The translations under genes were made by a program, and so were the position numbers. A DNA stretch of 64,000 nucleotides from Podospora anserina (taxonomy: Eukaryota): contig CM030334.1 in assembly GCA_017654855.1 (NCBI GenBank), positions 1,302,001-1,366,000 of the forward strand, given 5' to 3'. The notes under the pieces were generated by a model. It was not told where the DNA came from, made no database searches, and saw only the letters and a program-made list of their open reading frames with translations. This document shows, piece by piece, positions 1 through 64,000 of the stretch (the stretch's first letter is position 1; the number at the start of each line of letters is the position of its first letter).

Positions 1-82
1 CCCCCCCCTCGCGAGCCGCCAAGCTAGATCCCGTTCTTTGTTCGGCGATCCGGTATCTGGATCGGAATACACCATCCTCTCT

Positions 83-90
83 TATATAAG
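83..90 (+). promoter_or_regulatory. TATA-like box upstream of egt1
   Basis: TATATAAG about 90 nt before the egt1 ATG, followed by a pyrimidine-rich leader. Confidence 0.5.
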
Positions 91-174
91 TACCTTCATT
101 CCAGTTCCCTCTGGCGTCAATCCGTCGTCGATTGTTTGGCAACATCACACCATCACACGGTTTAGTTCTCCACG

Positions 175-3100
175 ATGCCTAGTAGTGCTCCAGATTTGAC
201 CGTCATGGCGTACGGTGCACTTGCTAGCCTCAAGGCCGCCGCTGCTGCCAAGGACAAGACAAAACCCAAGCTGTTCAGTCATCCCAAGGTTGACATCATT
301 GATATCCGCCGTGTCGAGGTCGAGACAAACCTCAAGGCCGACATTGTCTCCCAGTTCTGTCCAAAGGAAGGGCCCAGAAAGCTTCCCACACTGCTCTTGT
401 ACGACGAGAGAGGGTTGCAGTTGTTTGAGAAGGCATGTCTTTTTCGTTGAGTCGTCGGGAGTGAAGGGCGAGCGAAGTTGCTGACAGAATTCCAGATTAC
501 GTATTTGGAAGAGTACTACCTGACCAACGATGAGATTCAAGTGCTCGAGTCGTCGGCCAAAGAGATTGCCGGCAGCATTCCTTCAGAGTCTATGGTTATC
601 GAACTCGGCAGTGGGTGAGTCCAATGGCAGCGCGGTTTTGTTGTGGGGGGTGTTGTTATGCTGACCTTTGGTCCCAAAGAAACCTTCGAAAAGTGAATCT
701 GCTTCTGCAAGCTTTCGAGGACGCCGGCAAGAGCATTGACTACTACGCTTTGGATCTCTCCAAGCAAGAGCTCGAGCGTACCCTTGCCCAGCTTCCCGCA
801 TATCAGCATGTCCGAGCTCATGGTCTGTTTGGGACGTACGACGATGGGCGGGAGTGGCTCAAGGACCCATCCAATATTTCAAGAAGGAAGTGCATAATGA
901 GTCTTGGGTCAAGCATTGGTGAGTGTCCCTCCCATTTGTGCCCGACTTGAGAGCAGCAGGAAGAACCTGAACCTAACGCAACTCTGCCAGGGAATTTCGA
1001 GCGAAGCGCGGCCGCCTCGTTTCTCAAGTCGTTCTCCGATGTCCTCAGCCATGGTGACACCATGCTGATTGGGCTGGATGCTTGCAACGACCCGGCCAAA
1101 GTCTAGTATGTTCCATCCAGTTCCCCCTTCGTGCAGCTTTGATTTCAAGGTTCGCTGACCGTCATACCTGAACAGCCACGCCTACAATGGTATGTCCTAC
1201 CGCACGCACTCTGTAGTGTGATTATTACGCTGACTTGTAGTTTTGTGGGATCACACACAGACAAGGAGGGCATCACCCATGAGTACGTCATGCTCACCAC
1301 CCGCCCCTTTTTTGACAAGCTGCATATATGAAGGGAACTTGAGCAACTGACGGGGGACCTAGGTTCATTCTGAATGGTCTTCGCCATGCCAACAGGGTCC
1401 TTGGACAGGCTGCCTTCCACGAAAGGGACTGGAGGGTGATTGGTGAATACGTCCATGACGCCGAGGGAGGGCGCCATCAAGCCTTCTACTCACCGGTACG
1501 TGACACGACCGTTTTTGGCCAAGTCATCCGGCCCCACGAGCGAATCCAGGTCGAGGAGAGCCTGAAGTGGTCTCCGGAGGAGACACGGAAGATGTGGGAC
1601 CTGGCCGGTATGACCGAGAAGGGGAAGTGGATGCACGGCACAGAATATGGTGAGCAACCTGCCTTCCCTTTCACACACATTACCTATATCCCTATTTTCC
1701 GGCGGCAACTGGGCTCTGCGCGGTTCTTTCTCTCTCTCTCTCTCTCTCTTGACAGGCCGGTCAACGATGATTTTACCCAAGCTTTACCCCACGTTTTGAC
1801 CTTTTGACACGTGGGACCAGTCGTACGATTTGCTTCTGCGCCGTGAAACACATCTCGATTGTGTGTGCCCTTTACTGCGGGAAGAGGTCGTCCCCACTGG
1901 CCACCATGGTCTACCGATGGGTGTGTGTTGGGCTGCGGGGTCAACGGCCAGCCAAGGACCCAGGCTGTTAACATAGTCTTATTTCACTTGGAGAGAGACG
2001 GAGACAGAGAGAGCAAGGAATGACTAACAGCAGCAATATGCAGGCCTTCATCTACTCACCAAGTCAAAGATGTCATTCAGCCTGATTCCTTCCGTCTACG
2101 CCCGCAGCGCCCTTCCAACCATATCGGACTGGGAGGCGGTTTGGGCGGCATGGGATGTTGTCACACGTGAGATGCTGCCGCACGAGGAGCTGTTCGAGAA
2201 GCCCATCAAGCTCCGCAACGCCTGCATCTTCTACCTCGGCCACATCCCCACCTTCCTCGACATCCAGCTGAGCAAGACGACCAAGGAGCCGCTGACGGAA
2301 CCGGAAACGTACTCGCTGATTTTTGAGAGAGGGATCGACCCTGATGTCGACAACCCCGAGTTGTGCCATGCCCACTCGGAAATACCTGACGAATGGCCCT
2401 CGGTGGAGGATGTCCTGGCCTATCAAAACCGGGTGCGAGCTCGCGTACAGAGCATGTATGCAAGCGGTGCCGAAAGCATCCCGCGGCATGTGGGTCGGGC
2501 GGTTTGGGTGGGCTTCGAGCATGAGCTCATGCACCTGGAGACACTGCTGTACATGATGCTGCAGAGCGACAGGACGCTGCCGCCGTCGCACGTGCCGGCG
2601 CCGGACTGGGAGAAGCTGGCGGCCAGGGCGAAGGGGGAGGGGGTGGTGAATGAGTGGTTTGATATTCCGGAGCAGGAGGTCACCATCGGGTTGGATGATC
2701 CAGAGGACGGGACGGACATTGATAATGTGTATGGCTGGTAAGGTTTTTTCCCCCTTCATCAACATGAACATCACTAACAAAAACAGGGACAACGAAAAAC
2801 CTGTCCGCCGGGTAAAAGTCCACTCTTTCCAAGCCCAAGGCCGCCCCATCACCAACGAAGAATACGCCCAATACCTCTACAACACCTCGAGCAACAAACT
2901 CCCCGCCTCATGGGTGGAAATCCCCCCATCCAACCACACCAACGGAACCACCTCCCCCCTCCCAGAATCCTTCCTCCACAACAAAGCAGTCCGCACCATC
3001 TACGGCCCCGTCCCCCTCTCCCTCGCCCTCGACTGGCCAGTCTTTGCGTCATACGACGAACTCTCCTCCTGCGCCACCTACATGGGCGGACGCATCCCCA

Positions 3101-3666
3101 CCTTTTTCGAAACCCGCAGCATCTATCAATACGCAGAAGAGCTCAAGAAGAAGAAGGACGTGGAAAACCAACTCGGAAAGACAGTCCCCGCCGTGAATGG
3201 TCACCTCTGCAACAACGGGGTGGAGATTTCTCCCCCTGCTACCCCCACTACGACGACTGCTTCTTCTGATGCTGGTGGGGAGGCTGATTTGTTTATTGAC
3301 CTTTCAGACGCAAATGTCGGCTTGCACAACTGGCATCCTGTACCCGTGACGGGGAAGGGGAATAAACTGGCTGGGCAGGCGGAGATGGGCGGTGTGTGGG
3401 AGTGGACTAGTTCTGTGCTGGAGGAGTGGGAGGGGTTTGAGGCGATGGGGTTGTATCCAGGGTATACGGCTGATTTTTTTGACGGGAAGCATAATGTTGT
3501 TCTTGGGGGGAGCTGGGCGACGCACCCGAGGATTGCGGGGAGGAGGAGTTTGTGAGTTTTTTTTTCTCCCATGTTGAACAAGGGGCTAACGAGGAGCAGT
3601 GTCAATTGGTACCAGAGAAACTACCCTTATGCTTGGGTAGGGGCGAGGTTGGTGAGGGATATCTAA
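175..3666 (+). CDS. egt1: Ergothioneine biosynthesis protein 1 (EgtD-like histidine methyltransferase fused to EgtB-like sulfoxide synthase/FGE-sulfatase domain), 10 exons
   Basis: Exons read by eye: 175-432, 496-614, 680-918, 991-1105, 1176-1189, 1261-1282, 1363-1649, 2044-2737, 2787-3551, 3600-3666. The spliced product contains LPTLLLYDERGLQLFEK-ITYLEEYYLT, VIELGSGNLRKV, YHAYNDKEGITHEFILNGL, FYLGHIPTFLD, GFEHELMHLETLLYM (HxxxHxE iron motif), YGWDNEKP, GGVWEWT, YPGYTADFFDGKHNVVLGGSWATHPRIAGRRSFVNWYQRNYPYAWVGARL. Intron 1 is GC-AG. Confidence 0.95.
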
Positions 3667-4554
3667 GCCTGGATGCTCTCTCAGTTTCAGACTTGTGATA
3701 TCTCTTCTGTCTCACCCTTTCCAGCATTCTATGGTCGGGGGATTATTTTCTCATCTATTTATCGACGCCACTCTTTCTTCTTCCTTACGGTTGTCGGAAA
3801 ACCCAAAAGAGAAACGAGAATTTGGAAAAGCGCGGTCGTTTTTCACACACATACAAAAGTCAGAAAACACGAGGCACTTTTTTCATTTTGTGATGCCGCC
3901 TCCGGGGGCTGTTTAATAGTATTTTTATTTTATTATTATAGCTCTCTCTTTTAAGGAATGGTATTGGGTTTCTGGTATGGGGTTTCGGATCATCAGATCG
4001 TTTCAGGTACTTAGGTAGTCGAGTTGTCTTGCTGTAGGACATTATGATTGAGTTCTCTCTCTGTTCTAACTGCATCTCCTAATAATGGCGAAGCAGTGGG
4101 ATGGGACCGACCCTCAAAGTGTGAGAGAAGAGCCGTCATCCTTCACAATATCGTTTAAACATCATATATTTGGATTTGACGCTCTGCCTCAAATGTTATC
4201 CACCCTTACCTATCAACCTTGCTTCTACCGAATAGAAAAAAAAGAAGAAAAAATTGTTTGATACATAAACTCCAACGCTGCCAAAAAAGATGAACCCAAC
4301 GCCTGTTTTTCAAATCTCTCCAGTGAGATTTATTTATATCATCCACCCATTCGTCATCCTTCTTGATGTCTCCCTTCTCCCCTTCTCCTCCTTCTCAAGC
4401 CCTTCTCCCCTCTCACCCTCAGAACCGCACTCAAAAACCCCCTAAGCCTTCCCACCTTCCCCCTCCGCCTTCTTCCCCGTACTCATCTTCTGCCTGTTTT
4501 TGTTCCCCCATCATTAGCCCCCACCCCCCCCCTCAACCATCAGGACCAGAAAAC

Positions 4555-6015
4555 TTACTCAATCCTCCCCACCCCCTTCAACCTCAAATACACATCCGTC
4601 CCCCACCCATGCAAACTCTGCACCTTGATCCCACCCCCAAAATACTCGGCATACGCCCTGCTCAACGGCAGCCCATACCCCAGCCCAGCAATCGAGCTCC
4701 CCCCGCTGCTCGCCGCCGAGATCACGCTCAGCGCGTCATCGCTCCATGCCCCAGGGGGATCGTCCTCATTCTCCGAAAAGGTGGTGAAGCTGTAAGACCA
4801 AATGTGCGGCAGCACCTCTGGGCCGATACCACCTCCCCGATCCCGGATTCTGATCGTCACCCCGGGGGCATTGTCGTCAAGGGGCTGGATATGGTCTTTG
4901 TTGAACGCCCCCAAAGAGACAGACGGTGGGGAGAGCGTGATGGGGGTTGTGACGGACGAAGGTGGCTCGGGAGCTATGGTGATCTCCACCGGGGATTTAC
5001 TCTGACCGTTTTCGACTGTGGCCCGGAAAGCGTTCTTGAGGAGCTCGGTGATGATGTACTCTAGGTGTGTGGGGACAAAGGCAAAGGTTGTCTCGGGGCT
5101 GCCGTTGATGAACCATTCTGGTCTCACCCCATAATTGAGCTCGCAGATGTCGGCGACAAAACTGCCGCACGAGTCGACTGTTGATGCCGGGCGGAGGGCC
5201 GTGTCAATGACCCCGATGTACCCCGGGGTTTCAGGGCATGGTGTAGGGGAGGAGGGTGGGTCAAAGTGCGGGCTGGAGGAATAATGCAAGGCGATGTGCT
5301 GCTCGGCTACCAACCTGGTCCCGATACGGGCGCGGAGGTGCTGGTCGAGGAAGCGGGTTACCTCGCCGGGGGAGATGTATTTCCTGCACTCCAAGAACCC
5401 CCGGGCGAGAATGGGGATGGTGTCGGTGTGGGTTTGGACTAGCTCGGCGAGGACTTCAGTGAAGCGGATTTCGTCTTCGAGGTTAGAGATTGTGCGGCCT
5501 TGCCAGGGGAGGAGGGTGGAGAGTGAGTGTTGGTAGTTGTTGTAGATTTTGCGGATGTTGGGGTTGGACACCACGATATAGGGGAGGTTGCGGAGGGCCT
5601 GGATCCTATGGGCTAGTCGAATGGGGAGGAGGGAGAGGGTGAAGCGCGCCGAGGAGAGGAGGGCTTCGGCGCTGAGGGGTGGTCGGCCATGTCTTTAGGA
5701 GAAAAGGTGTTAGACGCTGTGGTGTGATTGGAGCCATCGTGTTGGAAGGGATAGGAAGACAAACTTGACCAAGTCTGCCAGACTCAATCGATGTAGGGGC
5801 TGTTTAGCTAGCCACGGGACAGCATCGTCGGTCTCGGAATAAGTGACGTGATGGTGGTGGTGACTCGGAGGTCGGTGGTGGTGGGCAACGGGGGCTTCCT
5901 TATTAGGGTTCTGTGATGTCGATGACGCCCTTCGCGCCAGGTATCGTCCTTTGACAAGTCCTGGGACAATACGGGAGGGCGTCGACAACCGTATCAACCT
6001 CGCCGTGGGGCCCAT
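4555..6015 (-). CDS. Mitochondrial pyruvate/branched-chain alpha-ketoacid dehydrogenase kinase family protein (BCDHK_Adom3 + HATPase_c)
   Basis: Exons 6015-5765 and 5692-4555. Arg-rich N-terminus (MGPTARLIRLSTPSR...), LPIRLAHRIQALRNLPYIVVSNP, FLDQHLRARIGTRLVAEQHIAL, ELLKNAFRAT (N box), IRDRGGGI (G1), IAGLGYGLPLSRAYAEYFGG (G2). Confidence 0.92.
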
Positions 6016-6355
6016 ATTATCAAAGTGCTGATGTGTAGTTGAAGCTGTGTCAAAGCTGAGTAAAAGAATGGAACGCGGCACGATTAAACTGAAACTGTGC
6101 GAGTACAAGTTGCTAAATGCTGTCAAAAGAGAGGGAGCAAGCTGGAGATGGTAAGATTAAATACATCAATAACACTGTCCAACATGAACACTGGAAAGAG
6201 AGAATGACTGTCAATTGCTAGCTAGCGCTCGTCATAACGACCACGAACCCTCGATATCGATAAGCCGCTGGACAGGGATTATCTGCCCCGCTGTCACGGC
6301 ACACGCTGCCCCGCACGTCACTAGATCCCGCTCCCGGACGGCTGGCCTGAGCTCC

Positions 6356-6746
6356 TTATTGAGTGCGCATCTCTTGATCAGCTTCAACATCCTTCACGTG
6401 CTCGTGGCTGGAAAGAGTTTGGACAGAGTCCTCGGGGAAGGAGACTCTGTTGGTGACAGAGTCAGTCATTTTGTTCATTTGTCTGATATCGGGAGAGTCT
6501 TACGAGAAGCCCTTGATCAGTGTGTACTCGTGGCCGATGGTGCCGCCCTGGTCTTTGGCATGTTGCTTGGCCCTGCGCGGTATCAGCTTCAGTTCGGTAG
6601 AGATAGATCCCGGGAAAGGATCTTCTTACGCCTCGATCTGCTCGGGGGTAGCGTCGTCCTTGCAGGTCACCTGTGTGGTGGTGATGTTAGCTTAACGATC
6701 AGAATATACAATGGCCGATAGGTCCACATACGATGTAGGAAGGCAT
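6356..6746 (-). CDS. Small peptidase inhibitor I9 family protein (Pbi2/POIA1-like subtilisin-propeptide fold), 71 aa, 4 exons
   Basis: Absent from the ORF track. Exons 6746-6732, 6670-6630, 6572-6504 and 6446-6356 all have GT-AG boundaries and branch sites and total 216 nt. Product: MPSYIVTCKDDATPEQIEAAKQHAKDQGGTIGHEYTLIKGFSVSFPEDSVQTLSSHEHVKDVEADQEMRTQ, with the I9-type YIV...GG-I-H-Y-LI-GFS...VE-DQ pattern. Confidence 0.88.
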
Positions 6747-7523
6747 GGTTGTAGTTGTAGTTGGCTTGGGTCTGTTGGAGAAAGACTGTGTGTTTGCAGA
6801 GAGAAATCGCAGAGATGGAGACAGGGTACGGATCCTCCTTATAAACATCTGGCCGAGGCTGCCCAGGCATGGAGACGAACAAGCGTGGAGGCCTAGTTCA
6901 CGAGGACGGCGGGGTGAGAGGGGAATACGTCATGCCCGGTGTATCACGCACTACAGCCGGTTCGATACAAGCCGTTTCAGCTTGTGACGCTTACTGGCGG
7001 CCTTCTATGGACTTTAACAGCGCTTCCATGTCCAGTTGGGGTGGAAACCGCGGGATACGCGCCTGTTTTGCCTGGCACGCCAGATTACGAATCTGGCATC
7101 GTGCAGGAGGCTTGCCCAGTTGGGCACTGCAAGTCATTTCTGAAGTTTGAGAGAGATGTGATATCGCGCATGCAAGCAATCACCTGCCCATTTGGAGGGT
7201 CGAGAGCGTCTCTGGAGTGGTGTTGCAATGGGACAAACCCCTCAGACTAGACATGCCGAAGCTCAGCCATCCCAGTCAGGCCAGGCATTCTAAAGTGGAG
7301 AGGCTGAGGATCACCGACGACTGGTTTTGGAATCATCTCGAGTTACAGATGATATAGTACAAGACTGTAGTGTAAGTGTCTACAGTGTAAGCTGTAAGGA
7401 CCAAGTTTAGATCTTGGTTGCTCTCTGGAGGCTGCCTCCCTGTTCCCCGCTCACCCGCTCCCATCTCCAAGTGAACCCCACCATATGATGCAGGGCCCCC
7501 GCAGGGATCTGTTATCGATAGGG

Positions 7524-7564
7524 CTTATCGCTTATCGCCCAGGATCCGCCAGCCCAAAAATTTC
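7524..7564 (+). promoter_or_regulatory. Ribosome-biogenesis-type promoter elements upstream of bms1 (tandem CTTATCG = CGATAAG PAC-like; AAAAATTTC RRPE-like)
   Basis: CTTATCG at 7524-7530 and 7531-7537, and AAAAATTTC at 7556-7564, 110-150 nt before the bms1 ATG. The resemblance to yeast PAC (GCGATGAG) and RRPE motifs is an inference. Confidence 0.5.
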
Positions 7565-7676
7565 TGGAGCTTTGCGCAGGTCGAATTGGAAATGGAGACT
7601 TGTCGCGACTTGGAGTTTTGCTGCTGGACTCTTCGGTGCAGAAACGCCCGAATAACCACAACATCGCGGCGCAACC

Positions 7677-10600
7677 ATGGAACAACAAAATAAGCCTCAC
7701 AGGCCGTCCAAGAAGTCCAAGGATAAAAAGAAGGCGCAACATACAGGCCGTAAGTTGGTTTCAGGTCGTTGCGATGCGATTAGAGTCGCCATCATCCCTC
7801 GAGGTCGCTAACAGTATCTTCAAGAACAAAACCCCAAGGCCTTTGCCTTCTCTAATCCCGGCAAACTTGCAAAGCAGGCGGCGAGATCCCACGATATCAA
7901 AGAGAAGCGCCTCCATGTACCCCAAGTCGACCGTCTTCCCGATGAACCTCCTCCGCGCCTCGTCACCATCGTCGGACCTCCTGGTGTGGGCAAGACAACC
8001 CTTCTAAAGTCTCTCATCCGCCGATATGCAAAGGAAACAATGTCCGACCCCGTGGGACCAATCACGGTCGTCACCTCGAAGAAGCAGCGATTAACCTTTA
8101 TCGAATGCCCCAACGAGCTCGAAGCCATGGTCGACATCGCCAAGGTCGCCGACATTGTCCTGCTGATGATTGACGGAAATTTTGGATTCGAAATGGAGAC
8201 AATGGAGTTCCTCAACGTCCTGGCCGCCACCGGTATGCCAGGAAACGTCTTCGGTATTCTGACCCATCTCGATCTCTTCAGAAAGCCACAAGCGCTCAAG
8301 GACGCCAAGAAGAGGTTAAAGCACAGGTTGTGGAACGAATTGTATCAGGGCGCCCATCTCTTCTATCTTTCTGGTGTTTTGAACGGCCGTTACCCCGATC
8401 GGGAGATTCATAACCTTTCCCGCTTCCTGTCGGTTATGAAGAACCCTCGTCCGCTCGTATGGAGAAACTCGCACCCTTACACTGTTATCGACAACTATCG
8501 CGACATTACTCACCCAACCAAGATTGAAGAGGACGAGAATTGCGACCGGTCGATCGAGCTGTCTGGCTATTTGCGCGGTACCAACTTTGCAGCGGATGGG
8601 CAGAGGATACACATTGCGGGCTTGGGCGATTTCACAATAGCTAGCATGGAAGCTCTGCCGGATCCTTGCCCGACCCCCTCGATGGAGCAAGCACTTGCGA
8701 AGGCCACTGGAAAAACTGGGAGGAGGCGCTTGGACGAGAAGGACAAGAAGCTGTGGGCTCCAATGGCCGACCGCAGTGGTCTCAAGATTACTGGTGATCA
8801 CATTGTCATCACCAGGGAGAACGGTTTCGCTTTCGACAAAGACGCCGAGGACGTCGAACGTGGCGAGGGCGAGCAGCTTATTGTTGATCTACAGGGCGAG
8901 AGGAAACTGCTTGGTTCTACTGACAAGGGTGTCAAGCTGTTTGCCAGCGGGCAGGAGCTCACACAAGTCCCAGAAGAGGCCGACAGCGGGAGGAAAACCA
9001 GGAGGAAGGCGCGCTTCGCTGCTGGGGATGAGCCTGGCGAGGATGAAATTCCCGACGACGAGGGCTTCGAAAGCGGAGAGGAGGATGAAGAGGGCTCAGA
9101 CGTTGAAGAGGACGAATTCGACATGTCAAAGCTGGGCAAGATGTTCAAGAAGCAGCAAGACAAGGATCAACCAGAAGACGACCTTGCCTTTGCCGACAGT
9201 GACTCTGACCTTGGTTCTCTCTCTGGCGACGAAGACGAGGAGCTGGATTCCGACGAGGACGACGAGGACGTTGACATGGAAGACTTGGGTTCTGATGAGG
9301 AAGCCGGTGCCCTGAAGTGGAAGGATAGCATGTTTGAGCGCGCCAGTAAGCTTCACGGAAACAGAAGACCGTTCCGTGCTGTGGATCTTGCCAGATTCAT
9401 GTACGACACTGCCCTCAGTCCCAGAGAAGCTCTCAAGAAATGGAGGTGCGAGGAAGAGGAAGAAGAGGAGGAGGACATTGAGAAAGACGAGGACGACACT
9501 TTCTTCAGGAAGATTGGCGATGATGAGCAGGAAGATTTGACCGAGGACCGCGCGATACCAAGCTTCGACTATGAGGATTTGGCTGCCAAGTGGTCAAGTG
9601 AGGATGCTGTAGAGGCTCTCCGGACCAGATTTTCGACTGCGAACCTGGTTGATGAAGAGGGCGGGAACGGTGACGATGACGACTTTTCCGGGCTCGACGA
9701 TGATGATGAGGACGACGAGGGTGATGGTGCTTTTGAGGATCTTGAGACAGGGGAAGCGCATGGCGGTGATGGTGACGAGGACGAGGATGAGGACGGCGAT
9801 GAAGATGAGAGTGAAGAGCCACCAGAAGCCAGCTTGGAGGCTGAACGTGAAAAGAACGCCCGTCGCAAGGAAGAACTCAAGCTACGCTTCGAGGAAGAAG
9901 ATCGCGAGGGTTTCAAGAACGACAAGGCTGTCGCTAGGCGAGAAGGCGGCGGAGATGATGAGTTTGGCGAGGACGACTGGTACGATGCCCAAAAGGCTCT
10001 GCTTCAGAAGCAGCTTGACATCAACAAGGCCGAGTTTGAAGAGCTTGATGAGAGGCAAAGGACGGCGGTTGAGGGTTTCAGAGCCGGCAAGTACGGCAAG
10101 ATTGTTCTCGAGGGCGTCCCAGCCGAGTTTGTCAAGAACTTCTCGGCCAAGAGACCCATCATCGTGGGCGGTCTCTCTGCTACCGAGGACAGGTTTGGTT
10201 TCGTCCAAGTCAGAATCAAGAAGCACAGATGGCACAAGAGAATCCTCAAGACGGGCGACCCCTTGATCTTCTCTCTCGGCTGGAGAAGATTCCAATCTCT
10301 CCCCATCTACTCCATCTCCGACTCCCGGACGAGAAACCGCATGCTCAAGTACACACCCGAGCACATGCACTGCTTCGGCACCTTTTACGGCCCCCTGATC
10401 GCCCCCAACACCTCCTTCACCGCATTCCAGTCCTTCTCCTCCTCCAACCCGGGCTTCCGCATCGCAGCCACCGGCACGGTCCTGTCGGTAGACGAATCCA
10501 CCGAAATCGTCAAGAAGCTCAAGCTAACCGGCACCCCCTACAAAATCTTCAAGAACACCGCCTTCATCAAGGACATGTTCAACACTGCCCTCGAAATCGC

Positions 10601-11258
10601 AAAGTTTGAAGGCGCGGCCATAAAGACTGTCTCGGGCGTCCGCGGCCAGATCAAGCGCGCCCTGTCAAAACCAGACGGCCACTTCCGCGCCACGTTTGAG
10701 GACAAAATTCTCCTGTCCGACATTGTCTTCCTCCGCGCGTGGTACCCCATCAAGCCGCACAGGTTCTACAACCCGGCGACGAACCTCATCGGCTGGCAGT
10801 CGATGCGCTCGACGGGTGAGATCCGCCGCGCCGAGGACTTGGCCACGCCGCAGCTGAAGAACAGCCAGTACCGCAAGATTGAGCGGCAGGAGCGGCATTT
10901 CAACCCGTTGAGGGTGCCCAAGAAGCTGGCTGCCGAGCTGCCGTTTAAGTCGCAGATTGTGCAGACGAAGAAGCAGAGGAAGGAGACGTACATGCAGAAG
11001 AGGGCCGTGGTGGTTTCGGGAGAGGAGCGCAAGGCGAGGGATCTCATGCAGAAGCTTACTACGATCCGGAAAGAGCAGGTTGCGAAGAGGAAGGCGAAGA
11101 AGGAGGAGAAGAGGCAGGAGTACAGGAAGAAGGTGGCGGATATTGAGGAGAGGCTGGAGAATAGGGAGAAGAAGGAGAAGCAGGCGTACTGGGAGAGGGA
11201 GGGGAAGAAGAGGAGGGCTGGGGATGGGGGTGGTGGGGGTGGGAAGAGGAGGAAGTAA
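7677..11258 (+). CDS. bms1: Ribosome biogenesis GTPase Bms1
   Basis: Exons 7677-7749 and 7825-11258. MEQQNKPHR...QNPKAFAFSNPGKL, P-loop GPPGVGKTTL, ADIVLLMIDGNFGFEMETMEFLN, acidic central region, RIKKHRWHKRILKT, RNRMLKYTPEHMHC, FRATFEDKILLSDIVFLRAW. Confidence 0.97.
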
Positions 11259-11712
11259 ATAGTCGGTGGGTGTTTTGTCTGTCTGTGAGATTACCAGGCG
11301 TTGATATCATGGTTGAGGAGGGTACATAAGGTGTATAGGCCAGGAAAATGAAACACTTTTGCCAACATCATGTTGCGTGTGAAACACCAATATTGGGGAA
11401 GACACATTTCCTGAGAAAGTACGGGCTAACCGCCAAAAATGTATTCCTGTTTCCCAATATACATACAAACACTTATTGTAACTAACACTAACTCACATAC
11501 CAGTTAGAAAGGCCGGGGGTGTGGGGGGGTATTCCTAATCCTACCAGCCAACTACTCCTTTCCTTTCCTTTCTTTTTCCTGTTCCTTTCCCATTCTTTTC
11601 CCACCAGCAAAGTCAAGATAATTTTCAAATCACCCCCCCCCCCCAAAAAAAAAGAAAAACACTTCCAAATCTTCTAATCAAACCATACAACACCCTCTGC
11701 CTCCCCTCAGCA

Positions 11713-14700
11713 TCAAAGCCGCCCACTGACAACCTCCTTCTCAAAAATCTTCACCCCATAAACATCATAAAACCTCATATCTCCCACCGTCTCAATCTTG
11801 CTCGCCCTGAACCTCTCATCATCTTCCTCATCCCCACTATCCTCACTCTCATCACTACTCCCATTCCCCCCAATGGCATCCAACCACGCCGAGTTTCCGC
11901 TCCCGTCAGTTTCGATAGACGGTAGTATCAACCCCGAGCTCGTACTCCCCAGCCCCGTCGTGGCACTCATCTTCTTGACCTTGTTATTCTTCTCCTTTTT
12001 GCGCTTGGGCAAGTCCCTCGCCCTGATAAGCCGCTCTACCCTGTCGTCGTCATCGATCGAGATCCACTCCAGCTTTAGGTGAGGGTGATGAGAGAGGTTA
12101 TCAATCAAAAACTTCTTCGTCTCCCTCATGACCCAGACACACGTGTCCTCGTTGCGCAGCTGGGCAATATGCAACGCCCTCAACGACACCAGCCCCGCAA
12201 GCCGCTGCATAAATGTATGCTATTTTTCACGTCAGCACCTTGGTATCAATCAACCAGTCCAAAAGGGGGAAAAAAACATACCATAGTCCTAATACTCATA
12301 CAAGCAGTCAGCTCCTCCAGCACCCTCCCCTTCCTACACAGCAACAAGACCGTCTTCTCGTTCAGATCCCAGCTCGGATCCGCCAAGTTCTTGATCATCA
12401 AGTACTTCAACGTAGGCATGTGCTTCTTTAGCACCAACTTCCGAATCTGTTCGATAGTAGTCGGTGTCCTGGGCGCAAACGACTCAGGCTTATACTTGAA
12501 GTCCCGCTCGAGCATAAACAACTCCTCCACCGCTTCCAGCTCGTGAACAAACGTCAAAAAGGCTGGTGTGACATTGTCGGTAAAGATGTGTCGCAGAGGC
12601 AGAGGGGCTTCCTTGTTGAGTTTGGCCATTTGAGCCCAGATTGGCGCTTGAGGGCCGACGTTCAGGAGCGTCAAGTGACGGAGACATCGGAGGTCGATGG
12701 CCCGGTACAGAACTGAAGCCTTGACCGGGATGAGGTAGATGGCTAGAACCTGGAGAGCGAGACCTCTTGTTGTCCGCAGGTAGTCATTCATCTGCTGGTT
12801 TTTGAGCGCAATCGAGTCAACAGCGGACACGGAGGAAGATGGCCGGGGAATTTGCTTCTCGGCATCGTTGATCTCGGCTTCGACTGTCGTGAGCTCCTTG
12901 TGGATGTCTGCAATGCTCTGGCTGATGGTGTACATCTGCTTCTCAGCCTCGGCGACACGGCTAACATCGACCGGTGTGTCGCTGGAGCGCATCCTCTCAA
13001 TATCCTTTGTCAAGTCCTTAGCTTGAGTCTCAAAGATATCGACCTTTTCAGCCAATGTCTTGAAGTTGGCTTTTTGCGCGGCTAGGTTCGCCATAGCCTT
13101 GTTCACGTCGGCCGACACCACGCTGCCACTCGTGGAGGGCGTGGCCAAGGAAGTCGTGGAGGCAGACGGGGTCATACCGAATTCCTTCGAAGAGGTGTCC
13201 TTGGTTGGGCCATCTGCACCATCAAGCTGGAGAGTCTCCTCGGGCACCTCAATGTCAATATCTTCAGGGGTCACATCATTCTCCTTTTGCTTGTCCTTGG
13301 AAGCGTCTGCAGTGCCATCACTAAAAAGACTGGCAGGCTCTGTCGAGGCCTGTGCGACCGAGGCAGCCCCTGAGCTCTCTGCGGTCGCCGGCTCCTCTGC
13401 CACCGATTCATCTGTCTTTGATGAACTTGAGCTCCCGTTTGTGCTTGGCTTATTTGAATTTTCTGCCCTCTTGTTCATCGTATCTTCAACGTATTTTGTT
13501 GCGGCAGCCTGGAAAGTTTCGAGAATATTCTTTTGGGTAGCATTGACCTCACTTGGATCGGTGTTGTCGTTCAGCTCCTTCACAATCCTGGTCATCACGG
13601 TCTTCAAGGCCTGGGCAAACTCGTGCGTTCCATTGCCCCCGTTCGACTCGACCTTGGTCTCCTTTTCCTTTTCCTTTTCCTTCCCCTTGTCTTTCGGCTT
13701 TTTGGGCGGCTTTTTTACTAGATAGACCTCGACATCCAAGATCCTACCCAGCACCGACTCTTGTGCCTTTTTCTCTTCCATGGCCCGGAAGGCTCTGGCA
13801 GGACCGCTCATGTCATTGGCCATGTTTGAACTAGAGCCAGCCGGGGTAGGCTGGAAATCATCGTCGACATCTGAATCGTCCGGATCCGCCTCGGGGGCAG
13901 GTTTTCTGGCCTGTGAAGCCAGCTTGTCCGAAAAGGAGAGTTTCAGCTTAGTGAGAGTTGCCGAGGAGTTCCGAACACATGATTTGATCTCTGTAACCAT
14001 ATCGAGCGAGTCGATATCCAACACGGAAAGACTCCTCAGATTGCCGAAGCCCGACAGCGTCGGTGGCTCCTTGGAAAGGGGCGTCTTCCGTAAGGCTTTC
14101 GGTCGGTGAGGCTTCGGCATGGGAGGTGGAGGGGGCGGAGGCACATTGACTGTGACGGAGGTCACGGGCACATAAAACCCAGAGGGCGGCGGAGGCAGCG
14201 TCGAAAACGGGGGTGGTGGAGGGGGTAAGTTCGACATGGGAGGTGGTGGCGGGACAGATGTGACGCCCAGCGAGGCTGATGTTGAGGTGGCGGCATTGTA
14301 TGGAAGGGGAGGAGGCGTTTCGTAGATAGAAGGTCCCTCTTGTAACCGAACATGAAGATGGGCCAGTGTCTTGATACTGTGTAGTTCTTTGTAGAGGGTT
14401 CGACTAAGTTCGACACGGATATTCCACCTGAAGAGGAAATTGTCAGTACTGGATGTGCAATAGACCGAGATGGACACACCTGAACCTCTCGAGAGCCCTT
14501 GCCCTGCGCAGCGTCATAAGCAGCAGTGTGTTCATGAACTTTCCGCAGCTGAGATTCGCCAGGTAAGCCTTGTAGGCTGTTTCGGCTTTGTGGCCGGCGC
14601 TGAGAGTGTCCAGAGACAAGTCTCTCAGGTGCTGAGCATAGTTGTAGTCGCTAGTCACAAAAGTGTCGAGACCGCCGGCCAGGCCGTCTATGGGCGAGTC

Positions 14701-14904
14701 GTATTCGGGGTCATCTTCGTCTGGGAAGACAATATGGAAATTGCGATAGAGTTGGGCGGCAGCGAGTTCTCGGCAGTGTCTCGACACGAGGGCAAAGCAT
14801 ATCAGATCGGCCTGGGAGCAGTTGCGGACAATTTCTTTCTGGACTTCGTTTGGCAGGGCCATGAAGCAGAAAGGTGGTTTCTGCCTGCCCGGAGACGAAG
14901 CCAT
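11713..14904 (-). CDS. F-box domain protein with Pro-rich insert and C-terminal LRR-like region
   Basis: Exons 14904-14480, 14427-12282 and 12219-11713. N-terminal F-box FMALPNEVQKEIVRNCSQADLICFALVSRHCRELAAAQLYR; LRR-like segments LRSLSVLDIDSL and LRHLTLLNVGPQ. Confidence 0.85.
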
Positions 14905-16129
14905 ATCGGCGATAAAGATGGATGGGATCTGATGCTCGTCCTAGCAGAAGATGGGGGCGCACGCAGGAAGAGGAAGATTTGAGTCAAGAAGCAGTGAAAG
15001 AAGACGGGTATCGGAATGGAAATGCAAGATTTTGATTCTGGCAGTCTTTTTTTTTTTTTTTTTTGCTGGCGCCAAAGAAGCAGCCAGCCGTTCGTTGTTG
15101 CAGAGGGGTTCATTATCGAGGTGCGGCAGAGACGGTGGGAAATCGACAAGTTCTGGCCAAGAGCCGGGGTGTGCCCGGGGGGTGCCTTAGCGGATGTGCA
15201 GCACTCTGCAGCGGGCAGGGCAGGGCAGGTGGGGGAGGGTCCAGGTGAGCCTCTCCCGCCTCCCTGACCACATAAAAAACCAAGACTGCAAACCACCAAA
15301 ATCACCGTCACTTACACAACCACGTCGATATTAAAACGTAATTTTCTCAGCCACCACTTCATCAAATCCCCTCATCTTTTAAACACTACTGTTTTAGTAC
15401 TTTTGAAACATATAAGAATTTTGGTAGAATTTTATGGTTGTCTTTGAGTGAGAACGGTGTGTATGAAAGGCTGCTAATTGTATAGTTTCTTCGGTTTTTT
15501 TGTGGCCAGGGAACCCGTCCGCAGGGCATCCCCAATTCCCTAGCATGTGACGCTCGGACCACCTCAACATGAAATTCCATCCATTCCAATGGCACATTTT
15601 CTGAAGCAACCACCTCCAACGTCGGATTTTTTCTTTTTCATGTTTGATGGTCCGTGTGAAGGCCCAGGACTCGGTATTCCGCCATCCAATCATTTTCAGG
15701 GACTTTAGATATGACATGCAGGGCCCTTGTGGCTACCTTATCCCATAGAGTGCCGTCTATCCGCTCAGGGCATCAACTTCAACAATTTAACCCCACCATT
15801 GCCTAGGCATCCACGCAGTAATTAGTGGCTGCCCGTAACATGATTAAGATTTTATGTTGCAGCATTTTTGCTTATGTCTCATACAGACCTACTTCCTAAG
15901 AAACTATCTTCTCCTCCTCTTCTGTCTTGCCCTTTCCCTGCCATTGCAACCCTCTCTGTTGGCACAGCGGTTGATCATTGAGGCAGGGTAGATTGCTTGG
16001 GGCGAATCATTTCCCTTGGCTTTCAGTGCCACCAGCCAACAACTCAACCGAGCCCTGTGTGAAGACTCAATCTTTTAATCTTTTCTCACACACCCAACAC
16101 ACGGTGCCAATCACTGTTCCTCATCGACA

Positions 16130-17068
16130 ATGGCCGACGTAGAAGAGCCGCGTTTCAACTCGCTGGCAGAGCGCATTGCTGCTCTCAATGCCCAGAAGAA
16201 CTTTCAGGCGCCCCCTTCGACAGCAGGGAAGCGACCCCCACCCCCGCCACCTCCAGTGAGGGCTGCCACCATCACCACCACCACCACCACGACACCATCA
16301 CCATCACCACAACAGCCCCAGAATGAGACGGCTCCGGTGATGCCACCCCGTCCAGTGAGGGCCTCAACGGAGAAACTCCCACCACTTCCTCGTCGGACCA
16401 CCACCGACATTGAGAAGGGAGATCGACCCGCACCGGGCCCGGGACTGGGACGGGTGCTCCCGCCTCCATTGCCTTCACGGGATTCTTCTTCGGCCAAGGG
16501 AACACCGCCGGCTCTCCCCTCTCGCCGGCCATCATCAAATCTCACTCTTCCTACCCCTGGAGGCCGGAGGAATTCCAACTCGTCAGACATCTCATACATA
16601 TCTACCATGTCTAGTTTGTCACTGAACCAAGATGGGCCGACTCCAAGAAGAGGGCTTCCGCCCCCATTAGAGCAGGCAAAGCTCCCTCCTTTACCACCAA
16701 CTCGTCGTGAGCTTGAGGCCAAGGCGAAAGAAGAGGCCGCAAATACCCCTCCTCTCCCTCGTCGTGTGACAGAGCCACCACCTCAAACCATGCCAGAGCT
16801 TCCCAGTGGCAGGCCCTCATTGCCCCCTCGGCTCCCATCCAGGCCAGCAAAGTCACCCCTGATGAACGCAACCGAGGCCCCATCTCCCTCTCTCCCAGCT
16901 AGACGCCTCCCACCCCCTCCATCAAGCTACAAAAACCCCAAATCCGCCCTGGAACTAGGTTTCAACAACAAACCCAGACCAGCCGACGATGTCCCACCCC
17001 CTATTCCACTCGCTTCCCGCCCAAGCATCTCCCAAATAGAAGCCGTCCGCTCCGCCTCAACCCCCTCC

Positions 17069-17105
<37 letters not shown>

Positions 17106-18217
17106 CATCATCATCATCATCATCATCACCCCCTTCCTGCCTCGTCTGCCGTGACTTCTCCGGCCCTGACACGGTCGCCGCCCAGTACCCCTACACCTCC
17201 CTCCCCAGGCAGGACCCCATCTCCTACCTAGCCCACCACCTCTGCTCCCCTTTCCCCTCGCCCACCGACAAAGCCCGCGCAATCTTCACCTGGTGCCACC
17301 ACAACATCGCCTACGACGTCCACGGCTTCTTCAACAACTGCATCCCCCGAGGCCTCACACCGGCAGAAACAATCTTTTCGGGAAAAGCCGTCTGCGAAGG
17401 CTACGCAAAAGTCTACGAAGCCATCGCCCGCGCAGCGGGTCTGCACTGCATTGTTGTCGGCGGTCACGGCAAAGGCTACGGCTTCAGCGCCCTCAAAAAA
17501 GGGGAGCGGTGCCCGCCAAAGGACCCGACTGGCCACGCGTGGAACGCGGTCATGATCGATAATGATGAGTGGAAGCTTATTGACCCGTGCTGGGGAGCGG
17601 GGCATTTGGATGGGGGTACGAACGGGTATAAGAAGCAGTTTAGCCCGGGGCAGTTTGCGAGGAGCAATGAGTTTTTCGGAAGGAGTCACTACCCGAGCGA
17701 TGAGAGGCATTTTCACAGGAGGGATGGGAAGGTGCCGAGTTGGGAGGAGTACATCTTGGGGGAGACTGGGGGGGAGGAACCGGCGGGGTGGATGGGGGAT
17801 GCGGAGAGGGAGGGGGGGTTGGATCAGAGTAATTTTGAGCCGAAACAGAAAGAGATTTGTGTTTCGGGGGCGGGGGAGGGAACGGTGACGAGGTTTCAGT
17901 TTGGGAAGGTATGCCCGCATTGGGTGAGTGAGAAGCACGGGAGGGGGAGGCAGATGTTGATTTGTTTGGTTTTTGGGGAGGATGAGAAGAGGGCGGGTGG
18001 GAAGGAGAGGTTCGTGCCGTTGGAGACGGACGGGTTTTGGTGGTGGCTGGATGTGAGGACGAGGGATTTGGGGGGGGTGGGGAAGAGGGTGAGGTTGGTG
18101 GGGATTACGACGGTGGATGGGAGGGATGCGAGGGGGTTGACGGGGGAGGAGTTTAAGGGGGTTGTGGGGAGGAAGGCGTTTGCCATGTGTGGGATGGTGG
18201 ATTGGGTGTTGGTTTGA
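16130..18217 (+). CDS. Pro-rich transglutaminase-like (kyphoscoliosis peptidase/Cyk3-like) protein
   Basis: Single-exon 695-aa ORF. KARAIFTWCHHNIAYD, AVCEGYA (Cys), GHGKG, GHAWNAV (His), LIDPCWGAG (Asp). The N-terminal half carries repeated PPLPxR motifs. Confidence 0.88.
17071..17127 (+). repeat. Coding microsatellite (GCA)n(TCA)n encoding poly-Ala/poly-Ser
   Basis: Direct trinucleotide runs within the transglutaminase-like ORF. Confidence 0.9.
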
Positions 18218-18452
18218 TGATAATGATTGTGGGGATTTGGAAGTGGTTAACACCTAGGAGGATGGGATGGGTGGTTTGTTCCCACTTTGAGACGGACAGA
18301 GACGGACAGACACCCAAAGTGCCGGGAACAGAAAACGGGACCCAAGAGGAAGATGCCTTGGTAGAATCGCAATGTTTTGCTCATTGTATTCACTCTCTGT
18401 TCCCAACGCCGCAAGCCTGCTGATAACCGCGCTAAAAAATGACTTGCTCAAA

Positions 18453-19688
18453 TCAACCCCTAAAACTAACAGCAGGCACCTCCTCCCACCTCGGCAAAAT
18501 ATCCGGCACCGGCCCCAAAGGCGTAATCGACAGCGGGTTGATATTCGTGTGCGATTTCGTGTAATGGAACTTGATGTGGTTGAAGTTTGTCGTGTCCTTG
18601 AACGCGGGGATGTTCCAGTACAGATTCCGCATCCACTTGTGAATAGCAGGGTAGCCGGACCTGATGTCGCGGATGTTGCACTTGAAGTGCTGGACATACA
18701 CAGGCTATTTTCCGTTAGCTCTCTTCCTCTGTTGTCGGGGGGGTTGGAATGATGAACTTGAACTCACATCAAACCTGACAATAGTCACAAACAACCTGAT
18801 ATCCACCTCGGTAAGCCGCTCCCCAAACCAATACGGCCCCTCCGTCCCGTCAGCAAGATGCTTCTCCGCCCGGTCGAGAGCTTCAAACAGAGCCTTGACG
18901 TTGCGTTCGTAGGCCTCTTGGGTGGTGGCAAAGCCAGATTTGTAGACGCCGTTGTTGATGAGGTCGTATTGCCACTCGTGTGTTTCGTCAATCTCCCTTC
19001 TCAAATCCTCAGGATACAGATCCACCGATTTGAACGGCTCGTCGATCAGCCCGTTAAACTGTCTTGATGTCAGCAACCGCCGCTCCCTTTTTCTCCAGTA
19101 AAAAAAAAAAAGGGCTCACCTCCGAATTCAACATCCTCAAAATCTCACTACTCTCATTGTTCACAATCCTCCCCCCCTTCTTATCCCACAACACCGGCAC
19201 CGTAAACCGTCCCTCATACTCCGGGTTCACCCCAAAGTAAACCTCCCTCAAATGACTCAAACGCCCCTCGTGAGGCACCACACCCTCCCCCTTGACATCC
19301 TCCTGCTCAGCCTCCTCATCAGTCACAAACCTCCACCCTTTCGGTCCCATATGCCAGTGGACAACACTAAAGGAGATGATGTCCTCCAGCCCCTTGAGCT
19401 TGCGGGCAATGAGCGTCCTGTTGGCCCAGGGGCAGGCATAGCTCACGTAGAGGTGGTACCGGCCCGCTTCGGGGGGGAACTCGGAGCCGGGGGACGAAGA
19501 AATGAAGGAGCGGAAGGTGGACTGCTGGCGTTTGAACTCGCCTGACTTGTCGGAGGGGTTGACCCAGTTTGTGATTACGTTGTCGTCCTTCTGCACCTCC
19601 TTTCCGGAGGGAGTGTCTTGGGCTGCCTAAAAGGGGGGGGGTGTTAGTTTGGTTGGGAGAGATGGGAGGGGGAGAGGGGTATTACCAT
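18453..19688 (-). CDS. ecm4: Glutathione S-transferase omega-like / glutathionyl-hydroquinone reductase (Ecm4/Gto family)
   Basis: Exons 19688-19686 (ATG only, extendable in frame to 19844), 19626-19120, 19058-18768 and 18704-18453. [90 protein letters not shown]. Confidence 0.92.
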
Positions 19689-20833
19689 TTTGAAGTTGGT
19701 GGTGGTGGAAAGATATCGATGTGTTGACACTTTGATCGATGATGTGAATGAAGAAGAGCGTGTAATCCTGAACGAACCCTTGCTCAAATGTGAAAGTGCT
19801 GCTGTCCCTCTCAAAAGCGGAGATATACTGCTTCTTATACTCATCGGTCGTTGCTTCGTCCCAAACTTTCATGAGACGGAAAGCCAATGATGAGATGAGG
19901 GGTCCAAGTTCTTTGGAATCAATCAGCAACGGAATGACTAAGGGTTCTGCATTTGGTTTATACCACTCCCGTCCACTTCCGTCATCAAAACCCAGTGTTG
20001 TTGCAGTTCGTCCCAGGAATATATCCACTCACTACCTCACGTCAAGTGTGGATTCATTCACCAACTGACAAATGGTGACGTAATCCCCACTATTCCCACT
20101 GGGCTTACTAACCGTCAAACTCATCGCTGGTTCAACCATTCGCGACGCGATAGCGGTTTAGAAGCGCTTTGTTTAGAAGGTGGTCAAATATGAGTAAGCA
20201 ATATCGTATAGGTAGACCAATTTCCGGAAACAATTCCGGTCGGTTTGTGGGGACACCAACTTGGTGTTGAGATCACGGCCTTTAGGAGTGAGACCCACCA
20301 GCCTCATCGACGATATCCTGCAAGATACCTAGCAAAAGATCTGAGATTATCTTTTGGAATTTGTTTCCGAAAAAGAACAAGACTATCTCAGACTGCCAGC
20401 AAGATTCAACTAGAAGCAGAATATCCCGAATGCATATCCAACTTTTATAACTGCAAAATCCCTCCCAAGCTGTTGAACAGATCCAACTTCAGATATTATT
20501 CCAAGCATCGAGTTCCCATCAGCAAAACAAGCAAGACGTATATAAAATGCCAACATAGCAAAAGAGAAAAATAGATTTTGCTTCCATTAGCAACAGCCCC
20601 CCCCCCCAATCCCAGGTATCATCATAGTACATTACTACAGGGCGGCATATTTCCACGCCCATTAACGACAAGAGAACAAAATGAGCAAAAGCCAACCCAT
20701 CCAATAACACCCAAGTCACGCCATCCTAAATTGCTTTTGTGCTTTCCCCTTCTCCAAAATCCAATTCCATTTTTTCCTAAGATATAAACCCCCCACCGCC
20801 AACTAATAACCAAACCAAACCAACCTCCCTTCT

Positions 20834-23294
20834 TCACCACTCAAGCGGCTCAGTCTTGGTCTCACCCCTATTCGTCTTGGGGACTGGCACGGCCTTGGCT
20901 GCCAGCTTGCCACCCTGCCCCTTCCTCTTCAGGTACGCCCTGCCGTCCAGCCAGGGGGTCTCGAGCGTCATCTTCTTCTCAAACTCGGAGATCTTATCCT
21001 CGAGCTGCATGGTAAGACCAATGTCGTCGAGCCCGTTGACCAGGCAGTGCTTTCTAAACTCCTCCACCTCGAAGCTGCAGATGGTGTTGCCATCCTGGTC
21101 CTTGATGAGCTGGTTGGGGAGGTCAATCTCGATCTCGCGACCGGCGGCCGCCTCGGCGTGCACCTTTTCGAGGTCGTCCTTGTTCTTGATGGCGATGGGG
21201 AGCATGCCGTTCTTGAACGAGTTGTTGAAGAAAATGTCGGCAAAGGAAGGAGCAATGACGCTCTTGACGCCAAAGTCGTTCAGAGCCCAAGGGGCGTGCT
21301 CGCGGGAAGAGCCGCAGCCAAAGTTGGGACCGGTGCAGACAATGATCTTGGCCTGACGGTATGGCTCCTGGTTGAGGACAAAGTCGGGGTTCTCAGTGTT
21401 GGCATCAAGGTAGCGCCACTCATAGAAGAGAGCCTTGCCAAGACCGGTGCGCTTGATGGTCTTCAGGAACTGCTTGGGGATGATGGCGTCGGTGTCAATG
21501 TTGGCCTTCTCCATCGGGGCGGCGATGCCCTTGAGAACGGTGAACTTGGGAAGACCGGTGCTGCCGGCCTTGGGGACAGAGGTGTTGACCTGAGGAGATG
21601 AGTCTTCGGGCTGGTCGGTGAGAGCTTCCTTCTCATGGTCATCCGTCTCGATGCGCTCATCAGCATGAGCCTTGCCAGAGGTGGTCTCGGGCGCGACAGC
21701 GGCCTCGATGTGAGGGCTGCCCTTGTACTCGGCAAGCTTTCTCACATCGGCGAGCTTGCCGACGATGGCGGCAGCAGCAGCCATGACGGGGGACATGAGG
21801 TGGGTCCGGCCCTGAGCACCCTGACGGCCCTCGAAGTTGCGGTTGCTGGTGGAGGCGCATCTCTCCTTGGGCGACAGAATGTCAGGGTTCATGCCCAGGC
21901 ACATGCTGCAGCCAGCCTCGCGCCACTCGAAGCCGGCATCGGTAAAGATCTTGTCGAGACCCTCAGCCTCGGCCTGCTCCTTGACGAGACCGGAGCCGGG
22001 CACGATCAGGGCACGCTTGATGTTGGAGGCAATCTTCTTGCCCTTGACGACCGAAGCAGCGGCGCGGAGATCCTCGATTCTGGAATTGGTGCAGGAGCCG
22101 ATGAACACCTTGTCGACCACAATGTCCTCCATGGGAGTCCCTGCTGCGAGACCCATGTACTCCAGCATGCGGCGGCCCGCGGCCTTCTTGGCCTCGGTGG
22201 GGAAGGTCTCGGGATCGGGAACGCTGCCGGTGATGGGTACGACGTCCTCAGGGCTGGTGCCCCAGGTCACCGTGGGGATGATGTCCTTCCCGTCGATATG
22301 AACATCAATGTCGTACTTGGCATCCGGGTCGGACTGCAGGGACTTCCAGTAGGCGACCGCCTTGTTCCACTCGTCAGACCCACACTTGGGGGCCAGGGGG
22401 CGGCCCTTGAGGTACTCGAAAGTGATCTCGTCGGGAGCGACCATGCCGGCTCTGGCACCACCCTCGATGGCCATGTTGCAGATGGACATGCGGGCCTCCA
22501 TGCTCAGGCTGCGGATAACGGAACCGGCAAACTCGATGACGGACCCGGTGCCACCAGCCGTACCAATCTTGCCGATGATGTGCAGGACCACATCTTTGGA
22601 GCTGACACCGGGGGACAGCTCTCCGTCGACCAATATCCTCATGTTCTTGCTGCGCTTCGTGATGAGGGTCTGTGTGGCGAGGACGTGCTCGACTTCACTG
22701 GTGCCGATACCGAAGGCGAGGGCACCAAAGGCGCCGTGGGTCGACGTGTGACTGTCGCCGCACACAACCGTGGTGCCAGGCAGAGTGAAGCCCTGCTCGG
22801 GCCCGATAACGTGGACGATACCTTGTCTCTTGTCGCTCAGGCCAAAGTATGTGACGCCAAACTTCTTGACATTCTCCTCGAGGGTCACGCATTGCGTCCG
22901 AGAGTCGTCCTCCTGAATGAAGCTGGCAATGTCTCTGAGAGTTTTTCTCGAGGTGGTGGGGACATTCTACGGGATCCAGTGTCAATGGCCGATGATGACG
23001 TCTTCAAACGGACATGGAAACATACGTGGTCAGTTGTGGCCAGAGTGCAGTCTGGTCTCCGGACCTTGCGGCCGGCCTTTTCTAATCCCTCGAAAGCTTG
23101 CTGTTGACAGTGTGTTAGTTTGATATTCGGGTCAACAGCAAACAACAGACCAGACGACATACTGGAGAGGTGACCTCGTGCACGAGATGGCGGTCGATGT
23201 ACAGAAGAATGGTACCATCGAGCTTCTCGTCGACAATGTGGGCCTGGAAGACCTTGTCGTAGAGGGTTTGTGGTGTTCGCTCGGCAACCGGCAT
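20834..23294 (-). CDS. leu1: 3-isopropylmalate dehydratase (fused large and small subunit)
   Basis: Exons 23294-23163, 23100-23026 and 22966-20834. [106 protein letters not shown]. Confidence 0.98.
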
Positions 23295-23750
23295 TTTTGT
23301 GTCGTTTGTCTGATTCGTTCTCCTCCGGGGAGTTTTTTTTTTGTTTCCGCCCTCTCGATGTGTGTGTGTGTTTGCGAAGTCAAGCAATGCTAGAGGAGCG
23401 GGGGACAGTTGTTCAGCGGAGTCTGTGATATACAACCACTTTTTCAGATGTCGTTGCTCTTTGTTGAGTTGCTCTTTCAAATGAATAAAAAAAAGAAAAA
23501 AAAAAGTGTCGAGTCGAGAGTGACGAGTTGGTGAGGGCAAGAGAACAAAGTTCCTTCGGATGGAAAAACTCCTCTCTCGAGCAACAATCTCAATCTAGAC
23601 TCAAGAACTGTGGCAAAAACCAAAACAATTCTCGTCTCTATTCTTGTGAGAGGCAACCTCAATCTTATAAAGTACCGCCCCTCCTCGGGGGACGATGACG
23701 GATTTGGGCTTTTGGCTGGGCTTGCAAGTGTTTCCAATCCAGCGGCAAAG

Positions 23751-23788
23751 CCGATGATCGGAGAGCTGCAGCTTGCTCCGGTTCACGG
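23751..23788. promoter_or_regulatory. Two CCG-N5-CGG everted repeats upstream of leu1 (candidate Leu3/LeuB-type Zn2Cys6 sites)
   Basis: CCGATGATCGG (23751-23761, a palindrome around a central base) and CCGGTTCACGG (23778-23788), about 460-490 bp upstream of the leu1 ATG. The yeast Leu3 consensus is CCG-N4-CGG, so the assignment is an inference. Confidence 0.45.
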
Positions 23789-24979
23789 AATGCGGGGTGG
23801 CCACCTCAATTTCTAAACCTCATCCCGCCATTGGCTGACCGTCTCCAGGATGGCCTGTCTCTCCCCGCCCCAGGCCCCCCAGCAGGGTTGAGCAGCGGGG
23901 TCCCTCAGCCTGCGCAGCGAACAAAGTTAGCGTACCGCCCGGGCCGGAATCGAAGGTTCGATAACCCACCCCACAGCGATCAACCCAGCATCTCGACAGA
24001 GCTTCATCCGCATCTCTACGTAACGACAACAGCTTCCATTCGCAAACGGGCTTTAATAGAAAACTCTGTAATATCATTCTGCTCTCTCAGCTTCTATCGT
24101 ATAAAAAGAAACTTCTTCTGAGGGATATAAACAGATATCCTCCTCAAAAGCAGGGTAAAAGCCGATAGAAGCCTTTCGGTATTCCGTAGATCATCACACC
24201 TCCAACAAGAAATCTCGACATTTCCCCACATTCTCGTCTGATTCCCGCGACTCACACATGCCACACAGCGCCCAGTCCTTCCAAGTCTGACATACATATC
24301 ACAAGAATCGTTCCCTTACCCTCTACCGATTCCCCTCGGCCTCCCAATTCCGGTTTCCCACTCCTCACCACTCCATATCATGTCTCGGCCGGATAGAAAC
24401 ATAAATAACGAGTCTCATATCTCTACACCTATATCCTCATCATACACTCCAGAAAAAGGGACTCTGCATAGTGCACACACATGTCTGTCGTGCCTTGACC
24501 GCCCATCCCATCCATCCTATCGCTCGGCAACGTGTACAATGTATAAGTACCTACCGTTCTATTCCTATACCCCCGGCATCGCCCAGCATGTCCAATATCC
24601 CCAATTTCAACCAACCAGATCCCAACAGCCTTCCCCCTTCCTTCCCCTGTCCCATCCCAAAAAAGCCCATCAAACCCTCGATGCGAATTGCCGACCCCCA
24701 TTCTATGGGGCAATGTACCTCCAGTCAGTCTTATCAGCCTGCAACCTCACCGTGCAACCCACTTCGGTTTAACAACACACAATCTTCTTATCATCAGTCC
24801 ATCACTCATCATCAGTCAAACTCCTCTCTCACCAAAAGCCAACCAAGTCAACAACTGTCTCAAATAACCACTACTCCATACCAATTATTCCGTGTGCTAG
24901 ACAGACTACCCCTACAGTAGTACGTACAACACTAACAAAAATACCATCCTCTCTCTCTGCCTCAGCCCCCGCCAAAACC

Positions 24980-27820
24980 TCAAAATCCAGCCACAACACT
25001 CAACCCCCTACCCACCGCCTTCACCACTCCCAAAACCGTAAGAACCCCCCTAACCAGCCACATCCCCACACACAACACCCCAAACAGAAACACCACGGCG
25101 CCCACCCCAACCCAGACATCTTCCCACGTTGACTGCGCCAGCTCAAACCGCCTCCTCAGCTCCGACTCGCCGTCAAAAACCGGCTTGACCATCCCCCAGT
25201 GTGCTTCCACCAGTCCAACCACCAAGTTCAGCACCACAACCATCCAGCTCACCACCTCTCTGCACACATCACCAACCTTCAAAGACCCCTCGAACCGCCT
25301 GACCCCCCCCTTGGTGACCGTTGGCGTGTTCCTGTCCCCCGCTAGTGTAGTCTCCAAAGGGGCTAGATCTTGGCCTTGGTCATCCTGCCGATCCCCCTCC
25401 GGCTCCGCCGCGGCCTTGGCTTTCGCTTCCGCCCCACGGGGAAGTCGCCGATGCCGATCCGACATCATTGTTGTTCCTTTGAACCATGCCGACGCCGACA
25501 CCGGAACCGGTACCGTTCGTGTCCCGTCACAAGACGTCGGCTCCTTTATCGGTAAGGCCTGTGGCTCCGTCTTTGGGTCGTGAACGAGATGTGTGAGCGC
25601 TGCTCTGGCTGCTCCTCGTGCAATGGCGTGATCCAGCTCCTCGTCTGCTTCCTGAGCTGGTGACTGATGGTGTGGACGAGGACGGAGGGTAGAGGTGGAC
25701 TTTGGCCAGGATGGGCTTCGGCTCTGAGTGTTTGCGGTGCCGCCTCCTTCCCCGTGTTTCTCCTTTCTCATCGTCTTGCGCATCTCCCTGGGCTCCGACT
25801 CCTCGGTGCCGTCGCCGTCGCCGTCCGGCTTGGCCGTCTTCTCTTCTGGTGTCTCTGGTCCTGGCTCCTCTGTCGCCAGCGACGTAAAAGCGGTCTCTGG
25901 TTTTGGCTCTTCTGGTGTTGGCAGCAAGTCCCGAGCACTTGGTAGCACCGCCACCTCCAGTTCTGTAATGATTGTCGACGTAGCCACTGTCGTGAGAGTC
26001 TCGCTTTCTCCGTCGCTCGGCGAGTTGTTCGGTTGCGTGCCGAGAGGGAAAGCCGGTACCTCTGAACAGACGCTGCTGGGTGTCCGGGTCAGAGACCCCA
26101 GTGATGCGGGACTCGAGCCTTCCATGATCATCGTCATCGGTGACCGAGGCCCGTCTCTCCACTCGTCGACTGGTTCGACGCAAGGACGGCCGTCCACGAG
26201 CGGGGGAGGCTGACCGCGTTCGGAGCCAGTAGTGGTGGTGATGGGTGTGTAGGCAAATCGGGGTCCCCGGTCGTTGTTCGTGCTGCTCGTTCCCCAGAGC
26301 CCCATGGCGGTTGTGTGAGCCTGGTTGCTCTCGTCGAGGCGGCTCAGATCGTCCAGCAGCCTGGCTGCCCAGAGATCCGCCGGCTTCACGTTTTCCAGCT
26401 CCAGGGGCTTGCTACTGGTGATCCTTGGGGGGATCTTGTTCCCCGGTAGACTGTAACGGAGCCAACGCTGTCTGAAGCTGCCCCGATCTGGTTGCTCCTC
26501 CGACTGGCCGTCGCCGGACTTGTTTGTCTCCGGGTGGCCCGAGGCTACACGACGAGGGACCATTGGTGGAAGGCTGAAGCCAAGCGACTTTGGTCTCGGG
26601 AGCGTGTGAGGCTTCAGCTTTGCCGTCTCTGCATTCCCGTCCACCCTGTTGCGTGTCTGGTGATGGTGCTGGTGCCAGGTCGAGACGGCGGGCAGGTTGG
26701 TGTCTCCTGCTCGAAGGGCCGGACGGCTTGCTTGACTTGCCGTCACCGCCGTCGCCTTCCCTAAAAAAGGACCACGAGGTGAACCGGCGCTGACGGGTGT
26801 CCTATGGACCGTGGTTGCCTCGCTGTCCGAAGTATCGGGGGACATCATACTCCTCTGTGACTGCGGTATAGGGCTCAAGTCTGGCTCGGCCACGCAAGCC
26901 CAGGCTTCTCCCTCTTTCCGCCAGACTACATTTCCGCCATGCTGGTTCAGCACTGTTCTGGCCGCCTCCTTTCTCCGCTCCGCCTTTTGGTGCTCCTTTC
27001 TGATCTGAGCCTCAGTTTTGGCAGCAACATATGCCTCGCGCGCATCCTGTGCTGTGTGGGCGAGTGCTGCGAGATGGGAGTCTGTGGGAGAGGACACCGT
27101 TGCGTCTTCGGAGCTCGTGGTTGGAGTGATGACATCCATGACGCCAGTGTGAGGGTTGATGCTAGTGACCCCAAGGAAGTCGCCGCTCTGCTTCAGAGTC
27201 CGTCGTTGCTGGCGAAGCTCTTGCTTTGCGAGGTAGATCTCCCTTGTATCGCCTGTAGACATCGTAGGCTGAGGTGTCGGGATATTGCTTTTCTTTGCCG
27301 TGGCGTTGCCGCGAGGTGCCCAGTCGCGCCGGTCTACCTCAACAGGATGAGGTTTGTCCTGCTTTAGGGCAGAGGTGTTGATCGTCAACCTCGGCAGCGA
27401 TGAAGCAGGTTGCTTGCCCAAAGCGGCTCGCGTGCTCTGCGTCCGACGAGGAATCGGTATGGGCATGTTCCAGCGACTGGCCGGGATGATATCGGAGTCA
27501 CGGGGACCTGTGACGCCGCTCGGGGCACTGCTTGCGGCCGGGACAGGTATACTGCTGCCTTTTTGTCCGTCTGCCGAGGACGAAGAATTTCTTTTGTGTC
27601 GAATAGTTCCACCTCTCTCAGGGCGTTTACTGGGACGAAGCTTGTTGAAGAAGCTTGACATGGACGTGGTGATGTTTCTCCTGCTCCCAGATGGGGGGGA
27701 CCCGTTCGAGCGTCGAGGAGGCAGAGGCTTGACATCTTGACGATTATTCCGGTCGTCCAGTATTCGAAATGGGGAGGGCGACGGTGCCTGGGGCCGTCCG
27801 TGTCGCGAGGGGGCAGACAT
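24980..27820 (-). CDS. Hypothetical 946-aa largely disordered protein with C-terminal hydrophobic (TM-like) segments; candidate -1 frameshift/dual-coding gene
   Basis: Uninterrupted ORF. Ordered-looking block RQQRRTLKQSGDFLGVTSINPHTGVMDVITPTTSS, coiled-coil-like stretch, C-terminal VWVGVGAVVFLFGVLCVGMWLVRGVLTVLGVV. Slippery heptamer at 26768-26762. Confidence 0.8.
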   Translation of the reverse strand: MSAPSRHGRPQAPSPSPFRILDDRNNRQDVKPLPPRRSNGSPPSGSRRNITTSMSSFFNKLRPSKRPERGGTIRHKRNSSSSADGQKGSSIPVPAASSAPSGVTGPRDSDIIPASRWNMPIPIPRRTQSTRAALGKQPASSLPRLTINTSALKQDKPHPVEVDRRDWAPRGNATAKKSNIPTPQPTMSTGDTREIYLAKQELRQQRRTLKQSGDFLGVTSINPHTGVMDVITPTTSSEDATVSSPTDSHLAALAHTAQDAREAYVAAKTEAQIRKEHQKAERRKEAARTVLNQHGGNVVWRKEGEAWACVAEPDLSPIPQSQRSMMSPDTSDSEATTVHRTPVSAGSPRGPFLGKATAVTASQASRPALRAGDTNLPAVSTWHQHHHQTRNRVDGNAETAKLKPHTLPRPKSLGFSLPPMVPRRVASGHPETNKSGDGQSEEQPDRGSFRQRWLRYSLPGNKIPPRITSSKPLELENVKPADLWAARLLDDLSRLDESNQAHTTAMGLWGTSSTNNDRGPRFAYTPITTTTGSERGQPPPLVDGRPCVEPVDEWRDGPRSPMTMIMEGSSPASLGSLTRTPSSVCSEVPAFPLGTQPNNSPSDGESETLTTVATSTIITELEVAVLPSARDLLPTPEEPKPETAFTSLATEEPGPETPEEKTAKPDGDGDGTEESEPREMRKTMRKEKHGEGGGTANTQSRSPSWPKSTSTLRPRPHHQSPAQEADEELDHAIARGAARAALTHLVHDPKTEPQALPIKEPTSCDGTRTVPVPVSASAWFKGTTMMSDRHRRLPRGAEAKAKAAAEPEGDRQDDQGQDLAPLETTLAGDRNTPTVTKGGVRRFEGSLKVGDVCREVVSWMVVVLNLVVGLVEAHWGMVKPVFDGESELRRRFELAQSTWEDVWVGVGAVVFLFGVLCVGMWLVRGVLTVLGVVKAVGRGLSVVAGF

Positions 27821-28668
27821 GTTGAATTCCGGGCAGTAGCTTGTGCAGAGATAATAATGCTCTCTCCCCGGGATGTGATGCTAGCGGTGCGGCTTTGGAG
27901 AGCACCCGCTCGATGAGTCGGATGTGGGATAGGGTGAGGTGAGGTTGGAGGGTCAGTTCAGACAATCAGGTGAACAAACTGGGTACCGTCCAGGTTGCAC
28001 CCAACCCACCCTCATGGCAAGAACAGACGACAACCAGCAGGCAAGTGCCGGTTGTGATCCGGACACTCTCGATCCCGTCTCTCCAAGGTGACTTCCGTCT
28101 GGCTGTGCATATCTCCTTCCATCACAAGCATCGGGCCGGTGATGTTCTTCGTTCCTCCGGAACATGTCTCGGTGCTCAAGCCTAGCAGACCACTTGCCCA
28201 TGATGTCGTGAAGGCTCACTCACAGCTGTGTCTTCCTGACAGGATTAGGAGCGTTCCATTGCTCGTGCTTTGCGTCTTGGGGTCAAACTAGTGCACCCCT
28301 TGTATGAGATAGACGGCACATGTAGTCTAGCACCGTGTGACAGGCGTCAGATTCACGGGTGCTGGCTTGGCGAGCGATCTCACCGCAGTGCCACGTCGTA
28401 GAGAATCTGTACCTAGATGTAAGTTAGAGGTACGGCAGTTTACCATGCCTTTACCGCTGTCACTTCTCACCGTCATGGCAGCTCCCTAAGGTGAGGTAAC
28501 TCGTACATTCTACCTTGCAATTGTATCATCCATACACATTTCCCCCTTCTCCCCCACCATATTTTCCCAACCCAGAATCTGCATCCCCCCCATTGATATA
28601 GACCCTATAATGCAATCCCAAAACTCCCATAAAGCATCAACCCTTTTCGCCCCTTCTCTCATCACCAC

Positions 28669-29161
28669 TCACCAACCCCCCCCCTGACTCCCACTCCAAC
28701 TCCTCCCCCTCCCCTCAATAACCTCATTAAAACCCCCCTCCCCAATCCACTCATTATCCTCCCCATCACCATCCCCCCCATCTCCATCCCCACCACCAAC
28801 CAGCGCATCCCAAACCCTAGGCAACCCCCCAACCCCTCCGCTCAACTCCCTCGGAGCATCATACCACTTCCCCCCCTGTCCCCCCCGCGAATTAATCAAC
28901 CCCATCCACCCCCCCTCCTCAATAACCTGCCTCTCTTGCTCAATCACCCCCTTGACAACCTCCTTCATTCCCATTCCCATTCCCATCCCCTCCCCGCTTT
29001 TGTTAGGCGTAGGACTCGTCCCCATGGTTGGCTGAGATGTCAGACTGCAAGGGTTTATATTCTCCACCAAGAGGTCGACAGCCTTGTTTTTGGTGATGTG
29101 ATTTGTTGTGTGCAGCGCTATGGTGTACAGTGGGCCAGAGAGCAAAGTGTCGGTTGTTGGT

Positions 29162-29217
<56 letters not shown>

Positions 29218-31242
29218 GCTGTTGTTGGTCGAATCCTGCGCTGCTGTTGTTGTCGGTGCTACTGATGATAACACCGCCGCCGGGGGTGAGGGTTCTTTCT
29301 TGATGGTGGTGATCACAGGGGCAGGGGCAGGGGCGGGGGCGGGGGCGGGGGCGGGGGCGGGTATTGGTGCCCCGGGGACGGGGACTGATATCTTGACTTG
29401 GGAGGAGGAGGAGTGAGTTGATGGACTTTGGTGTTTGCTGGTCATGGTGACCGTGGTAGACCGGGACCAGGGGCGCATTTTTTGACCTATCGGGCTAGTT
29501 GTCAAGCTGCGTGCCAAGGAGAGCATGTCATGTAAGAGAGATTCCCATTCCATTTCCTGCTCTGCATCCCCTTCCTCGTCGTCGGCTTCGATTATCCCTT
29601 GCTGGAGGGAGCTCAGACTTAAATTTGGGTGCGAGGTGCGAGGGGAGGGAGCAGCGGGTAGGGGGGTGGGAGGGGTGTAGCTGATTAAGAAGGGGTTGAG
29701 CGCCAGAGAGGGTGGGAACATGGGTGGTCGTTTTGGCGGGAGAGATGGTATCCTCGACACCAGAAACAAGGCTGTTTTGAAGTAGAGGAGGTCAAGAAGA
29801 AGAATGTACAGGTCTGGTGTGTTGGGCGCGATGGAGCCGAATCGGGCGAAGAACTCGGAGATGATAGGGCCGAGACGTTTTGCTCTGGCTCGGAGGCAGG
29901 CTGATTGGCGACCTTCGGGTCGGATGGTCGAGGCGGAGAGCTTGTGCAAAAAGGCCATGGTGTCGTGTTGGAAGGTGGCCATTAGTTTTCTGGCCTCCTT
30001 CGTGTCTGATATCACTGTTGGCCCCTCGGCCGTCTGTAGGCTCGCGCCGTCGTCGTATACCCTCGAGACGTACGACTTCTCCGAAACGACCGGGTGGATA
30101 GCTGTCGTAAAGAAACACGACGTGACTTCTAGCCGGGCAAATAACCGAATGATGTCGGGCATTTCCAATCCGTCTCTCTGATGACTCGTGCCCAGTGGTG
30201 GCCACACAAATATTGATGTGTCGGATAGGCAGTCGAAGACATTAAACGGCATGCTCTGTAATATTCGAAGACCATTGACAAGGTGAGTCACGGCCACCGA
30301 GTGCTTCGACCTGACGGTTTCGAGAAATATAAACGCCAGACAGCAGATGAGTGTAATCCTGACCGAATCCGGACCCGTCGAACCGACATGTCGTTGCAGC
30401 TTTGCGATGGATTTGTTGTACTGCTGAATAACAAACACCTCCAGTGCGTCGCGGGTGAAGCCGTCGAGGACCTTTTGGTCTGGAAACTGAAGCAACGTGT
30501 GAGCCGCCCCGAGGGCCACCACGGCGTGCTTGACCGCCTCATCCTGACAGCAATTCGTCGATGGCGATATCACCTTGTTCCAGAACACGGTATAATGAGA
30601 CAGGTGCTGCGGCATGCTCGGGTCAAACCACGTGGAAGAGTTGGAACGAAACCGGCCAAAGAAGCGTTTTTCCGTGTCGGTCCCGTCAATGTCAGCCGGC
30701 GCAATCCGGCGCATCGACCGCAACGCCTCGCTCCATTGACACGCCTTTACGAATTCCACCTTGGCCAGCTCGGCAGTGCGTGTTGGGTCGGCAGGCGAGG
30801 ACCGGTAGCGGGCGTAGGCCGAGCTGGAACCCTTGTCGTAGCCATCACACGTCCTCCCCGTCGACGTGCACCGAAGACAAGCTGGCTTCTCCTCTCCACA
30901 CTTCACCCGACGGATCCTGTTACCATCACGGTCAGAATCTTTTTCTTGCTGTGTCTCGTCATTACTCACTTGCTGTCGATCCTTGTCAGCCATTGAACCA
31001 CAAAGTGTTCTTCTCAAAACCTACCAGGTGATGCAACCGGTCCTGACTTTTGGTCTGCTCGCTCTCGTCCGCTTCTTGATGTGACCCGAGGCTGTGGTGG
31101 TCGAAGCTGTTGTTGTCACTGATGATGCCGTTGGAGAATTCGTCGCCGATATCGAGGGGCTCGGATTGCTGCTTTTGGTATTTCCCCCTCCGGTCGTCTG
31201 TATATGAAGCGGCGGCGGCAATCTCTGCAGCCCCTCGGCCAT
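28669..31242 (-). CDS. Zn(II)2Cys6 fungal transcription factor with a 3-nt microexon
   Basis: Exons 31242-31025, 30972-30970 (CAA) and 30916-28669. Splicing gives KVRTGCITCKIRRVKCGEEKPACLRCTSTGRTCDGY, a complete CX2CX6CX6CX2CX6C cluster. The middle region AVKHAVVALGAAH...QYNKSIAKL...LICCLAFIFLE...HLVNGLRIL is typical of this family. Confidence 0.9.
29161..29227 (-). repeat. (AAC)n coding microsatellite, poly-Asn in the Zn2Cys6 factor
   Basis: About 20 TTG units on the + strand. A (GGGGCG/GGGGCA)n Pro-Ala repeat lies nearby at about 29317-29361. Confidence 0.9.
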
Positions 31243-33110
31243 AATGCTCGTGGTTCTCTCTCCCCCCTGGGTATACCCGTGCTACTGTGTGTGTGTGTGT
31301 ATGTGTGTGAGCGTGTGTGAGTGTGTGTGAACCAAAACCGAGATCATTCGGAGACAGGAAAAAAAAGAGGTCTTCCCCTCCCTTTTTGGATCTTTTTTGG
31401 TCGTGTTCCAGGGGCAATGTAATGTAAGCCAAGGTGAAGGGTAGGTAGGCAAGTGGACACCGACTGCTTGACACTAATCAATAACCGGGCATAGATGCGC
31501 CCTCACAGATTCAGAACAAGCACACCCACGCAACGGCACGCCGAGAAGCGAAGGAGGAGGAGATGTAGCGAAAAAACAAAAACCCCCATGTCCCCATGTC
31601 TCCATACCTTACCCTCCTCAGATCTTGCATCATTTTTTGAAGGGTAGTTGAAGTAGGAGAGGAAAAAAAGAACTGCCTGGGCCACCTTGGCCCCCCCGTT
31701 TTCTTCCACCACGCCGCCTTCTCTCCCCATCTCACCCACTCAGCTCGAATCCTCTTTTATCCTCTCCATCTTGTTTTTTGCCATCTCTCGCTTGTCCCAG
31801 ATGGTCGACCGAGCCCCGGATCGACTCGAGACGCAAGGTCGGAATCGATGTCACTGAAGCCAAAAATGATGGGTTCACACATGTCGGCGGGCGGCCCAGT
31901 AGCCACATGGCAGCCCCCCCCGGCATCGCCGGCGACGTGCGTCAAGACAACTGCTATTGTATGCATGGAATGGAAGCATCCATCGAACTCTTACTAGACA
32001 GCAGGTTGTCAAGGCAATCGAGCAAACTACCTTTGAGCCCTCTGTCAGTTTGGGGCATGGCAGCAAGGGCTCTGACTAAGATGAAGTTTGAGAAGAAGCA
32101 GTCCGGCGGAGGTGGTCGACGGAGCAGAGGAGTTCTCGCTAAGAATAGCGGTACGGAATGTCGGTGCCTGGTGCCTGGGGAGTTGAGATGGTTGCCTATG
32201 CTTGCAGTTTTTCTGCCCGAGAGGAGTGCTGTGCTGTAGTGGTGATGGTGGTGGTGTGCTCGCCCCGTGGCCCCATCATGGATATCTGACACTCTTCTGA
32301 AGAGCTGGGTGTCCCTCTCGATCAGATCAGTTTCCCATCGACTGATTTGGGCTGATCCCTTCCGTAAACTATCCACTGCCGGCGCGGCGGAGCATGGAGT
32401 TTCGGAAGGTGGTTAATTATTAGTGCATCACCGGAAGCGTTGCGACTCCAGCGTTCCCCGTCGTCCGCTATACCCCGAAGAGTTAGCAGCTCGGCTCGCT
32501 AAAACCCGCCCACGCGTCGAGCCACAGACCTCGGCCAAGCACCGGAGGGGTGTGTCCAAAGACTCGCCGTTGCATCCTGTTTTTGGCATGGCTAAAGACT
32601 GAAGATGTCTGTCTGATGGTGTTTTGGAATGTTTGTGTAACAGCGATGGTTAGATTAGGCAACACGAAAAGCAGCAGCCTCCAAGAATAGGCCCCAGGCA
32701 TCGAGACATACAGAGAGGTCTCAGGTCGGGGTCCCCGGGCTTGCCTTGGGAAGCATCACCATTCCAAATCATCATCACCAATACGATCACTCAGTAGTCT
32801 CAAGAGCAGCGTGTGTTTGCATGCTGCCTGCTCTAGAAACAACAACCTACACCCTACACGTGCAAAAGACGACCGGGGTTCACGACATCGGCCGTTGCGC
32901 CTTCGTCATGCCTCACCCTGCCATCGAAGAAGGACCGAAGGTGAGAGAGCAGAGGAAAGAGTACGGAAGCTACATCGCAGAAAGAGCCAACCCGCCAATC
33001 TTCAAAGCCAATCCCAACCCCCAACCAGAAAACCCCCAGGACGTCGAATAACAACCATCTGTCAGCATCCCACGGCAGTCAGTCTTACAAGATATCATCA
33101 AACCACTATC

Positions 33111-34616
33111 ATGCAAGCATACACCCTCCCAACCCGCAGCTACCGCCGCGACGACAACACCACCGCTTCCGAACCACCCCTCGACCTCCAGACCCCCTCC
33201 AGCGACTCTTACTACAGTAACAGGCGCTCAACAACCCCCCTCCCCTTCATCCGCCACCACCGCAACCGCCGCCGTCTCAACGTCCCAAACACATTCGCCG
33301 GCCTCTAGGAAAAGGACCCGAATCGGTTTCCTCCTCCCTCGCAGCAAACCATTCGCAATGCCGGGTCCTCCCAGGAAAACCGCCCCGACAACAAGGAAAA
33401 CACCCCCTCCAACCTCCCGTCATATTACTCAACCTACTCCCTCCCCCGTAAACCCAGCCCCAGTCCCCCCCCGACAGAGCGAGTGAGATCTCCCTACCGC
33501 CACAGAACCTTCTCTTTTGAATCCCCGCCTGCATCTCCAGAGCTGGTGGTGTACGCCAACCAAGGGGGGTTAGATCTCTCTTGTGCATCCCCAAGGGATG
33601 ACCTCGCCCGACATGATATCAGCCACGCCCAAATCCGATCAGCATCATCCACCTACCCCTCCGACGAACGGGCCCAAAGTCCTGTCTCCCCGCCGTTGAC
33701 GCTTGGGAGGAAAATATTGTCTAGTCTGGCGGGGTATGGATTCAGCGAGGCGGATTTTGATGCTGATGCTTCTTCGGAGGGGGAGGATGACGATGGAGTA
33801 GAGGAGGGGTTGTACCCCGGGGAGAAGAGGTTGAGCCGAGAGGAGGGGGAGATTGCAAGGGTTATATCCGCCGCGAAATCATCACCACCTGGGGTCCAGA
33901 GTCAGGTCTGGGGTCGGGCGGCGTTTAACTTTCCAGCACCGCCCGAGGAAGGGGAAAAGGAAGAGGACGAGGGTTTTGCTTTGCCGGCGCCGGAGTCACC
34001 TCTTCTTGTTGGGCTGGCGGTTGAGGACAGGATGGAACAGGAGGGAGCGGATGAGGATGCTTCCACGAGGTGTTTACCCAGGGTGAGCACTGCGTTTTCG
34101 GGGTTTGAAGGGGAGCATTCTTCTTTCGTACCGCCGCTGCAAGAAGAGGAGCAAGAGCATGTTTCTTTCGGGATGCAGTTGAGGGAGAGGATTAGTGGGC
34201 ATTTTCGGAGGGGAAATGGTAATCATCAGCATCATCATCATCATCATCATCATCGTCGTCGTCATCATCATCATCATTACAAGTCGGGCGGCTCGAGGGC
34301 TGGGGGTGGTGGTTGTGGGAAGGGTTTGGAACGGTTCAAGGAAGAAATCTCAAAGACAAATGTTGGGACGGATGTGAAGAGGTGGTTTGTGAGGGGGCTC
34401 AAGGCAGGGAGGAAGGGGGTTAGGAGGGTCAAGAGGGGGTTGAATCATCATGGGGATGGCGACAAGGGGAGGGAGGGGAAGATGAAAAGGGAGATGAGGC
34501 GGGTGGATGAGAAGCTTGAGAGGGAGAGGGGGAAGTTGAGGAAGAAGCCCAGGAGGGAGGAGAAGGGGCAGAAGAGGGAGGGTTTGAGAGGACGGATTTG
34601 GGGGTTGTTGGTGTAG
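33111..34616 (+). CDS. Hypothetical 501-codon protein interrupted by one in-frame TAG (33306-33308); candidate A-to-I-restored gene, otherwise a pseudogene
   Basis: ATG 33111 (MQAYTLPTRSYRR...NTFAGL), then TAG, then the same frame continues without a stop (EKDPNRFPPPSQQTIRN...PPPTERVRSPYRHR...) into the ORF ending at 34616. His-rich run and basic C-terminus. Confidence 0.7.
34222..34278 (+). repeat. (CAT)n/(CGT)n coding microsatellite (His/Arg run)
   Basis: Encodes HQHHHHHHHHRRRHHHHH. Confidence 0.85.
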
Positions 34617-35022
34617 TTTTCTATCAGGTATCGGTTTGGTGATGCGGGTTGGGGTCTGGTGGTTAGATTAGGTATGGATTAGACGGCTTGGTGGTTTAGG
34701 GTTTGGAGACCGGGGTGATATATTCTGAGCATTATTACCGTCTTTTTCCTGGAGCCGTACAAAACGGTCAGAATAGAGGGCAACTCGAAACGGGTTTTCA
34801 ACTTGTTCACTTGCAAAGAACTGTGCTTTGTCTCTCCGCCGAGATTTCGTCAGTCTGTATGTCTCGAAACCCCCTTTACACGACAGCAACCACACCCAAA
34901 GCTCGGTATTCTTTTGTGGACTTTTGTGTCAGGACTTGGTGTGGTGATGTCTGAGTAAGATTCTTGTTAGACACACATTCGGACCAGTCGGAAGGGACCC
35001 AAGTCGGTAGTTGAGGGGTTTG

Positions 35023-35072
35023 GTGTGTGTGTGTGTGTGTGTGTGTGCGTGTGTATGTGTGTGTGTGTGTGT
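35023..35072. repeat. (GT)n microsatellite
   Basis: Nearly pure GT dinucleotide run in the spacer between convergent genes. Confidence 0.9.
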
Positions 35073-35580
35073 GGGCTAGGGAGGTAGGTACTTTCTGTGC
35101 AACGTTTTACTGCATGGGCAACTCAGGACGGCGAAACACGGGGCTTACATTTTCGTCTACGGAGCGTGGATGTGTTTTGAGGTTTTTGACGGCTGGGCGG
35201 CACAGTAAACGGTGCAAGTTGGATACCTTACCTGAGTACCTAGGTAGGGATAGGATGAATAGGGGAAGGGTTGGGATAGGTGACCATGGCAGTGCAGGGG
35301 CTTGACATTTATGGGTGAGGTGAGGGTACAACCCGTTTTGAGAAGACGGACATACAACCCACACTTGACGAACTACTTTTGATTCACAGAGAGCACTTCC
35401 AAATCACAGTCAAAGGTAGCTAAACGTGTCACCAATCTTGCATGTCACCAAAATCAAGGCGTGGGATCTAATCCATTCCCTCAGCCAAGGTAGTAATAGA
35501 AGTCTAACCGAACAATGTTCCCTCCCCTTCATTCCCAACCTTTGTCATTTCTTCTAGCTAACCTGCCGGCCCTTGAAAAT

Positions 35581-38500
35581 CTACCTAATCTTCACCTTGA
35601 TGTACGGCACCTCCACATCCTCCCCGTCCGCATCCTCCGTCACCACATCAAATATCAGCTCCTTCTGATGCTCGGGAATCTTCTTCTTGCTCACCGTCTC
35701 GACCAGCTCGCTCAACTTCATCGGATACTTGTCCTTTCTCTTCGCAGGCGGGAAGAAGGACGCGTACAGCAAGCTCACGCCCGAGCTCACCATCGAGATC
35801 TCCAGGCCACGGGACTTGAAGTCATCGATCAACTCTTGCAGCGTGACATCATTGAACTCGAAGCGGTCCCAGATCTTGTCAAACGTCACCTTGCCGTCGG
35901 GACCCATGTACTCAACCTTGGGGCTGGCAATCGGCTCGCTGAAGCCAAAAAAGGGCAGGGCCAAGTTGATGAAGCCGTTCTTGTACTGCTCGATGTCGTC
36001 CTTGCCGTCGATGATCTTGAACAGCTCAAGGATGACCAGGCCGGTGACCAACGCCGTGGTGGTGGCGATGGCGGGAATGATCTTGCCGGCGATGAACTTG
36101 GTCTTGTGCCTATCGGCCTGCTCGATCTTGTAGTTGTCGGCACGCAGGTTGCTGGCGGCCGTGATGAAGTCAATGTGGTGGTTAGTATCATCATCCTTCT
36201 CAAACTCGACAGGAGTGAGCTTGAAGCCGGCAAGGGACTTGGGATCGGGAAGCTGCTTGATCAGGTTGCTCAGCTCAGCTTCATCATCAAAGGCAGCGCC
36301 GGCGTTCGGATCCTAAAACAAGTCAGCGAGATCATTCTAGGGTTCCTCTTCAGGCAAGACTTACAGGCTCCTTCTCGTCGGCCTGAATCTTGACGTTGGA
36401 ATCAGGAGAAAAGTCGGGAACAATCATCGACTCCAAGGCCTGGATGTAATCCTGCCTTGTCTTGTCCTTGACATTGATATTGTAATTGAAGGCATGCAGG
36501 TTGGTCGCCGCCACGATGAAGCTGTAGTGAGTGGGATTGTTCACATCAAACTTCAACGGATCAGGCGCGCGCTTCGGCCCAGACCAGAATGGGGTGCCGG
36601 TAGACGAGACAGAGTCCTTGGGGAAGTTGTAGAGCAGCTGCTGAATAGCATTGTTGTATTGCTTCTCGAACAGCATGCGACCCCACTGAACGCAGTCCTC
36701 AAAGGTGAGAGCCCGGTCATTCTTGAGGTAATCGAGGAGCATCTCGAGGGTGGCCTTCTCGTTGCCGCCCTGCTTCAGAGTGGTCTCGAGGTAGTTGGAC
36801 TGGGTAAGATAGAGGTTGGCTGTCTCGGCAGGCTTGACAAACGAGCTCTCAAACAACTCACGAGCCCACGCAATGGTGTGCTCGATCTTGTTGGGGAAAC
36901 TGCGCAGAGTGCACATGGGGAAGGACTGCTCGGGGGGATCCTGAGAGGAGGAGTATGACTCGGTGATCTTGGGAAGGACAACCTGGGTGTTGCCCTTGGT
37001 ACCAAGAGTACCGCTCTCCAGCAGAGGCTTGTGGAAGAAGACGCATCTCCTGTCGACATATGTTCTCGCCTCAACGTTGTCGAGCGCATTGGTAACACCG
37101 TCCAAGTCGTTCCAGAAATCCTCGTTAAAGATGTGCTCTGTCTCGGGGCTGACACGGTCCTTCAGGGTGACGATGTGGCCGACCAATTCAGGGTTCATCG
37201 CCTGAACTGCCCTGGCGGCACAGTCGCTCTTCATCTGGCCGACATCCTTGGGCCTGAAGAGGAACTGCCTGTTGAGGTTGCTCTTCTCGATGGAATCCAT
37301 GTCGGTAACAGTGATCTTGCCGCGAGGACCGGTTCCGAGACCGATCATGGCCCAGTTCTTGAGCATTTCGCAGCCGATAGCACCGGCACCGACGAGGAAC
37401 TGTCTGACGTTGGCGACCTTGTCTTGGAACTCGCGGCCAAAGACGGCAATTTGGCCATCATAGCGAGCTCCGGTGGGCTGGCAGAGCTCCTCGGTGCGGG
37501 CAACACTCGTTGGGAGTGATTCAAGCGAGTCAAAGTACATGAACTGCTGCACGGGGTTGAACTTTCCAGACACAGCCTTGAGCACTTCTTGAGCCGCGAG
37601 GCCGCCGAAGAAGGCGGCCATTGGGTTCAGGTCACCAGTAGCCTGGTAGCTGAGCTCCTTCAGGAGCTTCTCATCCCACTCCACCTCGATTCCCTCGGCT
37701 TGGGCGAACTGCTTGGCCGAGCTGATCACGACAAGCGCATCCTCATCGTTCATGGGCCGGGGAAGACGACCATGGGTCTGGGCAAAGGCATGCACGGCTT
37801 GGAATCCGATGTGAAGCTGTTGTGGGCGATCAAACTTGGCAAAATCAGAGATGACAAATTCAGGCTCTTTCATGGCAGCAGAAATGCTCTTGAAGCTGAT
37901 GAACTTGGGCATCTTGACCTGCTGATAGAGACCTCCGCGCTTGTACTGCCCGAGACCTGACACGTCACCGATGGAAAAGGTGTATGGGCCCCTGACCGTG
38001 ACCTTTCGGGGCTCGGCACCGTTGAGACCCTCCATACCCTCCACCTCGGTAAACGTCACGTAGTCGCCATCCTCCAGCCCGTGCCGCGTCTCATCGAGGG
38101 CAGAGACCAGACCCTCCTCGTCGATGCCTGCCACTATACCACTGACGGGGTTCTCGCCACTGGAGTCGAGCACGGTGAAGTTGTTGCCGAAATCGCAAAA
38201 GATGTTGGCGAACAGGCCGGCTGTCTCGGCGGCGATAAAGTAGATGCCCTTCTCGTGGCAGTAGTCGCCGACGAGGACCTTGAGGTGCTGGGGCGTATTT
38301 GTTAGAACCACGACCTGGTACTTGTCAAACTGCGACAGGTTCTCGCCAAGACTATCAGATTGGTGAATGTGAACTGGTGTGTAGGCGTTGAGCTCGGCGA
38401 CACGTGGGGCCACGACCTGGTCGCGAGGCTTGCCGACGTCTTCGGGATGCAGGAAGAAGTTGGAAGAGAGGTCTGCGATGGCGACCGGGGCGGGATCGAA

Positions 38501-38808
38501 GAGGGAGACGCTCTTCACACCGGCGAGGGCGATGTTCTTTGCGATTTCGACACCGAGACCCTTTTGACCAACGATGAGGACGTTGGAAGCGCCCATGCGC
38601 TTCATGGCCTCGTGGCCCAAGACATAGAGCTGTCGGCTGTAGAGCGACTCGTCGATTTCGGTGGTGCCCACGACCGACTCGTCGACCTGCATCCGGGTGA
38701 CGAGGTCGACCTCCTCGGGGAGCTTCTTGTCCTGGATGGCATCAGGAGCAGTCAGTTTTGAGCCTGTCGGAGCTAGGGTTAACCAGCAAGGAGAAGACGA
38801 ACAGTCAT
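35581..38808 (-). CDS. uba1: Ubiquitin-activating enzyme E1
   Basis: Exons 38808-38803 (ATG ACT), 38731-36365 and 36312-35581. [47 protein letters not shown], active-site [45 protein letters not shown]. Confidence 0.98.
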
Positions 38809-39736
38809 GGTTTTCTTGAGGGAGATAGGCAGATCCCCGTCGGATACTTTGCGTTTCCCCAGCTTGACAGGTTTATGTGATGGCTGGTGGAGTGGTTTTT
38901 GGATTGTTGATGGTGGTTTGGGTGGTATTGCGGTTGCACCGGGCGAGGCGGCAGTTGAGTTGACGGGTAGAGTAGAGAGTTGGCGGTGCGAGGTCCCGGT
39001 CACAGGTCAGCCCCGCCACCGAGCTGGACTGCGGACTGCGCTGCGGGGGATGATGCGATGGATGGTTGGCTGGGTGCCTTGTGAGCTACCCTGGAGTGTA
39101 GAGTGGGGGCAGTGACAGCCTGGAAGTAACAGTAACAACGATGCCAACGGTTTTATTATTTGAAATGGTAAGTGTTGGTCTGTCTCTGACGCCGATGTTT
39201 GCAATTTTGTATCTATTATTACCAACAGAGAGCTCGCCTCACAGTAAAAGACAGCTTTTGTTTCGAGCTGTCAGAGCTGCATGGAATCTGATGGTGATTT
39301 CTAACCATCCATGGCCCATGGGCCATGATGGAATGCGGTTCCACCCCCTGGGGCTGCCTAGTGGGGCAACTGGCCCCGCCTTTCCCGCCAGGTACCCTTG
39401 GCCGTGCAATTGATGAGAAGGAACAACTACTGTTTCGCTCATCGACTTTTGACTTCGATTACAACTTTTTTCCCGATGAGCTTCTTTCATGGTCGGGGAC
39501 GGCAAGAGTCATGATGCGTGATTTTGATGCTTCCAAGTGGGTAATAGAAGTCTTTCTTTTTCTCTCTCCGACACACACATCGTCGATGAAAAGAGATATC
39601 TGGCAGGATAGGTATAACCCTAGAAATACAAAAGGGCTTGCTAATGGCAACAGAACGTAAGGCTCAAACTTCCAATATCTCCTCTCTTGCTTGTGTCAAA
39701 AACCAAAGAATCTCTCCACCACAAAGTCGTGTTGAA

Positions 39737-40364
39737 TCACTGAACGGCTTTTAGATAGACGTCACTAAGGTAGGCAGAAGCAGGGTTAGCAGAGGTTCAG
39801 AGGCTCAGATGAGTCAAGCCAGTCGGTGAGTGTCAAGAGAGCACTTACAAGATCAGATCCGCATTGGGTGGGATGTGGCCGCGGAATCCTCTGTTAACAA
39901 GCGCTTGGTTAGTCATTGTCTGTGACTAATCGCAGTATAGGTTGGTAAGGTAACTAGTAGTCGCGCATACTTTTCGCCATAGCCATAGTCGCTGGTGATA
40001 TCAAGCGTGGCTCTCTCGCCAACCCTCATGTCGAGGACCGCCTCATCCCAACCTGGATATACTGTCAGCTGACAGCTTGTCACAGCGGTCCTGTTACTCG
40101 ACATGCGTACCTCTAATGAGTTTCCCGATCCCGATCTGAGTGGAAAAGTCTCCTCGACCGACGGAGGAGTCAAACCTGAGGTAGGGGTGATCGTGTTAGT
40201 TGGTTGCATTTAGAGAGAGAGAAGCAGGTTGTCACTCACTCCTGGCCCTTGTTTTCTGGTTGGCTGGCGTCTTTTAACCAGCCAGTGTACTCGATGACGA
40301 CTGTTTGTCCAGGGGCAGGTGAAGGTCCGGTCCCGTGGACATGGGTTATTCTTGTGACGCCCAT
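39737..40364 (-). CDS. FKBP12-type peptidyl-prolyl cis-trans isomerase (113 aa, 5 exons)
   Basis: Exons 40364-40240, 40175-40111, 40052-39971, 39890-39849 and 39764-39737 total 342 nt. MGVTRITHVHGTG...IEYTGWL...FDSSVGRGDFSTQIGIGKLIRGWDEAVLDMRVGERATLDITSDYGYGEKGFRGHIPPNADLIFDVYLKAVQ. TATATAAAA at about 40512-40520. Confidence 0.95.
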
Positions 40365-41230
40365 GATGCTGTTGATCTGTGGGGTTGTTGGAGTTGTTGG
40401 AGGATGTAGAGTGTGAGAGTCAAAGGTAGTCGTAACGAGCTCGGAAAAGGACGGACAAGAGTGTGGCATGGTCTGGAAAGCAACGTAGGATCTGGAGACG
40501 AGCCTTGTCCTTTTTATATATCAGGACCCTTCGTCTTGAGGTCCCCTCAGTACCTACATGGTACCTCGGGGCTCGGAAGCCACGGCCGGTACTTTGTCGC
40601 TGCTAAAACACTGACTGACAGATCAGATGGGAGATGGCCGTGTCGATCGATTCCCGTGCCCCCGTCACCGGCCAGTCCCCAGTGGTTCTATGCTAGCTCG
40701 ACCCTGCAATCTTAGTCTGCGGTGCTGGTGTTGGTGGCATCCCACATCGCATCCAGGATGCTGTGATGGATGAATCTGGTCGCCGAACTGGTGTGTAAGA
40801 CCCCGGTCCTGGTTGGCTGCACGGCAGAAGCAGCAGCTAGATCTGGCGCGGGGCTATCCGTGGGGTTTGGTCTTCTCGAAGCGAGATTCTCTGATGACCC
40901 TCTGTGACCCCTTCACTTTTACCGCATGCTGCATGTACCCAACCTGCCAATCTGCTTTTTTTGCATTCCCCAACACCAAGATATTGGGATGGCCTTTGAA
41001 CACGGGAAACGCCTAAGCGGTACGTAGCGGCAAGGGTGGGCACCACCACGGGCCGACGCCGACAACGGTCCATCACCCCCCTAGGTTACCTTCAGGAGAG
41101 AAACCTAGGTACTGTGTAGGGTAGCTTCGAACCTCGTCCCAGCACAGCGGTGGGACAAGGGTGTAGCTTGTAGCGAAAAAGACCCGCCTGTGCCACCAAA
41201 CCGTTGCTGAACGGTGTGAACCTCACTCAA

Positions 41231-41262
41231 ACCTCAACTCACTCAAACCTCAACTCACTCAC
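41231..41262. repeat. Short tandem repeat, 16-nt unit ACCTCAACTCACTCAA x2 plus a partial copy
   Basis: Direct duplication visible in the sequence. Confidence 0.7.
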
Positions 41263-44200
41263 AACAGTGGAGGCCACCCCCCGCCTTGTGCTCCAACGAC
41301 ATGCGAATGCCTTGCGGGCAATACCAGACAAATGACAGAGTCTCAGTCTCAGCTTCACACTCTCGACAGCCACGCCTGATTCCAAGACACGCCGAGAGAA
41401 AGATGGGGGAGGGGTCAGCTTCATGATGGACGCCCAACGACACAAGTGGGAAGACGAACAGGAAAAAGCATCCGGGGCGGGTATCGTGATGTTGCTGGGG
41501 TGGGGATGGACCCTTCTGGCATTTCTGTCGGGTGCCCCGATCATGTACATACATGCGGAGCAGACGCAGGACGGCATCCAACATGCGCAAAGAGGGCAAA
41601 CCGTGGATGGTTGGGCTCCAGGGCAGTTCTCGGACAAGAAACCCAATCTCCATACCGATATGGAGTGCCATTGCTCCAGCTGCAAGAGCCAGGGCAGGAT
41701 GCCAGCGTGCATAGATGCCGCATGACACCAGGGCTAGCCCGACTCGTCGACGGGTTCAGATCTCGTCTTTCCCCTACGGTGCCTATTCCTCGACGCTGGC
41801 CGCGGCAACACGACGATATCTCGCAATGAGCGATGACGTAGCTTGTCCGCTGGTACGGACGGCTCCATCAAAAAATAGCTTGATGCGTTATGGGTATGTC
41901 GCAGTCCAGGGCCCAACAGGAGAAACCTCGCTATTGCTCGCCTTTCCCGCGGCTGTTCCTGCCGCTCGCTGATGCCATATCGGGCCGGTGAACACAAGAG
42001 AACCTGGAGAGGAGCGTACAGATCCATCAGGGTCAGGCCGGCCAAGTAACACGGAGCCAATTATCCGCCTAACGTTGCTGCCGTGAGTGGTTTTGAAGGA
42101 GCACACGAACGGACAAGGCACATGTGTGTGCAAACTGGCATGATACCCCCATTTCCATGAGACTCGGGGGTCTCTCGCTGGTTGCAGGGCAAGGATTCAT
42201 GGGGTTCATGACGGGCGATGGCAGAAGTTGTCCCGATCTGCACCACCAGCACCTGCGAGCCTATCACATTGGCAGCCAAACAGCGAGTGTTATGCCAGAT
42301 AGATTGGACGTGACTGCCGCCGACTGATGAGTACGAACGCAGCACCGCACGATGTCGACCATGGTTCAGAGGGGGGCGAACATCCTTTGGGCTCACCATG
42401 GCACCCTGCATCCTGCTTTTCTCGCCCTTCCAGACATGCCATTCTATCTCACCCTTCCGGCCGATGTTCACAAACGGATAGGTAGCTTTATGAACGACCC
42501 TTCAGCCGAACCACCTGCAGCAAAGGTGCTCTTGCTGCCGAGCTCACCTTGTTGACGACAGCCCCATGCCGTGATGGGAATCTTGGTCTCCTCCGAGGCC
42601 CCAATCTATCGATCTAAGGATCTGCTGAACACAATGCCTCCAACCGTACGGGATGGAGCAAAATTCGGTTGGCAGCTCCCCCGGGCATTTCTCTCGGTTG
42701 CCATTGGCCCGAAGGCCCTTGGTCCCCCTCGTGACAAGATCGAGATCCGGCTCTAAAGGGACTGGGAAACACGTGGTGTCCCTAGAGTGGTGGAGTACGG
42801 CGTGTGACCACAACCTTGAACCTTGTGTGAGAGATTCTGCCGCTTTGATCTTGTACAAGTGGGTAAACAACCTCGAGATGGGATCTGTCCGTATTACGGC
42901 GATAGATGTACCGGGAGGGGGCGCGAATTCAACCTCCGGCTGCTCGCCCCAGGAGGCTTCTTTTTCATCCAGTTTTTTCCTGTCGGGGACACGGACAGGC
43001 GCAGGTTTGGCCTGATCATCATCGCATATCCCGTCACACTTGTGACAACGAATGCACCCCAAGGCTGCCCGATGCCTTTCGGCGCCGGCCCATTCTCCAT
43101 CGCCAACTCGTTTGAAGATGTGATGGGAGATGGAGTCTTCTGCAGGACCCAACAACTTGACATGACCCATCACCGAACAACTACTACCACTTGAGGAACT
43201 GGGAAATAAGGATAGCCTCGCCGGGTGGGAAGATAAGGCAGTCAAACCACAGACGGAACGTTGCAGACCTGTCGTAACACACTCGACGATATATCAACAC
43301 ACACACGCACACACACACATCTGGAAAGAGATATGAAACACGCATTCAACACCTGATGCGGCTGCGCACATGGTAACTTGCTCCGTGACAGATATTTTTC
43401 TTTTCCATCAGTCTTTCTCTCCCATAAGCCGATGCCGCGATGACATCCCGAGAAAGTCTAGACCGACCGAAAAGACCTGGGGGTTTCCTAGGATTCGGGC
43501 GCGAGACACATTTCTCACGTTCGCTGCCGATCGGTCAAGGTTGATTGACGAATGATGGATCAGTTCACACTTGTGAGACAATGCAGGTGAGTGGGCAGGT
43601 CGACAGACAACAGTCCGTGGGGGTTTTTTGCTAATAGTCAAGGTCAGTTATGACTGGTCGGCAACGAGAAGAGGGAGGGCTTCCACTACTCATCTAGAAA
43701 TTGCACATTGCAGCCCATTTTTGAAGATCAAAGAGCCAACTCACCGGCTGGTCGTACCCCTGATGTCCAACTGTCCTTGGTTCTCGCCGCCTCACAGCGC
43801 CGCAGGTCGTCTTGTTTGGACCATCACAAGATCACGACCGCGCCTCTCGCCATCAATGTGGAGCAGGTAGGTAGGTGGTTGAAGCGAGCCTAACAGACTG
43901 CTGGGGAAGTTGAACGAAGGAGATGAAACAGCTCGCCTCAATGTTCGGGCTTCTCGAGCGATTAAGAAAAGAAACTGGGACGTAGACGAGGCTGAGCAGC
44001 AACGGGCGCCGCTCGGGGAGGCTCAACTGACTTTCCGAGTGGCAGCCTGACGGATCACGGATGAGACTTCGATCCATGTCTACCTTTTTACTGGGAGAGG
44101 ATCAGGTCGCAGGCCATTGTCGATGGGATGGGTCCTATCTATCCGTTATCCGATCTTGACAGGGTGATATCCGCTTTTCTTTTTTTCTTCTTTTTTTTCA

Positions 44201-47015
44201 CCTACCTACCTACACGCCGCCAATCTGAGTGGAAGATCTCTCACTCGACCTAACATAGGGGCCACCATCACCAGCAGCTCCCAATCCAACAACATGTCCA
44301 GTAAAGGTGTGAAACACAACAACAAGATAACTCTGGTCGGAGTAGGTAATCAAAGCCAAATAAGGTAAACCATATGCATAATCCCCACACCTACCTTCAA
44401 CCAGAAGAGAAGTTGTTGTTGACAAATGCAACGCTCTCATCTCGGGCTTACCGCCCATATAAACCGATTCAACCAAAGGATTCAAGCTATCAATCTCACC
44501 TACCCAGCTGTCAAAAAAATAAAATCTAAAAAAACAATGGCACCGCAATTTCGGCGAATTATGTATCTCACCCGTCAACGTTGTGTTGCAAGGCTGCTTA
44601 CCTCCCTAGGTAGGTGCTCGCGCCAATTCCCAGATCCAAGGTTTGAGCTGCGTTGCGCGCTTAGAGATTAGGCTTGGCCAACGGTGATTGACAAGTGATT
44701 ACCCAATGGAGAGACGTGTTGGTGGTGGTGTTGGCTGCCATTCAGCCAGATGGCGAAGACTGTAAATATCCAAGATTGGAAGCTGCGCGTTCTTTAGTTT
44801 CGTCCCAGCAGCTCACCAGCCTTTGGCTCTCTCACCGGTTTTTTTTTTCTTCATAACTTTTCTGCAAGGACGGTAGGTTATCCAATCACGACTTGACAAG
44901 AGGAAAATTGGGCAAACAGTCCAATTAACAACCAACAGGATTTGTAGCCGCAGAAATCGCGATTGGCAAGACAAAACAAGGGAGCCACGAGACCGAGACC
45001 GAACCACCGACCTGATTTGACATGGCCGCTTAACAGACCCACGGTAAAGCAAGCGGTTGTTGGTTTGTTCCTCACCTCTTCACCTGCCCCCCGTGCTGTG
45101 GCGGAAGAGGCTCACAGCCGACTTTTGGCGCGGCGTGCGGCGAGGATGTTCAACTTGCGGCACAGAACGTTGACTTGTCTCTTTTCCGCGTTGGGTATCC
45201 TTCAACAGGAAAGAGCCTGAGAGCTGAGGAGACCTGAGGCGTGGAACGGTGCAAAGTACACGATCCGGTCCGTTTTGGTGCCATTCTTTCACCCAGTATG
45301 GTCCGTTTATGGTGAACCTGTGCAAAGGCGCCTCGGAAGGATCAGGTACACATGGCGCACGAGTAAACTCAGCAACAAGAACGGGACAGATCGTAACTGG
45401 GTATGGGCTGGAGCGAACGGTGTAAGGTATCACGGAGATCTCTCTCCCTCCCCCCGAGACCAAGGCGGGGCATGGTAAGGTAGGTAGGTTCAATTTTCAG
45501 CCCATCAAAAAAGGTTTTCAAGTTGCGCAGTTTGCTCAGCTTGTTCGTATCAGAGAGGGGGGAAATGTTTGATTTGCTTGTCTATCTTCCTCTGACAATA
45601 CGAGTAAGTTTACGCACGCAATTCACACACATACATCAAATACGATCTCATCTATTTCATTCCGAAGTGATGGATGCTGCGGTTAGTGTATCGTACCTGA
45701 AGGTGTCACCCCCGCATCTCCAAGGCAGGCAGTGCAAGCATGAACAATGACCATCACGCGGGGGAAGAGAGAGACCCTGCATCCAAGAACTGCTTTTTAT
45801 AACTTTAAACTCTTGTGGCTTCGTTGCTCTCTCTCTCTCTCTCTGATCAACAACATCACGAGAGATCACGACATCAAAAATCCTGGGCCACTGCTGATCT
45901 ACTGTGCCTGCTTTGATCTGCTGATGTAATACCTACCCCACCACCACCACCATCCCTTCTTCTCGACAGGATAGATATTGCGTACTTTTCCATTCCGACA
46001 ATTCACAGCCACGCGATCTGGTATGGAAGGGAAACGTGGAGCTGTTTGAGGGTAAGACATCATCGTTCGTTGAAGAGAGCTTCCTTCCGGAAATGGCCAG
46101 GCTTGAGGAGCGCGATGGAAACTATCGATATCCAAACCATGTGGGAACAATGGATTGCCCTATTATCGTTCTGTGCCGTCGTTAATCAACTCATCCAAAT
46201 TCTCACCGTTTTTTAACCCTACTGTCTTGTCATGGCACAGCGGGCGGCCACAAGTTGGCAGTCAGCTTCTAGAAGGTGCGGAGGCGGAACGCGGCGAGCT
46301 CACGCCCGAGGAATGAAGACGAGCTCACTTCTGGGACGCGCCATCAATCATATTCTGCCGTCCCGAAAGGGCGGGTTCTAGCCCGTCTCCCGTTTCAATA
46401 TATGTGCGAGAGAGGGATGGGTGGAGGAGGGGAGTCTATGTAGGGCAATGCGGGATGTGATAGCACATATGGAGAGGCAAACTTTTTGCTGGATGGATGG
46501 GTGCATGGTAATATAGTGGCGGTTAATCAACTGGGGGCATTCATCAATTCGGCTACAGTATCGAGATCAAGGTTGTCAAGTTGCAGGTGTGATATACACC
46601 GAGTCCATCGAAGTAGGTATAGTAGGACCTCTCCAGGGAGGCAAGGCAAAAAGATCGTCGCTGTATTGGCACTCTGCCGTTCTTCTGCCGGGAGGGGAAC
46701 ACGGAAAACTCGCCGATGAGAGAGAGTTTTCCAGCAGTGGAAAGATGCCGTCGGTGATACACCAGACAGATCATGGTGTACGTGAGCGGTGGTTCTCTTT
46801 TGCACAAACTCGACCGAGTTTGTGAACGGACCATAAAATACGACTGATGACTGCTGCCACCTGATACCTCGTGTTGAGTGCTAGCACTTATAGTGCCCGG
46901 CCGTGACACCAACAAGCCCGCCTGAATTTGATTGATGGATCAACGCTTCCTTCAACGGCTGTGACAGTTGACAGGCGGCGGCGGATGGCCTTTGTGACGG
47001 GTCGAGAATCAGAGC

Positions 47016-47065
47016 AGATCGGATCAGATCAGATCAGACCAGATCAGATCAGACCAGATCAGATC
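47016..47065. repeat. (AGATC)n pentanucleotide tandem repeat, 10 units with variants
   Basis: agatc ggatc agatc agatc agacc agatc agatc agacc agatc agatc. Confidence 0.9.
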
Positions 47066-48442
47066 AAAGTCACCACGTGTTGAAGAGGAGAGATGATCAT
47101 CGACAAAGACCTGGAAGATTGTTGAAGAATTGGAACGGAGAAACAGACGGGCTTTTGGATGATGAATTGCCCACACACACACACAACAACAGCGCGCAAA
47201 TGCAAGCTTTGAAACAGTATTGAATGATGGTCCAATAAGGAGAGCCCGCTTGTGCTGTAGTGGGCCCAGTCCTTAATTGAAGCTAGAGCTACCAGGTCAA
47301 GGCTACTTGTAGATGTGCTGCTGGAGGCTGCTCAGCACGTGGAGAAGGGAAGTATCCAGTACCTGAAACTGTCTCCCCAATTTTAGGTCCGGACTATGCA
47401 CCACCGTGCGACCGTGGGCCAATAACTGGCCGCTTGCCCCTTTAGTAAACGGCGGAGTCCGTTAATCTTGGACAGCTTCTCCTCTTTTCTCCCCAGGCAC
47501 CCGAAGCCTTTTCCACCCTTCTTGCAGCCCATTCCCAATGATAATCCATGGCTGTCTGTGGTGGCTCCATTCCATCCACCACCGGGCGGGCGGGCAGCGC
47601 AGGTTCAACGCGCGTCTCCAGCGTTCCCGTCTCGCAGAACCCCGCACTATTTTCTCAAGATATCACGATATCTAGGAAGGTAGTCTGTTAAGTTGTAGCA
47701 GAAGATGGGCTGGGTGTGAGAGTAAGAGATTAAAGCAAAGTGTCCACCGTTCGCTCCTCCTCCTGCTCCTCCCCTGGGGCACGGTCTGGTTTTTAATTTT
47801 TTGAACTCGTGGTGTCGCCGAGAGGGGCCCCTCCGTTTCAGGCGTTTAATCTCAAAGTCACTTTGCATAGACATTGGGGTCCACAGATACCCTCTAGCCT
47901 AACGGCCCTCCAAGCCAAGCTGGGAGCCCTGGTTCGTGTAATATTCCCACTGCTACCCTCACCTGCACCCTTGCTTGCAGCACAGCACTCCAGCACTCCG
48001 CCCCAGAGGTCTGCTTCCCCCCCCCCTTCCCTTTCCCAGCCCCTTGTGCCCTTGTTGTTTCTTCCGCTTCCTTTGGGGCTATCCTGCGCCTTTCGTTCGT
48101 TCGTTCGTTCCTTCTTCTTACCCCTTCCCTTCTCCTTCTCCCCCCCCCTTTCCTGCCAGTCGACATCTCCAACCCGGCGATTCTCTTCACCAACAAGTCC
48201 AAGACGACGTCGTTGCCACCAGACAACTCCGGGCGACTCGTCGACTTGTCCACCGAAGAAGACCCATCCCACCGGCGACCCTCCAGATGCCCCTTCTGAC
48301 ATGACCCGTGGACGCGATTACTCGAGACCACGAAGGTGAAGCACCAAGAAAAACCAGCAAAAATTCAAAGAACCACCCAATTGGACGATATCTCGTCAAG
48401 ACACTCTTTTTATCGCACTCGACGACCGAGTCGCAGCAAATT

Positions 48443-48816
48443 GTGAGTGAGTGAGTGAGTGAGCGAGTGAGGGCTGCATAAGGGGTTTAGGGGCGTACAA
48501 GAAGCCGGCCGACCAGTGCTGCGACCACGAGCACGGAAAAAAAGACAACAGCAATCTCTACCGTCTGCAGGGTCGATCGTGGGGATCTGTTTATGCAACT
48601 GAAGTCATCAGGGAGCGGGAAACCAGGTTTGCTAACCAAATGTCATCACGTTCAGAACACACACATACACACAGACATATACACACACTCGTTGATACTT
48701 TTGTTGTCAAGTACATTCATTATTCCATCCTGACAAAGTGAGTGTTGCCTCACAAAACACGAGTACGGGACCGGGCCCGGGGTGGCGCTGACAATGCATT
48801 GTTTGGGAATTGGCAG
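48443..48816 (+). other. Two putative 5'-UTR introns of msb2 (48443-48655 and 48738-48816)
   Basis: GTGAGT donors, GCTAAC/GCTGAC branch sites and CAG acceptors upstream of the msb2 ATG. Confidence 0.6.
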
Positions 48817-48942
48817 ACACACAACCACATACACCAACTCACACTTGCACACTTTTGGCGTCGGCCTCAAGGCTCATTCGATTCAATTCAATCTAACCAG
48901 CTTCGAAGACGCGAAACACACGCATTGGAAAACAGAGGGAGA

Positions 48943-51450
48943 ATGAGGACAGCATCGGTTTTGGTGGCGGCCTTGGTGGCGGCCTCGTCGGCAGCTGCCG
49001 AAGTCGCGACAAAGCCCAGGATCTACTTCCCACGACACGTGAAGAGGCAGTTTGGGAATTCGACATCATCTAGCACGCTTGACCCCGAGTTGAGCGGGTC
49101 AACCGCTCTGACGGAGAGCGTGAGGACAACGGTTGTGATTACTTCGGTTCCTGTCGCCACTGTCACCATCACACCGACATCGACTTCGACCCCAGATCCC
49201 CTTGATGATGAAGAGGAGGAGGAGGAGGAGGAGCCTATCGTCATTGTGCCCAGTGGTATTGTCACCAGCAGCGCGTCCACCTCTGTTAGCGCGTCAGAGT
49301 CTTTGTCGGAATCTGTGACTGAGTCTGCGACGGATTCGGCCACAGTTGCGTCGTCAACTCCGGTGGATGAGGAGACCACCACCTCTACGCCGACTGAGGA
49401 GGAACCTACAGTGACTCCGACTGCGTCCGCGACAAGCTCGCAGACTGACCCCGAAGAGACGGAGACCGCCAGCGAGGAGCCCGAGGAGACCCCTACGCCT
49501 ACTCCTACTCCCAGCGTCGGGCCGACCGCTCCCTTCAGCAGCAGCAGCAGCAGCGTCGATCCCGAGCCCACCGCGTCGTCTACTGACGAACCGGAGCCTC
49601 CGGTCACAACCAGCTCTGAGCCCGAACGCCCGGTGACAACCAGCAGCACTGAACCCGAGCCTCCAGTCACCACCAGCACTGAACCCGAGCCCCCGGTCAC
49701 CACCAGCACTGAACCTGAGCCCCCGGTCACCACCAGCAACGAGCCTGAGCCTCCAGTGACCACCAGCAGCACCGAACCAGAGCCTCCAATCACTACCACC
49801 GAGCCCGAGCCACCCGTTACTACCAGCACCGACCCCGAGCTTCCAATTATCACCACCAACAGCACCTTGCCGGAGCCACCAATCACGACCAGCACCTTAC
49901 CTGAGCCTCCGATCAGCACCGATGTCGACCTACCGATCATCACTACCAACAGCACTTTGCCGGAACCCCCCACCACGACGACTGGTCTCGATCCCGGCCC
50001 TACCGACCCAGTAACAGATGATCCTACTACTTCCGTCACGGATCCGGTGACGGATGGACCTTCCTCTGTCACCACCACCGATGGTCCAGTTATCACCCCG
50101 GACCCCGTGACAGACAACAGCACGACTACGGAACCGCCCATCACTGATCCACCGCCGTCAGATACCACTACTGCGCCCACGACTATCCCAACTGACGACC
50201 CTGGCTCTATCAGCACCCCGGGATTCGGCAACACCACAAGCTCGATCACGGAGCCAACAGGTGGCTCTTCGGAGCCTGTCACCGAGCCAACAACTGTGAT
50301 TGATACCACCTCTGTGCCAACTGGAATCGTCTCCACCCCGGGCGCCAGCAACATCACCTCGATCCCCATTACCAGCGAGCCTGCTAGCGAACCTGCAACA
50401 CCCGGCCCTACCACGGTTCCGTCGACTAGCGAGCGTGTTACCAGCATTGGCGTCATTGGAAGCACCACCCAGTCGGCACCATGGCTTCCCACTACCATTA
50501 TTGTAGCCCCGACCCCCTCGACGACTGCATCAGGCGCCATTCCCACGACTGCTAGCGGCATCCCCACCACCTTCCCCAAGGCTATTCAGCCCGAAAATGG
50601 GAACGATGTGGTGCCGCAAGACACCGACTTGATCCAGATTGGCTTCCGTGAGGGATACAACTACCCCTTCCTGGTCAGCGAGAACAAGGCTGCGGCGCAG
50701 ATCTTTAAGTATCTCCCCAAAGCGCTGGCCGAGGCTGGACAGTTTGACATGTCAAAGGTCCAGGTTAAGAGACTGGTGCCTTTGGACACCCAGAGCTCGC
50801 TGGGCTACATCACCGCCTGCGCCATTGTCACGTACCCGAGGTCCATGATCGATGCCTTGTCTGCCGACATCAAGTCCCCCAACGCCCCGCTGTACAGAAA
50901 CCCCGACATCCTCGTCTACAACCTCACCATGCAGATCAACCCAGCCATCCCCATCGAGTACGGCTCCGTCTACGAGGGTGAGGGGATCGGTGGAGTCCCC
51001 GGCGGTGGCGTCCCAGGCGGCGGCGGCAGCGGCGGCGACCCCTTCGGCACGGGCGGCGACACCAACAACCCGACGGGATCCCAGCGCGGAACCACCGCCG
51101 CTATTGCCGGCGGTGCCGTCGCTGTGGCGGCCGCGTACGGTGTTGTCATGTTTGTCATTGCCCGTCGGTACAAGCGCAAGAAGCAGCTTCACCGCCGCGC
51201 CAGCTCCATCAGCAACCCATCCGACATGCGGGAGACGCCCCGCGGCGGCAGCCCTGCGCTCATGGGTGGGGCTCTCTTGAGCAGGGACTTTACCGGGTAT
51301 GGTGCTGTGGTTGCGGGAGGCTCGGGGTCCGGGTCGACGGGGCAGCCGGGTGGTCGGGATAGCCACGGTAGCGGGCGGAGCGGCGCGGGCAACTCGGGAC
51401 GTTTCATCTCTGCTCCTGTCGCTGCTGAGAACTCGCTTGGGTGGAACTGA
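48943..51450 (+). CDS. msb2: Signalling mucin Msb2 (835 aa)
   Basis: Signal peptide MRTASVLVAALVAASSAAA, PRIYFPRHVKR, long S/T/P/E mucin region, HMH-like domain (LIQIGFREGYNYPFLV...AAAQIFKYLPKAL), single TM AIAGGAVAVAAAYGVVMFVIA followed by RRYKRKK, and the conserved C-terminus ISAPVAAENSLGWN. Confidence 0.95.
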   Translation: MRTASVLVAALVAASSAAAEVATKPRIYFPRHVKRQFGNSTSSSTLDPELSGSTALTESVRTTVVITSVPVATVTITPTSTSTPDPLDDEEEEEEEEPIVIVPSGIVTSSASTSVSASESLSESVTESATDSATVASSTPVDEETTTSTPTEEEPTVTPTASATSSQTDPEETETASEEPEETPTPTPTPSVGPTAPFSSSSSSVDPEPTASSTDEPEPPVTTSSEPERPVTTSSTEPEPPVTTSTEPEPPVTTSTEPEPPVTTSNEPEPPVTTSSTEPEPPITTTEPEPPVTTSTDPELPIITTNSTLPEPPITTSTLPEPPISTDVDLPIITTNSTLPEPPTTTTGLDPGPTDPVTDDPTTSVTDPVTDGPSSVTTTDGPVITPDPVTDNSTTTEPPITDPPPSDTTTAPTTIPTDDPGSISTPGFGNTTSSITEPTGGSSEPVTEPTTVIDTTSVPTGIVSTPGASNITSIPITSEPASEPATPGPTTVPSTSERVTSIGVIGSTTQSAPWLPTTIIVAPTPSTTASGAIPTTASGIPTTFPKAIQPENGNDVVPQDTDLIQIGFREGYNYPFLVSENKAAAQIFKYLPKALAEAGQFDMSKVQVKRLVPLDTQSSLGYITACAIVTYPRSMIDALSADIKSPNAPLYRNPDILVYNLTMQINPAIPIEYGSVYEGEGIGGVPGGGVPGGGGSGGDPFGTGGDTNNPTGSQRGTTAAIAGGAVAVAAAYGVVMFVIARRYKRKKQLHRRASSISNPSDMRETPRGGSPALMGGALLSRDFTGYGAVVAGGSGSGSTGQPGGRDSHGSGRSGAGNSGRFISAPVAAENSLGWN
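49585..49980 (+). repeat. Coding minisatellite in msb2, unit about 30-33 nt encoding (T)EPEPPVTTS(S)
   Basis: About 8 near-identical EPEPPVTTS units followed by divergent LPIITTNSTLPEPP units. Confidence 0.9.
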
Positions 51451-53238
51451 GAGAGAGAACGAACAACCTTTTTTTTTTTCTCACGACCTGACCTGACCGC
51501 CATGTTAAGAGCCTATCCCCGCACCGCACCGCCACTGGGTGTGTGTGTTGTTGTTGTTGCTTTTCCGATGCCGATACAAATTACTGTTATTATTATTGTT
51601 CCTAAGCAACAGACGAATCCACCCACCTTCCCTCCCTCAAGCGACTACGACGATGACGACGAATCTTATCTTTTGACGTTTGAGTGTTGAGCTGAAGAGC
51701 GAGAATCCCGGATCTTTTTTTTTTTTCTTTCTTTGTCAATTTTTCTATCAGCTTCGATACCCCCCGGGCGGTTTTTAGCGCGTGTTGTTGTTGTTGTTGT
51801 TGTTGTTTAATCGAGTCTTTTTTTGTCTATCAGCATCTTTTATCACGGAAAGGCTTCGAACCGGGATACCAACTCTTATATAGAACAGACGGAACAGATG
51901 GGCATTCCTACCTCACGCGCGAAAAGATTCTCGTCCTTGTTCGTCAACCCCAATCAAACCTCAATCAACAACCGCAACGTTACAAACCAACCAACCAATT
52001 TTTTTTATTAAACCTGTCACAACTTTTTTTGTTATTTACCTTACACAAACTTATTTACTGCCTTCTTGTTTTATACACGCTCTTCTTTTGTGGAGAATAT
52101 GGGACGGAATTTGGCGGGCGAGAAACAAAAATTGGAACCCCCTCGCTATCTATCTTACCGGGGTCGTATTTAACTTTTTTTTTGTTTGTTTGTCTCTTTG
52201 TGTATAAAGACTGGATTTGGGGAAGAGGAGAAGATGGTGTTGGAAGTTTGTGTGATATTTTGAGAACTTTTTTTTCGCCTCGCCACTGTTTTCCTGCAAA
52301 AGTAGGAAAGGGCAGTCTGACCCGCCTTTTGTGGTTGGATCTGTTTGGGTGGGGGGGGGGTTTTGATTAGTATTAATACCTTTTTGATGGGAGGAGACGG
52401 GATGCGGATGGGAGGGGTGAAAAGCGGTGGTGGTGGATTGGGTGACGGGAGGGTTTTGACACGACATTTTTATTCTGCTTGAGTTGAGAGACGAGGATGC
52501 TATCTACAGCCAGTCAAAAGGGGAACGCAGGTTCGCCCGATAGGTTGGTGGAGACGTTGTTGTCTTTTGGAGACTTGAACAACTGAGCTTATGTATATAG
52601 GCAGACAAGGGGGGTGTTGTTGTTAGAAATCTGGATGAGAATTTTGAGGTTGAATAACTGCTGGGCTTGCTTCAATTGACAATGTGACTGTTGACCTGAG
52701 ATGAGATGAGTGGTAAAAGGGAGTGTTCAGATGGAAATGGTGACTGGGCGACGGTTCGTGCTACGGGGAGCTAATGCCTGTTGTCATCTCAACGTTCATG
52801 TTTGAGTCTGGAAGCTGGAGAATTGAGGTGCTACAAGCAGCCAGCTTGAGATGAAACTGAGATGCTGAGGCAGAGAGCAGGCAAGCAGGCTGAAAAGGAG
52901 GAGCAATGATCCAGAACAGTGGTGTGTAAAATGAGGGGTGGATAAGCAGTTTAATTGGCTGGGTTGAGCTGCTGGTCCCGATGCGGACAGGATGCGTGCG
53001 CCGCAGGGACGATCACCTTTTGATCCCATGGGGAAGCCTGAATTACGTCTTGTTACCTCGTTCTCATCGATCAGTTCATCGTCACTCAATCCTCGACCTT
53101 TTGCAAAGAGCTGCTATAGACGTGCTGGTGAGGATTGAGAGAGCGCGACAGCAGACGACCACTTACACCCCCCAGCGAGGCTCCACCGGCGCGATTCCCT
53201 GACAGCTCTCACCATACCTGGGCGGGATAGGTGAATGA

Positions 53239-55127
53239 ATGACCATGTTCAGCAACTACACCTTCGACAGCGGCAACAAAGAACAACCAACCAACAACAA
53301 TGGGGCCATCACCTCTTCCAATTCTTCAACGTCAGCCACAACCGGTGGTGAAAACAAGAGAAAAATGATCATCACACCTCCCAGCACGAGCACCGCCTCT
53401 TGGGAGTCTTCATCATCAGACTCGCTTGAGAAGGGCGGGGGGGAGGAGGAGTATGACGACGATGACCCCTTCGAAAGGGGTAGGGGGAAATACAACCGGA
53501 GTCGAAGACAGGATGTTGACGACGGTGAGGAGCAATCACCCATGACAGTAAAGAGGAAACCCAACCCAAGAAAGGAACTCAGCTTCACTGCCGAGGAGGA
53601 GAGGGCTGTAGTAAGAAAATTTGACAAGAAGGTGGTGGTTCTCATGGCGGTGTTGTACATGCTTGCGTTTCTAGATCGGTCGAGTATGTTTCCCTTTTTT
53701 TTTTTTTTGGTGTCCACAACACAACACACATGATAACTGACAAGAGGTCAGACATCGGCAACGCAAGAATAGCCAACATGGACAGCGACCTCCAGTCTAA
53801 CCCGCCAAACCCGCAGTTTTATTCCCATGCCCTCTCGTCGTTTTATCTGGCGTATCTCCTGTTTGAGTGGATGGCTATTCTTTGGAGACTAATACCGGCG
53901 CATATCTACGTCTCGGTGTTGGTAGCCTCGTGGGGAGTGGTGGCTTGCCTGCAGGGGATAGCGACGAGCTACCCTGTGCTCATCGTCTTGAGGTTCTTGC
54001 TCGGGATCGGGGAGGCGGGCTTCACCGGGGTGCCGTTTTATTTGAGTTTTTTCTTCAAGAGGGAGGAGCTGGCTTTGAGAACGGCAGTTTTCATCTCTGG
54101 TAAGCCACTAAGCCCCCCATCTTCACCCCAAGTTGGTCTGCGACACTAACTCAACCAAGCCGCCCCCCTAGCAACCTCCTTCTCCTCCACCCTCGCCTTC
54201 GCGATCACCTCCCTCTCCTCCCTCATCCCCCTCGCCCCCTGGCGCCTACTCTTCCTCCTCGAAGGCCTCCCCTGCATCCTCATCGCCCCGCTCGCCTACT
54301 CCCTCCTCCCCTCCACCCCCTCCACCGCCCCCTTCCTCACCCCCCGCCAGAAGAAAATCGCCCGTTTCCGCCTCCCTCCCCCATCAACCCCTTCCACCTC
54401 CTCCAGCCTAACCGCCCTGCGCGACCCGATAGCATGGACAACCTCCCTGATAATCCTCCTCACAAACCTAGCCTACTCCTCCCTCCCAGCCTTTTTACCA
54501 ACGATCCTAACCTCAATGGGCCACACCCCCCTCTCCTCCCAAGCCCTCTCCGCACCTCCCTACCTCTTATCATTCCTCGCAGTTCTGATAACAGCATACC
54601 TATCAGACCTCTACCGCACCCGCGGCCCCTTCCTCGTCTTCCACGCTTGTTTCTCCTGTGCCGGGTACCTCCTCCTATCCCTCTCCCAATCCCTCTCCCT
54701 CCCCCCCGGCAGCTGGGTTCGGTACTGTGCAGTCTTCCCAGCAGCAGTGGGCTTCTTCAACGTCGTCGTCCTGACGATAGCATGGAACGTCAACAACCAA
54801 CACGGCGACCCCAAAGCAAAGAGCGTGGGGTTCGCGCTCATGCAAGTAGTTGGACAGCTTGGCCCGTTGGCAGCTACGAGGTTGTATCCCGACCGCGACG
54901 GGCCGTATTACACCTTTGGGATGGGGGTTTGTGCAGCGGCGATGGGGATGGTGGTGGTTTTGGCGGTGGGGTTGAGGGTGTACATGCGGAGGGAGAACCA
55001 AAAGTGGGAGAGGGAGCAGGGGGAGAGGGGGGGGGAGGAGGGGGTTATGTTGATGGATAGGGGGGGAGGAGGTGACCAGGAAAGGGGAGGAGGGGAAGAG
55101 GAGAGGGGGTTTAGGTATATGCTTTGA
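53239..55127 (+). CDS. MFS transporter, anion:cation symporter (Dal5/Tna1-like) family
   Basis: Exons 53239-53683, 53752-54099 and 54160-55127. EERAVVRKFDKK, LAFLDRSNIGNARIA, LRFLLGIGEAGF, YLSFFFKREELALR, PWRLLFLLEGLP, LSAPPYL, YLSDLYRTRG. Confidence 0.9.
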
Positions 55128-55717
55128 TTTTTTGTTGTTTTTTTTGGGAGGGGGAGGGGAGGTTCGTTTGGAAGATTTGGTTGCAAAATTCCATCTTTTT
55201 AATGATGGGTTTCTGGGTATGGCTTGGATGGGAATTGGGTTCGGAAGCATTTTATAGCACAGTTCAAAGGGCATGCACCAAAGGGCAACCATTTGGCAGG
55301 GCGATTTGGATGGTCACTTTCTTCTGTTTGGATGCTCATGGATGGAAAATAGCAAGGGTTGCATAGGATATTATAATCTACCACCTTCATCTTTCTCACA
55401 CATCATCTCAACCACCTTACCAATCCACACCTGTCCCATCTTCACGTAGACACAATCTGAAAACATACAGCACACCAAATCCATTACTATCTCTACCCCT
55501 AAAACTATCAAATCCCCTCCAAATCAACACCCTCGCCCCAATCCATGTACTTCTCCCATGCCACTACCCCCTCCCCAAACGCCTCAAGGCAACGCAATGA
55601 AAATCAGCAACATAAAAGTCATGCATACATATCCCTTCCCCCTGAAAAAAAAGATAAAAGCAAATAAATCCATCGCCATAAGTAACCATTCCATTCTGTT
55701 ATGTCCCATCACTGTCC

Positions 55718-58077
55718 TCACGGCTCCAAATACTCATCATCATCAGGCTCCGGCATCCCGATCTGAAACCTCGCCGCCATCATATCATTGAACCGCCTGT
55801 AATCCGCATTGAGCTCATACCGCGGCAGCTGAGCCATCTCCTGCATATATGCCTCCTCCTCCTCATACGGATCATACCCGTCCTCATAAGGCCATCCCTC
55901 ATCTTCAGATTCGACATTCGACTCGGCATCAGAAGGCGGTTCAATGCCCGCGTGCTCTCTGCCAGCCACATCGCTGTGGCCGTCCCTGTCTCGGTTTTCC
56001 CTATCATCATTCCCCCCATCATTCTCACCACCGCCACCGCGCAACCCCTGCCCCGGAGGTGAACCCGAGCCAGTGGCATTACCCCCACCAAACACCGCCA
56101 TCGCCTCCGTCTCAAGCTCCTCCTCAAGCTCATGGTCCAAATCCTCATCCTCGTCTTCCCCATCCTCCTCCTCCTCCTCATCAACTTCATCCGACTCAGA
56201 CACATGCTCATCGCTATCCTCATTCTCCTCAGCATCCGGATCGTCCGAGTCGTCGTCGTCGTCGTCATTGTCGACTACAACCGTCAGGACAAGAGCAAGC
56301 TCCATGGGAGAGAAGAAAGGCGTACGAAGTGGCAACAGATTGTTCAGCATCTCCCCGGTCTCGTCCGAGTTGGAGTCATACTCGCGGTCAGCCACCTTCC
56401 AGAAAGCCGTCGGACCGCAGGGGCCGTGTTCGCTGTAGTCCCTGTGATCGTCCAAAGTCAACAATGCTGTTTCTCAAAGCACCCAAACCAGAAAAACCTA
56501 CTTATCAAACCAATTCCCAACAACACCCCTGGCAGACCTCCTCCCACCAAGCTGGAACCCCTCGCTCTTCCACCGCTCCTCCCCGTCATAAATTGAATAC
56601 GTCGTCCACCTCACCTCCCCCTCCCTCGTCATCCTCACCGTCCCCCTCAACTCCGAATCCGCATTCCCATCCCAAGACCAGTCCAGCGCCCTAGACTGTC
56701 CCTCAAAATGAACAACCGGCCAGTCCTCATGATCTCCCGCCTCAGGATCCGCAGGCTCAATCTTGGTGGCATGAACCTTCATAAGAATAAGCCTCACCGC
56801 CTCACCAGTATTCAGCGGCTCCCTCGGCGCTTCGGCCGCCTGACCCTCCCCCTCGTGGTTGTGAAAGTTGAAATGGAAAAAATCCGTATAATCGAGGAAG
56901 CAGACAACCCTCAACCAAGTCCCCTTGACCCCATACGGATCCCTCTTTGCAATCTCCTCCAACTCCAACCTCTTCTCCCGCTCCTCCTCCTCCTCCTCCT
57001 CCCCCTCCACCTTCTTATCCTCCAAACTGGCAAGCGCATTCTCCGGCACCCAAGGGATATAACTCCCCTCCCACACACCCCCAAACCTCTTCCCCCAGAC
57101 ATGCTCCACCGCATCAAAAAACGCCAACCCCTTCGCCCGCAAATTCGTCCCCAACACAATCATAATCGCCTCCGCCTTCTCCCAATCAACCCTCAACCCC
57201 TTCCCCTCCTCCCCCTCGGGCGTATAAAACGGTCCCCAACCCGTCTCCTCCCTCTTATACTCCCGAATATCATACACTTTCGCACAAGCAGTCGCATAAG
57301 CCCTCTCAGGCAAACTCCACTTCTTCAGCGAGCTCCCGCTCGTGACATCCCTCAGCAAGTCCTGAATCCCCAACAAACAATGCAAATGCGCACTCATCCG
57401 CCTCCTCTCCCTCTCCTCCTCGTCCACCACCTCCCCCAACGACCTCCTCACCGTCTTCGGGCTGATGACAGGAAAAGGTCGCTGAGGGTGCTTCGGAATC
57501 CTCTTAAAAATCGTCGACTGGTAAAAAAACCCTTGAAGAACCCCATTCCAATTCTCATCAAACGCCGACCTTGGCGCCTCCTCCAGCACCCGGGCCAGAT
57601 ACTCACAAGTCGCCGATCGATGGTACGTCTCCGCATTCACCAACCTCGACGGACCCTCAAGCCCTTGCTCAAGAAGAGGGATATGACTCAGCAGTCTGGT
57701 TATAGTCCGATGAACAAACGGCAGCTCCCGCATAGCCAACTCATTGGTCTTCGTAAAGTCCCCATCATCAGGAATAAGCCACCCCGCAGAAACAACCTGC
57801 TCCAGATGAAGCAGATCCCTCACTTCCTGAACGAAATCAATGCCCGTCGCCGAGGCTGGTTTGTCCTATCCCTCATATCAGCAACCATCCCCCTTTTCCC
57901 CAACACTAATTCACTTACCAAAATCCTGCAATAAACATCCCTACAAAGCGGGCTATTCCCCTCGACAAAATCCCTAAACCCTTTACAAACCCGTGGCAAG
58001 TTCCCCAAGTCCTTCGGGTCAAGAAGGGAGAGTATCCCGTGGAATATCTCGGGCGGGAGGCTCAAAATGCCCACCAT
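55718..58077 (-). CDS. F-box domain protein with acidic C-terminal tail
   Basis: Exons 58077-57919, 57865-56502 and 56441-55718. F-box ILSLPPEIFHGILSLLDPKDLGNLPRVCKGFR; further motifs DPYGVKGTWLRVVCFLDY, GEVRWTTYS...RWKSEGFQLGG, HGPCGPTAFWK. Confidence 0.85.
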
Positions 58078-59804
58078 CTCGTTGTCGGTTGTTGTCGTGC
58101 TAGATGAAGAGTAGGAGGAGGTGGTGGGGCGGCAAGTCGGGAGGTGACTTGCGGTTGAGGATGTTGATGTCATGAACCGACACACACGCACACACACACA
58201 CACACACACACACTCCAACCAAAGTTTGATGATTGGAAAAAAATGGTTGCTTTTGGGGAAAGTTGTTGGGCGATGGATGGGCTGGTGTGTTCAGTGGGTG
58301 GTGACGATTATCCGTTTGCCGCCGCCCCGGAGTGGATGTGGTGTAATGTCGGTGATAAGAGCTCCCTAACCACCGGGACCGAGCGAAGGTTACCTAACCC
58401 ACGGGCATCAGTCAGCAAAGCAAGCGTCTAACGTGATGGAACTCGCTCAACCTGATCAAAACTTACATTTGATGTTGTGTTTTGTACGCAGTTGTCGATT
58501 ATTGGAATCTGTGTCAGATTCTGCTTTGAATTTGATTACTGCACTGCAAAGCTGTCGAGTTGTTGCGACTTGGAATTTGTTCTCTAGGTTTTGCCCCTCA
58601 GATGGTGGTGACTTGGACCCAGCTCCTCAAGCAGGGTACAAAAAAAATGGTTTGTAATCCTCAAGAGCTACGGGCACCTACGCGGGGTTCCTTCTTGCCA
58701 CTTTTTCCCTCTCGTTCCTTCCCAAAACATAAAAGGGCAGGAGCAAGCTGCCTTGTGACCAGTACCTACCAGCTGTTGGGGCAGGAGCCCGGGGAGGAGC
58801 CCCTACCCTGACCTAACTAAAGAAGCAACAGCAACCCCGCACTTTTTTTGGAGGAAGGAGCTTGGGAGCTGCCGTCTGAACTTTGGGGGACATAGGTATG
58901 GCGTCAGTTTCGTCGGGTTGGACCTAGCTTCTATACACACGGTGATGGGATATGCGGTTGACTTTTGCATGACAATCCCCCCAGAATATCATGCAAGTCC
59001 GAGTAGTGTATAACCCCCACTGCCAAGATCCAAGACATGTCGGTGTCTGTCGGTGACTTTGTCGAGTATAGGACGTGGGGGTTGAAGGTGGTGTATGTAG
59101 GTGCTGGTCCTATTTGGATCGGTACCAGGGGTTTTAGCAACGAAGGGACAGCAAGGGAGAGGGAGTGTGCATCTAATACCTTACCTATACCTCCTCATCG
59201 CCCTTGACCACAATAAGAAGCAGCAGCATGGCAAAAATGTATCATCGATTTGTTTTTCTTCTTCTTCCTCTCATGTCCAATGCTATGTGTAATCGCCCAA
59301 TAAAACAGGTCATGAGCAAAAAAGAAAACAAAAAAAACCCAAAAAAAATCAACATAAAAAATAAGGGGTATAGTGTTTTAAAAAAGGAGCTCAACAAGAA
59401 GAAAAAACTCGATGTGCGTGTGAATGTTGTTTGAAGTAGTAATATGCCCCCCCCCTTCCCTCCATGTTCTCGCTTGACCTGACCACCTATGTATATGCTT
59501 TCCTCCCCGTATGCCTCCCTCCTCACCACCCTCATCAAGCCCTTTCCGTTGGGACTTTCCGTTTTAGTATGCCATGCCTCATTTTCATAATAATAGGCCC
59601 CACTCATTCCCTTCCAAGTGTCCCTCCATGTGTTTTCGCAATAACAGTATAAACCCGTCTCAAAGATCATAAACAGCCACCCCACACTCCCTCCGTCTCT
59701 GGCAAACACCTAGCAAGAAAGATGATAGGCCTCTGCGAGAAACCCCTATACAACCCCAACAAAAGCAGTTAACCTTCCCGTATGTGTGTAAATTACCACA
59801 CCAG

Positions 59805-62800
59805 CTAATGCATCTGCCCCATGTTCAGATTAATACAATTGCTCAGCAGAGTAGCACCCTCGTGGAGCAGCTGCCACCTCGTCACCTCAAAGGTGTCCTT
59901 CAAAATCATCAGCATAGGCGTGTTGTGGCTGATCCCCTTCATAGTCTTGAGCTCCTCTGGCGACGCCGGGTTGCCATACTTGGCCAGGTACTCCCGCATC
60001 TGACGGACCTTGTCCTGCTGAGTGGTCGGCACAGGCATTTCCGGGCTGGGTCCCTCGAGAGCAAACCCATAGCACCACACCACCAGAGCGGCAAAGTAGA
60101 GAACCCAGGGCCTGTTGAGCAGGACGTCGTCGCGGGCCGAGTAAATCTCGTCGTACCGGCCGTATCCGTTGGAGCTGGGAGTCGCCACTCGATCAGGCTG
60201 GAGCACCGAGTTCAGGAACTTGAGGGCGTAGTACGTCGCGTCGCGCGCCTTTGCCGTCGGGGCCCACTCTCTCATCCGCTTCGAAGCGCTGGAAACATCC
60301 TGCTGCCCAATCGCTCGACCGAGCAATCTCTTTGCTCGCGCGTGCATCTGGCAGTCGACGATGTCCACGTGCATGGCCATGTGGGCCAGGTGGTGGAGGA
60401 CGATCCGGCTCTCAAACACGACATTGGCTTCGCTGTGGTCGGGTGTGTGGAAATAGGGGTCGGCCGACGCCTCGCCGCGCTTGAACAACGTCTTGTCAAA
60501 GTCGCCCTTCCACGAGTCGAAAGCCCTCGTCAAGGTAGCCCGCCACTTGTCCCGCCCGCCGAGAGCTTGTCCGACCGGGCCGCCGAGAGAGTTGACTTGA
60601 AGATCTCTCTGGTTCATGTGCCAACTGACGCTGAGCAAGCCGGCCATCAGAATGGTGCGGCCAAACGAGTTCGTCTGCACCTCGTGGCCGCTCAGTGTCC
60701 GCTTGAGACCTTCCAAGAAGGCGACCGGTTTGTTGCCCACAGCCAAGAGCTGTGACTCGATCCTGCCCACCTCGGCACCGCTTGTGGCCTTCCACAACTT
60801 ATCGTCACAAGGCAACGGCAGGCGCATCTCGTGGGCCACCATGACGGTGGAATGTCCAAACATGGTGGCGTGAATAGAGTCGATAACAAAGGCGGCAAAG
60901 GCTGCGCGCCGCGTCGACTCGCCAGCGATCCAGTGGTTCCACCACTCGCTCGGAGTGTGCGCCATACCCGATGTCGAGGAGTGTCTGGAGCCGTTGGTCT
61001 TGTCATCTCTGGGATTCGGTGGCGAATCCAAAGCGGACTTGCCGATGAGGGCTCGCCCGCGACGCATGAGAGTGATGGTGGTGGCATGGTGAATATGTGC
61101 CCTCTCGTGAAGCTCGCGGGTAGAGTACATCTTTTCGTATAGTTCGAGCAGGAGGAGCGTCTGGAAAACCCACAGCTTCGCCGGCGGCCGGCAGTTGGGA
61201 TCCTGGAACATTTCCCACCTGAGATGCCACGCCAAAAAGTTGGAGAGCTGGGCACCAGCCTTGGTCACCTTCTGACCGTGAGTCTTGTCAAGACAGGCGG
61301 CACCAATCGTCATCATGGCAATCAACAGCAGATTTGGCGTCTTTTCTGGGGAGAAGGTCGGCTTATGCAAGATGGGAACCTGATCGCTAAAGTGAACCCA
61401 GTACGAGCCGATGTACGCCTGCATCATCTTGCGGCTGAGCATGTGTGAGTCGTCGTTGCGATCGCCTTCGAGGATGCCTTCGCGTTGCCGCTCGACTGGC
61501 GCCTGACCATTTTCGTGGAATCTTTCCTTGATAAACTCGAAGATCTCGGCGCTCTTCTCGTCTGAAATGACCGACTCTGGGAGGTTTTGATCCAAAAGGT
61601 TAGTGACGGACATGATCTGCTGTGGTGCTGTTGAAGGTGGGAAGTAGCCCATCTGGCTTGGATCGTTGCCGTAGTAAGGCACACTAAACTGGCTGGAGAA
61701 CTCCCCATAGCTGTGAAGACAAGTCAGCACAAAATGGACCTTGAAGGCGAGTGATAAAACTTACTTGTACCCTCCCCCTTGAATCGGCACAGCCATTGGA
61801 GAACCATCCGTGTGTGCGGTGTTGAACAGGTATGCCATGAAATCCTCCGGCATGCCGACATAAGGCGACTTGTTCAACATGCTGTCGCTGCCAAACACGG
61901 GCATGGTTTGAGGCATGGCCATTTGATCGAGCAACATCATTTCACCTCCTTGTTGCTGATGCTGATCATTGTATTCGGTCGAGGTCGGTGGCGCATACGC
62001 CTGCTGCTGTTCTTCACGATCAACACCCCCGGCTGACGAAGTAGGAAACTCGGATGGCGGCAGACTGAATGGAGGGAAGTTTTGTGGTGGAACATAGGAC
62101 ATCCCGCCCGCTGACTGGGGAGTTCCCGATGGCTGGCTGTGGTATCCTGGCTGGTTCGAAACAGGTGATAAAACGCCGTAAGGACCAACGCTGGTCTGAA
62201 TGGAAGGCCGTTGAGGACCGCCTGGAGAATGAAGTGGCTGTCGTTGAGACATGTGCCCGTAGTTGTTATGGTCGTGGTGCATGTAGTCGACGGGACCGTT
62301 GGACCCTCCGTTTGGATAGCCAGCCGGTGGCGTGTTGGCCATTGGACTGTACGGCATGCCGTCCTTTGGAGACTGAAATTGCATGGTCAAAGCCCGGCCC
62401 TTGTTGTATGCCGTGCCTGGCCTGTTGACTTCAGGAGAGGCAGAGCCCGCCGTCATAAATGGAGATCGGTTGTCTGTGATGGGTGAGGCTTGACTCATCA
62501 GCGAGTCTTTCCGGTTGAGAGCAGACCCCTTTGCCGTGTGTCGGTCCTTGTGACGATTGCAAAGATCGAGCCGGACGAAAGTCCTCTGGCAGTCACCGAT
62601 GCCGCACTTGTACACTTGCTTCGGGTTATGGTTGAGCTGATGGCGGTAGCTTTTTAACAGACAAGGAGGTTAGTACAGAGACAAACTCATATTGACACTC
62701 AAGATTTAAAATCACATACAGATGCTCTGCCCTCGAGTAGCTCTTCCCGCAACCCTTCTCAGGACACTCAAACTTCTTCTCCTGGCCCTTCCGGCTTCGC

Positions 62801-63057
62801 CTACGTTTCCGCGCGGGGCCTTCCGAGTTGGACGAGTGAGCACCATCCCCGCCATCCTCGGCATCATCTAGATCGAGACCATCCACATCTTTGTCGTCAG
62901 ATCGGCTACGTGTGCGGCCTCTCTCATGGTCTTCGTGCTCCTGTTTTATGTTTTCAGGAGGGGTGGGCTCCTGCTGAGGGGGCATGGACTGCATAGTTCG
63001 CGCCGGTGGTGCTGGAGGTTTGATTTCACTTGGCTGGGATGCGAGAACAGAAGCCAT
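59805..63057 (-). CDS. C2H2 zinc-finger transcription factor with fungal-specific TF domain (Klf1/Zas1-like)
   Basis: Exons 63057-62720, 62649-61765 and 61710-59805. NLS RKRRRSRK; two fingers FECPEKGCGKSYSRAEHLYRHQLNH and YKCGIGDCQRTFVRLDLCNRHKDRH; Fungal_trans motifs YWVHFSDQVPILHKPTF and ESTRRAAFAAFVID...LPLPCDDKLW. Confidence 0.92.
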
Positions 63058-64000
63058 GTTCTCTCGCAGAGGTGATTTTCCAATCGGAAGACACCGGCAC
63101 TGATTAGGCTGCACGGTTGAATGAGTAGCTCTTGTTCAGTCACACAGATCCGGGGTAGGAATACTGGGGAAGGTCCCGAGTGAATCTCCGAAATGCCCGG
63201 CTGGCAAAGTGTGACGATGGGTGATGAATCGGGATGGTCCGCGGGACTTACAACACAGTGCGTGCGTATGTAGGTGAAGGGCCGCTCTGTGGAGTAGATA
63301 TACGCTCGATAGAGGTGACACGAGGTATAGGCAGACGTGCTGTGAATCGATAGGGTGTGGTTTTTGTGGTGGTATGGACTGCTGTATATGTCGCTCAAAG
63401 ACGCGCCAGAGAGGGGAAAGAGAGGTGTTCGTGGAGTTGGGGGACTCGCTCTCGACCTCACCAAGAAACCAATAGGGACGAGGCTCACGATATCATGGCA
63501 GGCAAAGCTCAACACGGCGGGCAAAAGTAAAGTGACCGGCGCCTCCCGTCAGAACCAAAAAAAAAAAAAAAAAGTGAAATTTCTTTCAAACAAAGGAGGC
63601 AAAAAACAAGAGCAAGCCCGCCAGATGCCGCTGCGCGTCGGAGAAGGCCTCTTCAGTAAAATAATGCGGTTTCCTGGTCTGTAGCATAAGATCAGCGACA
63701 AGAGCTTTTGGGAACCGATGCGGGAAAATGAACGGAACATCGCCCGCCAGCACCCAGCCAGCGGACCACTCAGCACGGGGCACACATTAGGAAAAGGGCC
63801 TGGACAACCGAAGAGCGAGCGGGGGCAGCCGGGGTACGACGTGGTATGGGGGTAGGGGTTACTGTATGTAGAGGGGGGGGGTGGCCCGAGCAGCATCAGA
63901 GCATCTGCAAGCAAGCTGGTGGACCAAGCGCTCGGGTGGAGTATCTTTGCTGGAACAGCCAGGGGGACCGGGGAGGGACGAGGGATAAAAAAAAAATCTT

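Follow-up and report, generated by a model that had tools for sequence, protein, structure and literature searches.

A fungal gene family with two coding-constrained reading frames, a probable -1 frameshift site and, in Podospora anserina, a candidate edited UAG

The Podospora anserina gene Pa_3_3660 belongs, judging from sequence comparison, to a real and apparently undescribed family of fungal genes in which a second long frame is probably reached by ribosomal frameshifting. Comparative analysis of related loci has shown the -1 frame to be coding across the family and both frames to be under coding constraint. In the proposed mechanism, one unspliced mRNA would be translated into two proteins with a common 352-aa N-terminus. 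The majority of ribosomes would stay in frame 0 and produce a protein that is largely of low complexity and is anchored by a hydrophobic C-terminus, and a fraction would slip by -1 at U UUU UUA G and produce an anchor-free form, in which four short motifs are conserved, CxHTHHHHYW among them. This -1 form would end at about 470 aa in Podospora; for it to reach about 765 aa, a UAG would have to be bypassed, and A-to-I editing of UAG to UGG at the sexual stage is the most likely route.

The gene is located on the minus strand of the window, i.e. the whole 64,000-nt stretch of DNA analysed here, and its features are listed in Table 1. The host ORF contains no intron, the one RNA contig covering 24357-28634 is unspliced, and a Pfam search with the frame-0 protein returned no family. 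The C-terminal hydrophobic region of this protein is a predicted membrane anchor, and a hydrophobic C-terminal 19-mer is present in 53 of 69 long homologues. The -1 frame contains no Met in all 413 codons and is closed by a TGA at 25529-25527. As the initial annotation had stated, the TAG at 26414-26412 (CAC CAG TAG CAA) is the sole -1 stop between the heptamer at 26768-26762 and this TGA. Its position for ICLHTHHHHYW (26258-26226) was likewise correct, whereas the overlapping frame-0 peptide FAYTPITTTTG actually lies one base further, at 26257-26225. A loose end at 24830 maps to another contig.

Table 1. Features of the Pa_3_3660 locus, in positions of the window
Feature	Position	Strand	Basis or remark
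Frame-0 ORF, 946 aa, Pa_3_3660 / PODANS_3_3660	24980..27820	-	annotated as uninterrupted hypothetical protein
Family N-terminal motif KQELRQQRRTLKQSGDFLGVTSINPHTGVMD	27134..27226	-	common to both products
Second family motif W..W..VAEPDLSPIPQS	26858..26923	-	common to both products
Slippery heptamer T TTT TTA, then G	26762..26768	-	inferred -1 frameshift site; conservation
Predicted stem-loop, candidate stimulator, weak support	26712..26759	-	begins 2 nt past heptamer; -27.1 kcal/mol, z -1.31
-1 frame, first part, 118 codons, FFREG...KDHQ	26415..26768	-	translation
In-frame UAG of -1 frame	26412..26414	-	candidate editing A = 26413
-1 frame, second part, 294 codons + TGA	25527..26411	-	translation
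His motif ICLHTHHHHYW, -1 frame	26226..26258	-	translation and family alignment
Conserved -1 frame motif FRGTGFPSRHATEQLAE	26016..26066	-	only part with confident helix
Conserved -1 frame motif RFYV (family RYYI/V)	25881..25892	-	alignment of -1 frames
Conserved -1 frame motif KVHLYP (family THIHIYVP)	25686..25703	-	alignment of -1 frames
Frame-0 C-terminal hydrophobic region, two segments around PVFDGES	25022..25255	-	missing from -1 product

Related loci were collected by an unbiased search with the N-terminal domain, which returned 37 metagenome loci; 10 of these were too short and 6 duplicates or near-duplicates were left out. The site TTTTTTAG is present in 19 of the 21 distinct loci of sufficient length (it is missing from L012 and L017), and in all 15 loci with both site and motif, H-x-HHHH-Y-W is reached in the -1 frame before any stop, locus L020 being counted after removal of a 59-nt intron, which restored both frames. 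This bears out the earlier proposal of a His motif that is retained across fungi in the -1 frame, downstream of an in-phase TTTTTTAG; the leading Cys of the suggested pattern is not kept in Leotiomycete-like loci. In 14 of the 15 loci no stop was found in 232-285 codons, where 8.6-13.6 would be expected, and the -1 frame is open for about 290-560 codons in all but one locus. Locus L029 represents a 44-codon minimal -1 form comprising only the His motif and RRHRRSF. Alignment of the -1 proteins revealed FPxxxAxExLAE, RYY(I/V), THIHIYVP and often RRHRRSF as further common motifs. Going by their best matches, the loci would span Sordariomycetes and Leotiomycetes.

Among 161 protein homologues, the His motif is part of the called protein in 5 and its strict Thr-rich shadow in 54, and a search with a -1 profile matched only four proteins. 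In P0176 and the Cryphonectria protein P0042, the N-terminal domain and the His motif occur in a single frame without the hydrophobic C-terminus; therefore, some fungi encode the shifted product directly. Locus L012 has the same single-frame layout as P0176, with 87% identity in the anchor region and one TAG before the motif; here the Thr-rich frame is broken and the His frame is kept. In locus L017 the heptamer is absent and the -1 motifs are retained. Five further proteins (P0044, P0107, P0117, P0122 and P0130) stop 26-29 residues past SYSDL, at a matching Gly, and P0176 and P0136 continue beyond this position.

Since the RNA contig agrees with the genome at TAG 26414-26412, the UAG of the window is not an assembly error. 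An edit of UAG to UGG at 26413 would place Trp in the -1 frame and change Ser471 to Gly in frame 0. At this position, frame 0 encodes Gly (NGG in the -1 frame) in seven Sordariales relatives (P0006-9, P0013, P0015 and P0018), Ser in the Triangularia clade and P0010, and Ala or Val in two others. The -1 codon is not a conserved Trp; L024 has Arg, and none of the 15 other loci with site and motif has a stop here. Nevertheless, internal stops recur elsewhere in the family, and all seven seen in DNA, including that of the window, are TAG; the others lie in L002 (at a conserved Trp), L024, L026 (twice), L017 and L012. Internal stops were found in 5 of 11 Sordariomycete-like loci, the other 6 having none, and in 0 of 5 long Leotiomycete-like loci. 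The share of TAG among one-step nonsense changes is 0.29-0.53, from which the chance of an all-TAG outcome was calculated to be near 0.005.

Additional stops were indicated by gene models from Fusarium. Of 45 matches, 16 end at a single frame-0 position, which in F. graminearum would be a TAG, as forced by the combination of the two frames. In five clusters of the F. oxysporum and F. fujikuroi complexes, the -1 frame models end nine codons before CIHKHHHHYW, and this stop should again be a TAG for the same reason; both deductions assume that the paired gene models derive from matching DNA. On these models, the -1 TAG of the F. oxysporum/fujikuroi group is an independent parallel to the UAG of the window. 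As judged from the loci and models together, the family gains UAGs repeatedly, though the UAG of the window is not conserved as a site.

Given the rest of the scheme, A-to-I editing at 26413 is moderately probable. Editing sites favour U at -1, a purine at +1 and at +3, and a hairpin loop. The UAG of the window has A at +3, the preferred base according to the available text of PMC11156358. The U at -1, which the initial annotation had cited in favour of editing, is fixed by the UAG, as is the +1 base; it is true of every UAG and is no evidence. The candidate A lies in a predicted internal loop and not in a hairpin loop. In the accessible parts of the respective sources, edited stops are described as having repeated origins, often from non-Trp codons (PMC10776026), editing was not found in Botrytis (PMC11156358), and a bioRxiv preprint on a Podospora sexual time course names editing enzymes and not edited sites. 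Within the literature as far as it was accessible, no report of editing in P. anserina itself was found. Four of 24 listed RNA runs, consisting of contigs of unknown stage in which neighbouring genes are spliced, contain neither an A-to-G change at 26413 (plus-strand T>C) nor anything resembling an edit over 16 kb; because no edit is present here or in neighbouring genes, these runs do not test editing. Two differences between RNA and genome within the gene, common to three runs, look like strain variants.

Substitutions downstream of the TAG position were counted in frame 0. In four other species of the Triangularia clade, an excess at codon position 2 was observed (115:68 vs 81:98 in single-coding parts, p=0.001), which shows, at the level of substitution patterns, -1 constraint downstream in these four sister species, whose codon may be CAG. 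Within the P. anserina complex no such constraint was detected, at small numbers (9:11 vs 18:14, p=0.57). This last result, together with the lack of an edit in the four RNA runs, would fit the lineage-specific truncation that the initial annotation had named as an alternative: the frameshift would be real in the family and the Podospora UAG would simply truncate, so that the His motif would have been silenced recently and be preserved by the frame that overlaps it. Such a truncation would also be in line with the absence of stops from this interval in all 15 other loci and with the fact that one transition suffices to turn CAG into TAG. Against it, all four -1 motifs are intact downstream of the TAG in the window, an independent -1 TAG precedes the same motif in the five Fusarium clusters, and the internal stops are TAG in 7 of 7 cases against the share given above; it is rated as somewhat less probable than the frameshift combined with editing.

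Alternatively, the frameshift could be followed by ordinary read-through of an unedited UAG during translation. CAA UAG CAA is a known leaky-stop context, and a six-base read-through motif has been defined. CAG UAG CAA resembles such contexts, and L012 has UAG CAG at a position where its relatives have Ser or Tyr. The six-base motif is matched only in part, though, the other TAGs of the family have different 3′ contexts, and the UAGs are confined to Sordariomycete-like loci (none in the 5 long Leotiomycete-like ones), which matches the range of editing reported in the available text of PMC11156358. Read-through is therefore regarded as improbable. The two-key switch of the initial annotation, frameshift plus UAG editing, is retained for Podospora as a tentative reading: its frameshift part stands as the best explanation, and its editing part is plausible, with no A-to-G change in runs that are uninformative on this point. 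In an equally provisional extension, Podospora and the F. oxysporum/fujikuroi group would have separately placed an editable UAG in the shifted frame, the form with the His motif would need two recodings on one mRNA and appear only in fruiting bodies, and Diaporthales-like relatives would possibly gate the tail by the UAG alone, without a shift.

Ribosomal frameshifting is probable, and the best explanation, for entry into the -1 frame, judging from the sequence data. In the window and in five intronless loci, the heptamer T TTT TTA is read in the phase of the N-terminal domain, and in the remaining loci frame 0 is open upstream of it. The sequence TTTTTTAG is in phase in none of the 10 other long ORFs of the window, and TTA accounts for 4 of 268 Leu codons in four control genes. 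Programmed -1 frameshifting is typically recognised by a 3′ stimulatory structure 5-9 nt downstream. Folding without pseudoknots gave z below -2 at only 2 of 19 sites; stems similar to that of the window were present in five Sordariales-like loci (z from -0.55 to -4.23) and in none of the Leotiomycete-like loci, and no conserved 3′ stimulator was found among the 19 downstream folds.

Entry at the RNA level was also considered, with TTTTTTAG as a 3′ splice site or with an additional U inserted by the polymerase in the T6 run. The pyrimidines of the site are followed by a terminal YAG, GTATGA is found 90 nt upstream of it, and public gene models often link the two frames via predicted introns. 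Against this, a CTRAY branch motif is present at 0 of 20 sites, compared with 4 of 5 real introns of the window, and the only cryptic intron, of 90 nt, would preserve frame 0. No frame-joining splice or indel within the gene was detected in the four RNA runs, whose contigs drop rare forms. Eight homologues read FLW at what would be the homologous site, where no AG is possible after the Leu codon, and a T6 run is short for polymerase slippage. Such an origin of the -1 product has accordingly been given a low probability, and frameshifting on the ribosome is preferred.

The coding status of the -1 frame was further addressed by simulations in which the frame-0 peptide was held fixed and codon usage was taken from four genes of the window. 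HTHHHHYW arose in the -1 frame in a fraction of 2e-4 of 100,000 simulations, a post hoc figure for one locus. Over a fixed interval not ending at a stop, the -1 frame of the window contains 1 stop in 285 codons, where 13.6 are expected and the minimum of 200 simulations was 7. The His motif has a single match in its own genome in a genome-wide motif search. In 18 motif sequences, the His codons alternate between CAC and CAT, which switches frame 0 between Thr and Ile; therefore, the constraint acts on His. Although Thr runs can yield His runs in the -1 frame and the -1 protein lacks database matches, the possibility raised at the outset that the motif is an unconserved by-product of ACC Thr codons in a non-coding frame is effectively refuted for the family on these sequence data, given the simulations, the conservation, a -1 frame open in 14 of 14 long loci, the natural in-frame versions, and L012, which breaks the Thr-rich frame and keeps the His frame.

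The shift site U UUU UUA, followed by G, is that of HIV-1 gag-pol. Pa_3_3660 shares this heptamer and the following G, but is a cellular gene in which no retroelement domain was found, with a long dual-coding overlap and without a conserved spacer or stimulator. Long dual coding on one mRNA is known from GNAS XLas/ALEX, where ALEX has its own start codon; Pa_3_3660 similarly has two long frames per mRNA, but its -1 frame is devoid of Met. In hepatitis delta, A-to-I editing of UAG to UGG opens a stop without frameshifting, and the candidate edit described here would do the same in combination with a frameshift. A list of 14 frameshift or read-through genes reportedly given by Espagne in 2008 may bear on novelty; Pa_3_3660 is less likely to be included, because it is annotated as uninterrupted. 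Nothing was found on the gene, the motif or the arrangement in the literature covered, subscription journals lying outside this coverage.

Closer counterparts exist among fungi. As described in the accessible part of PMC3777964, PaYIP3 uses a -1 programmed frameshift in Podospora and other Pezizomycotina, and YIP3 is named as the -1 frameshift gene of these fungi in the available text of a review (PMC5009743). Both PaYIP3 and Pa_3_3660 are cellular fungal genes with a U-rich shift site, a structure predicted 2 nt downstream and deep conservation. As far as these sources extend, PaYIP3 belongs to another family, and its shift takes place close to the end of ORF1, at a U UUU UCC site accompanied by a conserved pseudoknot. 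In Pa_3_3660, the heptamer is canonical and lies in mid-gene, both frames continue open over 290-560 codons, and a conserved structure was not detected. With the premature-stop-correction (PSC) genes of Fusarium graminearum (such as PUK1 and AMD1; accessible text of PMC10776026 and PMC11156358), Pa_3_3660 shares an in-frame UAG before conserved coding sequence and a recurrent origin of such UAGs among Sordariomycete lineages, in many cases from codons other than Trp. For the PSC genes described there, measurements of editing exist and the main frame carries the stop; in Pa_3_3660 the stop lies in the post-shift frame and editing is a candidate process. The gene is likened to PaYIP3 and the PSC genes and is a proven member of neither group.

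Cellular -1 frameshift genes are rare, and Pa_3_3660, if confirmed, would be the second after YIP3 for these fungi, as far as the sources at hand reach. It would present a canonical shift site and a two-frame overlap of 290-560 codons kept across two fungal classes. The second frame has stayed hidden because frame 0 is open and resembles a normal gene. According to the accessible part of PMC3777964, the view that development in Podospora requires inaccurate translation goes back a long way, and this gene provides a testable target for it. Confirmed editing would place frameshifting and A-to-I editing in series. The findings suggest that editing surveys in which sites are annotated on the main frame would classify a stop corrected in this way as a missense or silent change, and that numerous public gene models for the family are incorrect.

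Regarding the function of the tail, AlphaFold2 predicted the -1 tail to be mostly disordered with one helix pair (mean pLDDT 52.3, pTM 0.21) and the His motif to be unstructured, in a model of low confidence. Searches with the -1 protein in Pfam, PDB sequences and Atlas gave no match, and the one match in Rfam was judged to be due to chance. As a guess, the His motif could serve in fruiting-body development as a short motif for interaction or metal binding, and in the simplest model, likewise conjectural, the gene would switch between products with and without the anchor. The automatic Atlas label was 'NTP binding protein' at 0.90 with low recognition and serves as a lead only.

The layout of the His-motif product, which in the window is encoded in the -1 frame of Pa_3_3660, was found to vary among the related loci. 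In the metagenome locus L017 no TTTTTTA is present, yet the two long frames are kept and none of the -1 motifs is missing. The metagenome locus L012 and Diaporthales-like proteins form a lineage without the shift site and without the membrane tail, in which the His-motif product lies in frame behind a stop common to several proteins. The -1 frame is minimal in L029, and its contents as read from the sequence may mark the functional core. In another locus, L020, the dual-coding stretch holds an intron of 59 nt, and both frames are open once this intron is removed.

Positions and contents of features in two related metagenome loci
Feature	Position	Content
Stop before the His-motif product	L012:1038-1040	TAG
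Minimal -1 frame, 44 codons	L029:1305-1436	His motif and RRHRRSF only

Among the public gene models of the two-frame family, those of the homologous proteins P0146, P0152, P0177, P0192, P0194, P0199 and P0207 switch between the two frames and pass stops, giving mosaic proteins; this frame-hopping is presumably due to predicted introns.

For the Fusarium proteins (P0201-P0229), one frame-0 end near 600 aa is seen in 16 of the 45 matches of the Fusarium search, and a conserved membrane region is located downstream of the stop. From the sequence we infer that this stop is TAG in F. graminearum, and it is a candidate for a stop corrected by editing. Such editing would be silent in the -1 frame, where the codon would stay Val.

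Comparison of the window with the four RNA runs revealed further differences. At 30916-31025, 108 bases are skipped in all four runs, and the two flanks are separated by three additional letters, possibly a micro-exon of 3 nt at the 5′ end of the Zn2Cys6 gene. Three runs differ from the window at 26677 and 26180. The first position corresponds to Trp382 as against Arg in the reference protein; both differences are probably strain variants. Three runs also have a loose end at 24830, which maps to a different contig and is likely a short repeat artefact.

Follow-up and report, generated by a model that had tools for sequence, protein, structure and literature searches.

An in-frame UAG at codon 66 of the conserved Podospora anserina reading frame Pa_3_3680, a candidate for editing-dependent expression

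The window analyzed here, a stretch of 64,000 nucleotides from Podospora anserina, carries on its plus strand a reading frame that is broken by a single in-frame stop codon. An N-terminal coding segment of 65 sense codons (33111–33305; MQAYTLP...NTFAGL) runs from the ATG at 33111–33113, a start whose MQAYTLP is common to the Triangularia models, into CTC TAG GAA, where the internal TAG, codon 66, occupies 33306–33308. Past this stop the frame stays open for 435 codons and ends in a TAG at 34614–34616 (downstream segment including the terminal stop, 33309–34616), the stop-to-stop open reading frames around the locus being 32691–33308 and 33309–34616. When the frame is read through the internal TAG, codons 67 to 307 contain no in-frame AUG, and the first in-frame ATG past the stop is codon 308 at 34032–34034. 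A preliminary description of the same DNA had given the ATG, the internal stop, and the 435-codon continuation at these positions and had placed the next in-frame ATG at about 34032, all of which was borne out when the sequence was read again. The GC content at codon positions 1, 2, and 3 of the 65 upstream codons is 0.55, 0.55, and 0.80, respectively. Two further features were located on the plus strand: a His/Arg codon repeat (CAT/CGT run), HQHHHHHHHHRRRHHHHH, at 34212–34286, whose length differs between species, and a putative 47-codon upstream open reading frame in another frame at 32909–33051 (ATG 32909 to TAA 33049–33051), which lies in the transcribed leader and inside the RNA contigs of all four runs described below.

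Two long open reading frames separated by one stop are in themselves an ordinary pattern. A scan of the 64-kb window for pairs of open reading frames joined by a single stop, each of at least 60 codons and with a sum of at least 350, returned 15 pairs. In at least four of these the stop lies within a GTRAGT/GTAGGT-type donor, and hence in an in-frame intron, one of them RNA-verified. Because the bare pattern is this common in the window, the case for the present locus rests on other evidence; it is set apart from the other pairs by its unspliced RNA contigs, the GC3 of 0.80 upstream of the stop, and the conservation of the protein before, after, and across the stop.

In order to identify the locus, the read-through frame was used in a protein search, in which 8000 candidates were scored and seven proteins were found at E <= 0.001. 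The best matches were Podospora pseudoanserina QC764_303680 (92% identity, 100% coverage) and PODANS_3_3680 of P. anserina S mat+, and the locus is P. anserina Pa_3_3680 (PODANS_3_3680), a name that was absent from the literature searched. Two differences separate the window from S mat+, I81F and one His; at seven other variable columns the window carries the S mat+ residue and not that of the sister species. On the basis of these few differences and the S mat+-type residues at the seven columns, the window represents another P. anserina strain than S mat+.

The existing gene models deal with the stop in two ways. The 2008 model of PODANS_3_3680 has 436 aa, is labelled "partial," and takes as its first residue the codon directly after the TAG; it corresponds to the downstream segment except for I81F and the one His. 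The later S mat+ model, CDP26878.1, has 481 aa and splices out 33282–33344. Exactly the same 21 residues, 58–78, are skipped in all six full-length models, namely CDP26878.1 and those of P. pseudoanserina, P. bellae-mahoneyi, P. pseudopauciseta, P. comata, and P. pseudocomata. The prediction that standard annotation would truncate the gene was thus correct for the 436-aa model, and the later models jump over the codon.

Among the 23 sequencing runs listed, 20 contain the stretch and none is recorded as RNA. Contigs of four runs, from four studies, were aligned over 27000–41000 and turned out to be RNA, as seen from adapter tails and from seven CT..AC joints that represent spliced introns of minus-strand neighbors. 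The neighbors with verified introns are a Zn2Cys6 gene and a ubiquitin-activating E1 gene. At the locus, the contigs extend from 31914, 31927, 32545, or 32786 to 34211 and then from 34287 on to 34754–34809, the break (34211/34287) falling at the His/Arg repeat, and an adapter-bearing loose end was observed at 34754. The minimal transcribed span is 32786–34809, to which the contigs give no strand, and there is no joint inside it. Specifically, a joint between 32786 and 34211, including 33281/33345, was present in none of the four runs, the same runs that contain the seven neighbor joints. No intron is removed across the TAG in the dominant transcript. Splicing across the site, which would have spoken against the preliminary description, was likewise seen in the RNA contigs of none of the four runs, a minority isoform being possible since such isoforms are not visible in contigs.

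A 92-nt intron beginning with GTAACA, considered in the preliminary description, is out of frame and has no joint in the RNA contigs. The accompanying statement that there is no plausible in-frame intron was mistaken, as the 63-nt GT..AG stretch at 33282–33344 (plus strand) is in frame and is used by the reference models. If the reference annotation were right, this stretch would be a real intron removed at a low level or at a specific stage, giving a 480–481-aa protein without residues 58–78. We consider this improbable. The GT..AG borders, the length being a multiple of three, and the use of the intron in the curated S mat+ model and in five models of sister species speak for it, and a minority isoform would escape the contigs. 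There is also a precedent in yeast AMA1, quoted in the available portion of PMC10776026, and intron retention is described as common in P. anserina in the portion of PMC9801653 available. However, the joint is missing from all four RNA runs while the seven neighbor introns are spliced, and the splice signals are poor: the donor is GTCCCA, without G at +5, and a CTRAY branch site is missing. All seven verified neighboring introns, by contrast, have a G at +5 and a CTRAY 14–25 nt from the 3′ end. The stretch is furthermore identical in 14 of 19 residues to an exon of Diplogelasinospora grovesii, and the sister-species models may have been transferred from the P. anserina model. Based on the unspliced contigs, the poor donor and branch signals, and the identity to the D. 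grovesii exon, the annotated intron was most likely placed to bypass the stop. Whichever explanation of the stop holds, the intron of the reference and sister-species models is without support from RNA, splice signals, or conservation.

Comparison with more distant relatives indicates that the region around the TAG is coding on both sides. In D. grovesii (P0007), RRRLNIPNTFAGLWEKDANR aligns with RRRLNVPNTFAGL*EKDPNR of the window, placing a Trp at the TAG codon (GLWEKD). Identity to D. grovesii is 14/19 over residues 58–78, 24/59 over residues 1–65, and 68/158 over residues 79–250. The 65 upstream codons are conserved no less than the remainder, with 42/54 identities to T. verruculosa, compared with 109/169 and 119/210 in the rest of the protein, and 37/55 to T. 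setosa, compared with 102/166 and 114/212 in the rest. The coding status of the region is shown by the D. grovesii Trp, the 14/19 stretch, the upstream conservation, and the GC3 of 0.80. A lack of conservation upstream of the TAG, raised beforehand as a possible objection, is ruled out, the 65 codons being conserved relative to both Triangularia and D. grovesii.

The preliminary description had proposed that orthologs be compared for the state of the codon and for conservation in its flanks. This comparison was favorable with respect to the two conserved sides and the W in D. grovesii, the only relative with Trp at the aligned codon, but not with respect to the N. crassa model (P0022, GE21DRAFT_1274777), which has R at the aligned place as read from the gene model and not from DNA, nor to at least five models without the codon (T. 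setosa, T. verruculosa, P. fimiseda, Cladorrhinum, and C. samala). At the codon, the model borders are RRRLN/GPNR in T. setosa, VPNTFA/AFRN in T. verruculosa, and VPNT/HENRP in P. fimiseda, while the Cladorrhinum model has a larger gap and the C. samala model starts further downstream. These discontinuities in five distant models could reflect predictors dodging a conserved stop or, equally, real deletions in a disordered region. A metagenome scan for ortholog DNA with the two best motifs of the family gave 55 stretches, with no relative among them.

Within the species complex, represented by seven sequences, 32 of about 470 residue columns are variable, and no further frame break was found. 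Gaps occur only at the 63-nt skip, in the His tract, and as one N-terminal extension. The region of residues 1–65 contains two variable columns of 57, compared with 30 of about 413 in the rest. At the level of these sequences, the absence of further frame breaks would mildly favor maintenance of the frame.

Both the window strain and the strain that gave the RNA runs carry the TAG; the second of these differs from the window at 33351, in agreement with S mat+. In all four site-bridging RNA contigs (four of four runs, tissues unrecorded) position 33307, the candidate edited A, is an A. Over the gene and its leader, the window and the RNA runs differ at 32196, 32785, 33020, 33351, and 33377, all at full depth where covered: the last three positions differ in four of four runs, the first two in three of three. 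These are strain differences, with 33351 A>T corresponding to the I81F difference to S mat+ and 33377 having an A at −1 and being synonymous. Since no other letter appears at 33307 while the strain differences are visible, the TAG can be assigned to both strains. Contigs retain the majority path, and the result bounds an edited form only to a non-majority in those four runs. GLWEKD was not found among the 10 members of two protein clusters.

A 65-residue open reading frame ending in ...NTFAGL was also identified on a 9940-nt Logan contig (P0015) that has the P. comata-type T41A and a P. comata-like downstream open reading frame (P0013); the 65-aa open reading frame was called on two Logan contigs (P0015 and P0016). 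A stop of some kind thus follows codon 65 on the P. comata-like contig as well. With the stop in two P. anserina strains and on this contig, the possibility of a sequencing error or a strain-specific nonsense SNP, considered in the preliminary description, is ruled out.

A stop shared in this way may also mark a young, unrescued pseudogene or hypomorph, in which a TGG-to-TAG or CAG-to-TAG change became fixed in the ancestor of the complex, the frame downstream having not yet decayed and the transcript persisting. We regard this as unlikely, though it deserves weight. It agrees with the UAG in the dominant RNA contigs of four of four runs and with the lack of an edited form in the 10 cluster members. 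Moreover, the stop is demonstrated inside the P. anserina complex only, the complex is young, and 32 variable columns of about 470 are not obviously below drift for a fast-evolving disordered protein. On the other hand, no second stop or frameshift has arisen in the seven sequences despite the 32 residue changes, where roughly two to three new stops would be expected under neutrality, a rough figure that was not derived from DNA. The 21 codons round the stop are the best-conserved part relative to D. grovesii (14/19), the discontinuity of all five distant-species models at the codon fits an older, maintained stop, and conserved premature stops are given as the rule for functional premature-stop-codon correction (PSC) genes in the available text of PMC10776026.

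A profile built from eight sequences was searched against 1.84 billion representatives and gave 37 proteins at E <= 0.001. The 10 of these 37 matches that were looked up by name all belong to the Sordariales, the named relatives being from Cercophora, Triangularia, Diplogelasinospora, P. fimiseda, Cladorrhinum, P. australis, Neurospora crassa (GE21DRAFT_1274777), a Naviculisporaceae species, and P. didyma. Judged by the relatives identified by name, the protein appears to be restricted to the Sordariales. Searches with residues 1–100 of the read-through protein gave four candidates among shorter proteins, none of them significant, and three matches among proteins of near length, all known already. 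No Pfam family was found in any of the four family members tested, the top feature score in the ESM Atlas was 0.86 (below the lead bar of 0.9), and structure comparison gave TM <= 0.27. The D. grovesii protein is modelled in the Atlas with a pLDDT of 0.42. AlphaFold2, run with a 21-sequence alignment, gave a mean pLDDT of 53.9 and a pTM of 0.24, with short helices only (198–208, 243–256, 353–362, 422–430, 454–477, and 496–500). The protein is thus predicted to be mostly disordered with short conserved motifs, which include HRTFSFESPP.SPEL, GRRILSSLEAYGFS, STxCLPRVST, and VKKWFVRQFRAGRKG. The conserved core, residues ~130–330, lies between the UAG and the AUG of codon 308, and a downstream AUG cannot yield it, as 10 of the 14 invariant columns of the 21-sequence alignment are located between codon 66 and Met308.

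These features bear on the possibility that the UAG is read through without editing, or that the 65 codons constitute a regulatory upstream open reading frame followed by re-initiation either at Met308 or at a codon other than AUG. Such a mechanism would be compatible with the UAG in the dominant mRNA, and the 65-residue open reading frame is conserved by itself (67–78% to Triangularia). Nevertheless, we find it very improbable: UAG GAA is not known as a read-through context, re-initiation at Met308 would lose the 10 of 14 invariant columns, an in-frame AUG is absent from codons 67–307, and the D. grovesii conservation is continuous over the stop.

The explanation we favor, with somewhat more confidence than doubt, is that Pa_3_3680 is an editing-dependent gene of the PSC type, in which UAG is converted to UGG. 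In this model the intron-free gene would encode a 501-residue disordered protein from an unspliced mRNA carrying UAG at codon 66, and the conserved core would be made only if codon 66 is decoded. Sexual-stage A-to-I editing by ADAT-type Tad2/Tad3 deaminases would convert the UAG to UIG, decoded like UGG as Trp, and the product would contain GLWEKD, the sequence that D. grovesii encodes directly. Edited decoding would yield LNVPNTFAGLWEK as the tryptic peptide across codon 66. Outside the editing stage, the conserved 65-residue N-terminal peptide would be made alone, or nothing. What we infer here is the editing event, its restriction to a stage, and a possible part in sexual development.

UAG-to-UGG editing, as put forward in the preliminary description, is favored by coding sequence on both sides of the stop, the Trp in D. 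grovesii, the conserved upstream codons, the lack of splicing, the sharing of the stop, and the absence of any other frame break; the A kept at 33307 in all contigs goes against it. The disordered, Pfam-less protein also fits the PSC type, 50 of the 71 Fusarium graminearum PSC pseudogenes encoding proteins with disordered regions according to the available text of PMC10776026. Editing favors a U at −1, a purine (A or G) at both +1 and +3, and an adenosine in a hairpin loop, as stated in the accessible part of PMC11156358, and the site CUC UAG GAA has U at −1, G at +1, and A at +3. The site fits the preferred context to which the preliminary description had drawn attention, but the U at −1 and the G at +1 are part of any UAG codon, which makes the argument nearly circular and leaves the A at +3 as the only informative position. 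The A at 33307 was unpaired in four of four local folds and located in an 8-nt hairpin loop in two of the four (the 31-nt and 51-nt folds). The hairpin did not, however, exceed shuffles in stability (z = 0.19; 109 and 108 of 200 shuffles fold equally well), and the hairpin-loop argument for editing was dropped. The lack of a G at 33307 in the four contigs and of GLWEKD in the 10 cluster members, the ordinary hairpin, the Trp in one relative only, the mostly automatic context, and the strandless contigs count against editing.

Stop correction by UAG-to-UGG editing is established in F. graminearum (70–71 genes) and N. crassa, as reported in the available portions of PMC10776026, PMC11156358, and bioRxiv 10.1101/059725, and editing in other Sordariales is reported in that of PMC11156358. 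For P. anserina, no mRNA-editing catalogue was found in the literature searched, which likewise counts against the editing explanation, and the word "editing" has no occurrences in the RNA-seq re-annotation paper PMC9801653. According to the accessible portion of bioRxiv 10.1101/2024.12.09.627484, ADAT-class genes are up-regulated during perithecium development in P. anserina. Of the 71 PSC pseudogenes of F. graminearum, 16 are abundant at all stages according to the available text of PMC10776026.

A further elaboration, which we consider rather doubtful, is that the UAG is old and has been kept across Podosporaceae and neighboring families as a stage switch, with a vegetative 65-residue peptide and a perithecial 501-residue protein both being functional. 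Such a two-product arrangement is hinted at by the higher conservation of residues 1–65, with 67–78% versus 54–64% identity to Triangularia and 2/57 versus 30/~413 variable columns within the complex.

Sexual development, senescence, and meiotic drive have long been studied genetically in P. anserina, for which Pa_3_3680 provides a concrete candidate for editing-dependent expression. If editing-dependent correction is true, the gene adds to the known PSC class in a model species for which we found no editing catalogue. Similar "rescue introns" elsewhere in Podospora annotations may mask more editing-dependent genes. Should the stop prove old and conserved, the locus would offer a Sordariales case for the debate on adaptive restorative editing.

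Among known systems, the closest resemblance is to the PSC pseudogenes of F. graminearum (PUK1, AMD1, and the 71 PSC genes; PMC10776026, PMC11156358, and bioRxiv 10.1101/059725, each in the portion available), which like Pa_3_3680 have one in-frame UAG in an otherwise intact and conserved open reading frame. In the same partial texts the likeness extends to a stop near the N-terminus and before the conserved part, the presence of a UAG-bearing transcript, a disordered protein without known domain, and a gene mis-modelled by standard annotation. Pa_3_3680 differs in that A-to-G was not observed and in that its order is Sordariales; so far as tested it has no orthologue among the named PSC genes, and its relatives identified by name are all Sordariales. 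The PSC editing of N. crassa belongs to the same order and corrects UAG at the sexual stage (PMC10776026, available text), and N. crassa has a relative of the protein (P0022), but unlike the stop at Pa_3_3680 the model of this relative has R at that place. CHE1 of F. graminearum, as presented in the accessible part of PMC11169179, has a conserved premature stop that is edited in hyphae too, and like that of Pa_3_3680 its transcript is not limited to the perithecium; unlike CHE1, Pa_3_3680 has given no sign of editing at any stage. Finally, the meiosis-specific intron of yeast AMA1 (PMC10776026, available text) resembles the proposal for Pa_3_3680 in that a block in the mRNA silences the gene outside the sexual phase and is lifted at a given stage. 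In AMA1 the block is a real intron, whereas the candidate intron of Pa_3_3680 fails the donor and branch tests and is unspliced in four of four runs.

Contigs from four RNA sequencing runs, each from a different study, were compared with positions 27000-41000 of the window and differ from it at 32196, 32785, 33020, 33351, 33377, 36799, 37310, 38470-38471, 38486, 38555 and 39662. Each difference is present at full depth in all runs covering its position, which is four of four for most and three of three at 32196 and 32785, where the run X8 gives no cover. The P. anserina strain of the window is therefore different from the strain behind the RNA runs. Within Pa_3_3680, the A>T difference seen in the RNA contigs at 33351 is the I81F difference between the window and the reference strain S mat+. 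The C run at 31914-31921, at which the contigs of the RNA runs are broken, is a homopolymer length polymorphism, being longer in the RNA-run strain as judged from the loose ends of the contigs (10-11 C).

Upstream of Pa_3_3680, the stretch 31914-32786 is transcribed in three of the four RNA runs, continuous with the contig of this gene, and adjoins the 5' end of a divergent Zn(2)-Cys(6) transcription-factor gene (28669-31889, minus strand; PF00172, E = 9e-05). The RNA from this stretch could represent a long 5' leader, the leader of the Zn(2)-Cys(6) neighbour or a separate RNA; the open reading frames at 31652-32239 (plus strand) and 31954-32412 (minus strand) gave no match in Pfam. An intron of the Zn(2)-Cys(6) gene (30917-31024, minus strand) was verified by RNA; at its joint, three additional letters separate the two flanks in the contigs of all four runs. 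On the other side of Pa_3_3680, an intergenic (GT)n microsatellite is found at 35020-35075, followed by a gene for a ubiquitin-activating enzyme E1 (35085-41000, minus strand) with ThiF, E1_FCCH, E1_4HB and UBA_E1_SCCH domains. RNA contigs place introns of this gene at 36312-36363 and 38731-38801 (minus strand), and additional spliced introns within 39765-40237.

Besides Pa_3_3680, the pairs of long ORFs returned by a scan of the window include two that are separated by a single in-frame TAG, one at 13027-14109 on the plus strand (TAG at 13723) and one at 17228-18763 on the minus strand (TAG at 18256). Both fall outside the RNA-compared 27000-41000. Either pair may mark another gene interrupted by a stop codon, or may be due to an in-frame intron or to chance.

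The GC skew of the coding strand changes from -0.56 at 33000-33299 (strongly C-rich) to +0.73 at 34350-34649 (strongly G-rich), a switch that falls inside a single ORF (window 33000-34650) and arises because the N-terminal half of Pa_3_3680 is rich in Pro/Ser/Thr and the C-terminal half in Gly/Glu/Arg/Lys. At the N-terminus, the model from Podospora pseudocomata has an extension of 13 residues, MAVSLTRYHQTTI, since it begins at a Met aligned with 33072-33074, where the window reads ACG; the start in the remaining species is the ATG equivalent to 33111.
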